From assembly GCA_951406725.2 (NCBI GenBank), contig OX597838.1, positions 37,758,001 through 37,822,000 of the forward strand: a DNA stretch of 64,000 nt, in the 5' to 3' direction. Under the pieces are notes generated by a model that was not told where the DNA came from, ran no database searches, and saw only the letters and a program-made list of their open reading frames with translations. A program made the translations under genes and the position numbers. This DNA is from Octopus vulgaris (taxonomy: Eukaryota). How positions within the stretch are numbered: position 1 is the stretch's first letter; each line of letters opens with the position of its first letter. This document shows positions 1 to 64,000 of the stretch, in pieces.

Positions 1-25
1 ACACAAGAAAAAAATAAACGTTAGA

Positions 26-230
26 TTCATTTCAACATTTAAATTTAATTTGTGTCGAAATATTTTCGTCGCTTTGAAGCCGCGCCATGTTCACTGAAAA
101 ATACTTCGTGCTGCATCACAAACGTTTCTTAGTGAACAGGCCGCAGTTTCCAAGTGACGACCTGTTTTGTTGTGGTTTCCCAGTGACGAAAATATTTTGA
201 CACAAAATTAAATTTAAATGTTGAAGTGAA
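26..230. repeat. Imperfect inverted repeat (probable Penelope-like pseudo-LTR fragments)
   Basis: 26-73 ttcatttcaacatttaaatttaatttgtgtcgaaatattttcgtcgct is the reverse complement of 181-230 with few mismatches. An inner pair tgttcact/agtgaaca is also present. Confidence 0.75.
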
Positions 231-398
231 CCTTCCTTCAAAGCACTGCTGTAAACAACAGAAGTGGATTCAGGAACGTTAAAACTCCGTGCGCATGCAC
301 AACTGAGGTCAAGGTCAATCTGTATCAAGCGGTTTTACCCTGTGTGCTTTAGCATTGTTACTATGACAACTGTCCATATACTTATTGATAAGACCTCA

Positions 399-400
399 TG

Positions 401-452
<52 letters not shown>

Positions 453-557
453 TGTATATATATGTATATATGTATGTATGTATATACATATATATGTATA
501 TATATGTATGTATGTATGTATATACATATATATGTATATATGGATGTATCTCTCTCT

Positions 558-617
<60 letters not shown>

Positions 618-685
618 GTATATGTATATATATATATATGTATGTATGGATGGATGGATGAATGGATGGATGGATATATATATAT
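399..685. repeat. (TA)n/(TATG)n/(GGAT)n microsatellite complex
   Basis: Directly visible simple repeats; source of the YI-repeat ORFs. Confidence 0.95.
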
Positions 686-1408
686 GTTTAGAAAAGTTAG
701 CGAAGCCAGAAAAGAAACGTGAAATCTCGGAGAAAATATATAAGAATAATAAAAAGAAAAGCTAAAATTCATCGTTATTCTATATAATAGTAGAGATAAA
801 AAAAAAAAACATGGAGTTGCTAAGTTGCTAAAATAGTATAACTGCAAAATTATTACATACAAAACCATTTATAATATCAGGAGCACAACGAATTACTTGT
901 ACTAATACATCTAAGTTTTATCGATGTAGAACTATATATATATAATATCGAGAATGCCAAAGTTTCCTTGTGTTACCATGTCTAACTTATGTCAGTGTCA
1001 TCGGTGAAATATCTCCCTCAAAGGAACTGTTTATTTATAATGCTTTTTTTTACCTTCTTTCTCATAAGAGCACTGATTGTAGATATTAATAGACCAATCG
1101 CATGCCTCGAGCTGGCACTAAATGTGAATTAGTTTGAAATAGAATCTATTATGTTTGTCGCATCCTAGTTTACTTATACAAAAATTGTCACTACCACATC
1201 TCTGTCTAGTTAAGTCACCTTCATTTGATTTATACGTAAGCTTTATAGGTATAGAAGATAAATGAAATCAGATATAGCGGTGCTAAAAATACAGCATTCG
1301 TACGACTGAATCAATGACATTAACTCTTTCTCTTTCAAGTTTGTCCTAAACATTCGCGCTTGTTTCCAGACTTTCAGTTAACTCATATTTCATACATTCT
1401 GAGTAATA

Positions 1409-2125
1409 TACGACGGGGTACCCAAAAGAGACCGGAATTATACAATATTATTTTATTCACCTAGTTTTACATGTTTACACTTTTATTGCCTTCGAATTAT
1501 TCTCCATCGGTCCAGACGCGTTTTCCATTGTTGGAAGCAATGCTGGAGCGTTTTGCGAAGTCGTTTTCTTCTTCATCTCTTCCACATCTGCAGATTCCAT
1601 AACACCAGCTTTCATCACCATTGATGAACTTCGAAATATGGTGCGGATCAACTTCCAACTATTCTTTCAGTTCACAAATCGTACTCAGTCGTGACTGCTT
1701 CTGATCTTCCATGAGAAAGCGAGGCACACATTTTGCTGCAACTCTTTTCATTTGCAAATCCCCGCTCAAAATTCGTTGGCAGGGACTCCTGGACACACCA
1801 GTCATATCAACAAGTTCGTCAATTGCTCATAAAGCAAGAAAACTACTCGTAAACTTGTGTTTTGCTCATGGCAGCGTCCTTGCGAACTGTTTGAAGCATC
1901 ACAACTGTTTCGACCGCCATTTTCTCCAACAAAAAATGGAAGAACGCTGTTCCTTCGTTTCAGCCATCGCAAAAATCGACGAACAGAGGAGAAGCACCGC
2001 AAAACAAAGATGCACCACATGGCAGTATGATCCCCACCATACAACGTCGGTCGGCAGACTGATGATTGAGGGTCGCATCAAGTTGCTTCTAGCAGCAGAA
2101 CGTATGGACGGACGAAGTACTGTTA
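1409..2125 (-). mobile_element. Degenerate, internally deleted mariner (Tc1/mariner) transposon
   Basis: Minus-strand translations give MAETKEQR..ETVVMLQT..DAAMSKTQVYE (HTH N-terminus, ATG at 1967), MKRVAAKCVPRFL..INGDESWCYG (first catalytic D) and C-terminal FQQWKTRLD. A TIR-like tacgacggggtacccaaaag starts at 1409. Stops and frameshifts are present; the right boundary is approximate. Confidence 0.85.
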
Positions 2126-2339
2126 AGCAATTTCCTTGGTGTGCTCACGGTTCTGTCAGCTCGCCGCTGGTCGTATCTGAATATTGATTTCATTCTGTCT
2201 TCACGTTATAAATGACGTTCTCGTCTAGATTGACTCAACTAATAATATCTGATGTCCGTAACATCTAAGTAACACCACCAAAACCAAACCAAACCATGAT
2301 AAGCACCGCACCACATTTGACCAAACCACAATAAATGGT

Positions 2340-2640
2340 TATTTGTTTGTTCCTTCTCGAGACATGCCTGGCTCATAAGGGCCGGTTTCCCGGTTTCCCA
2401 GGTTCTCCACCTTGAAGGGACGTCTGTCCATCGCAGGTGAGCTGCAAGATGCAGGAGGAAAGAGTAAGAGAAAGTTTGTCGAAAGAGTCAGCAGAAGTTC
2501 GACGCCATTATCTTCTGCCGGAGCGGCGTGGAGCTCAGGTGTTTCGCTCATAAACACACACATCGCCCGTTCTGAGATTCGAACCCGCGATCCTTCGACC
2601 GAGAGTCCGCTGCTCTAACCACTAGGCTATGTGCCTCCAC
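2340..2640 (-). mobile_element. tRNA-derived SINE (family D head)
   Basis: Minus strand begins gtggaggcacatagcctagtggttagagcagcggact..gggttcgaatc (Pol III A and B boxes); the same head occurs at 53276-53660. Confidence 0.8.
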
Positions 2641-2721
2641 TTATATAATTATTTGGGTCGATTCATTCGACTAAAATTCTATGCTGCTCCAGCATGGCAG
2701 CAGTCTAATAACTGAGACAAA

Positions 2722-3027
2722 TCTTTATATATAAAATTAAAGTTGTGTGTGTGAGACTCTGTCTCCTCCGATTTAGATTCCTAACTACTCCCACATTTTT
2801 CGGTGCAGTTTAACCAAAACCGAGTATCTTATAGTCGTGATTCATATCGAGCCCTTCTGGGTACTAGCGCGCGTCTACGATGAGTCTACGATTAAAAAAA
2901 AATTTACCATCATTTTCCCGCATTTTTAATGATTTTTGCTCGGATTATATAAGAGAAGTAACTCTCTAAAAATGCTTATATAGTTATTTCCCTTACAAAC
3001 CCGAGCAACGCCGAGCGATACTGCTAG
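2722..3027 (+). mobile_element. Non-autonomous Helitron
   Basis: 5' TC, 3' CTAG, subterminal GC hairpin (cccgagcaacgccgag), inserted between A and T with no TSD inside a SINE-A tail fragment; second copy at 32376-32675. Confidence 0.85.
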
Positions 3028-4080
3028 TAAAAAATAAAAGATTCTGCTATTCTCTGCCGCCTCCACATAAAACAACAAAGAGACTATGAAACTACAAAAA
3101 GAAAATTGGTTCTTCGTCGGTCTCGACGAGGAGTGTTCTAGTAGTTCCGATCAACAGAACATCCCCTTCGTGATATGGAGGAGAAATTTGTGGTCCTCTT
3201 CCATAAGGGAGTGACAGTGGAGCGCCGCTTTGTTGGCATGCTCAAAACGAAGGGCCGAGGGGAGGGGATCCTGTCCTGCACGAAGGACCCTGACTGGCCT
3301 TTGCAGGTGGCTGCGAAGGTCATGAGGGAGAACGACCTGTTCTGGATAACGGATTCGTTCCCCAAGGATACCTAAAGATTTACGTTGAATTGGCCCGACT
3401 TGGAACCGTCCAGGTGTTTTCATGAGGCGAGAAGACTGGTCGGGAAGAAGATTGTATTTTTGATACCTAAATGGATTTGTGTAAGAGGTTCATTACCTCA
3501 AAGGAGCTTCGTATGTATTCCACGTAAGAGGTATATTTGCCTCCTTAATGTTGTTTTGGTTAGAGGTTTATTGCCTCAATATATTTTATAAAAGAACAAT
3601 GTGCCCAGGTATACAGCAAACGGTAGTCGCTGCTATTGCCCTCATTTTTCACCATTTCATTTGTCATTCATATCATCATGTGTCTGTGTCCAGCCCGCAG
3701 CTTCCTTTCTGTTGTGGCCAATTAAATGAAATAATGAAATAAAGAACAGCCTGCACGTGAAATTAAAGCAGAAACCGGCTGAGCGTAGTTCTCTGGTTGA
3801 CTTAGGATGACAGAGAATTCGCCAGTGTTGGCCCTTCGAACACCCTAAGCCACGCACCTTCACATCACACTACACCACCACCACCACACCACCACCACCA
3901 CCACCAAGAACAACAATAACAATAACAACAACAGTATAGGATAAAAACAAAAGCTTATCGATTCCAAAGTGGCCGAATGAAATCATTAAGTAACCAAATA
4001 CATGATAAACATATCCCTGGGTCAGGGAGAAGCGACCCGAGAGAACACAACTGTACATCTCGGATAATTATACATATCAT

Positions 4081-4860
4081 ATTCTTCTTCTTCTTCTTCT
4101 TCTTCTTCTTCTTCTTCTTCTTCTTCTTCTTGTCCCCTTCCTCCTCCTCCTCCTCCTTCTTCGCCCTTTCCTCCTCTTTCCAATATTTCTACAGTTTCTT
4201 TTTCTTGCTCCCTTTCTCCTTTTCCGCTTTTTCCTCCTCCTTCTTCTTCTTCTTCTTCTTCTTCTTCTTCTTCTCCTTCTTCTTCCTCTTCTTGTCCCCT
4301 TCCTCCTCCTCCACCTTCGCCTCTTTGTCTCCTTCCTCTATTTCTACTGTTTCTTTTTCTTGCTCCCTTTCTCCTTTTCCGCCTCCCCCTCCTCCTCCTT
4401 CTTCTTCTTCTTCTTCTCTTCCTCCTCCTCCTTCTTCTTCTTCTTCTTCTTTTTCTTCTTCTTCTCCTTCTTCTTCCTCTTCTTGTCCCCTTCCTCCTCC
4501 TCCACCTTCGCCTCTTTGTCTCCTTCCTCTATTTCTACTGTTTCTTTTTCTTGCTCCCTTTCTCCTTTTCCGCCTCCTCCTCCTCCTCCTCCACCTTCTT
4601 CTTCTTCTTCTTCTTCTTCTCCTCCTCCATCTTCTCCTCCTCCATCTTCTTCTTCTTCTTCTTCTTCTTCTTCTTCTTTCTTCTTCTTCTTCCTCTTCTT
4701 GTCCCCTTCCTCCTCCTCCACCTTCGCCTCTTTGTCTCTTTCCTCTATTTCTCCTGTTTCTTTTTCTTGCTCCCTTTCTCCTTTTCATCCTCCTCCTCTT
4801 CCTTCATCTTCATCTCCTCCTCCTTTTTCTTCTCCTCCACCTGCACCTCCTCATCCCTCC
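4081..4860. repeat. Polypyrimidine (CTT)n/(CCT)n array with a higher-order ~100-bp unit repeated 4 times
   Basis: Unit cttgtccccttcctcctcctccaccttcgcctctttgtctccttcctctatttctactgtttctttttcttgctccctttctcctttt recurs near 4128, 4291, 4482 and 4697. Confidence 0.9.
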
Positions 4861-5044
4861 ATTATCATCTTTCGCTTGTTCACCATTCGCCATTTATCGT
4901 CTGTTTTTCATCACATTATCTCGCAGCACTACCACCGAAGCTTTACCCAGACCAGTAACCACTCGGTAACTGTAGCATGAACAAATTGTCACACAATTAT
5001 ATTTTTGCCAAATTTCAATCAGCTAAATCGATCTCTGAATTGAT

Positions 5045-5264
5045 TTACTCTCTCTCTTTTACTTGTTTCAGTCATTTGACTGCGGCCATGCTGGAGCACC
5101 GCCTTTAGTCGAGCAAATCGACCCCGGGACTGATTCTTTGTAAGCCCAGTACTTATTCTATCAGTCTCTTTTGCAGAACCGCTAAGTGACGGGGACGTAA
5201 ACACACCAGCATCGGTTGTCAAGCAATGCTAGGGGGACAAACACAGACACACAAACACATACAA

Positions 5265-5321
<57 letters not shown>

Positions 5322-5475
5322 TACGACAGGCTTCTTTCAGTTTCCGTCTACCAAATCCACTCACAAGGCATTGGTCGGCCCAGGGCTATAGCAGAAGACA
5401 CTTGCCCATGATGCCACGCAGTGAGACTGAATCCGGAACCATGTGGTTGGTTAGCAAGCTACTTACCACACAGCC
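5045..5475 (-). mobile_element. tRNA-derived SINE family A (central (TA)n/(TG)n, CR1/L2-like tail)
   Basis: Head ggctgtgtggtaag..ggttccggattcagtc; tail ggcggtgctccagcatggccgcagtcaaatgactgaaacaagtaaaagag; more than 12 copies or fragments in the window. Confidence 0.9.
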
Positions 5476-5779
5476 TATTTTTTAATAACCTCAAGAAGCA
5501 ACCCGACCCCACAAAAAAAAAGGCAAAAATTTAAGTTGACTTCCACTGGGTTTTGAACTCTTGCTTCAAACCATTATAATTAATAATTCCATTTGTTGCA
5601 GTTCGTATTTGTGTCATTGTTAAATCGACTTGTTGACGGGATAGTCGGTTGGTTGGTCGATTGATGTGTCTGGTTGCTTGACTGGCTGGTTGGCTGGCGA
5701 GTTGGCTGGCTTTGTTTGTTTTGATGCTTTAATGAATTCATCTTATCTCCCTTTCGTACCCTCCCCTCTCATACTGATG

Positions 5780-5787
<8 letters not shown>

Positions 5788-5848
<61 letters not shown>

Positions 5849-6066
5849 TACATACACACACACACATATATACAAATTATACGTAAATATACAAATATAT
5901 ATATATATATATGTGTATACACACACACACACACATATATATACGTATATAAATGTATATATATATACATACACAAAATTATATATCTGTACACATATAT
6001 CTATATCTATATATACATACACATATTTATACACATATACATGCATGTATATGCATACACACACAC

Positions 6067-6150
<84 letters not shown>

Positions 6151-6337
6151 TTAGACATGCACAAAAAATTGCATGTATATAAATGTATATATGCGTCTGT
6201 GAATGCTAAAGTTATGAGTATATATATACATATGCATGTGCGAGTATATAAATCTTTACACACATACACACAAACACACACTCTCTCTCTCTCTCACACA
6301 CACACATACACATAAATAAACACAGAAGGAGAGTCAG

Positions 6338-6387
<50 letters not shown>

Positions 6388-6390
6388 GAA
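5788..6390. repeat. (CT)n/(TA)n/(CA)n microsatellite complex
   Basis: Directly visible. Confidence 0.95.
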
Positions 6391-6750
6391 CATATACACT
6401 TCTAAATACATAATTTGCAATACATCTGTGTAAAATCGTGTAGGTATACATGTGGGCGTGCTTGGGTATGTGTACGTCTGACTCGGTTTGTCTATCTGTT
6501 TGTCTGTCTGTTTGTCTGTATACCTGTGAATATGAAAAATGAATAATTGAATGAATATGACCAGGTGTCATTGAGATATTCCCCAAGATGGTAACACTCT
6601 ACGTCTTCGATAATTATCTGAAAGTTTTCAAAAACATAATGCATTCCGTTTTTTTTCTTCTTCTTGTGCGCTTTCTTCTTTAACATACAAACAAATGTAT
6701 GTGTAGAGAAATGTCATATATATATATATATATAACAGATAGATAGATAA

Positions 6751-6784
<34 letters not shown>

Positions 6785-6813
6785 CAGATAGATAGATAGA
6801 TGTAGATATATAT

Positions 6814-6850
6814 AAGCAAGCCACACATTTCCTAAAATATATATCTCTAC

Positions 6851-6928
<78 letters not shown>

Positions 6929-7014
6929 GATACATAGATAGATAGATATCTACATATATATCTACATCTATCTATCTATCTGTATATATATATATACATC
7001 TATCTATCTGTATG

Positions 7015-7088
<74 letters not shown>

Positions 7089-7159
7089 ATATCTATCTAT
7101 CTATCTGTATATATATGTATACGTAGAGATATATATTTTGGGAAATGTGTGGCTTGCTT
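6814..7159. repeat. 42-bp inverted repeat enclosing (TA)n/(GATA)n
   Basis: 6814-6855 aagcaagccacacatttcctaaaatatatatctctacgtata versus 7118-7159, one mismatch. Confidence 0.85.
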
Positions 7160-7414
7160 GAAGCATTGCGGAATATGTAGAAAATCAGTAAGTCTCAGAC
7201 GGAGATAGCGAAACGGAGCGAATATTAAATATAAACAAATGACAACCCAACAATTGAAGTATTGAAATGTTATCTTAAAAATACTCAATTAGTCGTTACG
7301 TTGGGGTTAAGAACCCTTTTAAGAAATCATTAAGAAGACAAGATGGATCTACATACATGTATACATATGAATACATGTATACACACACACACACACGCAT
7401 ACACACAAATAGAG

Positions 7415-7469
<55 letters not shown>

Positions 7470-7489
7470 TTTTTCTTTTATTCTTTTCT

Positions 7490-7552
7490 TCCTTTATTTG
7501 TTTCATTAATTTAACTGCAGCCATGCTGGACCACCACCTTTTAGTGTACACA

Positions 7553-7616
<64 letters not shown>

Positions 7617-7751
7617 CGATGGGCTTCTTTCAGTTTCCGTCTACCAAATCGACTTACAAGGCTTTGGTCGGCTCGAGGCAAGAGCAGAAGACTGAACCCG
7701 AAACCATGTGGTTGGGAAGCAAGCTACTTACCACACAGCCACTCCTGCGCC
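7490..7751 (-). mobile_element. SINE family A, internally deleted
   Basis: Head ggcgcaggagtggctgtgtggtaag and tail fragment joined over (CA)n(TA)n. Confidence 0.8.
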
Positions 7752-7761
7752 TATATATATG

Positions 7762-7844
<83 letters not shown>

Positions 7845-7921
7845 GTATATGTGATAGATCGTTAGCTCCTACACGCAATTTTTTTCTCTCCTTGTTTCTC
7901 TCCTTGTTTCTTTTCTGTGTA

Positions 7922-7959
7922 TCTTTCTGTCGAAGAGCATAGGCTCGAAACGTAAAAGA
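7922..7959 (+). ncRNA. Minimal type I hammerhead-like motif, A6U core (family F4) within a PLE-like repeat (~7875-8060)
   Basis: TCTTT-CTGTCGA-A-GAGC(ATAG)GCTC-GAAA-CG-TA/AAAGA; palindromic ACGT stem III; GUA triplet; 3 more copies at 46-48 kb. Confidence 0.65.
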
Positions 7960-8056
7960 CTTTTTCTATTTCTATTCCTTAACGCTATACTAATACATTT
8001 ATTTGTCTGTACTCCACCTGCATTCGTCTTTTGTTTATTTTCGTAAGCTTTCCCTT

Positions 8057-8135
<79 letters not shown>

Positions 8136-8167
8136 TATATATACATGCACACACACACACACACACA

Positions 8168-8204
<37 letters not shown>

Positions 8205-8496
8205 ATATGTTGTTTTCACTGTCCTGTTTGTGTTACCAAATTTGGCCTACCGCAAAATCCCAAATTTTATTTCTTTTGCTTTGCGGGAGCAACTGTTTTA
8301 TGGAACGGTTATATTGTTGATAAATGCTCGAAATCCGAGACTAGAAAAACATCCAACAACTAATGAAGGGTCGTTCTTTATGTTGTTTGTCTTGTTTTCC
8401 ATTAGTGTCTTTCGTTGTTCGAAAACATAGTCCATATTCCATGTACTTGTACTTCGATCTCTTTCGTTGTAACCCCATTATGCCATATGCCCACTG

Positions 8497-8543
8497 GCAT
8501 ATGGCATAGTGGTTAAGAGCGCGGGCTATTAACCCAAAGATTC

Positions 8544-8588
<45 letters not shown>

Positions 8589-8745
8589 TACATCGAAAAA
8601 TACCTTAGGAAGGAGAACCCAGCTTCGAAATTTCCCCAATGCACCTGATGAAGGCTGGAGGGTATATCAACTGAAACGTTGTGTTAAAAACAAACACGGT
8701 GATGACAAATATCCGTCAAATGTAAATAATATAAATAATGTAAAT
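8497..8745 (+). mobile_element. tRNA-like head + (AAT)n + hammerhead-bearing repeat (family F5)
   Basis: tggcatagtggttaagagcgcgggcta (A-box-like) at ~8503. Body acatcgaaaaataccttagg..gcacCTGATGAaggctg..GAAAcgttgtgtt is also seen at 33205-33277 (-) and 37888-38005 (+). Confidence 0.6.
8641..8684 (+). ncRNA. Minimal type I hammerhead motif (F5), stem II partly decayed
   Basis: GCAC-CTGATGA-aggctg..caact-GAAA-CG-TT/GTGT. Confidence 0.6.
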
Positions 8746-9016
8746 AATACACATAGTTTAGATATAAAAGTCCTGGATTTTCCTCAGGAATTCCACAGTG
8801 TTTGTTGAGTATATAATTGGTGATTTGTGTTCCACAATGACGTATTAGGGCTTCAGAAACTTTGAAATTGCCGGAGAAATTTTGAAGATATCCAGGGATT
8901 TCAGGATCCATGAATGCGGTATGCTGTCAAAAGCCTTTTTACACTCAATGCATGCACGAATGATATTTCTGTGCTTGTTATGACAGTTCTCAAGGTTCAT
9001 GCGATCATCATCATCA

Positions 9017-9019
<3 letters not shown>

Positions 9020-9091
<72 letters not shown>

Positions 9092-9181
9092 TATGTTTGA
9101 CTTTTGCTTTATATTTGTACAAGTTGGCTCCAAGTCTCACCCAGAGACCTCAAGAGACAACAGGGTTGGAAGTTCATGTTG

Positions 9182-9275
<94 letters not shown>

Positions 9276-9282
9276 CATTCTT

Positions 9283-9313
<31 letters not shown>

Positions 9314-9335
9314 TTATTATTATTATTATTATTAA
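9020..9335. repeat. (TAA)n tails with a duplicated LINE 3' terminus (9090-9186)
   Basis: 9090-9186 is nearly identical to 9336-9432, and each is followed on the minus strand by (TAA)n. Confidence 0.9.
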
Positions 9336-10060
9336 TCTATGTTTGACTTTTGCTTTATATTTGTACAAGTTGGCTCCAAGTCTCACCCAGAGACCTCAAG
9401 AAACAACAGGTTGGAAGTTCACGTTGTTGTTATGCCTAGAGTGCCATATATTTGGGGGTGGGTTGTACTAGCGAATGTCTAAAATAAAAGTTTGTTTTAA
9501 ACCTTGAGATTACATAGAAAGTATTTTGCGTAGGATATGAGCAGTTCCCATGAGCACTATCTTTTGAATTTCTGCCATTTTGGGGTTTCCTAGTATCTGA
9601 GTTAGGTAGCAATCAGCCCCTTTTGCTATCATTCCCAGGGCACCTATGACAACAGGTATTGTTTTAGTCTTCAGGTTCCACATTTTCTTGATTTCTATTT
9701 AATGATCTTTATATTTGCTCAGTTTTTGGTAGGTCTTGACAGATACGTTTATATCGATTGAGACAGTCATATCAATGAGGATGCATATTCTTTGTCTGAA
9801 GTCTTTCAATATGATGTCTGGCCTATTTACATCGATCTTTCTGTCAGTTTGAATGGTGAAGTTCCAGAGGAGTGAGATGTGGTCATTTTCAAGCACTGGA
9901 GGTGGTTTGTGTTCCCACCAGTTTTTTTCATGGGCAAATCCAGGATTTTGCAAATTACCCAGTGAATATATTGTGCAGCTCTATCGTGCCTGTTGAGATA
10001 CTCTGTAGGCGCTAGAAGACTGCACTTGGAGACAACATGATCAATGGTTTCATTTTGTTT
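9336..10060 (-). mobile_element. 5'-truncated R4/Dong-type RLE non-LTR retrotransposon (second family)
   Basis: Minus strand encodes ETIDHVVSKC..RHD..LWNFTIQTDRKIDVNRPDII..LIDM..KLSKYKD..IPVVIGALG..GTAHILRKILSM* (stop 9510-9512), i.e. the end of a CCHC knuckle plus a PD-(D/E)xK endonuclease. It is flanked by (TAA)n on both sides. Confidence 0.9.
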
Positions 10061-10081
10061 TTATTATTGTTATTATTATTA

Positions 10082-10157
<76 letters not shown>

Positions 10158-10260
10158 CATCATCATCATTATAATTATCATTATTATTATTATTATTATA
10201 ATTATCATTATTATTATCATCATTGTTATCATTATTATTATTATTATTATTATTATCATT

Positions 10261-10295
<35 letters not shown>

Positions 10296-10418
10296 TATCA
10301 TTATTATTATTATTGTTATTGTTATTATCATCATTATTATTATTATCATCATCATCATTATTATTATTATTATTATAATTATCATTATTATTATTATTAT
10401 TATCATTATTATTATTAA

Positions 10419-10455
<37 letters not shown>

Positions 10456-10456
10456 G
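10060..10456. repeat. (TAT)n/(CAT)n microsatellite
   Basis: Directly visible. Confidence 0.95.
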
Positions 10457-11105
10457 TCTCATGACAACAGATTGAAGTCGTTACCGATCGGTTTCATGGT
10501 AGAGAGAACATTTTAGATATCAAGAAACATGACTGAACGTACAATTATAGTTGTACGTTCAGTCAATAATAATATTGATATCCCAGACCCCATTATGTCA
10601 TAGATATATCTATCTATTCTTTTCTTCATTTACTTCAACCACTTTTTCTCATTCCCTTTTCTCCTGTTTTTTCTACTAAAAACTCCCTTCTCATAAGCGC
10701 AATTTTCCTGTGTTTTGAAGCCTTAAATTGATATAATTTTAAAAACTTATCTCCAGCACGATGTTTGTTCTTGAACTTTTACATCGAAATTTTCGCGTAT
10801 ACATTTTCAAACACATTGGAGGGCAGCCATATTGGGACACCATCCTGAAAGGAGTTTTAAGCAAACGATTTTCTCCCCAAATAATTTTTAATTTTTAAGC
10901 CAAGTATTTATACCTGTCGATCCCTTCGGCAGAACCGATAAGTTAGGGGGAAGTGGGGACTAAAAACACACCGACACCGGTTGTGAAGCGGCGATGGTAC
11001 TGACACAAACATAAAATATCACAGTCACAGAAACATGGTCGCACACACATCACGCAATATACATACATACATGCACACACGCACAGACACACACACATAT
11101 ATATG

Positions 11106-11191
<86 letters not shown>

Positions 11192-11414
11192 TATACATAT
11201 ATATACATACATATTTAGATGCATTTACAGCTGTGTATGCATGTATATATATATATACATGCATATATATACCTATATATACATGTGTATATATATATAA
11301 TATGTATATACATATACATTTAGTATCCCTGCCAATTTTCAGCTCGATCCTAGCCTCGATTTGGCCGCCATTAACCGTCAAAGCAAAATGTGCATACAAT
11401 TTTCATCCAAGGAC

Positions 11415-11468
<54 letters not shown>

Positions 11469-11722
11469 GATATAGTGAATGTTTTTCATTTCCAAATTTA
11501 TTCCTGTCGAATTTTATCCGTTATTTTTGTGGTTTAAAGAACCTAGCTGTTCTTTCTAATGTGTTGAATTCACGTTAAGTGGATTCCTTATCTGTATATA
11601 CATTATATCGTATGACTAATATATAGTCTTCTTGACTAATTCTTTTGCACGTTAGACCACTGGAAATTTAAATTTTGATTGAATATTTTAATTTTAATTA
11701 AATTCCATTTCCCTTTGATATG

Positions 11723-11837
<115 letters not shown>

Positions 11838-12240
11838 TCAGCTATTTTATGATTTAAAACTCCTTGCATGAAATTTTTTATCTGTTTGTTTTAAACAAGT
11901 ATTACCCTAAGGAGACTTATATGCAAAAATGTGAATTTTTATAAGTTCATTAGTTGATATCAGTCGGAACAAATTGTTGGAATCATATTTGTTTTAATTA
12001 TATGTTATATTATATTACATTATATCTTTATATAGTATGATTATATTATATTATAATGTAAATAAATTTTCAATATGTCAATTGTATTTCTGCATTTCCT
12101 GTAATATTTTTATATTGTAATCATACCATTTTATTTGTGGTATTCAACTGATGTACCAGTGAGAACTGGATGTTTTCCATCCTTTTGAAGGAAATAGTCT
12201 TTTCATTAGTTTGTTTTAATATGTATGTATGTATGGTAAG

Positions 12241-12298
<58 letters not shown>

Positions 12299-12304
12299 CA
12301 AGGG

Positions 12305-12521
12305 CTAAAGAAGGTTTAATATACTGAAATCCACGTTTAATCTACTTGCTACAGAAAGTTGAACTGAAATTCGGGCAACTATACCTTTGGAACATTTAAA
12401 TTTGAGATAACTAATTTTCAATGTTCCAAAGGTATAGTTGCCCGAATTTCAGTTCAAGTTTCTGTAGCAAGTAGATTAAACGTGGATTTCAGTATATTGG
12501 CTTTAGAAAAACCTTCTTTAG
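12305..12521. repeat. Near-perfect palindrome (79-bp arms, 23-nt loop, extra 13-bp outer arms)
   Basis: 12318-12396 versus 12420-12498, one mismatch; ctaaagaaggttt 12305-12317 versus aaaccttctttag 12509-12521. Confidence 0.95.
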
Positions 12522-12620
12522 ATATTTATAAATTTTAACCGTAAAGGTTCTTTTAATATACTGCCTCAATTCCTGATGGAGTCTTTTTCTGTAGAGAAAA
12601 AGGCTACATCTCTTTTAATA

Positions 12621-12666
<46 letters not shown>

Positions 12667-12708
12667 TTATTTATATACATACATACATACAAACATACAT
12701 ACATACAT

Positions 12709-12739
<31 letters not shown>

Positions 12740-12909
12740 TATATGTACATATATACATATATGTATACGCATATACATATATATACACATATACTTACAT
12801 ATATATATATTCATACACGCACATATATTATAAATATATATACTTATTTGTATCGTACAATAAACATTTCGACACTTATAGAAGAGCAAATACTAGTTTG
12901 TTTATATTT

Positions 12910-12959
<50 letters not shown>

Positions 12960-12979
12960 TGTTATTATTATTATTATTA

Positions 12980-13053
<74 letters not shown>

Positions 13054-13168
13054 TAGCGGAAGTAATAGAGTGATTCAAGGTCCGAGCGTTTCGAGCGTTG
13101 GCACTTATTAAAACACACGAGACTCTTACGAGACTCTCGAAATTTGAGAAACTATGTTACTCTTGCTA

Positions 13169-13224
<56 letters not shown>

Positions 13225-13347
13225 TTATAATAATAATAAATACGTATACTCATATCTTGAGTTCTATTTTCCCTTTAGGCCTCAATATAATTTTATATAT
13301 ACATATATGTATATACATGAAGGGGTGTGTGTTTGTGTATCAATATA

Positions 13348-13379
<32 letters not shown>

Positions 13380-14160
13380 CAGAGAGAGAGAGACAAGGAG
13401 AGAGTGAGATAACGAGTTCGATACATAGAGAGATAGATGACAGACGAACATACATGCATGCATACATACATACATATACATACATACGTGCAGTAAGAAA
13501 GAATATTTAATGTGTGGGAGTAAAAGGAGTAAAGACCCTCGTGAAAAAAAGAAAGAAAGAAAGAAAGAATGAAAGAATGAAAGACAGAAGTAAAGAAAGA
13601 AAAAAAGAAAGAAAAAAAGAAAGAGAAAATGAAATACGGGAATAAAAAGGAAAGACGTGAAAAAGAAAGATGAAGGCTGCAAAAATGGAGAAGAACGTAA
13701 AAACGACAAAAGAAAAAAACAGGAAAGACAAAAAGAAAAAAAAAACAGAAGAAGAAGCACAAGAGACTTCTAGTGTGAGCAAGATTATCGCATGTATCGA
13801 TTTAATAGAGTATAATTCTGAGCAAGCTCCTTATGATAGTCAAGCGGAAAAAATCAGATTCTAGCGTTTTCAAAACCATCCATCGATATCATTGGCTGGG
13901 ATGGAAGAGGAGAGAAAGATAGGAAATACGGGAGACACACACGAACACAAACACACATATATATGTATATAAGTATGTATATGTGTGTATGGATGCATAT
14001 GTGTATATATATACATATATATATGTATATATGTGTGTGTGTGTATTTCCATATGAATATACTTATATGTATTTACATGCATATATATAGACATATATAT
14101 GCATACATATATATATAAATATAGACATATACATACGTATGTATATATATATATGTATAT

Positions 14161-14207
<47 letters not shown>

Positions 14208-14407
14208 TATAGATAAATATATCTATGTATATATATTTACATATATATATGTGAATATATAAACATATATATAGCTAAATATATGTATATGCATACAAAT
14301 ATATTTATATGTACATATATATAAATATACACTTATACATTTGTGTGTATATATACATATATATAAATAAATACAAGCTTATACCAATGTGTATGTATGT
14401 ATGTATG

Positions 14408-14452
<45 letters not shown>

Positions 14453-15305
14453 ATATAGACATATATATGTATACTGAAAGAAAGAGAGAAAGTAAGAAAT
14501 TGAAACAGAAAAAGGATATCTATATAATATATATATATATGTATGCATGTATGTATGTATGATAGTGTGTCTCTGTGTGTCTGTGTTTGGGGATATTTAA
14601 GTATACGCACTGCTATATACGCCATTGCAGCAAATGTAAGTATGTGTACGTGTATATGGGTGTAAAATTGATATTGGAATGTGAGTCTGCGTATGTACGA
14701 TTACAAGTGCGCGTGCGTGTAAATATACGTACGCCAGTATGTATATGTGAACGTAATTAAGCTTGTACGGATGTACGTCTGTGTGTATGTATTGATGATT
14801 GAATGTATGTATGTATGTATGTATGTATGTATGTATGTATGTATGTATGTATGCAGTAGATTGTATTTAACTGTATTACGTGTTATAAGAAGTTCGCCAA
14901 ATCGTGACTGCCATGGCGTCTCTCGAACGTCCGGTGAAATACAACAGACGCGCAGAGCGCTTATGCGTACGTACGAATGCATATGTGTACGTACGTATAT
15001 GTGTTTATATTTTGTGTAGATACGTGTGCGTGTGTGTGTGAGAGACAACGTTAGGTGCGTGCTTTTGTATGTGATAATAAATATATACACACACGCACAC
15101 ATAGGAACATATTTATACACACACACACACACACATCTATATACATACACACATACGTATATATGTATAGGGAGAGAGAGAGAGAGAGAGTGAGTGAGAG
15201 AGATGATTTTATGCAAACAGACAATCATATACATGTTTTAAGACGTATATGAAATGCATATACGCAGAGATACTCAGGTACACGTGTGTATAAAAGTGCA
15301 TTCTC

Positions 15306-15720
<415 letters not shown>

Positions 15721-15939
15721 TTCCATCTTCCTAGCTAGCCACCTTAACTTAGTGTACGTATCTACAAACACATATTCATACACACGCGTATGCATATGCA
15801 CACAGACACACACATACATACACATATATGTTTCTCCATACACATATACACATTTGTGCCTAGATAGATACAGGTGGTTGTTGGTATGTACTCAATAATG
15901 TGTACACTATCCAATATGCGTGAGATGTATACGAACATA

Positions 15940-17960
<2,021 letters not shown>

Positions 17961-18591
17961 CGTACTCAAGTACTGATGCTTACATACACGACTTTGACTA
18001 TTTCTTTACGTATTCCTATAACTACATATATGCGTACAGACTACATCCGCACATTTAGGTAAGAATATGCATATATATATATATATACATACATACACAC
18101 ACGCTTATACATACATACATGCTCACAATCTCATACCATACCACAGAAATACAGAGAAAATTAGTGAAATGTAGACCAAAATGTATTCAGACATTTTATG
18201 AAAATCCATCGCGCGCCTTCTTTCATAATTATGCAGAGATGCCTAACAGATACCTCTCAAAGTGTACAGGCGTTGTATGTATGTGTGAAAGTATTTCTGT
18301 ATAAATTTATGTTTACTTGTGTATGTGTGTGTGCGTGTGTATATTCGAGGCTATCTGTTTTATACATATTGCGATGCTAAGAGATTAATGTGAGATAACA
18401 GGTAGCAGATTTAAAAGCTCTTACAACGGATTAAAATGCATTTTAGATTACCAGAGCCTCCAGAATGACTATTATAGTCTTAATACTCAGCAGGAACGAA
18501 ACCATTGGTGTGGGTGTACTTCTGTCTCGAATAGTCTAGAGTATACCTATATATCCACACATAAACACGCTCATATGCACGCACATACACA

Positions 18592-18695
<104 letters not shown>

Positions 18696-18960
18696 TATAT
18701 ATACATATATATAAATGCATATACATATATGTATATATACATACATATGTATACACTATATATATATTGTATTATATCTATTTGAATATATACAAATATA
18801 TATATGTGTGTATGTGTGTGTGTATACGTAGATAGGTAGATATATATATGTATTTATGTAGTCATGTAATATATATGTATGCTCATATTTACACCTTAAT
18901 TATTTCATACACACATGCACACGCACACATATTTGTGTGTGTGTATATATATATATATAT

Positions 18961-19015
<55 letters not shown>

Positions 19016-19413
19016 CACGCACACACATCACATCAGCATATATGTATGTATTCGTGTTCGTTTTTGCATATATAAAAATGATAATATAAAGTTGATAAAA
19101 AAATGACGAGATACAAGAAAAAGTAATATACATTCTCGTTTCTAATACTTTTTGTATTGTATAAAAAAACAACAAAATTTGATAAATAACAACAAGTAAA
19201 GAAACAAACAAATACTATTTTTCCTGCGTCATAATTTGATCGGAACGCGATAGAAGAATTTATAGTTGGTCAGAAGAATTTCAACATGATTAGACGAATG
19301 CTCCAAGCTTGGAAACACGTCTCAGAAAAACCTGGTGTATATGAAAAAACAAAAAAACAAACAAAATATTTTAAAACAAAAGCAAAAATCTTGAAATGCT
19401 TTAAGCTACAGAT

Positions 19414-19953
19414 TCTCTCTCTTTTACTCTCTTACTTTTTTCAGTCATTTGACTGCGGCCATGTCGGAGCACCGCCTTTAGTCGAGCAAATTGACCCCAG
19501 GACTTATTCTTTGTAAGCCTAGTACTTATTCTATCGTTCTCGTTTGCCGAAACTGCTAAGTTACGGGGACGTAAACACACTAGCATCGGTTGTCAAGTGA
19601 TGTTGGGGGTACAAACACAGACACACAAAGATATACACACACATACTTATATATATATATATATATATAAAAGTATGGCCAGATAACTGAAGAGATGGCG
19701 GCGTGGATTTCCACGTCAGCATCCAAAACTCGGAGTTTTATCATGGCTACCGAATAATTGTCACAAATTACATTTCCAGATATATATATTCGACGGGGTT
19801 CTTTCAGTTTCCGTCGACCAAATCCCCTCACAAGGCTTTGGTCGGTCTGAGGCTATAGTAGAAGACACTCGCTCAAGGTGCCACGCAGCGGGTCTGAACC
19901 CGGAACGATATGGTCGGTAAGCAAGCTACCTACCACACAGCCAATCCTGTGCC
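19414..19953 (-). mobile_element. SINE family A, full length, with a ~110-bp insert in its central (TA)n
   Basis: Matches other copies on both sides of 19670-19780. Confidence 0.9.
19678..19747 (+). ncRNA. Type I hammerhead relic (F7) with G12A substitution
   Basis: GCCA-GATAA-CTGAAGA-long stem II (gatg..ggcgtgga-tt-tccacgtc..catc)-c-AAAA-CTC-G-GAG-TT/TTATC-a-TGGC. Confidence 0.6.
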
Positions 19954-21176
19954 GATATCTGCAACATATAATGGCATATAGTCTCTCTGAAACTCTAACG
20001 TAGCCAAAACCAAGTTGAAGAGGGTCTCACTATCATCTTATACGGGGAGATTTTGAGAATTTAGTTTGTTAAAGCATGAAACTTAATTTAGGAAGAAAGT
20101 CCAGATATAAAGAATGAATATGAGTAAGTTGTAATAATGAAGTCAAACCAAACAGTGATATTTTGAACTTTTTTAATACATATGTTTCAGGTTAGCGAAA
20201 TATATAATAGGAAAGCATAGTGGACAGGTGTCTTTCACTATATTCTCGGGTGGACCTATACCACGTGAGTGACATTAGGTCCACGAAAATTGTGCGGAAG
20301 CCTGTCGCAAGTATTGTATCTGTAACGTTAAGGGTCAGTTTTGTGTCACAGTCTGTGTCATCAGGAGACCGCCCGAGAATTACGTTCAGTGTGCATATGT
20401 TTGTAGGGTGTTCTGCGACTTAAATGCTAATGCTGTCAGAAAAATATTTAGATATGAGGCGAAGCAACAACAATAATAACAACAGCAACGTGATGCTAGT
20501 CACATGATCCGGAAGTACAGAGAACGATGATAGACACAACATCATGGGTTATTGGTTTGTACTTTTCCTGTTCGTAAATCCACCATCTTATTTATCCTGA
20601 AGAACATTGTTACGCTTTGTGTTAACTTCGGTGCTTAGAATCTGGGACCCACAAAAATGGTGATGGAGTGGCTGGTTGTTTGATGGTTGTGATAGCGGTG
20701 GAGCTGCTGGTGGTGGTGGTGGTTTCATGTTTGGAGATGGCAGTGGCGGTGGTAAGGGTGTGATGGCAGTTGTGATAGTGGTTAAGGTGGTGATGGTAAT
20801 GTTGGGGGTATGGTTGGAGACGGTGGTGGTGGTGGTGGTGGGGATGTAAGTTACCAGTGCCACGATGGTGGTGCTGGTAGTAGTGTTATGACTGGTGATG
20901 GTGATGGTGCTGATGATAGTCGTAAAATGGTTGAGGATGGTGGTGTTGGTGATATAGATGACAATTATGACGGGGGTGGTGGTCATGGATTGGTACCGCT
21001 GCTGGTAATGGTATCGTTAGTGATGGAGGTGATGTTGATATTGTTGCAATGGTGGCGATGGTGGTAGTGATGGTGGTGGTGACGATGATAGTGGTGGTGG
21101 AGGTGGTGATGATGGTAGTGTTGGTGATGGAGATCGAGCCATATCAGTGGTGGTGGATGGTGGGGTGATGGTATAA

Positions 21177-21770
21177 GGCGGAGGGCTGGCAGAAACGTTA
21201 GCACGTCGGACAAAATGCTTAGCGGTATTTCGTCTGCCGTGAGTTCAAATTCCGCCTTATCGACTTTACCTTTCATCCTTTCGGGGTCGATAAATTAAGT
21301 ACCAGTTAAGCACTAGGGTCGATATAATCGACTTAATACCTATGTCTGTCCTTGTTTGTCCCCTCTATGTTTAGCCCCTTGTGGGTAATAAAGAAATAGG
21401 TATTTCGTCTGCCGTTACGTTGTGAGTTCAAATTCCGCCTTGTCGACTTTACCTTTCATCCTTTCGGGGTCGATAAATTAAGTACCAGTTACGCACTGGG
21501 GTCGATGTAATCGACTTAATACCTATGTCTGTCCTTGTTTGTCCCCTGTATGTTTAGCTCCTTGTGGGTAATAAAGAAATAGGTATTTCGTCTGCCGTTA
21601 CGTTGTGAGTTCAAATTCCGCCTAGGTCGACTTTACCTTTCATCCTTTTGGGGTCGATAAATGAAGTACCAGTTACGCACTGGGGTCGATGTAATCGACT
21701 TAAAACCTATGTCTGTCCTTGTGTGTCCCCTCTGTGTTTAGCCCCTTGTGGGTAATAAAGAAATAGGTAT
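21177..21770 (+). mobile_element. SINE family B with tandemly triplicated body
   Basis: Single head ggcggagggctggcagaaacgttagcac, then units starting at 21224, 21399 and 21582 (175/183/183 bp) containing gtcgactttacctttcatcctttcggggtcgataaattaagtacc. Confidence 0.9.
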
Positions 21771-21932
21771 AAATGGTAGGGTCTAATAATGGGGGGGGTC
21801 TAGGTGGTGATGCAGGTGGTGTTGGATGGGTGTTTGTGGTTGTGGTCGTAGCTGCCATGTTGGTGGCGATGATGGTGATGGTGGCGATGATGGTGGCGAT
21901 GATGGTGTAAACGATATGGATAATGGTGCTGC

Positions 21933-22305
21933 GTGAGAGGCGGTTGGATGGAACGTACGTTCGCCTCCTTATGAGAGCTCAAAATCTCTCGTGGAAGCGC
22001 CATCCAACCAAAATGCAAATATATGGGAAACTACCACCTGTGTCATCTCTTGTGAAAAGCAGGAGAGTCCAGTTTGCTGGACATTGTTGTAGAGCTGAAA
22101 AAGAGTTAATTTCTACTCTTCTCCTCTGGAAGCCATCTACTCGCAATACCAGAGGGCGCACACTCTCCTACCCAACCCTGATGTAATTTCCAGGGATACA
22201 GGCATCCAGCAACAGGACCTCCGTAATGCCATGATGGACCGTGAAGTCTGGCGTAGCATGGTAAATTCCATTGTCTCGACCACGGTCGAACAATGATGAT
22301 GATGA
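21933..22305 (+). mobile_element. RTE-clade LINE 3' fragment
   Basis: ERRLDGTY.RLLMRAQNLSWKRHPT..RRVQFAGHCCR..DREVWRSMV ending in a (TGA)n tail; near-identical copy at 38222-38618. Confidence 0.8.
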
Positions 22306-22324
22306 GCGCTAGCAGAAGTTCTGT

Positions 22325-23297
22325 GACAGTTGATGGTTCTGATGGTGGTAATGATGAGATGATTATGGTATGAATGATTAATTGTGGTAATTACGATAGT
22401 GGTTGTCGTGGTGGCGGTGGTGGTAGTGGTTGATCTAAGGGGAGGGAAGATGGCTGCGGTGGTAGTGATAATGGAAAACTATGATCGCGCTGGTGGTGGT
22501 GGTGGTGTTGGGGAGGTTATGGTAAAGGTAGCATTAATGATGGTGGTGATGGTATTGGGGTGTCGAGGTAATCGTTGTAGAGGTGGTGGTAATGGTGTGG
22601 TGGTGGAGGTGATGGTTATGGAGGTGATGGTTGTGGTGGTGATGATGGCATTGGTGGTGGTGGCGTTGCTGGTGGTTGTGGTAATGGATGATGGAGGTAC
22701 TAGTAACGATGGTGGTGGTTGCGTCATGGTGGAAGTGTTGTTGTTGTTGTTGTTCTTGGTGGTGGTCATGGAATTAGAGTTGGATGTGATGGTGGTAGTG
22801 GTGACGGTACTGCTGATATTTGTATTATCATTGGTTGTTGTTGTTGTTGCTGCGATTGTTCCTGCCGTTTTTGTTGTTGATGGTGGTGGTGGTGGTGGTG
22901 TGGTGGTGGTGATGGTGGTGGTGGTGGGGGCGATGGTGTTATTGTTGTTGGTGGTGGTGGTGGTGGTGGTGATGGTGGTAGTGGTGGTGGTGGTGGTTGC
23001 TGTCGTGTTGTTATTGTAGTTGTTGGGTGGTGGTGGTGGTGATGGTGGTGGTGGTGATGGTGTTTGCTGTCGTGTTGGTATTGTTGTTGTTGGTGGTGAT
23101 GGTGATGGTGATGGTGGTGGTGGTGGTGGTGGTGGCGATGGTGTTATTGTTGGTGGTGGTGGTGGTAGTGATGGTGGTGGTGGTGGTAGTGGTGGTGGTG
23201 ATGGTGGTGATGGTGGCGATGGTGGTGGAGGTGGTGGTGGTGGTGGTGGTGGTGATGGTGGTGGTGGTGGTGGTGATAGTGTTTGCTGTCGTGTTGG

Positions 23298-23331
<34 letters not shown>

Positions 23332-23390
23332 GATGGTGGTGGCGGCGTCGGTGGTGGTGTTGGTGGTGGTGGTGGTAGTGGTTTGTAGTG
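22325..23390. repeat. (GGT)n/(GTT)n degenerate trinucleotide array
   Basis: Directly visible; recurring subunit tttgctgtcgtgttggtattgttgttg. Confidence 0.9.
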
Positions 23391-23563
23391 AGTCGACGTT
23401 GCTGGTCACAGCGGTGGTTTATCAAAGAAACATTCTGATTTGGTCTTGCTTCCGCGTCTTTTTATGTCCGATGCCAATTTTGGTCTCCCGAGTATTTCTC
23501 TTTCAATCTCTGTCGTGACTTCATGAACCTCGTAGATTAGGTAGCTGTGTACTTAGTGCATGT

Positions 23564-23598
<35 letters not shown>

Positions 23599-23822
23599 CA
23601 CACACATACACACACATATACACACAACGCGCACACACTCATGGACACACATACACACATATACATGCACAGATAAACTTATATCTGAATTATATATATA
23701 TAAAGTACATACACGTACTTCTAAATAATACGTATATATGTACATGTATAGGTATATGTATATACAAATATGTACATATATGCATATATATATATATATG
23801 TATATACATGTTTATATTTATA

Positions 23823-23859
<37 letters not shown>

Positions 23860-24590
23860 GTATATATTTACACGTATAATGTATATGTATATACATGCAT
23901 ATACATATATACATATATATATATGTATATACATGTTTATATTTATATGAATATATATATATATAATGTATACACATGCGTATATGTGTGTAATTATACA
24001 CACACACACACACGCGCGGACATATACACACATACATATGTATATGTATGTATACAAACACACATAGGTGTATACATATATATATGTGAGCGTCCGTATG
24101 TACCTGCTTCTATGAGTGTGCCTATGTGAGTGTATATATGGGTCTGTGTGTCTGCGTATGTGTGTATATGTCTGTATGTCTATGTGTATGTTTATAGAAG
24201 GCACGATATTGTCCCACTTTAATCTTTATTCATTAATGATTTTTCCTAATTCCATGTTACTCTTTTACGTTCGTTAGGTTTTAACAATAACGATCTTAAA
24301 AATTACTATACGGACATACCCCGTGCGTATGTGCGTGGTGTGTGTGTGTGTGTATATATATATATTTATATGGTTGTTTTGTGTTAAGTTTTATTTCTAA
24401 GGCGCAAATTACTTACAATCATTGGAATTTTCGATAACAGCAACAGCCAATACAACAGCAACAAGAATTTTGAACGAAGTTTTAAAATGCATTCAGCAAT
24501 TATTACAAATGCAATTACAATATGCGTAAAACGATACCATACATACATACATACATACATACATACATACATACATACATACATACATGC

Positions 24591-24670
<80 letters not shown>

Positions 24671-24734
24671 ATATATTATATGCAGAAAAATACAAACTGG
24701 GACAAGAATGTAAAACATTCAGAAGACGATACAA

Positions 24735-24925
24735 AAAACACGGACGGGTCATTCGAAGCCTTCAATCTTGAGTCAAGAACCGGATCACCCTCGCAATTTC
24801 GGCTGATTAATCTTGAGATTGCTCCGATCCGGCCAGCCCCAAGGAAAAACTAAGCTACGAGCATTAGATTTCTTGGAAAAGGGATCGAATGTATACGAAA
24901 CAAGGACAGAAAAACGGACATATAC
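24735..24925. repeat. Unclassified dispersed repeat (diverged copy at 26130-26340)
   Basis: Shared blocks acgggtcattcg, agtcaag, tttcgg, cttgagat, ctaagcta.gagcattaga, cgaatgtatacg. Confidence 0.6.
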
Positions 24926-24932
24926 ATATACA

Positions 24933-25503
24933 TTGGGTTGTCCGGAAATTTCATGCCGATTTTCTAAGGAAAGAAAAAGGTCCATAAATACTTGCCATTA
25001 CATTTTCAATCAACCAAATATGAACCATTTTGTTGCACAATTCGTCTCCATCTTTCCTTTAACTTGAAAATACCCTCTTCCCAGAATTGAGGTGGTTTCA
25101 TGGCAAAGAATTTATTAAGGTATCTTTTTACGTCACCCAAGGAATTGAAATTTTTATCATTAAGACTATTCTGCGAAGACCTGAATAAGATAAGAGGAAA
25201 TCCGAAGGAACAACATCTGGTGAATATGGAGGGTGGGGTAACACATCCCAGCCGAGCTGCAGTAATTTTTGTCTGGTACCCAAAGCATCAAGTGCCGAAA
25301 ATTAACTTCCTTATTTTCCATTTTAAAGGGTTACAGAATTAACACAGTTTATAGGAACATAAACCTTCTTCCACGAAAAGATTGCTTAAACTGTGCTCTA
25401 AATGGAGGTGTAGTCAAATCTTATTTCATGGACTCAACCATGTTCTAAAATAAGTCGAAATGTAAGCTACTATAAATTGGCACGAACTTTCCGGACAACC
25501 CAA
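24933..25503 (-). mobile_element. Mariner-derived non-autonomous element (~570 bp)
   Basis: TIRs ttgggttgtccggaaa..gccgattt / aaattggcacgaactttccggacaacccaa followed by TA; internal transposase C-terminus (LGWDVLPHPPYSPD..) on the minus strand. Confidence 0.9.
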
Positions 25504-25509
25504 TATTAC

Positions 25510-25669
25510 TGTGTCTGGAGAGTCATTCTCATTTAGTGCCTTATTACTTAACACATTCACCTGTTTGAGTTCCCCTCATTAAGTTATATCTTTCTAAATG
25601 AGTGGAAATCGAACCGGTGAGTGCGTTAAATAATAGGGCACTAAATGAGAATGACTCTCCCCAGACACA
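25510..25669. repeat. ~70-bp-arm imperfect hairpin
   Basis: tgtgtctggagagtcattctcatttagtgcc.. versus ..ggcactaaatgagaatgactctccccagacaca. Confidence 0.85.
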
Positions 25670-25859
25670 ATGAAATCTGCTTCAACCCACGAATTCACAT
25701 AAAGAATCTCGCAAACCAAATACAAAAACGAAATTTATACATATAATAGTTATTGATAATAAGGAGAATGAAGAATTTGAACATTCAAAGTTTGTGCTTA
25801 TGCACAGCTGGTTTATTCATAATTTTATTATTATGAATATGTATGCATATATGTATATA

Positions 25860-25930
<71 letters not shown>

Positions 25931-26015
25931 GTATATATGTATATATGTATATATATGTATATATGTGTATATATATGTATATATATGTATATATATGTAT
26001 ATATGTATATATGTA

Positions 26016-26113
<98 letters not shown>

Positions 26114-26565
26114 AATGGAACAAAAAGGCAAAAAAAGACGGGTCATTCGTGGCCTTCTTTCTTCAGTCAAGTACCAGAAGTCATAACTGTTTCGGGCAGT
26201 TACGCTTGAGATGGTCCGATGTGGTTGACCCAAAGTCTAAGCTAAGAGCATTAGACCCCTTTGTAAGAAAGCTAGCGAATGTATACGGCAGCAAAGACAA
26301 AAAACAATGGAGAACATGGTACACAATTACGAATACTAACAACAAGGAATAACAACAGGCGTTTTTCGACTGAGAACGAATCGAATTGAGCTGGCGTGTA
26401 TGAAGTGAAAGCCGAAAGGCAGGAACATGGCAGATGGACAGAAGCCGTATTGATGTTCAACATTCAGGGCAAGAGAGAAACATCATGTCTGGCCGGACAC
26501 CGGTCTCGTGGAAGGAGTGGAGATAGGTAGGGAATATATATATATATAAATATGCGGAAGAAAAG

Positions 26566-27026
26566 AAATATGAACCATTTTGTTGCACAATGCGTCTCCA
26601 TCTTTCCTTTAATTTGAAAATACCCACTTCCCAGAACTGAGGTGGTTTCATGGCAAAGAATTCATCAAGGAATTGAAATTTTTGCCATTAAGACTATTCT
26701 GCAGAGACCTGAATAAGTGGAAATCCGAAGGAGCAATATCTGGTGAATATGGAGGGTGGGGTAGCACATCCCAGCCGAGCTGCAGCAATTTTTGTCTGGT
26801 TCCCAAAGCATCAAGTGCCGAAAATGAACTTCCTTATTTTCCATTTTAAAGGGTTACAGAATTAACACAGGTTATAGGAACATAAACCTTCTTTCACGAA
26901 AAGATAGCTTAAAATGTGCTCTAAATGGAGGTGTAGTCAAATCCTGTTTTATGAACTCAACCATGTTCTAAAATAAATCGAAAGGTAAGCTACTATAAAT
27001 CGGCACGAACTTTCCAGACAACCCAA
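26566..27026 (-). mobile_element. Mariner-derived non-autonomous element, left end truncated
   Basis: Same sequence as 24933-25503; right TIR followed by TA. Confidence 0.9.
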
Positions 27027-28377
27027 TACAAATGAGCCTGCATTTAATTTTACCTTAAACTGACGGAGTACTCAATACCTTTCATGAAGTACATTTTTAT
27101 CATATTTTTACAAATGGAGTGTTGACTGTGGCTTCGAAATTTCGGCCAGGTAACCTTCGCCAAATTGTGGTACACTTGAGTTCGTCTTGAGCTTATATAG
27201 TTTCTAGTCAGTTTGCTTTTTCTTCTTCTGAGATAAGCGGAGCTTTGTCACAGTTCGATGAAAGCAAACATACCAACAATTCAAAGTCAATTACCACTTG
27301 TCTCGTAAAAGATCATATACTGTGTGTCTGTAAATTAAGTTTAGAATTTCTACAATTTATTGTATCTATTTATAGCGTGCGACAAATGGAGCCCACGTGG
27401 AAATGTTCTGATATTTCTAATAGAACTTAATTTGTTTTCGTATGTTTCCCAGTCAAGACTCCTGAGATCAGAGCCGGCGTTAGGAAGTGCCGTACCTAAT
27501 AACAGATTTTTCACCGAGACCCTCTATTCTACAAAAGCTGAAGACTGATGTCTTATGCTTCGAGTAGTATTCAAGTCTCCAGACAAAAAGCTTTGAGGGC
27601 TTGAAGCTCCATCATTAGCCACAATCATATACTAAAAATTCACCATAGCGTCTTTCGCTCAAACGAGGGGCGCCCTCTTAGTGCGGAGCATTCTCTTTGT
27701 ACGGGTCACTTCTAGGCACAAAGCACCTCACTTGTCGCGGAGGCCAATTTGAGCAAATCTGTCTTATTGATTTAAAACGGACCCTGGCTTTCATATCGTT
27801 ATTTTTGTTATGAATTTCTTCAATTGTAATGGTGATTTACGGGCTTCCTGTATGTGTCTTTGTATGCGCGAGCACATGTACATGCAATACATCCTACCAC
27901 ATTAATGGATTTGTGAACTATTGGTATGATACTATACGCACGTATCATACCATCACCGGTTTTCGACACACAGTAGTAAAATGTGCATATTATAACACTG
28001 TAACATATTATGAAACAATGCGGCCGAAACGATCGTCGTGCTAAATGAAGCTTACATTACACTGTCTTCCCTATCAATCATTCAAAATACACATACACAC
28101 ACTCACACATATATATGTATCTATGTACGTATAGGAAGTCGAATACGATTGGTTCCTCCTTTATACCTGCGCAACACCTACCTCAGTTGGATTTACAGTT
28201 TATATTGGAATTGGTACCTATAAGTATATACATACGTATATACATGCCTGCAGTATACTACCAACAAAAGACACCTAATTGCTGTATTATCTTACTGTTC
28301 ACTCAATGCTATGGCACCCAGTCAGTACAGGCGCCCTACTTGTTGATATGCCTAGATTCTAACGAATCGTGTAACTA

Positions 28378-28555
<178 letters not shown>

Positions 28556-28651
28556 GAGTAAACACATAAATGTGAAACAAGGTGGAAAAAACAGTACTCG
28601 AATAAAAAGTGGTAGAGTAATATGCTTTATTTAAAGCAGCAGAAAATTCAA

Positions 28652-28700
28652 CAAAATCTGTTACTCTGAGTTTTCCGTTGCCGTTCATCGGACAGTTTTT
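28652..28700 (-). ncRNA. Type I hammerhead-like motif, U4C core (F6), decayed at the stem II/GAAA junction
   Basis: aaaaaCTGT-CCGATGA-acggcaacg-gaAAA-CTCAGAG-TA/ACAGatttt; better copy at 59429-59473. Confidence 0.5.
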
Positions 28701-28710
28701 GCTAGCAAAA

Positions 28711-28757
<47 letters not shown>

Positions 28758-28796
28758 ATGGTGGGTTGAATTTTCAACCCCTATCTCATTTTATAA

Positions 28797-28853
<57 letters not shown>

Positions 28854-28918
28854 ATATATATATTAAACGGCGGTGCATCAGCATGGCCGCAGCTCTGAGC
28901 TGAAACTTAAAAAAGAAA

Positions 28919-28957
<39 letters not shown>

Positions 28958-28963
28958 TATATT

Positions 28964-29084
<121 letters not shown>

Positions 29085-29296
29085 TCACGAGTGACTGGAC
29101 AATGCGGAAGAAAAGAAAATAGATTAGTCGAAAGAAGAACGGAAAAGGGATATAAAATCTGCAGCAAAAATGAGAGAGAAAGAGAGAAAGAGCGAGAGAT
29201 TTCGAGGAACACTCACAAAGACACACGTACGCATATTCAACGAACACAAACACACACACACACACATACACACATACTCACACATGCACAGACGCA

Positions 29297-29329
<33 letters not shown>

Positions 29330-29672
29330 GGTAAAGTACATACGAAGTAGTACACGTGCGAGCACGTGACAAGAACCCCTTAAGAATTATAGTGAAATGG
29401 AATGACTGTGTATCTTACCCCACCAAAAGAGAAAGGTGTTCCTCATAAGGACAAATAAGAGAGAGGGAGGGAGGGGGAAAGCGGGAGAGACTGTGTGTAT
29501 AGGTGTGTATAGGTGTGTATAGGTGTGGGTGTAGGTGTGGGTGATGAGTGCGTTGTAGTTTATCTGTGAATATCACTTCTTTCGTGCGTTTGCGATACAA
29601 TTATATCTGTCTGTCTTCCTGCCTGATGTGTCCCTCTCCTTTTCTTTCTCTCCCTCTCTCTCCCAGTGTGTG

Positions 29673-29718
<46 letters not shown>

Positions 29719-29737
29719 TATATACATATATATATAC

Positions 29738-29769
<32 letters not shown>

Positions 29770-29868
29770 ATACATATACATATATATATACATATATTTA
29801 TATATATATATATCTATATATCTTTCCATATGCATACATATATGTGCGTGTGTATGTGTGTATAGATT

Positions 29869-29914
<46 letters not shown>

Positions 29915-30089
29915 ATAGATATGTACAGATATAAGTTTTATATACACACGTTTTATATACACACAGTGGCGTATTCCATTTTATATATATATATATAGGT
30001 ATGTATGTGTGTATGTATGTATACCTTTATATATGCTTTCGTACATATATGTGTGTGTGTGTCTACGTACACATAAACTATAAGCATAT

Positions 30090-30126
<37 letters not shown>

Positions 30127-30156
30127 CATACACACACACAGACTCATATACCTAGC

Positions 30157-30222
<66 letters not shown>

Positions 30223-30240
30223 TGTGCGTAGATGTGTCGA

Positions 30241-30275
<35 letters not shown>

Positions 30276-30499
30276 CGACACATCTACGCACAGAAAAACC
30301 GTGATTGGAACAACGGCCGCCATCACACAACACAACGTAAGAATATAAAAACAACAATGGAAAAACAAAAAAAAAACTTTAAAAAAAACATAATAATCTA
30401 AAAGCAAGAAGGAAAAAAAAAATCCGAATCTGATCGGCAGTTCTTCTGACATCGGAAACTTATTAATACCATTCAGTTTTCACACGGAAGAAAGGACAA

Positions 30500-30898
30500 A
30501 GGCAAACACTATCACCGAAGCAGCCTCTGTGCTTGTTATTATCGCTACCATCATCAGCGATAGCATCCTCATCTCCAGCAGCCTCGCCACCACTGCTGGT
30601 AGTGTTGCTATCTCCAGCACCGTCTTTATCATCGTGGCCGTCATGGAAGTCTCCTTCGTCGTCATCATCATCATCATCGTTGTCATCATCTTCTCCATCT
30701 CCTCCCACTACAAAATTGCCATCGTCAGAAAAATAGTGAAGCGTTTCTGTCACTCGCTGCCCTCGTCATCATCGGCGCCGTCATCGTCGTCATCAGCATC
30801 ATAAAACCAGCATAAGCATCATCATCATCATCATGATCATCATTATTACAACCACCGCCACCACCACTAGCATCCACCAACACCACCACCATCATCAC

Positions 30899-30942
<44 letters not shown>

Positions 30943-30973
30943 ACATCAACGTTAGCAGCAGCAACAGCAACAG

Positions 30974-31029
<56 letters not shown>

Positions 31030-31215
31030 CCGTTATCATCGCCGGTACCATCACCATCATTATCATCATTATCACTACCATCATCAATGATAGCGTCAGT
31101 ACCATCACCACCACCACCACTGTCATCATCATCATAGTCGTCGTTACTACCACTACCATCACCACCATCACTACTACCATCACTAATATAATTACCACCG
31201 CAACTAGCTCCAGTC
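30500..31215. repeat. Degenerate (CAT)n/(CAC)n array
   Basis: Directly visible; source of poly-D/poly-M ORFs. Confidence 0.9.
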
Positions 31216-31697
31216 ATATCCTTTCTATAGACACAAGGCCTGAAAAGTGTAATGGAGGGAGATGCAGTCTATTACATTGAGTGGCACTTATCTCATCGAT
31301 CACGAAAGAATGGAGAGCTAAGTCGACTTTGGTGGAATTTGAACTCTGGATGTAATGACAGGCAAAAAGCCTCTAAGCGTTTTGTCTGGCAGACGAAACG
31401 AATCTGATAAGTTCCAGCAATGTCGACATGACAAGCAGCATCTGTTGGACTCGTGACCGCTACATCACATTTAGCAAGATATTCATTTGCAATCCAAGAA
31501 CATCAGATTGTTACGAAATAGCAAATCAACAAAAGAGACAGCGAAGCCGTTGGAATTCCAAGATGCAGTTGAAAATGTTCTTTATGTTATGTTTATGTAG
31601 AAGACATCGCATACGTGGCTGCCCAAAAGTACGATACAGTTTTGTCGATATAATACTATACAATGCCATTCAAATACAAGACGGATAGAAATAGTTT

Positions 31698-32166
31698 TAC
31701 AACTCTTTTACTTGTTTCAGTCATTTGACTGCAGCCATGCAGAAGCACCGCCTTTAGTCGAGTAAATCGACCCCAGGACTTATTCTTTGGAAGCCTAGTA
31801 TTTATTTTGTCGGTGTCTTCTGCCGAATCGCTAAGTCACGGGGACGTAAACACACCACCATCAGTTGTCAAGCGATGTTGGAGGGACAAACACAGACACA
31901 CAAACATACATACACACATAAATACATATTTATATATGTATATATATGTGTGTGTGTGTGTGTGTATGTATATGTGTGTGTGTATGTGTATGTGTATATA
32001 TATATATATACATATATACGACAGTCTTATTTCAGTTTCCGTCTACCAAATCCACTTAAAAGGCTTTGGTCGGCCCGAGGCTATAGTAGAAGGCACTTGC
32101 CCAAGGTGCTACGCAGTGGGACTGAACCCGGAACCACGTGGTTGGTAAGCAAACTACTTGCCACAG
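31698..32166 (-). mobile_element. SINE family A
   Basis: Colinear with other copies. Confidence 0.9.
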
Positions 32167-32375
32167 TAATATTTATCCCCACTTAAAGATGAAAGTTCCG
32201 TTACAACAAACTATACCGCAGCAGTTAACATGAAAGACGCTCTCAGGTTTTCCCCAAAAGCCAATATGAGAGTTTCTCTCATTGTAACTACCGCAGAATA
32301 TTTTGTCCTAACAGAACATCCACGTTTAAGCAGGGAAAACCAAGACTGTCCTTGTATAAATAAACCTCTTAGTTA

Positions 32376-32675
32376 TCTTTATATATAAAACTGAAGTTGT
32401 GTGTGTGTCTGTCTACTCCGATTTAGATTCCTAACTACTCCCACATTTTGCGGTACAGTTTAACCAAAACCGGGTATCTTATAGTCGTGATTCATATCGA
32501 GCCCATCAGGGTATTAGAGCGCGTCTACGATGAGTCTACGATTTAAAAAAATTACCATCATTTTTCCGCATTTTTAATGATTTTTGCTCGGTTTATATAA
32601 GGGAAGTAACTCTCTAAAAATGCTTATATAGTTATTTCCCTTACAAACCCGAGCAACGCCGGGCGATACTGCTAG
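32376..32675 (+). mobile_element. Non-autonomous Helitron
   Basis: a|TC...cccgagcaacgccggg..CTAG|t; homologous to 2722-3027. Confidence 0.85.
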
Positions 32676-33140
32676 TTGAATATATATACAAACACCAGCA
32701 TAAAATATAGTGGTAGAATATTCCCATCAACACTTCTGTTATGTTAAACATAACGGGCCAGATATTGTTGTCTGGTCAGACAAGAAAATGCATGCAGCGT
32801 GATGGATGATGTCAGCTGCCTCGCGATGTGAATATCTTTTGGAATTTAGAAGGAAGAGAATAATTACGTACAACATCTTCAAAAATTCCAGCTGCAGTAT
32901 CCAAATTATAAATTAACATTTATATCAACAATAATGGAAGTACTTGGAATTTTTGGTGGGGTGAGGTTTGTGACCAAGGTGACCATCTGGATAATCTAAG
33001 ATATTTTTGAAAAAGTCATCCAACTAACTCACTTCAGTTCCACACTGCATGGCACCTTGGGCAAGTGTCTCCGACTATAGCCTCAGGCCGAATAAAGCCT
33101 TGTGAGTGGATTTGGAAGACGAGAACTGAAAGAAGCCCGT

Positions 33141-33193
<53 letters not shown>

Positions 33194-33221
33194 AATTATA
33201 TAATTTAAGATCTTGTTTGTT

Positions 33222-33267
33222 AACACAACATTTCGGCTGATATACACGCCAGCCTTCATCAGGTGTC
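33222..33267 (-). ncRNA. Minimal type I hammerhead motif (F5)
   Basis: GACAC-CTGATGA-a-GGCTG(gcgtgtatat)CAGCC-GAAA-TG-TT/GTGTT. Confidence 0.7.
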
Positions 33268-33274
33268 TTGGGGA

Positions 33275-33338
<64 letters not shown>

Positions 33339-33341
33339 TTG

Positions 33342-33425
<84 letters not shown>

Positions 33426-33434
33426 TTAATAATG

Positions 33435-33483
<49 letters not shown>

Positions 33484-33484
33484 A

Positions 33485-34217
<733 letters not shown>

Positions 34218-34394
34218 TTCATTTATTTGCCACAAGGGCGAAGGATGAGAGGAACAATACAAATACCGATATAAAGCTTGGTGGTTTGTAATGAAATGAT
34301 ATTAAAAAAATGGACAAGTACACCCGATATACACTGAAAAAGAAGGGACACAGGCATAGCATACAAAGGCTTAACAATAACAACAAGAACAATG

Positions 34395-34448
<54 letters not shown>

Positions 34449-34450
34449 TT

Positions 34451-35505
34451 AATGCCCTGATGCAGTACCAGGCAGTGGCTCTCGTGGCTTCTTAACTGAT
34501 TGGAAGTGTTATCATGTACATTGTTTTGTCTTGGTATAAAAGATGGGCCACAGCAAATATTCTGCTCAATACCACAGATTTGCTTAATCTTAACTGATTG
34601 GAAGTGTTATCATGTACATTGTTTTGTCTTGGTATAAAAGATGGGCCACAGCAAATATTCTGCTCAATACCACAGATTTGCTTAATCTTAACTGATTGGA
34701 AGTGTTATCATGTACATTGTTTTGTCTTGGTATAAAAGATGGGCCACAGCAAATATTCTGCTTAATACCACAGATTTGCTTGTCAGTTGTTTGACCTTAA
34801 CCAGTTGAGCATGTCCTTTATTAGTGGCTGACGATATATGCATCGCTGCAAATATTCTGCTCAATACCACAGATTTGCTTGCTGGTTGTTTGACCTTAAC
34901 CAAGTGAGCATGTCCCTTGATGGCTGACGATATGTGCATCTCTGAAGGCCCTGATGTAATACCAGGCATTGCATCTCTTGGCTTCTGATCTTAACTGATT
35001 GGCAGTGTTATCATGTACATTATTCTGTCTTGGTATAAAAGATGAGCTACAGCAAATATTCTGCTCAATACCACAGATTTACTTGTCAGTTGTTTGACCT
35101 TAACCAGTTGATTATGTCCCTTAGTGGCTGACGATACGTGCATCTCTAATCACGAGCAAAAGTAGTGGAGGAGAATCATAGCCATGTGTTGAGAGGGATT
35201 CTTTGGGATATAAATAATTCACCTCTGAAACATAGGTGTTTCGTTCAACATCCTTAAACAACCCTTACTCAGGGACCTTTTGAAAGGGATGGGCTACTCG
35301 AACTGAAGAAAATACTAACAGGGCCCCACCTGCAAGGTCATACGCTGTTTATCTTGATATGAGATCACCATGTCGTGCACATATGGTTGTGATGCATGTG
35401 CGTCATGTACCCTTATCTGACGGGTAGTCATGATGGGTATACTGGGCTTCGTATATTTTACTCCAGTGTCGCTTTGATGGCATGCACTGCTTTCATTCAA
35501 ACATA
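34451..35505 (+). mobile_element. Family C: 5' part with a 98-bp unit x3, followed by a full copy (34948-35505)
   Basis: Units start at 34491, 34589 and 34687; the element restarts with ccctgatg at ~34949. Confidence 0.85.
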
Positions 35506-35519
35506 ATAATAAAAGAATA

Positions 35520-35728
35520 CTTTCTACTTTAGGCACAGGGCCTGACATTTTGAGAGAGGGAGCTAGTCGATTACATCGACCCCAGTGTGTAACTGGTACT
35601 TAATTTATCAACCCCGAAAGGATGAAAGGCAAAGTCGACCTCGACGAAATTTGAACTCAGAACGTAAAGACATGAAATGCTGCTAAGCATTTCTCTCGGC
35701 GTGCTAACGATTCTGCCAGCTCGCCACC
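35520..35728 (-). mobile_element. SINE family B
   Basis: Reverse complement of ggtggcgagctggcagaatcgttagcac..gagttcaaatt..cctttcatcctttcggg; an inverted partial copy lies at 35785-35920 (+). Confidence 0.85.
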
Positions 35729-35759
<31 letters not shown>

Positions 35760-35920
35760 TATTATTATTTTTATTTTTATTTCTACTTAGCAGCATTTCA
35801 TTTGTCGCTACGTTCTGAGTTCAAATTCCGTCGAGGTCGACTTTGCCTTTCATCCTTTCGGGGTCGATAAATTAAGTACCAGTTACACACTGGGGTCGAT
35901 ATAATCGACTAGTTCCCTCC

Positions 35921-37806
35921 AATTATACCACTCTAATGGAGTACTTGCCTCAGAAACATCAACTGTGGAATTTTTCAAGGTGACTCACTTTCACCTTTAA
36001 TATTCTGCATAGCCCTAATACCCCTTACAAGTGAATTAAACAGAACAGGGTATGGGTATAAAATTGCCAATAAAAAAATAAGCCATCTATTTTATATGGA
36101 TGACTTAAAACTTTATGGTAAAGACAATAATGAACTTGAAGGCCTATTGCACACCGTGAAAGCATTCAGCGATGACATCGGGATGGAGTTTGGACTTGAG
36201 AAGTGTGCCAAGGCCACTTTCCAGAAAGGGAAAGTGAAGACCACAAATTCAGTCGTGTTAGATGTTGACACAGTCATAAGAGAGCTTGAGCAAGAACAAA
36301 CATACAAATATTTAGGGATAAATGAAGGCTCTGGTATTCAGCATGCAAGCATGAAAGAGAAGATCAGGAAGGAATGTTATAGGAGAGTTCGTGCAGTCCT
36401 GAAATCTGAACTAAATGCACGTAACAAGGTGTTAGCTATAAATTCCTTAGCAGTTCCAGTTGTTACTTATAGCTACAATGTGTTGAACTGGAATATGAGT
36501 GAAGTAAAGAATATAGATAGGAAAGTACGCAAGCTGCTGAGTTGTAATAGGATGCACCACCCAAAGGCAGACGTAGATCGCCTTTACCTTCCCAGAGCCC
36601 AAGGAGGTCGGGGCCTGATCCAATTTGAACTAGCTTACAAAACAACCACAATTGGACTGGCCAAATATCTCGAAATATCGAATGACTGGATGCTAAAGCT
36701 CGTGGATAATCACGAGAGACGAAAGAAGCTTCATTCTATCATAAAGGAAAGCAAAAAATTTGCTATTGATCTCGTGCAGGATACCCAAACTGAACAACCC
36801 GAGGGAAGTACGGCAACTATTGTTGCAAAGAAGGTGAAAATGATGGCAACGAATAAAGCGCACGAGCAATTGGCTGTTAGGTGGGAGGAGAAACCTCTGC
36901 ACGGCAAATATGTGACCCGCAGCAAACAAGCTTATGTTGACCAGAAGCAAACCCATCAGTGGCTACGGAGCTCAGGGCTAAAAGCAGAGAGCGAAGGTTT
37001 CATCCTGGCTGCTCAAGATCAAAGCCTATCAACCCGGAACTACCAGGCCAATGTAATGAAAAATGGAGCAGACCCAAAATGCCGATTCTGCAACGACATG
37101 ATTGAAACAGTGGACCACCTAATCTCTGGATGTAAAGTCTTAGCACCAGTGGAGTATAATTAAGACATGACAGAGTTGGCCAATATCTCCACTGGCTAAT
37201 AAGTCGGCATTACAATATCAAAACTGCCGACAAGTGGTATAATCAACACCCTGAGGCTGTAACTGAAGGAGAAAATGTAACCATTCTGTGGGACTTTCCA
37301 GTACATACAGACCGAACCATCAAGGCCAATAAATCAGATATTGTTGTGAAAGACCAAAACAATAAAGTTTGCTTATTGATCGACATGAGTATTCCCTGTG
37401 ATCATAATATCTCAGCGAAAGAGTTTGACAAGCTCAGAAAATATAAAGACCTACTCATTGAAATTGAGAAAATGTGGCATCTCAAGGCGGTTACAATACC
37501 AGTGATCGTAGGAGCACTAGGAATGATCAAGAAGGGAACAGAAAATTATATGAGAATGATCCCTGGCTTACCATCCCTGCAAGAAGTGCAAAAGATTGTC
37601 TTAACTGGTACATCACACATATTGAGAAGAGCATTGTCGATGTGAGAACTGTTGCTGTTCATGTATTTTAATTTAACTTAAAAAAAAAAAAAAAATGAAC
37701 GAACTATTGAGTTTGGTTTAATGGCCTACCAATGAGTTTCTTTGCCCTAGGAGTCGGGAAGACACTCGGCAAGAAATGGAAGCAAATTTGAAAGAAGAAA
37801 AAAAAA

Positions 37807-37845
<39 letters not shown>
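35921..37845 (+). mobile_element. 5'-truncated R4/Dong-type RLE non-LTR retrotransposon
   Basis: RT motifs, CCHC knuckle, restriction-like endonuclease, 3' UTR and (TAA)n tail. Confidence 0.92.
35958..37645 (+). pseudogene. Reverse transcriptase / RLE endonuclease ORF, truncated with one frameshift
   Basis: GIFQGDSLSP, YMDDLKLY, CRFC..ETVDHLISGC; 1-bp deletion near 37158, then RHDRV..LWDF..TDR..NKSDIVV..LIDMSIP..KYKDL. Confidence 0.92.
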
Positions 37846-37846
<1 letters not shown>

Positions 37847-37887
37847 TAGGCATGAACTGCTCTCTCACTCAATAATAATAATAATAA

Positions 37888-38005
37888 ACATTGAAAAATA
37901 CCTTAGGAATGAGAACCCAGGTTCGAAATTTCCCTAAGACACCTAATGAAAGTCGAAACGTGTTAATAACAAAGATGAGTACGAATATCAGTCAAATGTA
38001 AATAC
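37888..38005 (+). repeat. F5 repeat with a collapsed hammerhead (CTAATGA..GAAAC)
   Basis: Homologous to 8590-8730; stem II deleted. Confidence 0.7.
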
Positions 38006-38221
38006 GAAGAGGTTCTATAAGTAGAACAGTAAAAATTTGGCAGACAATTCTCAAATAGAAAATGGGACATTGTTTTCGTTACATCCATTCGAACGATGGG
38101 GCTTTGCATGTTTCTGAGAAACCAGCTCCTTCTTTACAGGAATATCACACGAAACTAAATGCAGAAGAGAACATAATGCACATCACACACACTCACACAG
38201 ACACAAACACACTCACACACA

Positions 38222-38616
38222 CATCATCATCATCATTGTTCGACCGTGGTCGAGACAATGGAATTTACCATGCTACGCCAGACTTCACGGTCCATCATGG
38301 CATTACGGAGGTCCTGTTGCTGGATACCTGTATCCCTGGAGATTACATCAGGGTAGGAGAGTGTGCGCCCTCTGGTATCGCGAGTAGATGGCTTCCAGAG
38401 GAGAAGAGTAGAAATTACCTCTTTTTCAGCTCTACAACAATGTCCAGCAAACTGGACTCTTCTACCTTTCACAAGAGATGACACAGGTGGTAGTTTCCCA
38501 TATATTTGCATTTCGGTTGGATGACGCTTCCACGAGAGATTTTGAGCTCTCATAAGGAGGCGAGTGTAGGTTCCATCCAACCGCCTCTCAAGCTTCTTTG
38601 ATAACGTTATCAAAGA

Positions 38617-38618
<2 letters not shown>
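38222..38618 (-). mobile_element. RTE-clade LINE 3' fragment inserted in (CA)n
   Basis: TLSKKLERRLDGTYTRLL..RRVQFAGHCCR..STTVEQ* followed by (TGA)n. Confidence 0.82.
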
Positions 38619-38655
<37 letters not shown>

Positions 38656-39640
38656 GCACACGCACGCACACACTCTCTCACTCTTTTACTCAGACACACA
38701 CACACTCTGTCTGTCTCTGTCTGTCTCTCTCTCTCACACATACACTTCTACCTCTCTCTCTCACATACACACTCTCTCACTTTGTTTCTCTTTCTCACAC
38801 ACACACACAACTACTCTCTCTTTCTCACACACAACTACTCTCTCTTTCTCACACACACACAATCTCTGTCTCTGTCTGTCTGTCTCTCTCTCTCACATAT
38901 ACACTACCTCTCCCTCTCACACACGCATACACTCTCTCATTTTATTTCTCTTTCTCACACACACACTCTCTCTCTCTCTGTCACTGTCTATCTGTCTCTC
39001 TCTTACACATACACACACACACTCTCTCACTCTCTATTTCTTTCCCTCACACATACACAGTCTATCTGTTTCTGTCTCTGTCTGTCTCTCTCTCTCCCTC
39101 CCACACACAAACATGCACTACCTCCCTCTCTCCCCTACGCACTACCCCTCTCCCTGACTCTCTCACTTTCTCTTTCTCTCACATACACTTTCTCTCTCTC
39201 TCTGTCTGTCTCTCTCCTTCTCACACACAAACACACTACCTCTCTCTCTCACTCTCTCACTTTCTCTTTCTCACACACACACAATCTATCTTTCTCTGTC
39301 TTTCTCCCTCCAACACACGCACTACCTCTCTCCCTCTCTCTCCTTCTCTTCCCTCTCTTTCCTTCTCTTCCTCTCTCTCCCTCTCTCCCTCCATCCCTCT
39401 CCCTCTCACTCTATCCCTCCCTCTCCCTCTATCTCCCTCTCTCCCTCACACACACTCACTCTCTCTCCCTCTCCCTCTATCCCTCCCTCTCTCTCTCCCT
39501 CTCCCTCACACACACTCCCTCTCTCCCTCCCTCTCCCTCTATCTCCCTCTCTCTTTCACCCCCATCTCTTCCCCTCTACCTCTCTCCCACAAAGTTTTCC
39601 ACCATGCCTACCACTACCTCCACCCCATCCCCGTTCTCTT
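38619..39640. repeat. (CT)n/(CA)n-rich degenerate array
   Basis: Directly visible. Confidence 0.9.
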
Positions 39641-39951
39641 TACTATCGCCCATTAATAAAAGTTTACCAGAAAAGATCACATCTCAGAATAATTTACGCT
39701 AATCATTTATGAAAGTTAATTCTCTTTCTGTCTCCGCGTTCGTTTCTTTTCTCATTTACGCATTATTTTCATATCCCTTCCTACAACAGCTGCCTTTGTC
39801 TTTCAGTCAATTACCTTAATATAATTACGTATACATGTTCCTATCTATGTTCGATCCAAATTGTAAATTGTCCTTAGCTTTTATTTTTTATCGTTTACTT
39901 CTTTCGTTATTCGGCTGCGGCCATGCTGGAATGCCTGCTTTCAGTCGAACG

Positions 39952-41957
39952 AATTTCGGATTCACTCCTCCTAACAGGCGTCAGCCGTCATGGCCCACCA
40001 AAACATAGAGAATAACTGTTTTTGGGTGTAGTCCTGGTTTGCAGATAGATTCTCCTTTTTCATTTGGGGCTAATCATTGTGGTTTTCATTGCATATATAA
40101 ATATATATATTCTTTTATTCTTTTACTTGTTTCAGTCATTTGGCTGCGACCATGCTGGAGCACCGCCTTTAGTCGAACAAATCGACCCCAGGATTCTTAT
40201 TCTTTGTAAGCCTAGTACTTATTCTATCGGTCTCTTTTGCCCAACTGCCAAGTACCATCGGACTCATCTGCCACAACCGGTCACAAAAGATTTTTTCTTT
40301 TTTTTTTAATTTTGTCACTAGGCCGGCAGTATTGGGAGGAGATGGCTAGTCGATTGCCTCGACTCCAGTGTGTAGCTGGGGGTTTATCTTATTTATTCCG
40401 AACCGATGGAAAGCAAAGTCAATGTTGATTGAATTTACACTCAAAACGAACGGAACTACCGGTAAACATTTTGATCGACACACTAATACGTCTCCTAAAC
40501 CGCCACCTTAATAATAATAGTAATGATGGTTTAATTTTTTTGCCACAAGGGTGAAGGTTGAGAGGGACAATACAAAGACAGACATAAAGTGTTGGGGTTT
40601 ACATATAATAATGAAATGATAAAAAGGCTGTGTGGTAAGCAGCTTGCTTACCAACCACATGGTTCCGGGTTCAGTCCCACTGCGTGACACCTTTGGCTGG
40701 TGTCTTCTACTATAGCCTCGTGAGTGGATTTGGTAGGCGGAAACTGAAAGAAGCCCGTCGTATATATGTATATATATATATGTATGTGTGTATGTTTGTG
40801 TGTCTGTGTTTGTCCCTCTAGCATTGCTTGACAACCGATGCTGGTGTGTTTACGTCCCCGTAACTTAACGGTTCGGCAAAAGAGACCGATAGTATAAGTA
40901 CTGGGCTTTACAAAGAATAAGTCCCGGGGTCGATTTGGCCGCAGTCAAATGACTGAAACAAGTAAAAGGGTAAAAGAGTAAGACAATCTTAATTATCTCC
41001 AAGTGATAGATACAGCAATTGCGACGACAGCATGAAGAAGAACATTACTAGCAACTTTATCAAGAAGACTATTGACCATTCTACTCTAAGCAGAAATTAT
41101 GAAAATTTTGGGAAAGGAGCAAGTGGTTTATTTCGAACTGGGTGTACATGTGATATTTCATGATATCAATCCGAATGCATGAAGGGCAAACTCGATCTCA
41201 GTGGAATAAAAACGATTATAGTTATTATAATCCTTTCTGTAATGGGTTCAAGGACTGAAATTTTGGGGAATATGCTCAACTGGTATTCATTTTATAGACC
41301 CCGAAAGGATGACCTCAGTAGAATTAGAACTCGGAACGTAAAAGCGGACGAAAAGCTGCAATGCAGTTTGTCTCGTATGCTAACGATTCGGCCAACTCGC
41401 TGCCATAATAACAATAACAATAGCAAGATCAATAAGGATATCTGTCGACGATGACCAAGGACATCACGTGGGACAAAAAGCCGGGGCACATTGTGACGGG
41501 ATGTGGCAGATCAGTCCGATGGTTCTCGGGAGATTCTGCCGCAGATCAGGTACTAACGGGTCTGTTAGGATTAAGGACGAGAAGGTGGCTCTGGGCATGC
41601 GGAGTTTACGCTTTCCTTTTGTCCCTCCAATGTTGTTCTGTTCGTAAGGCGAGGTACTTGGCAGTTGGGCAAAAGAGACAGATATAATAAGTACTAGGCT
41701 TACAAAGAATAAGTCCTGGGCTCGATTTGTTCGACTAAAGGCGGTGCTCCAGCATGGTCGCAGCCAAATGACTGAAACAAGTAAAAGAATAAAAGAATAT
41801 ATATATTTATATATGCAATGAAAACCACAATGATTAGCCCCAAATGAAAAAGGAGAATCTATCTGCAAACCAGGACTACACTCAGAAACAGTTATTCTCT
41901 ATGTTTTGGTGGGCCATGACGGCTGTCGCCTGTTAGGAGGAGTGAATCCAAAATTAG
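39952..41957. repeat. ~300-bp inverted duplication with a 1.4-kb spacer
   Basis: 39958-40256 versus 41653-41949, near-identical; each arm is ~150 bp of non-SINE sequence plus a SINE-A 3' end. Confidence 0.92.
40625..40980 (+). mobile_element. SINE family A
   Basis: Head, central microsatellite and tail present, with small deletions. Confidence 0.88.
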
Positions 41958-42039
41958 ATACTAAGGAATGGTGTGTCTGTTAATTGAAAGCATTGCACAA
42001 CATTTTCAAGAAACAATTACGTCATCATTGGGAACGGCA

Positions 42040-42812
42040 CCCTTACACGATTATGCAAGAGTAAATATTGCTTAAGGCACTCAAGAGAACATCATAGTAG
42101 AAGATATGGAAGTTTTGCGCCATTCTCCTTCCTCTCCTGGACTTGTTCAATTTGACTATCAACTTTTCAGATCCTTGGAACATCATTTAGAGGGAAAAAC
42201 TGTTATCAATGTTAAAGTGGGTAAATGTTCCTTTGCTTCGAAACCGGCAGAATTTTACGCTCGAGGGATCATCAAATTGCTGATTAGATGGGATTATGTT
42301 ATCATGAATGAGGGGGAATACTATGTTGGTTAAATATATCAGATGCGACCCACGAAGCGTTTGTTTCTTTCCCATAGGCACAGGAGTGGCTGTGTGGTAA
42401 GTAGCTTGCTTACCAGCCACATAGTTCCGGGTTCAGTCCCACTGCGTGGCATCTTGGGCAAGTGTCTTCTACTATAGCCACGGGCCGACCAAAGCCTTGT
42501 GAGTAGATTTGGTAGACGGAAACTGAAAGAAACCCATCGTATATATATGTGTATGTGTATGTGTGTCTGTGTTTGTCCCTCCAACATCGCTTGACAACCG
42601 ATGCTGGTGTGTTTACGTCCCCGTAACTTAGCGGTTCGGCAAAACAGACCGATAGAATAAGTACTAGGCTTACAAAGAATAAGTCCTGGGATCGATTTCC
42701 TCAACTAAAGTCGGTGCTCCAGCATGGCCGCAGTCAAATGACTGAAACAAGTAAAAGAGTAGAAGAGTAAAAGAGTAAATCGAAATACGACAGGTTTTTC
42801 TTTCCAACCCAA
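42040..42812 (+). mobile_element. Old mariner relic interrupted by a SINE-A
   Basis: EVLRHSPSSPGL..DYQLFRSL..KPAEFYARGI.KL..RW..V...GEY (transposase C-terminus, 42106-42333); TIR-like tttctttccaacccaata at ~42795-42813. Confidence 0.7.
42377..42778 (+). mobile_element. SINE family A, full length
   Basis: ggcacaggagtggctgtgtggtaag..gggttcagtccc..gactgaaacaagtaaaagag. Confidence 0.92.
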
Positions 42813-43089
42813 TATATCATGGCTATAGTCAATATCGGAATATATTTTGCCCCTACTAATTAATATAGACACTACGTACTATACTCACATGTATGGTCAG
42901 AATTTGATGTTATTTTCTATTCGTATTACATCTAGATGTGCGGCCTGCATCATCTTGTACTTTTTATTAATATCTATGACATCTACAAATATAGTATTTT
43001 TTCAATATCTATTTTGTCCTGATAATTCTATTTCGTACTTCTAGTTATTACTATTCGGCAATATTTGAAACTGCATTCTATTGCCTTGT

Positions 43090-43483
43090 ATCCTTGTGTA
43101 TGAGTGTGTATGGGTGTGTTTGAGTGTGTGTGTTTGTGAGTGTGTGTGCGTGTGTGTGTGAGTCTGTGTTTATGTGTGTGTGTGTGTGGGAGTGTGTGTG
43201 TGGAAGTGTATGTGTGTGAGTGTGTATGTGTATGAGTGTGTGTGGGTGTGTGTGGGGTGTTTGAGTGGGTGTGTTTGTGGGAGTGTGTGTGCGTGTGTGT
43301 GTGAGTGTGTGCGTGTGTGACTGTGTGTGTGTGTGTGTGTGAGTGTGTGTGTGTGTGAGTGTGTGTGTATGAGTGTGCGTGTGTAAGTGTTGTGAGTGTG
43401 TGTGTGTGTGAGTGTGTATGTACGTGAGTGTATGTGTGTGAGTGTGTGTATGTGAGTGTGTGTATGTGTATGTGTATGTGTGT
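43090..43483. repeat. Degenerate (TG)n array
   Basis: Directly visible. Confidence 0.95.
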
Positions 43484-43804
43484 AAAGGGGTAGAGTTTGG
43501 AAGAGCGAACATATTTCTATTGAATTTCATTTCTCGTGTAACTGATTTCGTTTCTAATACATCCTTTGGTTGTCGTCTAACATATGACATGTTAAATAGA
43601 GCTGATCGCTATGAATACTACACAAACAGAAAGAGATAAGGAAACACAATGGGCGTCCGAAAAAAAGCAAAAAATCTAATATCATCGGTCGTTGTATGAA
43701 ATCTAATGAACCCTGTTTAATCAGGTCTATAACTTCAATTGTTTCTGAGATTAACAGGGCGAAAACAAAAGCGATCAATCATGATGAGTACAGAGAGAAA
43801 AAAG

Positions 43805-43845
<41 letters not shown>

Positions 43846-43854
43846 TTATATAAC

Positions 43855-43971
<117 letters not shown>

Positions 43972-44201
43972 ATACCCCTGTGCTGCTTAATCCCTTGGTG
44001 GTTTTATAGGACGGAAGAGTGGATTAATAATAGAGATGTCACACATAGGAACACAAGGTGTTTTGTTTTTTCCCCTTTCATGTAAGATATTTTGGTATTG
44101 TTGATGTTGTTGTTGTTGTTGTTGCTTTTGTTGAGTCTACAGAAAAGTGTATCACTTAAGTCCTGGGTTAAACTACTGTCTGTCGGAAACTTTAGGAAAT
44201 G

Positions 44202-44768
44202 TTGGGCTGTCCGGAAAGTTCGTGCCGATTTTTAAAGGAAAGAAAGAAGGTCAATAAATACTTGCCATTACATTTGTAATCAACCAAATATGAACCATTT
44301 TGTTGCACAATGCGTCTCCATCTTTCCTTTCACTTGAAAATACCCTCTTCCCAGAATTGATGGGGTTTCATGGCAAAAAATTCATCAAAGTATCTTTTTA
44401 TGTCATCCAAGGAATTGAAATTTTTACCATTAAGACTATTCTGCAGAGACCTGAATAAGTGGAAATCCGAAGGAGCAATATCTGATGAATATGGAGGGTG
44501 GGGTAACACATCCCAACCGAGCTGCAGCAGTTTTTGTCTGGATCTCAAAACATTAATTGCCGAAAATGAACTTTCTTATCTTCCATTTTAAAGGGTTACA
44601 GAATTAACACAGGTTATAGGAACATAAACCTTCTTCCATGAAAAGATAGCTTAAAATGTGCTCTAAATGGAGGTGTAGTCAAATCCTCTTTTATAGACTC
44701 AATCGTGCTCTAAAATAAGTCGAAAGGTAAGCTACTATAAATCGGCACGAACTTTCCGGGCAAGCCAA
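44202..44768 (-). mobile_element. Mariner-derived non-autonomous element
   Basis: Both TIRs present; QKLLQLGWDVLPHPPYSSDIAPSDFHLFRSLQNSL on the minus strand. Confidence 0.92.
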
Positions 44769-45190
44769 TATATTGTCAAGGATGGGGGAAATCGTGATGG
44801 TTGGTATTCAGAGGAAGAAGGACTGGATGGACCTAGTGATTATTAAGAGTCCCTCCAATCATTCAAAGTAATGTGTGTGTGTGGACGTTGGGGTGTCGAC
44901 GTCGAGGACTAGGAAACAGTCACCCGGTTTCCATGGAGTGTAAGTGACCGATTTCATAAGATTTCTTCCCTTAAAAGAAATGCTATCAGCATAATGTCAT
45001 TCATTTACAGCTGTTCTGATTGGTGCAACATGCAAGGGCATGTTTAGGTCAATGACGAAAGAACCCACCCAGCCCGGGAAACGAAACCACGCTCTTGCAA
45101 CCGTGAGAGCAACTCCCTATCCATTAGGCCAAGCTGACACTTTCAAAAGGAAATATGAATTAATATTGGTTTCGGCGGAGGGGCCAAGTA

Positions 45191-45286
<96 letters not shown>

Positions 45287-45300
45287 TAGTGGTAGTAGTA

Positions 45301-45530
45301 AGGCGATACGCTGACTCAAAGGTTAGCGCCTAGGGCAAGATGCTTAGCGGCATTTCGCCAACCTTTACGTTCTGAGTTCAAATTCCGCTGAGGTCGACTG
45401 TCCTTTTCATCCTTTAGGGGTCAATAAATTAAGTACCAGTGAAAAGCTGTAGTTGGGTTTATCGACTAGTCCCTCTGCCACCCACCCACAAAAATATTCA
45501 AGGCTTGTGACTTTTGTAGAAAGGAATAAT
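45301..45530 (+). mobile_element. SINE family B, diverged
   Basis: gagttcaaattccgctgaggtcgac..ttttcatcctttaggggtcaataaattaagtacc. Confidence 0.75.
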
Positions 45531-45799
45531 TCTATTATAAAGGCGACGCGCTGGCTCAACCGTTCGCACATCGGACAACATACTTCTTCTTGTATCTTGT
45601 TTCAGTCATTAGACTGCGACCATGCTGGGGCACCGCTTTGAAGAAGTTGAGTCAAATGAATTGACTCCAGTTGTTTTCTTTTTAAGCTTAGTACTTATCC
45701 TTTCGGTCAATTTTGCCAAAGAACAAAGTTACAGGACATAAACACACCAACAGCTGTGGTGGGTGACACACACAAAGACATACATACATACATACATAT

Positions 45800-45884
<85 letters not shown>

Positions 45885-46073
45885 CATATATATATATATA
45901 CATATATATACACACACACATATATATATACATACATATAGATACATACATATATATGTATATACATAAATACATACTTACATAGTGAAAATTTGTAAGA
46001 AAAATCAAAACACGAAGACGGGCGTGTAAACAGCAAGAAGATGTATTAGTTTAACGCTCGGGAAGTGAGAAAG

Positions 46074-46110
46074 TCTTTTAAGTTTCGAGCCTACGCTCTT
46101 CAACAGAAAG
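46074..46110 (-). ncRNA. Minimal hammerhead-like motif (F4) in a PLE-like repeat (~45985-46145)
   Basis: CTTT-CTGTTGA-A-GAGC(GTAG)GCTC-GAAA-CT-TA/AAAG. Confidence 0.55.
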
Positions 46111-46371
46111 GCGCACAGAAATAAACAAGGAGAGAAAATAGAAAAAGGTTTAGTAGCTAGCGATCTATCATGGCGAATGCTGGACATCGGGGTCATACAT
46201 ACATGCAGATGCAGATTGTAGATCAAGGTAACCCAAACTAACAGGTATGTCTGAGCGGTCCAGTTGGCAAGCCGCTATGATGCCAGTTTAAATAGGGTCT
46301 GGGCTTGTGGTAGCACAAATGTCTAGTTAGGAGAAAACCGGCAAACAGTAGCCTACCTTTGAGTCCGTAGG

Positions 46372-46614
46372 TATAAGCTAAAGAATCGGAAAACAATTAA
46401 TAATGCAAGGCCATGGCATTTAAATTTTCTTAGTTTCGTTTAATTTAAGCGAGGTCATACTAATGCAATGTCGGTAGAATTAATAGATATGATCTCTAAA
46501 TCCATCACTTCTACATTGCATTAGCTTTAACTCTCTTAAATTAAAACTAAACTAAGTAAATTTAAATGCCGTAGTCCTGCCATGGTTAATTATTTTTCCA
46601 TTCTTTAACTTATA
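46372..46614. repeat. Diverged ~240-bp fold-back
   Basis: Arm blocks ataagctaaagaat, ggcatttaaattttcttagttt and ctaatgcaatgt are each mirrored. Confidence 0.85.
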
Positions 46615-47042
46615 AATCTATAATACATTAAAAGTGAGCTTGAATCTTGCTTGCTTGCAATGTTACCCAGCCAAACTGTAGCATAATGAGAAAATACTAT
46701 GAATTAAGTTTCCCCTGAAATGTGAATATGCGTATGTAAAGAGTCCGGTCAAAGGTCTTTTATACAATGTATATTTTTAATATGTTATGTCTTATGCCTT
46801 TTATTTATGCATGCTAACCAGTGGTAATGAAATATTTTAATTTATTACCCCCATTTTTACTATAGTAATATTTATAATTCTGAGGCTATACAGGACAGAG
46901 GTTTAAATTTATTTATTTACTACTGGACTATATGTTTACTCTTGCACACTAAATTTGAATCCATAATAGATAAAGATGTAGCTCTCTTGCGCAAGCGTTT
47001 TCGCTACGTATTAGCAACTGCTTAATTATTCATTAATTAACT

Positions 47043-47112
47043 ATCTCGCTGACGATCTACAGACTCCAAATTGGTTTATCTGGCAATTAATAGAGAAACT
47101 CGAGTTCGGGAT
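47043..47112 (+). ncRNA. Type I hammerhead motif, canonical core (F3)
   Basis: ATCTCG-CTGACGA-TCTA..TAGA-GAAA-CTCGAG-TT/CGGGAT; palindromic ACTCGAGT; predicted cut after 47106. Confidence 0.72.
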
Positions 47113-47309
47113 TAACTAATTCGTTTTTTGGTCATTCTGGTGTTATAACAGCGTGCCACAAAAATTCTTTTTTACGTGGTTTGGGTTTTAATTACCCATT
47201 CTAGTATGTAGGGATTAGAGTCAAAGGTCTCCTCTCAGTGTATGAAAATATTTTATATACTTTATATTTTTTAAAATATGTTATTTTAATTCATTATACT
47301 CATAATTAC

Positions 47310-47360
<51 letters not shown>

Positions 47361-47411
47361 TTATAAGAAAGAATGGAGCTGAAAGAAGATTTAACAAAGT
47401 TCCTTTATTTT

Positions 47412-47497
47412 ATTTTCGACATATGTTTCGAAGTCTGCAAAATCCCTAATTCCGAATGAATAAGGAGTCCATTATGCAGCTTTTTCTTCAGGAAAAT
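47412..47497 (-). ncRNA. Type I hammerhead motif, canonical core, long stem II (F2)
   Basis: ATTTTC-CTGAAGA-aaaagctgca..tgcagacttc-GAAA-CATATG-TC/GAAAAT; palindromic ACATATGT; GUC triplet. Confidence 0.75.
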
Positions 47498-47689
47498 CCA
47501 GGAACTTAATTCTCCAACAAAATGCACAACAAGTTTTTCGATGACTGCTCACTAGGAGCCCATAGAGATAATGATAAATAGTGTCTATTTATAGGGGGTG
47601 ACGCCAGATTGGTTGAAAGTAGGAGAAATGTCAGTTAAAAATATATATATGTATGTATATACATATATATATATATACATAAATATATA

Positions 47690-48100
47690 GGGAGAATTCA
47701 CAAAAAACAAAAGACGAAGACAGGTGGTATAGACAACAAACAGATGTATTAGTTTAAAGCTTCGGAAGTGAGAAAGTCTTTTACGTTTCGAGCCTACGCT
47801 TTTCAACAGAAAGGAACTCAGAAATAGGCAGAGATGTATGTAAATGTATGCATGTACATATATATATAATATATGTACATATTTATGTCTGTGTACATAC
47901 ATATATTCGCCTTGCTGGACCACTGAACTCTACATGTCTTTTTTTCATTCTCTCTCTGTTTATTTCCTTATATTCCTTTCTGCTGAAGAGCGTGGGCTCG
48001 AAACGTAAAAAACGTTTTCATTTTTGCCGAGCGTCTAACTAATACACTTGTTTGTTGTTTATACACCTGTCTTTGTCTTTTGGTTTTCTACAAATTTCAA
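47690..48100. mobile_element. Inverted pair of PLE-like repeats, each with an F4 hammerhead-like motif (47777-47813 -, 47976-48011 +)
   Basis: Cores CTGTTGA and CTGCTGA, stem II GAGC/GCTC (AAGC in the minus copy), GAAACGTA; flanked by (TA)n. Confidence 0.7.
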
Positions 48101-48114
48101 CTATATATATATTT

Positions 48115-48402
48115 TTTTTCATTTTATCTAGTTTCAGCTCACGAGCTGTGGCCATTCTGGGGCACCGCCATTCGGTATTGCTACATGATTTTACTTCACG
48201 AATGCCTTTTAGCAATTGACATTTGGTGCATGAGAGAGTTTGATGCAGCTGCCCTCCTCTGCACCTCCTACCGTGAAGTTGATTCATCTGGGACACCTGA
48301 CAGGAAGAGATCCAGCTTTATTTTAAAGACATCTGCATCCACCCCATGCAGGTCTCTCAGGCTCTTCGGGAGGATATTGAAGAGCTGTGTACCTCTGAAG
48401 GA
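48115..48402 (-). mobile_element. CR1/L2-like LINE 3' end
   Basis: [34 protein letters not shown]; tail ggcggtgccccagaatggccacagctcgtgagctgaaac. Confidence 0.75.
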
Positions 48403-48505
<103 letters not shown>

Positions 48506-48550
48506 ATGTATGTATGTATGTATGTACGTATGTATGTATGCATATATGTC

Positions 48551-48819
48551 TTTTATCTGGTTTCAGTCATGTGTCTGCGGCCATGCTTGGGCAACGCATT
48601 GAAATTTTGGTCGAATGAATTGACCACAGTACATCTTTTCTATCACGTCAGGTACATGTTCTATCGGTCGTATTTGCCGAACCGCCAAGTTACGTGGACA
48701 CAAACACACCAGCACTGGTTGTCACGCGGTGGTGGGTGAACAAACACAGACACACAGTGAGAGTGAACCCGGAAATACGTGGTTGGGAATCCAGATTCTT
48801 ACCACAGAACCACGCTTGC
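48551..48819 (-). mobile_element. SINE family A, diverged and deleted
   Basis: Tail and head fragments are recognisable. Confidence 0.7.
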
Positions 48820-49088
48820 GATTAGCGGTATTTCAGCAATCTGCATGTTCTGTGCCGTTTATCCTTCCGGAAGCGATTACTGTTGAATACTGGGATTGAT
48901 GTAATCGACTTGCGCCCCTTTTACCCACCAACACCACAGACAGAGTAAGAATTTCAGGAGTTGTGCCTATAGTAATAACAACAACAACAACAACAACAGA
49001 AATCACAATCAGTATTGCTAATAAATTTAAAGTTGAATTCAGAAAACGGGAAAAACAAGTAATAATAATAATAATAATAATAATAATG

Positions 49089-49139
<51 letters not shown>

Positions 49140-49147
49140 TTATAATA

Positions 49148-49680
49148 ACCATCAAAGCCAATAAACCGGATATTGTCAAAGACCAAAACAATAAAGTTTG
49201 CTTATTGATCGACATGAGCATCCCATGTGATCATAATATCTCGGCGAAAGAGTTTGACAAGCTCAGAAAATATAAAGACTTGCTCATTGAAATTGATAAA
49301 ATGTGGCATCTCAAGGCAGTTATAATACCAGTGATCGTAGGAGCACTAGGAATGATCAAGAAGGGAACCGAAAATTATATGAGAATGATCCCTGGCTTAC
49401 CATCCCTGCAAGAAGTGCAAAAGATTGTCTTAACTGGTACATCACACGTATTGAGAAGAGTATTGTCGATGTGAGAACTATTATTACACATGTATTTTAA
49501 TTTAACTTTATTTCTATAAAAAAAAAGATGAACGAACTACTGAGTTTAGTTTAATGGCCTACCAATGTATACTATGAGTTTCTTTGCCCTAGGAGTCGGG
49601 AAGACACTCGGCAAGAAATGGGAGCAAATTTGAAAGAAGAAAAGCCCATAAACAATAATAATAATAATAATAATAATAAA
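49148..49680 (+). mobile_element. R4/Dong-type 3' fragment between (TAA)n tracts
   Basis: Near-identical to 37316-37800; retains NKPDI; (TAA)n on both sides. Confidence 0.92.
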
Positions 49681-49789
49681 TGAAATAAGATAAAATAAAA
49701 GCAGAACTATATGAAGTACTGACTACAAAGAAGAAGAACAAAAGAGAACAACATAACAACAATAGAATTTTGATCAACAAGAGAATAAT

Positions 49790-50500
49790 AATTAGCAGCA
49801 GCAGAAGCGACGGCAGCAGCTGTGGCTGCAGCAGCATCACTATTATCAGTATTATCAGCACCGACACCATCATCACGATCCCGCCCCCACCTTCTCCGCC
49901 TCATCATCCACTTCACCTCCTCTCCCTCCTCTACCTCCTCCTCCTCCTCATCATCATCATCATCATCATCGCCATCACCATCATCATCGCCATCACCATC
50001 ATCACATTCATTATCACCATCAACGTCATCATTAACACCGGCATCATCGTCGTCATCATCGTCATCATCATCATCATCCTCATTATCATCGTCATCATCA
50101 TCATCCTCATTATCATCATCATCATCATCATCGTCATCATCATTATCATCATCATCTTCATCATCATTGTCATCATTATTGTCATCATCATCATCATCAT
50201 CATTATCATCATCACCATCACCACCACGATCATCATCATCATCATCATCATCTTGACCAACATCATCATCATCATCATCTTGACCAACATCATCATCATC
50301 ATCATCATCATCATCACCACCATCATTACCGTCGCCACCCCCGACCTCCACCACCGCAACCACCATCCCCACAACGTCCTCATCACTATCGTCGTTACAA
50401 GCAAAAGGAGGTTACTGAAAACAAATTGCAGCAATGTAACACAACAGCAACAACAACAACAAAAACCATCACCACAACAACAACAACAACAGCAGCAATA
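49790..50500. repeat. (CAT)n/(CAA)n degenerate array
   Basis: Directly visible. Confidence 0.9.
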
Positions 50501-50617
50501 CAAATGAGAGGCGAAGAGGAAATTAAAGGAAATTTGAAAATGAAATCTATTTTCTTAATGATAGATTGTTTAAATATCAAAAGAGAAGTGGAGACGCATA
50601 CACACACCCCATGCCTA

Positions 50618-50662
<45 letters not shown>

Positions 50663-50813
50663 GCACACACACACACACACACACTCACGCACATACACAT
50701 AAACATATACGAACAAACAGTTACAACCACACACGAATACGCAAAGAGGCATAATTATACTTACACATACACGCAAATATATATACATATATGGATAAAC
50801 ACATATAGCAACA

Positions 50814-50856
<43 letters not shown>

Positions 50857-50867
50857 GCGCATATATG

Positions 50868-50925
<58 letters not shown>

Positions 50926-51468
50926 CATACATGCATTCATATGTATCTGTATATATATAAATAGGTATATATATACATATATATGTATATGCATATTTGT
51001 ATTGTGCATATATGTGTCTATATATATATTTATATCTATACACATATGCACACATATATATACATGCTTTTTTATATATATGTAGATATACATATTGTGT
51101 ACTTATGTATATTTGCATATGAATATGTGTGTATATATGTATATATGCACATATATGTATGTAAATATATATGTATATATGTACATATATATAGGTGTCT
51201 ATATATATACATTTATACAGCTATATATATGTAATATATATATACAATATATATCTCTATATGTATGTATATATATATATGTATATATATATATATACGT
51301 ATATGTGCGTCCATCTGGTGTGCGTTTGTGTATATACATATTTGTGTTTTATTGAGGTTACATCAGGACATCCTCACCCCTTCGTGCCCCTCTTGCTATG
51401 TTAATTTATATTAATTTTTTGAATTTTGTTTTTAACTTTTGTTGTTTCTATATCAATATATTTCGTAT

Positions 51469-51541
<73 letters not shown>

Positions 51542-51588
51542 CATGCATGTATATACATATCTATACACATATATGTATCTATATATAC

Positions 51589-51653
<65 letters not shown>

Positions 51654-51917
51654 TGTATATCATATTTTACGTGATAAGATATTCTTTGATTTCCTTCAAA
51701 AAAGCATCTGGTTGGCTCGATAACTATAATCCGCCAATAACATATAAAAGAGCTATTGTTTACTTTTCATTGCAACGTGTTTATTTTATATAAAATAAAA
51801 GGCAGAGCTTTATTGCAGCGAAGACATGGCTGTGTGGTTAGCAGTCTTGTCTTGCAGTGACGTAGGTTCGGGTCCCATGATCCCCCAGACACTCCATTAT
51901 TTGTTTTGCCGATAATA

Positions 51918-52332
51918 CACAGGAGTGATTGTGTGGTAAGTAGCTTGCGTATAAACCACATGATTCCGCGCTCATTACCATTGCGTGGCACCTTGAGCAA
52001 GTGTCTTCTACTCCAGCCTCGGGCTGACCAAAGCCTTGTGAGTGGATTTGGTAGACGGAAACTGAAAGAAGCCTGTCATATATATGTATATATATATATG
52101 TATGTGTGTATATATGTTTGAGTGTCTGTGTTTGTCCTCCCAACATCGCTTGACAACCGATGGTGGTGTGCTTACGTCCCGGTAATTTAGCGGTTCGGCA
52201 AAAGGGACCGATAGAATAAGTACTAGGCTTACAAAGAATAAGTCCTGGTGTCGATTTACTCGGCTAAAGGCGGTGCTCCAGCATGGCCGCAGTCAAATGA
52301 CTGAAACAAGTAAAAGAGTAAAAGAATAAAGA
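51918..52332 (+). mobile_element. SINE family A, full length
   Basis: Colinear with 42377-42778. Confidence 0.9.
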
Positions 52333-52764
52333 GACCAGATGACGTGTCAAGCTTTCCGCGGTACTTGGATGCAATATAAAATTGGGTTGAAGTAAACAAC
52401 ATGCAGTTTAATGCTGGAAAATGTCATGGGTTGCGCGATCAGTTCGCAAATGTACCGCAGTTTGCATACAGAGGACCCAAAGTTATTGAAATCTCGGATT
52501 CACAGGCAGTCAGAGATTTGGGGATCAGCATGTGTAATGATGCATTATTTCGTATACACATTACCAATGTGGCAACAAAGAGTAGAGAACTGGCAGGCCG
52601 AAGATCCTTCAATTCAAGTGTCAACGAAGTCATGTTGACCTTATGAATGACTCTTGCTCAAAGCCGCCTGGGTTACAGCCCACAGCTGTGGTCACCACAC
52701 GGGTCCAAACTACCAGCGGAATTTGAAGCAGCCCTAAGTTACTTGGGTAGTGAGTAGTTATTTT

Positions 52765-53150
52765 CTTCACTTCTTCAGGGTGTGACGACCCTGCCTGACA
52801 CGAGTGCCGGCTGACAGTACCCGGTATGGGCCCCTATCTAGGGTTACGGAAAGGAGACAACCATCAAAGAAATCCGGAGTGGAGCCCCGTAGGTTGTTTA
52901 GTGTTCGACTCGACACACTTCCGGCAGCTCCCTCAACTATGCTGGTGCCAAATGTAATGCTCTGCATTCCTTTGGACAACGTCAGCAAGGTCGAGAGAGG
53001 AATCCCGGCGATTGGGCTACCCAAGATTTCCTTACATCTAGCCCAGGTCTGCGCAAAACTAGAGAGGAAGCTGGGGAGGACATGAAATGTAAAAACCAGA
53101 CTGGGTTAGTTTATGCGCAACTCCATTGTCTCCCGAGACAAAAGGATGCC
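52765..53150 (+). mobile_element. GC-rich insert, possibly derived from an RTE 5' UTR
   Basis: Interrupts the CR1-like relic; aatccggagtggagcccc resembles RTE 5' UTRs (from memory only). Confidence 0.35.
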
Positions 53151-53275
53151 AAGAATTAAGTGACTACACTAAAATGATTGTAACAGTGCAGAAGATGGGC
53201 CACAGGGAGAGGCTAAAAAACTAATAATTTACTCCTTGGAACGAAGTAATAATCTATATGTAATAAACAAGTAAT

Positions 53276-53660
53276 GGAAGCACTCCGTCGGTTACGACGA
53301 CGAGGGTTCCGGTTGATCCGAATCAACGGAACAGCCTGCTTGTGAAATTAACGTGTAAGTGGCTGAGCACTCCACAGACACGTGTACCCTTAACGTAGTT
53401 CTCGGGGATATTCAGCATGACACAGAGAGTGACAAGGCCGGCCCCTTGAAATACAGGTACAACAGAAACAGGAAGTAAGAGTGAGAGAAAGTTGTGGTGA
53501 AAGAGTACAGCAGGGATCACTACCATCCCCTGCTGGAGCCTCGTGGAGCTTTAAGTGTTTTCGCTCAATAAACACTCACAACGCCCGGTCTGGGAATCGA
53601 AACCGCGATCCTATGACCGCGAGTCCGCTGCCCTAACCACTGGGCCATTGCACCTCCACA
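53276..53660 (-). mobile_element. tRNA-derived SINE (family D head) with 11-bp TSD
   Basis: A box tggcccagtgg, B-box-like ggtttcgattcc; TSD AAACAAGTAAT at 53265-53275 and 53661-53671. Confidence 0.88.
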
Positions 53661-54100
53661 AAACAAGTAATAATCTATATGTGGAAATAATAAATAATAA
53701 TATGTAATAAACATAATTATAAAAATAATAATAATAATATGTAATAAACAAGTAATAATCTATATGTGGAAAATTCTGGACGGGTTAGAACTTAATATCA
53801 GCATTAAGTGTTACAGACCTATACGTGGATGCCTTAAAAAAAGAACTGGACATTCTCCTCTCCACAATACCAGATGGGCCAACGGCTCGGCATGAGGTAT
53901 AGATGAGGGCAGCGGTGTAAAACTCTCTCATGCACCTAATAGGCCAATAACCAAGGGGAAAAGCACACATAGGAATGGTGATATGGAATCGTATCATCCT
54001 AGGAAATCAGCCAAAGAAGAATGATATGTAAAAGAGCAAAATCACTATGGTGCTCCAGCATGGGCGCGGCCACATGGCTGAAATGAATAAAAAAATATAT

Positions 54101-54510
54101 GCGCAGGAGTGGCTGTGTGGTAAGTAGCTTGTTTACCAACCACATGGTTCCGGGTTCAGTCCCTCTGCGTGGCACCTTGGGCAAGTGTCTTCTACTATAG
54201 CCTCGGGCCGACCAGTGCCTTGTGAGTGGATTCGGTAGACGAAAACTGAAAGAAGCCTGTCGTATATATGTATATGTATATATAAGTGTGTGTGTATATG
54301 TTTGTGTGTCTGTGTTTGTCCCCCTAGCATTGCTTGACAACCGATGCTGGTGTGTTTACGTCCCCGTCACTTAGCGGTTCGGCAAAAAGAGATCGATAGA
54401 ATAAGTACTGGGCTTACAAAGAATAAGTCCCGGGGTCGATTTGCTCGAGTAAAGGCGGTGCTCCAGCATGGCCGCAGTCAAATGACTGAAACAAGTAAAA
54501 GAGTAAAGAG
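54101..54510 (+). mobile_element. SINE family A, full length
   Basis: Colinear with other copies. Confidence 0.92.
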
Positions 54511-54685
54511 TATACATATACATTCATTTATAAATCCGCGCACACACACACATACAGTTAATTCCTCACCAAATCGCGGTTCACACATCGCAGTATATTA
54601 TTTAAGCTTACATCTGTTTTATTATTACCCACTAGGGGATTTAAGCTTACATCGATTCCTCAGTAGTGTTGTTTTGCATTTATGA

Positions 54686-55140
54686 TAAAATAAATCTATA
54701 CAAATTGCAAAAATAATAAATAAAAATACACAGTACAGAAATTATTTCAACTTCGCGGATTTTCACCTATCGTGGAGGGGTTTTGAAACGTAGCACCCAT
54801 TGTAGTCGAAAATCGTTATTTAATTTTCAAATTAACGATCTTATCCTTAATTACATATATATAAGAATGTTTTTAACTTTTGCTGTTTCTATATCAATAT
54901 CTTTCGTATATAAGCATACATACGCACACTGATTCTCACATACATAATGTAACATATATTACGTATATATATATATATATAATATATATATATACATACA
55001 TGCATGTATATACATATCTATACACATATGGGTGCTACGTTCCCAAACCCCTCCACGATAGGTGAAAATCCGCAAAGTTGAAACATTTTCTGTACTGTTT
55101 ATTTTTATTTATTATTTTTGTAATTTGTATATATTTATTA
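54686..55140. repeat. ~113-bp inverted repeat of a Tigger/pogo-like MITE segment
   Basis: 54686-54800 versus 55028-55140; tacagttaattcctc..tcgcggtt at ~54553 resembles a Tigger-type end. Confidence 0.75.
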
Positions 55141-55479
55141 CTGTATTATAATTCTGCTACTTATATAAATTAAGATTAAAAGTTCATAGTAAACACGTAA
55201 ACATGGCTAGTCATATGCTCACATGTGCGTTCGCGGACCCACGTGCGTACGTATACGTCACTATGAAAACGTACACATCTTCACTCGCATTTTTCGCCAA
55301 ATGTATACGCATATATATACAAACTCGTACACACACAGCGTGCCATAAAAATTCATACATACGTCTATATACGCACAAGCACAAGAAAAAACATGGTTAA
55401 AGGTAGCAGAAAAAACATAAGGAAGTATACAAAGCATAAAAACCACGTATATATATATATCTATATATCTATCTATCTA

Positions 55480-55526
<47 letters not shown>

Positions 55527-55754
55527 GTGTGTATGTGTATTCGTTTCTTTGGGTTAGTCTCCGTCCCCGCTCCAGCGCTTTAGAAACAACTATTCTTAAT
55601 GTGTCCGAAACTTAGCAGTTCAGCAAAAGATTCAGATAGAGTAGAATAAGTGCAATCCGATAAGAATATGTACTGGTTTCGACACTCTCAGAAACAATGA
55701 AATTTAACAAGATAAAAGATGAAAGGAATTAGATGAAACAATATATAAATATAG

Positions 55755-55966
55755 ACATACGCGCATACGTACATACATACACACATACATACATGCATGC
55801 ATGCATACATACATACACATATATAAACATACACACGCATGCATGCATTCATACACACACATTCATACATACATGCATACATACATACATATATACATAC
55901 AGACACATACATACATACACACATACATACATACATACATACATACATGCACACACATACATACAC

Positions 55967-55999
<33 letters not shown>

Positions 56000-56008
56000 C
56001 ATAATACA

Positions 56009-56042
<34 letters not shown>

Positions 56043-56153
56043 CACACATACATACATGCATACATACATACATGCATACATACATACATACACACACACA
56101 TACATACATACATACATACATACATACACACACACATACATACATACATACAT
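55755..56153. repeat. (TACA)n array
   Basis: Directly visible. Confidence 0.95.
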
Positions 56154-56407
56154 AGCTTTGTTAGCAAAATGCTCAAGTGATAATCTGGATAATCTAGAAT
56201 ATCCAGATAATGAAATTAACCAGATAATCCGCCCATTATAAACGCAACCTATACACGGAAGAGAAAGAATATGAACACTATTCTCCAGTCGATTAACTGA
56301 ATCTGATTTTGGTATCATATTCTGACGATGCCTCGTTATATCTTTGTTAGAAACCAGCTCCTTCCCGAGAGGAAGAATTCAATTAATTAAAAATAGAAGG
56401 TATCATA

Positions 56408-56585
56408 GGCGCAGGAGTGGCTGTGTGGTAAGTAGCTTGCTTACGAATCACATGGCTCCGGGTTTAGTCCCACTGCGTGGCATCTTGAGCAAGTGTCTTC
56501 TACTATAGCTTCGGGCCGACCAAAGCCTTGTGAGTGGATTTGGTAGACGGAAACTGAAAGAAGCCCGTCGTATATATATATATGT

Positions 56586-56651
<66 letters not shown>

Positions 56652-56805
56652 CTGTGTTTGTCCCCCCAACAACGCTTGAAAACCGATGCTGGTGTATTTA
56701 GTTCCCCGCAACTTAGCGGTTCGGCAAAATAGACCGCAAGAATAAGTACTAGGCTTACAAAGAATAAGTCCTGTTCGACTAAAGGCGGTGCTAAAGAGTA
56801 AAGAG
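56408..56805 (+). mobile_element. SINE family A
   Basis: Head ggcgcaggagtggctgtgtggtaag; 3' deletions. Confidence 0.9.
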
Positions 56806-57199
56806 TCTACACGCACAATCCTTCGCTCACATTGACGGTACGCTCGCTAACACACACTCACACGCACAAACACACACGATGTTAGGGCTGAATGTGGCGA
56901 TTTATATATGTCTCATTTCCTCAGTATTTGTGAACAGTCAACGGCGTTGGAGAGCACGAAGTTTAAAATTAAAATTGAGGAAAAGCTGATATGGAGGACT
57001 GGATGCCACCTGAATGCTGGAAATAAATTATTTGCATCATGGCGCTTTATGCCGTATAAAAAAAGATGTCGACATCTTGATTGTAGCTTAATGCTCTCTG
57101 AACATTGTCAGAGCTATAGGACATGACAATGGACATCATGAAAACCAAGTTCCGCCAAACTGCGCTGAGTCACCAGTGACGTGATGTCATAGAGCCCCG

Positions 57200-57560
57200 C
57201 TTGAATGAATAGGGTCTTAGGCTCAATTCTATCTGAAACTGGTGGAGGCTGTGGTCAAACGCTGGCTGGAGAGGATTGCTGCGGGAAGGCCATTTTTGTG
57301 GCAGTAGTATTCGGCTCTTTGCTACACCTCTAGCAAGAGTCAGAATTTTGCTTGCCGGAGAATTTCTATCACTTCATCAGTTCCAATTTCAGACCTCCTA
57401 ATTCCCTTGACTGTAATCCGATAGATTACGATATGTGAGGCGTGGTTTATACATACACAAATCGCTTTGCTTGCAATACAAAAGCTGATCTTGAGACCAC
57501 GAGTATCTTCCCAAAGACATAGTGGGGGACGCATGATCCCGGTCCCAAAGCAGTTTTGAG
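57200..57560 (+). mobile_element. Tc1/mariner-superfamily (maT/DD37D-like) transposase relic
   Basis: WLERIAAGRPFLWQ..SA..TS.KSQ and FRPPNSLDCNPIDY (WPPNSPDxNPxDY-like), with stops. Confidence 0.6.
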
Positions 57561-57704
57561 GTTGAGGTAGAAGGTGAGGGTAATTTCTTGATTAAACTGT
57601 TACCTCCCAGCCATAATCTAGTTAATATATTTTGAGCTTTTGAAAATACTTTTATTTTGGGATCTTTTCTTTCCAAATGTCAAATTCTCCCCGGATACCC
57701 TGTG

Positions 57705-57705
<1 letters not shown>

Positions 57706-57760
<55 letters not shown>

Positions 57761-57783
57761 GATCTATCTATCTACCTACCTAC

Positions 57784-57858
<75 letters not shown>

Positions 57859-57884
57859 GTTAGTTAGATAGATAGATAACTAAC

Positions 57885-57923
<39 letters not shown>

Positions 57924-57930
57924 TTAGTTA
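57706..57930. repeat. (TATC)n facing (GATA)n
   Basis: Directly visible; the two tracts are mutually complementary. Confidence 0.9.
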
Positions 57931-57934
57931 AGAC

Positions 57935-58174
57935 TTGGAATTTTCTTCGAGTCGAGTAGTCAATCCCGCTCACAAGGTCCTTGAATAAGGGTTGTTTAAG
58001 GATTTTGAACGACACACCTATGTTTTCCGAGATGAATTATTCAAACCCCTAAAGAATTCCTCTCAACACATAGGTATGTTGCTCCACAACTACTTCTGCT
58101 CGTGATCAGAGATTTACATATCGTCAACCACCAAGGGACATGCTCAACTGGTTAAGGCCAAACAACTGACAAGC
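57935..58174 (-). mobile_element. Family C internal fragment
   Basis: Reverse complement matches ~63378-63620. Confidence 0.8.
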
Positions 58175-58205
58175 TAATGTATATATGTATATTATATATA
58201 TATAT

Positions 58206-58577
58206 ATAGAATGGTTGTATACTGTCAATCTAACACGAACGTGACAGTAGGGGGGTACACCACCACTGTATAGCCCTAGGAAGCATCGACGCCTCCTGAT
58301 GGCTTTGACACATTTTTCCTGTGTCCTTATATACATTTACCAGCTGACCGGTGTCTGCTAGTCTAGGCCGACGAAGGACAATCATCCTGAAACACGTGTC
58401 CCTAGATGCAGCCCGGGCGGTTTGGGCTATTTGACTCCCCTTCGTAAATGTATATAAGGACACAGGAAAAATGTGTCAAAGCCATCAGGAGGCGCCGATG
58501 CTTCCTAGGGCTATACAGCGGTGGTTTACCCCCTCCTGTCACGTTCGTGTTAGATTGACAGTATACAACCATTCTAT
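58206..58577. repeat. ~135-bp near-perfect inverted repeat with a 103-nt spacer, flanked by (TA)n
   Basis: 58206-58340 versus 58444-58577; about 4 substitutions and 1 indel by eye. Confidence 0.95.
58355..58411 (+). ncRNA. Type I hammerhead ribozyme motif, U4C core variant (F1)
   Basis: CTGC-ta-GTCTAGG-CCGACGA-AGGA(CAATCA)TCCT-GAAA-CACGTG-TC/CCTAGAT-GCAG; predicted cut after GUC at 58400. Confidence 0.8.
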
Positions 58578-58625
58578 CGCCTCACCACCGTACATATCTC
58601 TACGAGAGATTTAGAAATTTAGTAC

Positions 58626-58677
<52 letters not shown>

Positions 58678-58809
58678 GAAAGAGAGAGATAGAAAGAAAT
58701 GAGTTAAATGAGAAAACGATGACGTGTGAAAATTCAGTTAAGTAATAAACAAAATGCTTAAACTTATAAGTGATCATCATTTAGTGACTAAAGAATATAG
58801 TCTAACATT

Positions 58810-59023
58810 CTTTTCTACCCTAGGCACAAAGGCCGAAATTTGGGGTGAGGGGCACCAGTCGATTAGATCGACACCAGTACGCAACTGGTACTTAATTTAT
58901 CGACCTCACAAGTATGAAAGACAAAGTCGACCTCGGCGGAATTTGAACTCAGAACATAAAGACAGACGAAATCCCGGTAAGCATTTCGCCCGGCGTGCTA
59001 ACGTATCGGCCAACGCGCCGCCT
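58810..59023 (-). mobile_element. SINE family B with probable TSD
   Basis: atagtctaa(c/t)att at 58797-58809 and 59028-59040. Confidence 0.85.
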
Positions 59024-59194
59024 TAAAATAGTCTAATATTGAGGCATATAAGCCCTCAACAGAAGGAAATGGGTATTAGTACACAGACTAATACCAGCTT
59101 TTTTTTTATCGAGGGAAAATATGTTTCAATATTAGACTATTATCTTTAGTCATTACACGGTACACGCTTTTAATTATTATTAACACACACACAA

Positions 59195-59400
59195 GGCGGC
59201 GAGCTGGCAGAAAGGTTAGCACGCCGTGCGAAATGCTTAGCAGTATTTCGTCCGTCTTTTCGTTCTGAGTTCAAATTCCCCCGCCTTTCATCCTTTCGGC
59301 GTCGATAAATTAAGCACTAGTTGCGTAATGGGATCAGTCTGATCGACTGACCCACTCCAAACAATTTCGGGCCCTGTGCCTTGAGCAAAAAAGAATATCT
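59195..59400 (+). mobile_element. SINE family B
   Basis: ggcggcgagctggcagaa..gagttcaaatt..gcctttcatcctttcgg; inverted relative to 58810-59023. Confidence 0.85.
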
Positions 59401-59428
59401 TTTTATAAAAGCTGCAAAATCTTCGCAG

Positions 59429-59473
59429 AACTGTTGTTACTCAGAGTTTCACGTTCCCGTTCGTCGGACAGTT
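59429..59473 (-). ncRNA. Type I hammerhead motif, U4C core (F6)
   Basis: AACTGT-CCGACGA-ACG(GGAA)CGT-GAAA-CTC-T-GAG-TA/ACA(aca)GTT. Confidence 0.65.
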
Positions 59474-60040
59474 GTGATGGACACCATCACAGCTTATATA
59501 TGTATATATATATATACACAAGAAAAAAGCAACAAGAATGGATTAATTTTTCAGTACAATTGTTTCATACGAAGAACAGCTTTATTACAAGCTGCAAATA
59601 TTGCAGCAAATACAAGTGTCCCGTACTCATCAGCCAAAACACATATGAGTTCTCCAAACATCCTAAGGAGTGAGGCTACACTCATGAAGTAACGAAGAGA
59701 GTTCTATAAAAAGCAAATTTAGATTATAAGCAGACTTCCAAAGTTCTCTAATGATGCACAGTTTTATAAAAGGTTTTAAAAAAGGTTTAAAAAAAAGCTT
59801 GTTAGCTTCACAGAAAAGATAAATCCATCCATAATATTGTAGGTGTAATTTCTGGAGATATGAGGAGGTATTTCATTCTCAGAGATGATGAATTTATCCA
59901 TAATTTATCCATAATAAAGTGGGTATAATTTCCTGGTATATGAGAAAATACTGATCACACTTCTGTTCATTTCACAAAACTACTATGTTAGAATTATAAT
60001 GGCTAAAAGAATTTAGTGGAGCAGAAAAACATATATATAT

Positions 60041-60100
<60 letters not shown>

Positions 60101-60569
60101 ATGTGTGTGTGTATGCATGTATATATATATATATATATAATAGTTGTACAACAAGGCACGGTTGTTTGCTGGAAATAACAGTCAATAACGATATATATAT
60201 ATAAATATATACTAACATAGAGATGAGTGTCTATGTGCCTGTGTATACACATATTTATATGCATATATATACACTCACCTTCACACATGTTGTTTATAAA
60301 TGATCCTTACCACTTTCACTATAATCAGATTGTAAAGGTAATTTATGCACGTAATGTATACCTAAAGGCACCCACACTCACACACTCACACACACACACA
60401 TCTATACTCGCACACACACACAAAGACACACATATGTATATACGAGTATATGTATATACAAGTATAACCAAATGTGTATATACATATATACGCATACATA
60501 ATTGCGTTTGCATTTATGCCTATATTCGATCGTGTGTACGTGTGTGCACTTGCAATAAAGATTCTGCAA

Positions 60570-60607
<38 letters not shown>

Positions 60608-60785
60608 TCATACACGCACACACATACTCACAAATACACACACACACACACACACATATGTTTTTAGATTTGTCTGAGGCATTTTTTTAAAATGAATAAT
60701 GAAGGCTTTGTATATACGTCTGTCTTTGTGTGTAGGTGTATTGTTAGTAAGTTCCATTAATATAATACACACACACACACATATG

Positions 60786-60853
<68 letters not shown>

Positions 60854-61031
60854 CGTGTATGTGTGTGTTTATATACACCTGCGTGTTTCCATCATCAGCG
60901 AAAAACAGAATCGCAACCACATTTTAAAATCATGGCTAATTTCCAATTTTATTTTCAGTTCTCTACTGACATGAGAGAAACTCACGCCATGCTGTTTCCC
61001 TATTATTCTAATATACGACGTGTCACGTAGG

Positions 61032-61577
61032 ATGTATGTATGTATGTGTGTATGTATGTGTGTGTGTATGTGTGTATGTATGTGTGTATGTATATATGCA
61101 TGTATGTATGTATGTATGTATGTATGTGTGTAGGTATGTATGTATGTATGTATGTATGTATGTATGTATGTGTGTATATATGTATGTATGTGTGTATGTA
61201 AGTATGTATGGGTGTATGTATGTGTGTATGTATGTATGTATGTATGTATGGGTGTATGTATGTGTGTATGTATGTATGTATATATGCACGTATGTGTGTA
61301 TGTATGTATGTAGGTATGTGTGTGTATGTATGGATGGATGTATATATATATATATGTGTGTAAATGTATATATGTATGTGTGTATGTGTGTAGCTGTGTA
61401 TGTATGTGTGTATATGTGTATGTATTTGTGTATGTGTGTAGGTATGTATGTAGGTATGTATGCATTATGTCTGTTTGTTGGTATGTATTCACGCACGCAC
61501 TTGTGTACCTATATACTTACGTATCTTTCTATGTCAGTGTGTGTGTATATATATATATGTATATATACATACATGTA

Positions 61578-61641
<64 letters not shown>

Positions 61642-61675
61642 CATACATACATACATACATACATACATACATACA
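61032..61675. repeat. (TATG)n/(TA)n array
   Basis: Directly visible. Confidence 0.95.
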
Positions 61676-62384
61676 CTCATTGACACATGTACACTCACAC
61701 AGAGACGCATTTTCTTTACTATGTGTCTGGAGTAGGCTTTATATTGTATAAGTGTACACACCCACATACAGACACATACACAAATACACATACATACAAA
61801 GCGCAGACAAGTACGCACGTTTATTATTTTATTTTATTTTATTTTTTTTGTATTTCATTCCTAAAAAAGTCGTTGATCGTGTCCAAACGGGGAGAAAACA
61901 AAAAACGAAAAGAAAAAGAAATAGAAAAAAAACCGTCTAATCCTGCTAGTAATTCTAAAGTTTACACGTCTTTCTTTTAAAGAACTGGTATGTGATGTTG
62001 GTTATGCAGAATTTTCTGGAAAAAAAAATATATACTTATTCCTCTTGCCCAAAAACCAATAAAGTTCTATGAAACTTATTTCTGTTTTTGAAAACAGATT
62101 TTTTAGCCCTTCTAAAAGGAAACTAAGAAAGAAGAAAAAGAAGGTAAATTCCAAATTGTAAATTGTGTCAGGCAGCATACTCAGTGTTCTTATAACATAT
62201 ACACACACATACACACACACACACACACACACGCACACACACACACACACACTCACACACACGCACACACACGCACGTATATACATACATAAGAATATAT
62301 ATGGGTGTGGATATATGTGTGTGATTGTATGTGTGCGTATATGATAATCCTTTATGTTATAGGCGCATAACACGAAATATTAGA

Positions 62385-62552
62385 TTGAGGGCCGAGTCGA
62401 TTTCATCGACCCCGGTGCTCAGCTGGTATTATTTCATTACGCCGCGAAATGATAAAAGGCGAAGTCGACCTCGGCAGAATTTGAACCCAGAACGGACAAA
62501 TTAAGGCTAAGTATATTATCCAGCGTGTTAAAGACCTGCCAGTTTGTCGCTT
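62385..62552 (-). mobile_element. SINE family B, diverged
   Basis: aaaggcgaagtcgacctcggcagaatttgaacccagaac. Confidence 0.7.
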
Positions 62553-62572
62553 TAGCGGATAATGTTAATGGT

Positions 62573-63130
62573 AAATGCGCTGTGGCAGTACAGGCAGTGG
62601 CTCTCATGGCTTCTGATCTTAACTGATTGGAAGTGCTATCATGTACATTATTTTGTCTTGGTATAAAAGATGGGCTACAGCAAATATTCTGCTCAATACC
62701 ACAGATTTGCTTGTCAGTTGTTTGACCATAACCAGTTGAGCATGTCCCTTAGTGGCTGACGATATGTGCATCTCTGATCTTGAGCAGAAGTAGTGGGAGA
62801 GCATCATAGCTTTGTGTTGAGACGAAATCTTTGGGGCTTGGATAATTCACCTCTGGAAACATGGGTGTTTCGTTCAACATCCTTAAACAACCCTTATTCA
62901 AGGATCATTTGAGCGGATAAGCTACTCAACCTGCAGAAAATTCTAACTGGGCCCCACCTGCAAGGTCATGTGCTGTTTATGTTGATATGGGATCACCATG
63001 TCGCACACATATGGTTATGATGCATGTGCATGGTGTACCCTTATCAGACGGGTAGTCATGATGGGTATACTGGGCTTCATATATTTGTACCCCAGTATCA
63101 CTTTGATGGCATGCACTACTCTCTCACTCA
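62573..63130 (+). mobile_element. Family C element
   Basis: Full copy ending ctctctcactcaa(taa)n. Confidence 0.85.
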
Positions 63131-63141
63131 ATAATAATAAC

Positions 63142-63840
<699 letters not shown>

Positions 63841-63857
63841 GATAATAATAATAATAG

Positions 63858-63889
<32 letters not shown>

Positions 63890-64000
63890 GTGGTGATGAT
63901 GATGATGATGATGATGATGATAATGATGATGACGATGATGATGATGATAATAGCTCGAAACTGAGTTAGTTACGCGATCCCGTTACCTGCTAGAGGGTAG

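What the first reader, a model, noticed from the sequence alone, without database searches (positions are those of the whole stretch)
58206..58577. Intact hammerhead ribozyme displayed in the loop of a 135-bp near-perfect inverted repeat
Seen: a 372-bp GC-richer unit between (TA)n tracts. The arms differ at about 5 positions. The 103-nt spacer holds a complete type I fold: bulged 11-bp stem I, CCGACGA core (U4C), 4-bp stem II with a CAAUCA loop, GAAA, palindromic ACACGUGU stem III and GUC at 58398-58400. Established: PLE insertions often have a partial inverted pseudo-LTR, and PLE LTRs and retrozymes carry hammerheads. Inference: a young, compact non-autonomous retroelement; its transcript would be a long dsRNA rod with a self-cleaving apex, and so a likely ADAR/Dicer substrate.
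Basis: partly seen in the sequence, partly recalled or inferred. Interest (0 to 1): 0.75.

Follow-up and report, generated by a model that had tools for sequence, protein, structure and literature searches.

The report
Fold-back copy of a hammerhead retrozyme
The hairpin is one promoterless copy of a common 364-base repeat that carries a predicted self-cutting RNA motif; its mirror-image arms differ in length from copy to copy and likely arose as a by-product when a Penelope-type jumping-gene enzyme pasted it in, so this copy is ordinary, although the repeat family is an unusually clear case of how such elements likely spread.

Summary
The inverted repeat and the type I hammerhead motif are real, but the 372-bp arm-ribozyme-arm unit is not an element. 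The unit is a 364-nt tandem monomer (a non-LTR retrozyme; 55 exact copies of a 33-nt core, 1,888 first-look candidates). Across 45 inverted insertions, 41 have one short and one tailed end; inner junctions vary (40 different of 41; the window's geometry occurs once). With (TA)n targets and target duplications this is the known Penelope-like insertion layout. Stems covary with a sister family (7 of 13 pairs), U4C is fixed (67 of 70), and stem III is predicted to form only in a dimer. Monomers carry the motif found 57-59 nt upstream of U1/U2 genes; this copy lacks it. No A-to-G editing trace was found. A young APE-RT LINE inserts at the monomer's predicted start and at U2 +1. This scan noted the LINE targeting, the promoter and the one-tail rule before, on other DNA. 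Cleavage, expression and the partner enzyme are untested.

The parts
58180..58208 (.). (TA)n tract, left flank of the insertion (target)
   Evidence: sequence; 30 of 45 inverted insertions have a TA run at one or both ends
58206..58340 (-). Inverted arm: monomer positions 241 back to 104; begins at the family's 'short' 3' end
58339..58341 (.). Head-to-head junction; the AC at 58339-58340 fits both arms (2-nt microhomology, inferred); 58341 is about +6 of the predicted transcript
   Evidence: one contig crosses it with 30/46 letters
58341..58634 (+). Long arm: monomer positions 1-298 in ribozyme sense; lacks the promoter part (positions ~299-364)
58355..58411 (+). Type I hammerhead motif: stem I 58355-58367/58401-58411 with a UA bulge, core CCGACGA 58368-58374 (U4C), stem II 58375-58388, GAAA 58389-58392, palindromic stem III 58392-58399, predicted cut after C58400
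58444..58577 (+). Part of the long arm that is mirrored by the inverted arm; ends at the 'short' 3' end
58578..58634 (+).
58632..58674 (.). (TA)n tract, right flank of the insertion (target); hides any target duplication
   Evidence: sequence

Best explanation
The locus is one promoterless copy of a 364-nt tandem, non-coding repeat with a type I hammerhead motif (a non-LTR retrozyme), and its inverted repeat is likely an insertion by-product of Penelope-like reverse transcription rather than part of the element. SHOWN: 364-nt monomer in arrays of up to 2.3 units; two fixed 3' ends ~57 nt apart; one of each end in inverted insertions; variable inner junctions; TA-rich targets with duplications; covarying stems; a U1/U2-type upstream motif in the monomer, absent from this copy. 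INFERRED: an upstream monomer's snRNA-type promoter starts Pol II transcription at the ATC about 5 nt before monomer position 1; read-through of tandem units lets two hammerheads pair through the palindromic stem III and cut slowly (U4C), giving monomers or circles while leaving uncut RNA; an unidentified Penelope-like RT/GIY-YIG protein cuts an AT-rich site with a stagger; each strand primes cDNA on the RNA, one at the short end and one at the tail end, probably on one RNA molecule; the two cDNAs stop at variable places and are joined head to head. Here one cDNA stopped after 135 nt and the other ran 294 nt, almost to the predicted start. The copy is predicted to be silent unless a host transcript reads through it.
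For: Monomer and tandems. 41 of 45 inverted insertions are short+tail, none short+short or tail+tail; 40 of 41 junction pairs differ. Sister family: 12 of 15 distinct inverted insertions short+tail by my reading. Duplications in 12 of 15 inverted insertions outside TA runs (6-15 nt as matched, some including element letters). Two arms joining precisely at the short end in L038 and L055 (57-nt tailed arm) fit priming twice on one RNA. 82 of 126 arms run through the predicted cut site; 36 arms include the promoter motif. Stems: 7 of 13 pairs changed on both sides, 99.2% of cells paired, 11-45% when slid. Promoter motif: 20 of 20 U1, 3 of 4 U2, 9 of 10 retrozyme rows at -56 to -60, 0 of 15 U6, 0.6% of random 25-nt windows. 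Print: inverted pLTR, one-sided tail, 8-10-bp duplications (PMC3846280, PMC8557442 passages); two internal RT starts define the tail and cleavage is not needed for insertion (PMC11167929); 350-390-bp type I retrozymes in mussel (PMC7229834).
Against: No autonomous partner found: the intact 781-aa RT+GIY-YIG family has its own ribozyme and an unrelated end, and 30 GIY-YIG loci show no real DNA similarity to either family. The tail (57 nt) is longer than the 30-40 bp in print. One sister-family insertion (L160) is short+short. 26 loci came from a query shaped like the window copy, which favours inverted ones. The covariation is in effect one comparison of two families, and I chose the structure from these sequences. 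Inner ends are not significantly enriched at the predicted start (5 of 74 in 11 nt, ~2 expected). 18 of the 20 U1 loci are one cluster. No cleavage, start-site or circle data.
Confidence: 0.85

Rival explanations
1. One reading: a discrete compact element whose working form is the arm-ribozyme-arm hairpin, expressed as a dsRNA rod with a self-cleaving apex.
For: The hairpin is real and very stable; the hammerhead's stems I and II still fold inside it; a search with the whole unit returns many full-length-looking hits.
Against: Those hits have different junctions; the window geometry occurs in 1 of 41. 15 of 28 core-selected insertions have no inversion. The element extends past the right arm and into a 364-nt monomer. 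No promoter motif in the copy; no A>G excess.
Confidence: 0.03
2. The 364-nt unit is the pseudo-LTR of an autonomous Penelope-like element that I did not find, and these are its truncated ends rather than a self-standing retrozyme.
For: Same insertion layout as autonomous PLEs; only the best 40 of 1,469-1,888 candidates were scored per search.
Against: Units follow each other directly in tandem with no ORF between. In the 68 loci scanned for ORFs the only PLE-like coding fragment lay inside a broken LINE copy on the opposite strand (L063); ORFs next to units were LINE ORF1/ORF2. Canonical 4-bp stem II with a 6-nt loop is the retrozyme type, not the minimal PLE type (PMC4209133).
Confidence: 0.08
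3. The inverted arm arose by fold-back self-priming of one cDNA or by later DNA rearrangement, not by priming from both target strands.
For: Five of 45 junctions overlap by 10-44 nt; self-priming was proposed for rotifer PLEs (PMC3846280 passage).
Against: Fold-back would leave the second arm's outer end free to vary or equal to the first; instead it sits at the other fixed end in 41 of 45, and either arm can be the longer. Most junctions overlap by 0-5 nt.
Confidence: 0.1
4. The hammerheads are now dead relics: the family spreads without cleavage and the core changes (U4C here, C3U in the sister family) mark loss of function.
For: U4C in 67 of 70 and U3 in 40 of 40 rows (a few rows duplicate overlapping loci); U4C considerably lowers activity in vitro (PMC3088659 passage); 82 of 126 arms cross the cut site; cleavage is dispensable for PAc insertion.
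Against: All three stems and the stem III palindrome are kept through double changes; related families keep canonical CUGAUGA; U4C still supports viroid infectivity.
Confidence: 0.25

Closest known systems
Metazoan non-LTR retrozymes (Cervera & de la Pena 2020, PMC7229834: section 14 and passages read; Li et al. bioRxiv 10.64898/2026.07.22.740005: parts 1-2 of 5 and a term search)
   Same: Non-coding tandem monomer of 364 nt (mussel: 350-390), canonical type I hammerhead, low GC, no LTR, target duplications longer than 4 bp, solo copies and short tandems.
   Different: Circular RNA and cleavage not tested. Fixed non-canonical cores (U4C, C3U). Here the PLE link is read from insertion structure (tail, inversion); the words 'tail', 'snRNA' and 'promoter' do not occur in the Li et al. 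main text.
Insertion units of endonuclease-bearing Penelope-like elements (PMC3846280 and PMC8557442 passages; PMC11167929 parts 1-2 of 4)
   Same: Inverted truncated copy head to head, tail on one end only, two fixed 3' ends, AT-rich/(TA)n targets, ~8-12-bp duplications, uncut ribozyme in the copied RNA, carriage of foreign sequence between repeats.
   Different: No ORF; tail ~57 nt (sister family ~45) against 30-40; canonical rather than minimal hammerhead; partner protein unidentified.
Newt satellite 2 (Coats et al. 1994, seen only as cited in PMC2220036; PMC7229834 passage)
   Same: Hammerhead tandem repeat of similar size with weak stem III that needs a dimer, and an snRNA-type Pol II promoter.
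   Different: The promoter here is inferred from a motif shared with U1/U2 genes, not measured; dispersed insertions with PLE ends rather than large arrays in the loci seen.
Target-specific Tx1-clade LINEs: Tx1L in Tx1D, Tx1-Mar, Keno in U2 (PMC4494074, PMC4640811 passages) - for the LINE seen in other copies, not in the window
   Same: APE-RT-zf-RVT LINE that inserts at one site of another repeat and in U2 genes, in tandem, with ~15-18-bp duplications.
   Different: The site is U2 +1 to +14, not the Keno/Utopia site after nt 38; targets share position behind the promoter motif more than sequence; clade membership not tested by phylogeny.

Membership tests
Metazoan non-LTR retrozyme | Canonical type I hammerhead in each unit | tested here: met
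   Motif in the window and 98 family copies; covariation. Caveat: U4C core, Rfam 17.1 bits under cut-off.
Metazoan non-LTR retrozyme | Short non-coding tandem monomer of 150-450 bp, GC under 50% | tested here: met
   364-nt period, up to 827 nt in one block; no long ORF within units. GC judged by eye, not computed for the monomer.
Metazoan non-LTR retrozyme | No LTR/PBS/PPT; target duplications longer than 4 bp | tested here: met
   12 of 15 inverted insertions outside TA runs show duplications; PBS/PPT not searched specifically.
Metazoan non-LTR retrozyme | Self-cleavage; expressed as linear and circular monomer RNA | not testable with these tools
   Only contigs of runs guessed to be RNA were available; they cover the unit but show no ends, strand or level.
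Metazoan non-LTR retrozyme (active copy, Li et al.) | [quoted passage not shown] | tested here: not met
   The window copy has one hammerhead and less than one monomer; other loci (L053, L041, L056) have two in tandem. The family qualifies, this copy does not.
EN+ Penelope-like element (autonomous) | ORF with telomerase-like RT and GIY-YIG endonuclease | tested here: not met
   None in the unit or joined to it in the loci scanned.
EN+ Penelope-like insertion layout | Inverted truncated copy plus a tail on one end only | tested here: met
   41 of 45; 12 of 15 in the sister family, 1 short+short, 2 interrupted.
EN+ Penelope-like insertion layout | AT-rich or microsatellite targets with short duplications | tested here: met
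   30 of 45 at TA runs; 12 of the other 15 with duplications.
   40 distinct junction pairs of 41; window geometry once.
snRNA-type (U1/U2) promoter | Proximal element ~55-60 nt upstream of the start | tested here: met
   Shared motif at -56 to -60 in 9 of 10 retrozyme rows, 20 of 20 U1, 3 of 4 U2, 0 of 15 U6. Absent from the window copy.
snRNA-type (U1/U2) promoter | Capped Pol II transcript starting at the predicted base; SNAPc binding | not testable with these tools
   No raw RNA reads offered.
Tx1 clade (LINE in other copies) | RT phylogeny within Tx1 | not tested
   Only Pfam domains Exo_endo_phos, RVT_1, zf-RVT; 'Tx1/L1-type' is my label from recalled architecture.
Tx1 clade (LINE in other copies) | Target-specific insertion (more than 20% of flanks of one kind) | tested here: met
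   Of 30 LINE 3' ends: 20 directly on a hammerhead unit, 3 on its target duplication, 5 at U2 +1, 2 other; search seeded with a retrozyme-linked copy.

The most novel reading that the evidence does not exclude
This retrozyme superfamily is a three-layer parasite system. Monomers run on a U1/U2-type promoter. They are pasted by a Penelope-like enzyme that primes twice on one RNA, once per cut strand, which explains the one-short-one-tail rule. Their hammerheads are tuned down on purpose (different core changes fixed in sister families) so that uncut RNA survives as template. A young LINE and its ORF1-only derivative home to snRNA-type start sites (retrozymes and U2 +1) by position rather than sequence, presumably through the promoter-bound complex, and then ride along as cargo in multi-kilobase PLE-type insertions.
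Probability: 0.5. Interest if true: 0.68.

Novelty: new member of a known kind. Interest (0 to 1): 0.4.

Why it matters
The window copy matters little. The family gives insertion-structure evidence for the proposed but mechanistically unproven idea that animal retrozymes are moved by Penelope-like enzymes, and a near-strict end rule (41 of 45) that makes the open question of how PLE inversions and tails form testable in the existing PAc in vitro system. The LINE that lands at snRNA-type start sites would be a target class I did not find in print (searches; open-access library only, listings and passages, no supplements or Repbase seen). About half of core-selected copies (13 of 28) are fold-backs, so the family is a standing source of potential dsRNA if read through, but nothing here shows that.

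Tried and rejected
Rfam at gathering level: nothing in the window; the miRNA hits are long-hairpin artefacts. Rfam Hammerhead_1 across the genome gave 6 matches of other families, none of this one. Autonomous partner: GIY-YIG search found an intact 781-aa RT+GIY-YIG family and others; best DNA similarity to either retrozyme family E 0.04-0.5: not identified. The PLE-like fragment in L063 is nested in a broken LINE, no Pfam match: rejected as evidence. C1 units spaced 4 kb apart looked like pLTR-ORF-pLTR but hold LINE ORF1 cassettes. ADAR trace: none; this tests only RNAs that were copied into DNA. Clustering of inner ends at the cut site (0 of 74) or the start (5 of 74): neither significant against ~2 expected. 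A conserved tail hairpin: predicted in family 1, not in the MFE of family 2: inconclusive. Pol III (U6-type) promoter: motif absent from 15 U6 loci, many probably retrocopies. LINE and retrozyme as a long-term co-evolving unit: LINE 3' parts differ by a median 2.9%, neighbouring units by 23.6% (18 loci; Mantel rho 0.20, 139 of 2000 permutations; 8 of 26 LINE rows had no usable ribozyme flank, 4 of the 30 loci were not entered): rejected as the general case. LINE at U1: none by blastn in 20 U1 loci. Sequencing runs: contigs only; no piece spans the whole hairpin; RNA status is a guess. Nothing noted near this place by the scan. No supplementary files were read; they may list octopod retrozymes or LINE targets.

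Full report
Observation. The inverted repeat is there: arms 58206-58340 and 58444-58577, 4 substitutions and 1 indel, 103-nt spacer, folding at -275.5 kcal/mol against a shuffle mean of -104.6. Two corrections. The right (TA)n starts at 58632, and the ~57 nt before it belong to the element. And the fold is not complete as a monomer: stems I and II form (pair probability 0.80-1.0) with or without the inverted arm, stem III does not (0.00). Rfam gives only 17.1 bits, under the cut-off of 34. One contig from one of four runs crosses the inner junction, with 30 and 46 letters on its sides, which argues weakly against an assembly artefact.

The real unit. The window lies in a 2.8-Gb animal genome (G000; the repeats look cephalopod to me, from recall). 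The search gave 1,888 first-look candidates, 40 scored; a 33-nt core pattern has 55 exact matches and its reversed control 0. Reading the loci showed a 364-nt monomer in direct tandem, up to 827 nt in one block. Taking the C of CAGCTGACC as position 1, the window holds positions 1-298 in sense and 241 back to 104 inverted. Long ORFs next to units were LINE ORFs or simple-repeat artefacts.

The inverted repeat is copy-specific. From I collected 78 insertions; 45 are two arms head to head. Outer ends fall at position ~241 or ~298. In 41 of 45 there is one of each; the other 4 have a tail end and a truncated or interrupted end; none has two of a kind. Inner junctions scatter: 40 distinct pairs of 41, the window's once. 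Of 28 insertions chosen by the core pattern alone, 13 are inverted. TA runs flank 30 of 45; 12 of the other 15 show target duplications. A sister family (355-nt period, 2,429 candidates) repeats the pattern in 12 of 15 distinct inverted insertions by my reading, with one short+short exception (L160) and two interrupted. This is the layout described for endonuclease-bearing Penelope-like elements: inverted truncated copy, tail on one end, 8-10-bp duplications (PMC3846280 and PMC8557442, passages). In vitro the tail corresponds to the stretch between two internal RT starts (PMC11167929, parts 1-2 of 4). The strict pairing suggests that the two cut strands prime at different sites of one RNA; L038 and L055, whose tailed arm is exactly the 57-nt tail, fit that. 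This step is inference.

The ribozyme. Between the two families 7 of 13 pairs change on both sides, 99.2% of cells pair, and slid controls give 11-45% (24 sequences picked by me, 12 per family, so in effect one comparison). Stem III stays a palindrome (ACACGUGU, ACUAUAGU; ACUGCAGU in further families), the mark of dimer-dependent type I hammerheads (PMC4209133 part 1 of 4). U4C is a family trait (67 of 70 copies not chosen by the pattern); the sister family has U at position 3 (40 of 40 rows, a few duplicated); other families have canonical CUGAUGA. U4C is reported to lower activity in vitro yet support a viroid (PMC3088659 passage). 82 of 126 arms run through the cut site, so templates were uncut or religated.

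Promoter. The ~66 nt after the tail hold a motif (ATCAGTG-like) 56-60 nt upstream of an ATC in 9 of 10 retrozyme rows from several families, 57-59 nt upstream of 20 of 20 U1 and 3 of 4 U2 genes, in 0 of 15 U6 loci and 0.6% of random windows (18 U1 loci are one cluster). An snRNA-type promoter is on record for newt satellite 2 (citation seen in PMC2220036). 36 arms include the motif; the window copy ends before it. With no promoter and one ribozyme it is predicted to be a dead end. Its arms differ by 2.5% in the shared part, against medians of 3.3% within and 4.9% between insertions: fairly young. Family arms show 44 A>G against 40 T>C changes, at most 3 per arm: no editing trace. RNA evidence is limited to contigs of runs guessed to be RNA.

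A LINE uses the family as a target (other copies only). An ORF1-only element with a CCHC knuckle abuts family-1 units at the same site in 16 of 30 top loci (14 distinct insertions), the sister family in 2, and no hammerhead unit in 12. For an APE-RT-zf-RVT LINE, 20 of 30 3' ends are followed directly by a hammerhead unit, 3 by its target duplication and another element, 5 by U2 from base 1, 2 by other sequence (seeded with a retrozyme-linked copy). Near-identical LINE copies (0.2-0.5%) sit at U2 and at units 26-29% apart, and full-length copies have duplications that include the ATC. So insertion is repeated and recent. Keno and Utopia use a site after U2 nt 38 (PMC4640811 passages). L199 is a 7.8-kb unit of retrozyme, LINE and ORF1-only element with one tailed and one short end and a 10-bp duplication, and L200 has the same LINE-ORF1-ribozyme order, which suggests carriage as cargo, as described for PLE repeats. 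The window's long arm ends at this same site; no LINE sequence is present.

Not found. No autonomous partner: the intact 781-aa RT+GIY-YIG family has a different ribozyme and end.

Comparison and verdict. It works like, and on every testable feature belongs to, the non-LTR retrozymes (PMC7229834, section 14 and passages), with PLE-type insertion; it is not an autonomous PLE and not a fixed hairpin element. My reading was formed before I consulted the scan's notes; these report the LINE targeting and promoter in this genome and the one-tail rule in others, and are not independent support. The copy is ordinary; the family context earns moderate interest.

Noticed in passing
window 59400-59480, minus strand: A second, unrelated minimal hammerhead-like motif (core CCGACGA, 3-bp stem II, near-palindromic stem III). 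It belongs to another repeat (585 candidates, 82-91% identity, many hits paired head to head), probably the end of a different Penelope-like family.
   Followed up: partly
window 58934-59024 and 59193-59283: Another inverted pair, 91 nt, 86% complementary; looks like two opposed copies of a common SINE-like repeat (label recalled).
   Followed up: no
window 58000-58188: The insertion's left (TA)n adjoins the end of a far more abundant repeat (summed contig depth up to millions).
   Followed up: no
window 57700-57925: (TCTA)n turning into (TAGA)n: an inverted microsatellite with a palindromic centre.
   Followed up: no
L207 (G000:C16:20780177, minus): A sister-family hammerhead stops exactly after its GUC and continues in a 5'-truncated ORF1-only element: a possible trace of cleavage plus template switch, or of microhomology; single case.
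   Followed up: no
L116, L118-L128: Other subfamilies of the ORF1-only element (13,074 candidates) form head-to-tail arrays; several lie ~35-50 nt behind TATA-like motifs, hinting at start-site targeting beyond snRNA-type promoters. No Rfam hit at the seven of these loci that were scanned.
   Followed up: partly
L231-L235 (G000:C3:20.79-20.84 Mb; C23:43.31 Mb): U2 gene arrays in which several genes are split from their promoter by full-length LINEs, once two in tandem.
   Followed up: yes
L195-L198: Young, intact Neptune-like Penelope family (781-aa RT+GIY-YIG, many copies with the full frame) with a U3-A8-type minimal hammerhead near its end; clade label recalled.
   Followed up: partly
L129: A canonical type I hammerhead above the Rfam cut-off (45.5 bits), unrelated to this family.
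   Followed up: no
retrozyme monomers, just after the tail: A run of 4-5 T precedes the promoter motif in all families seen; role unknown.
   Followed up: no
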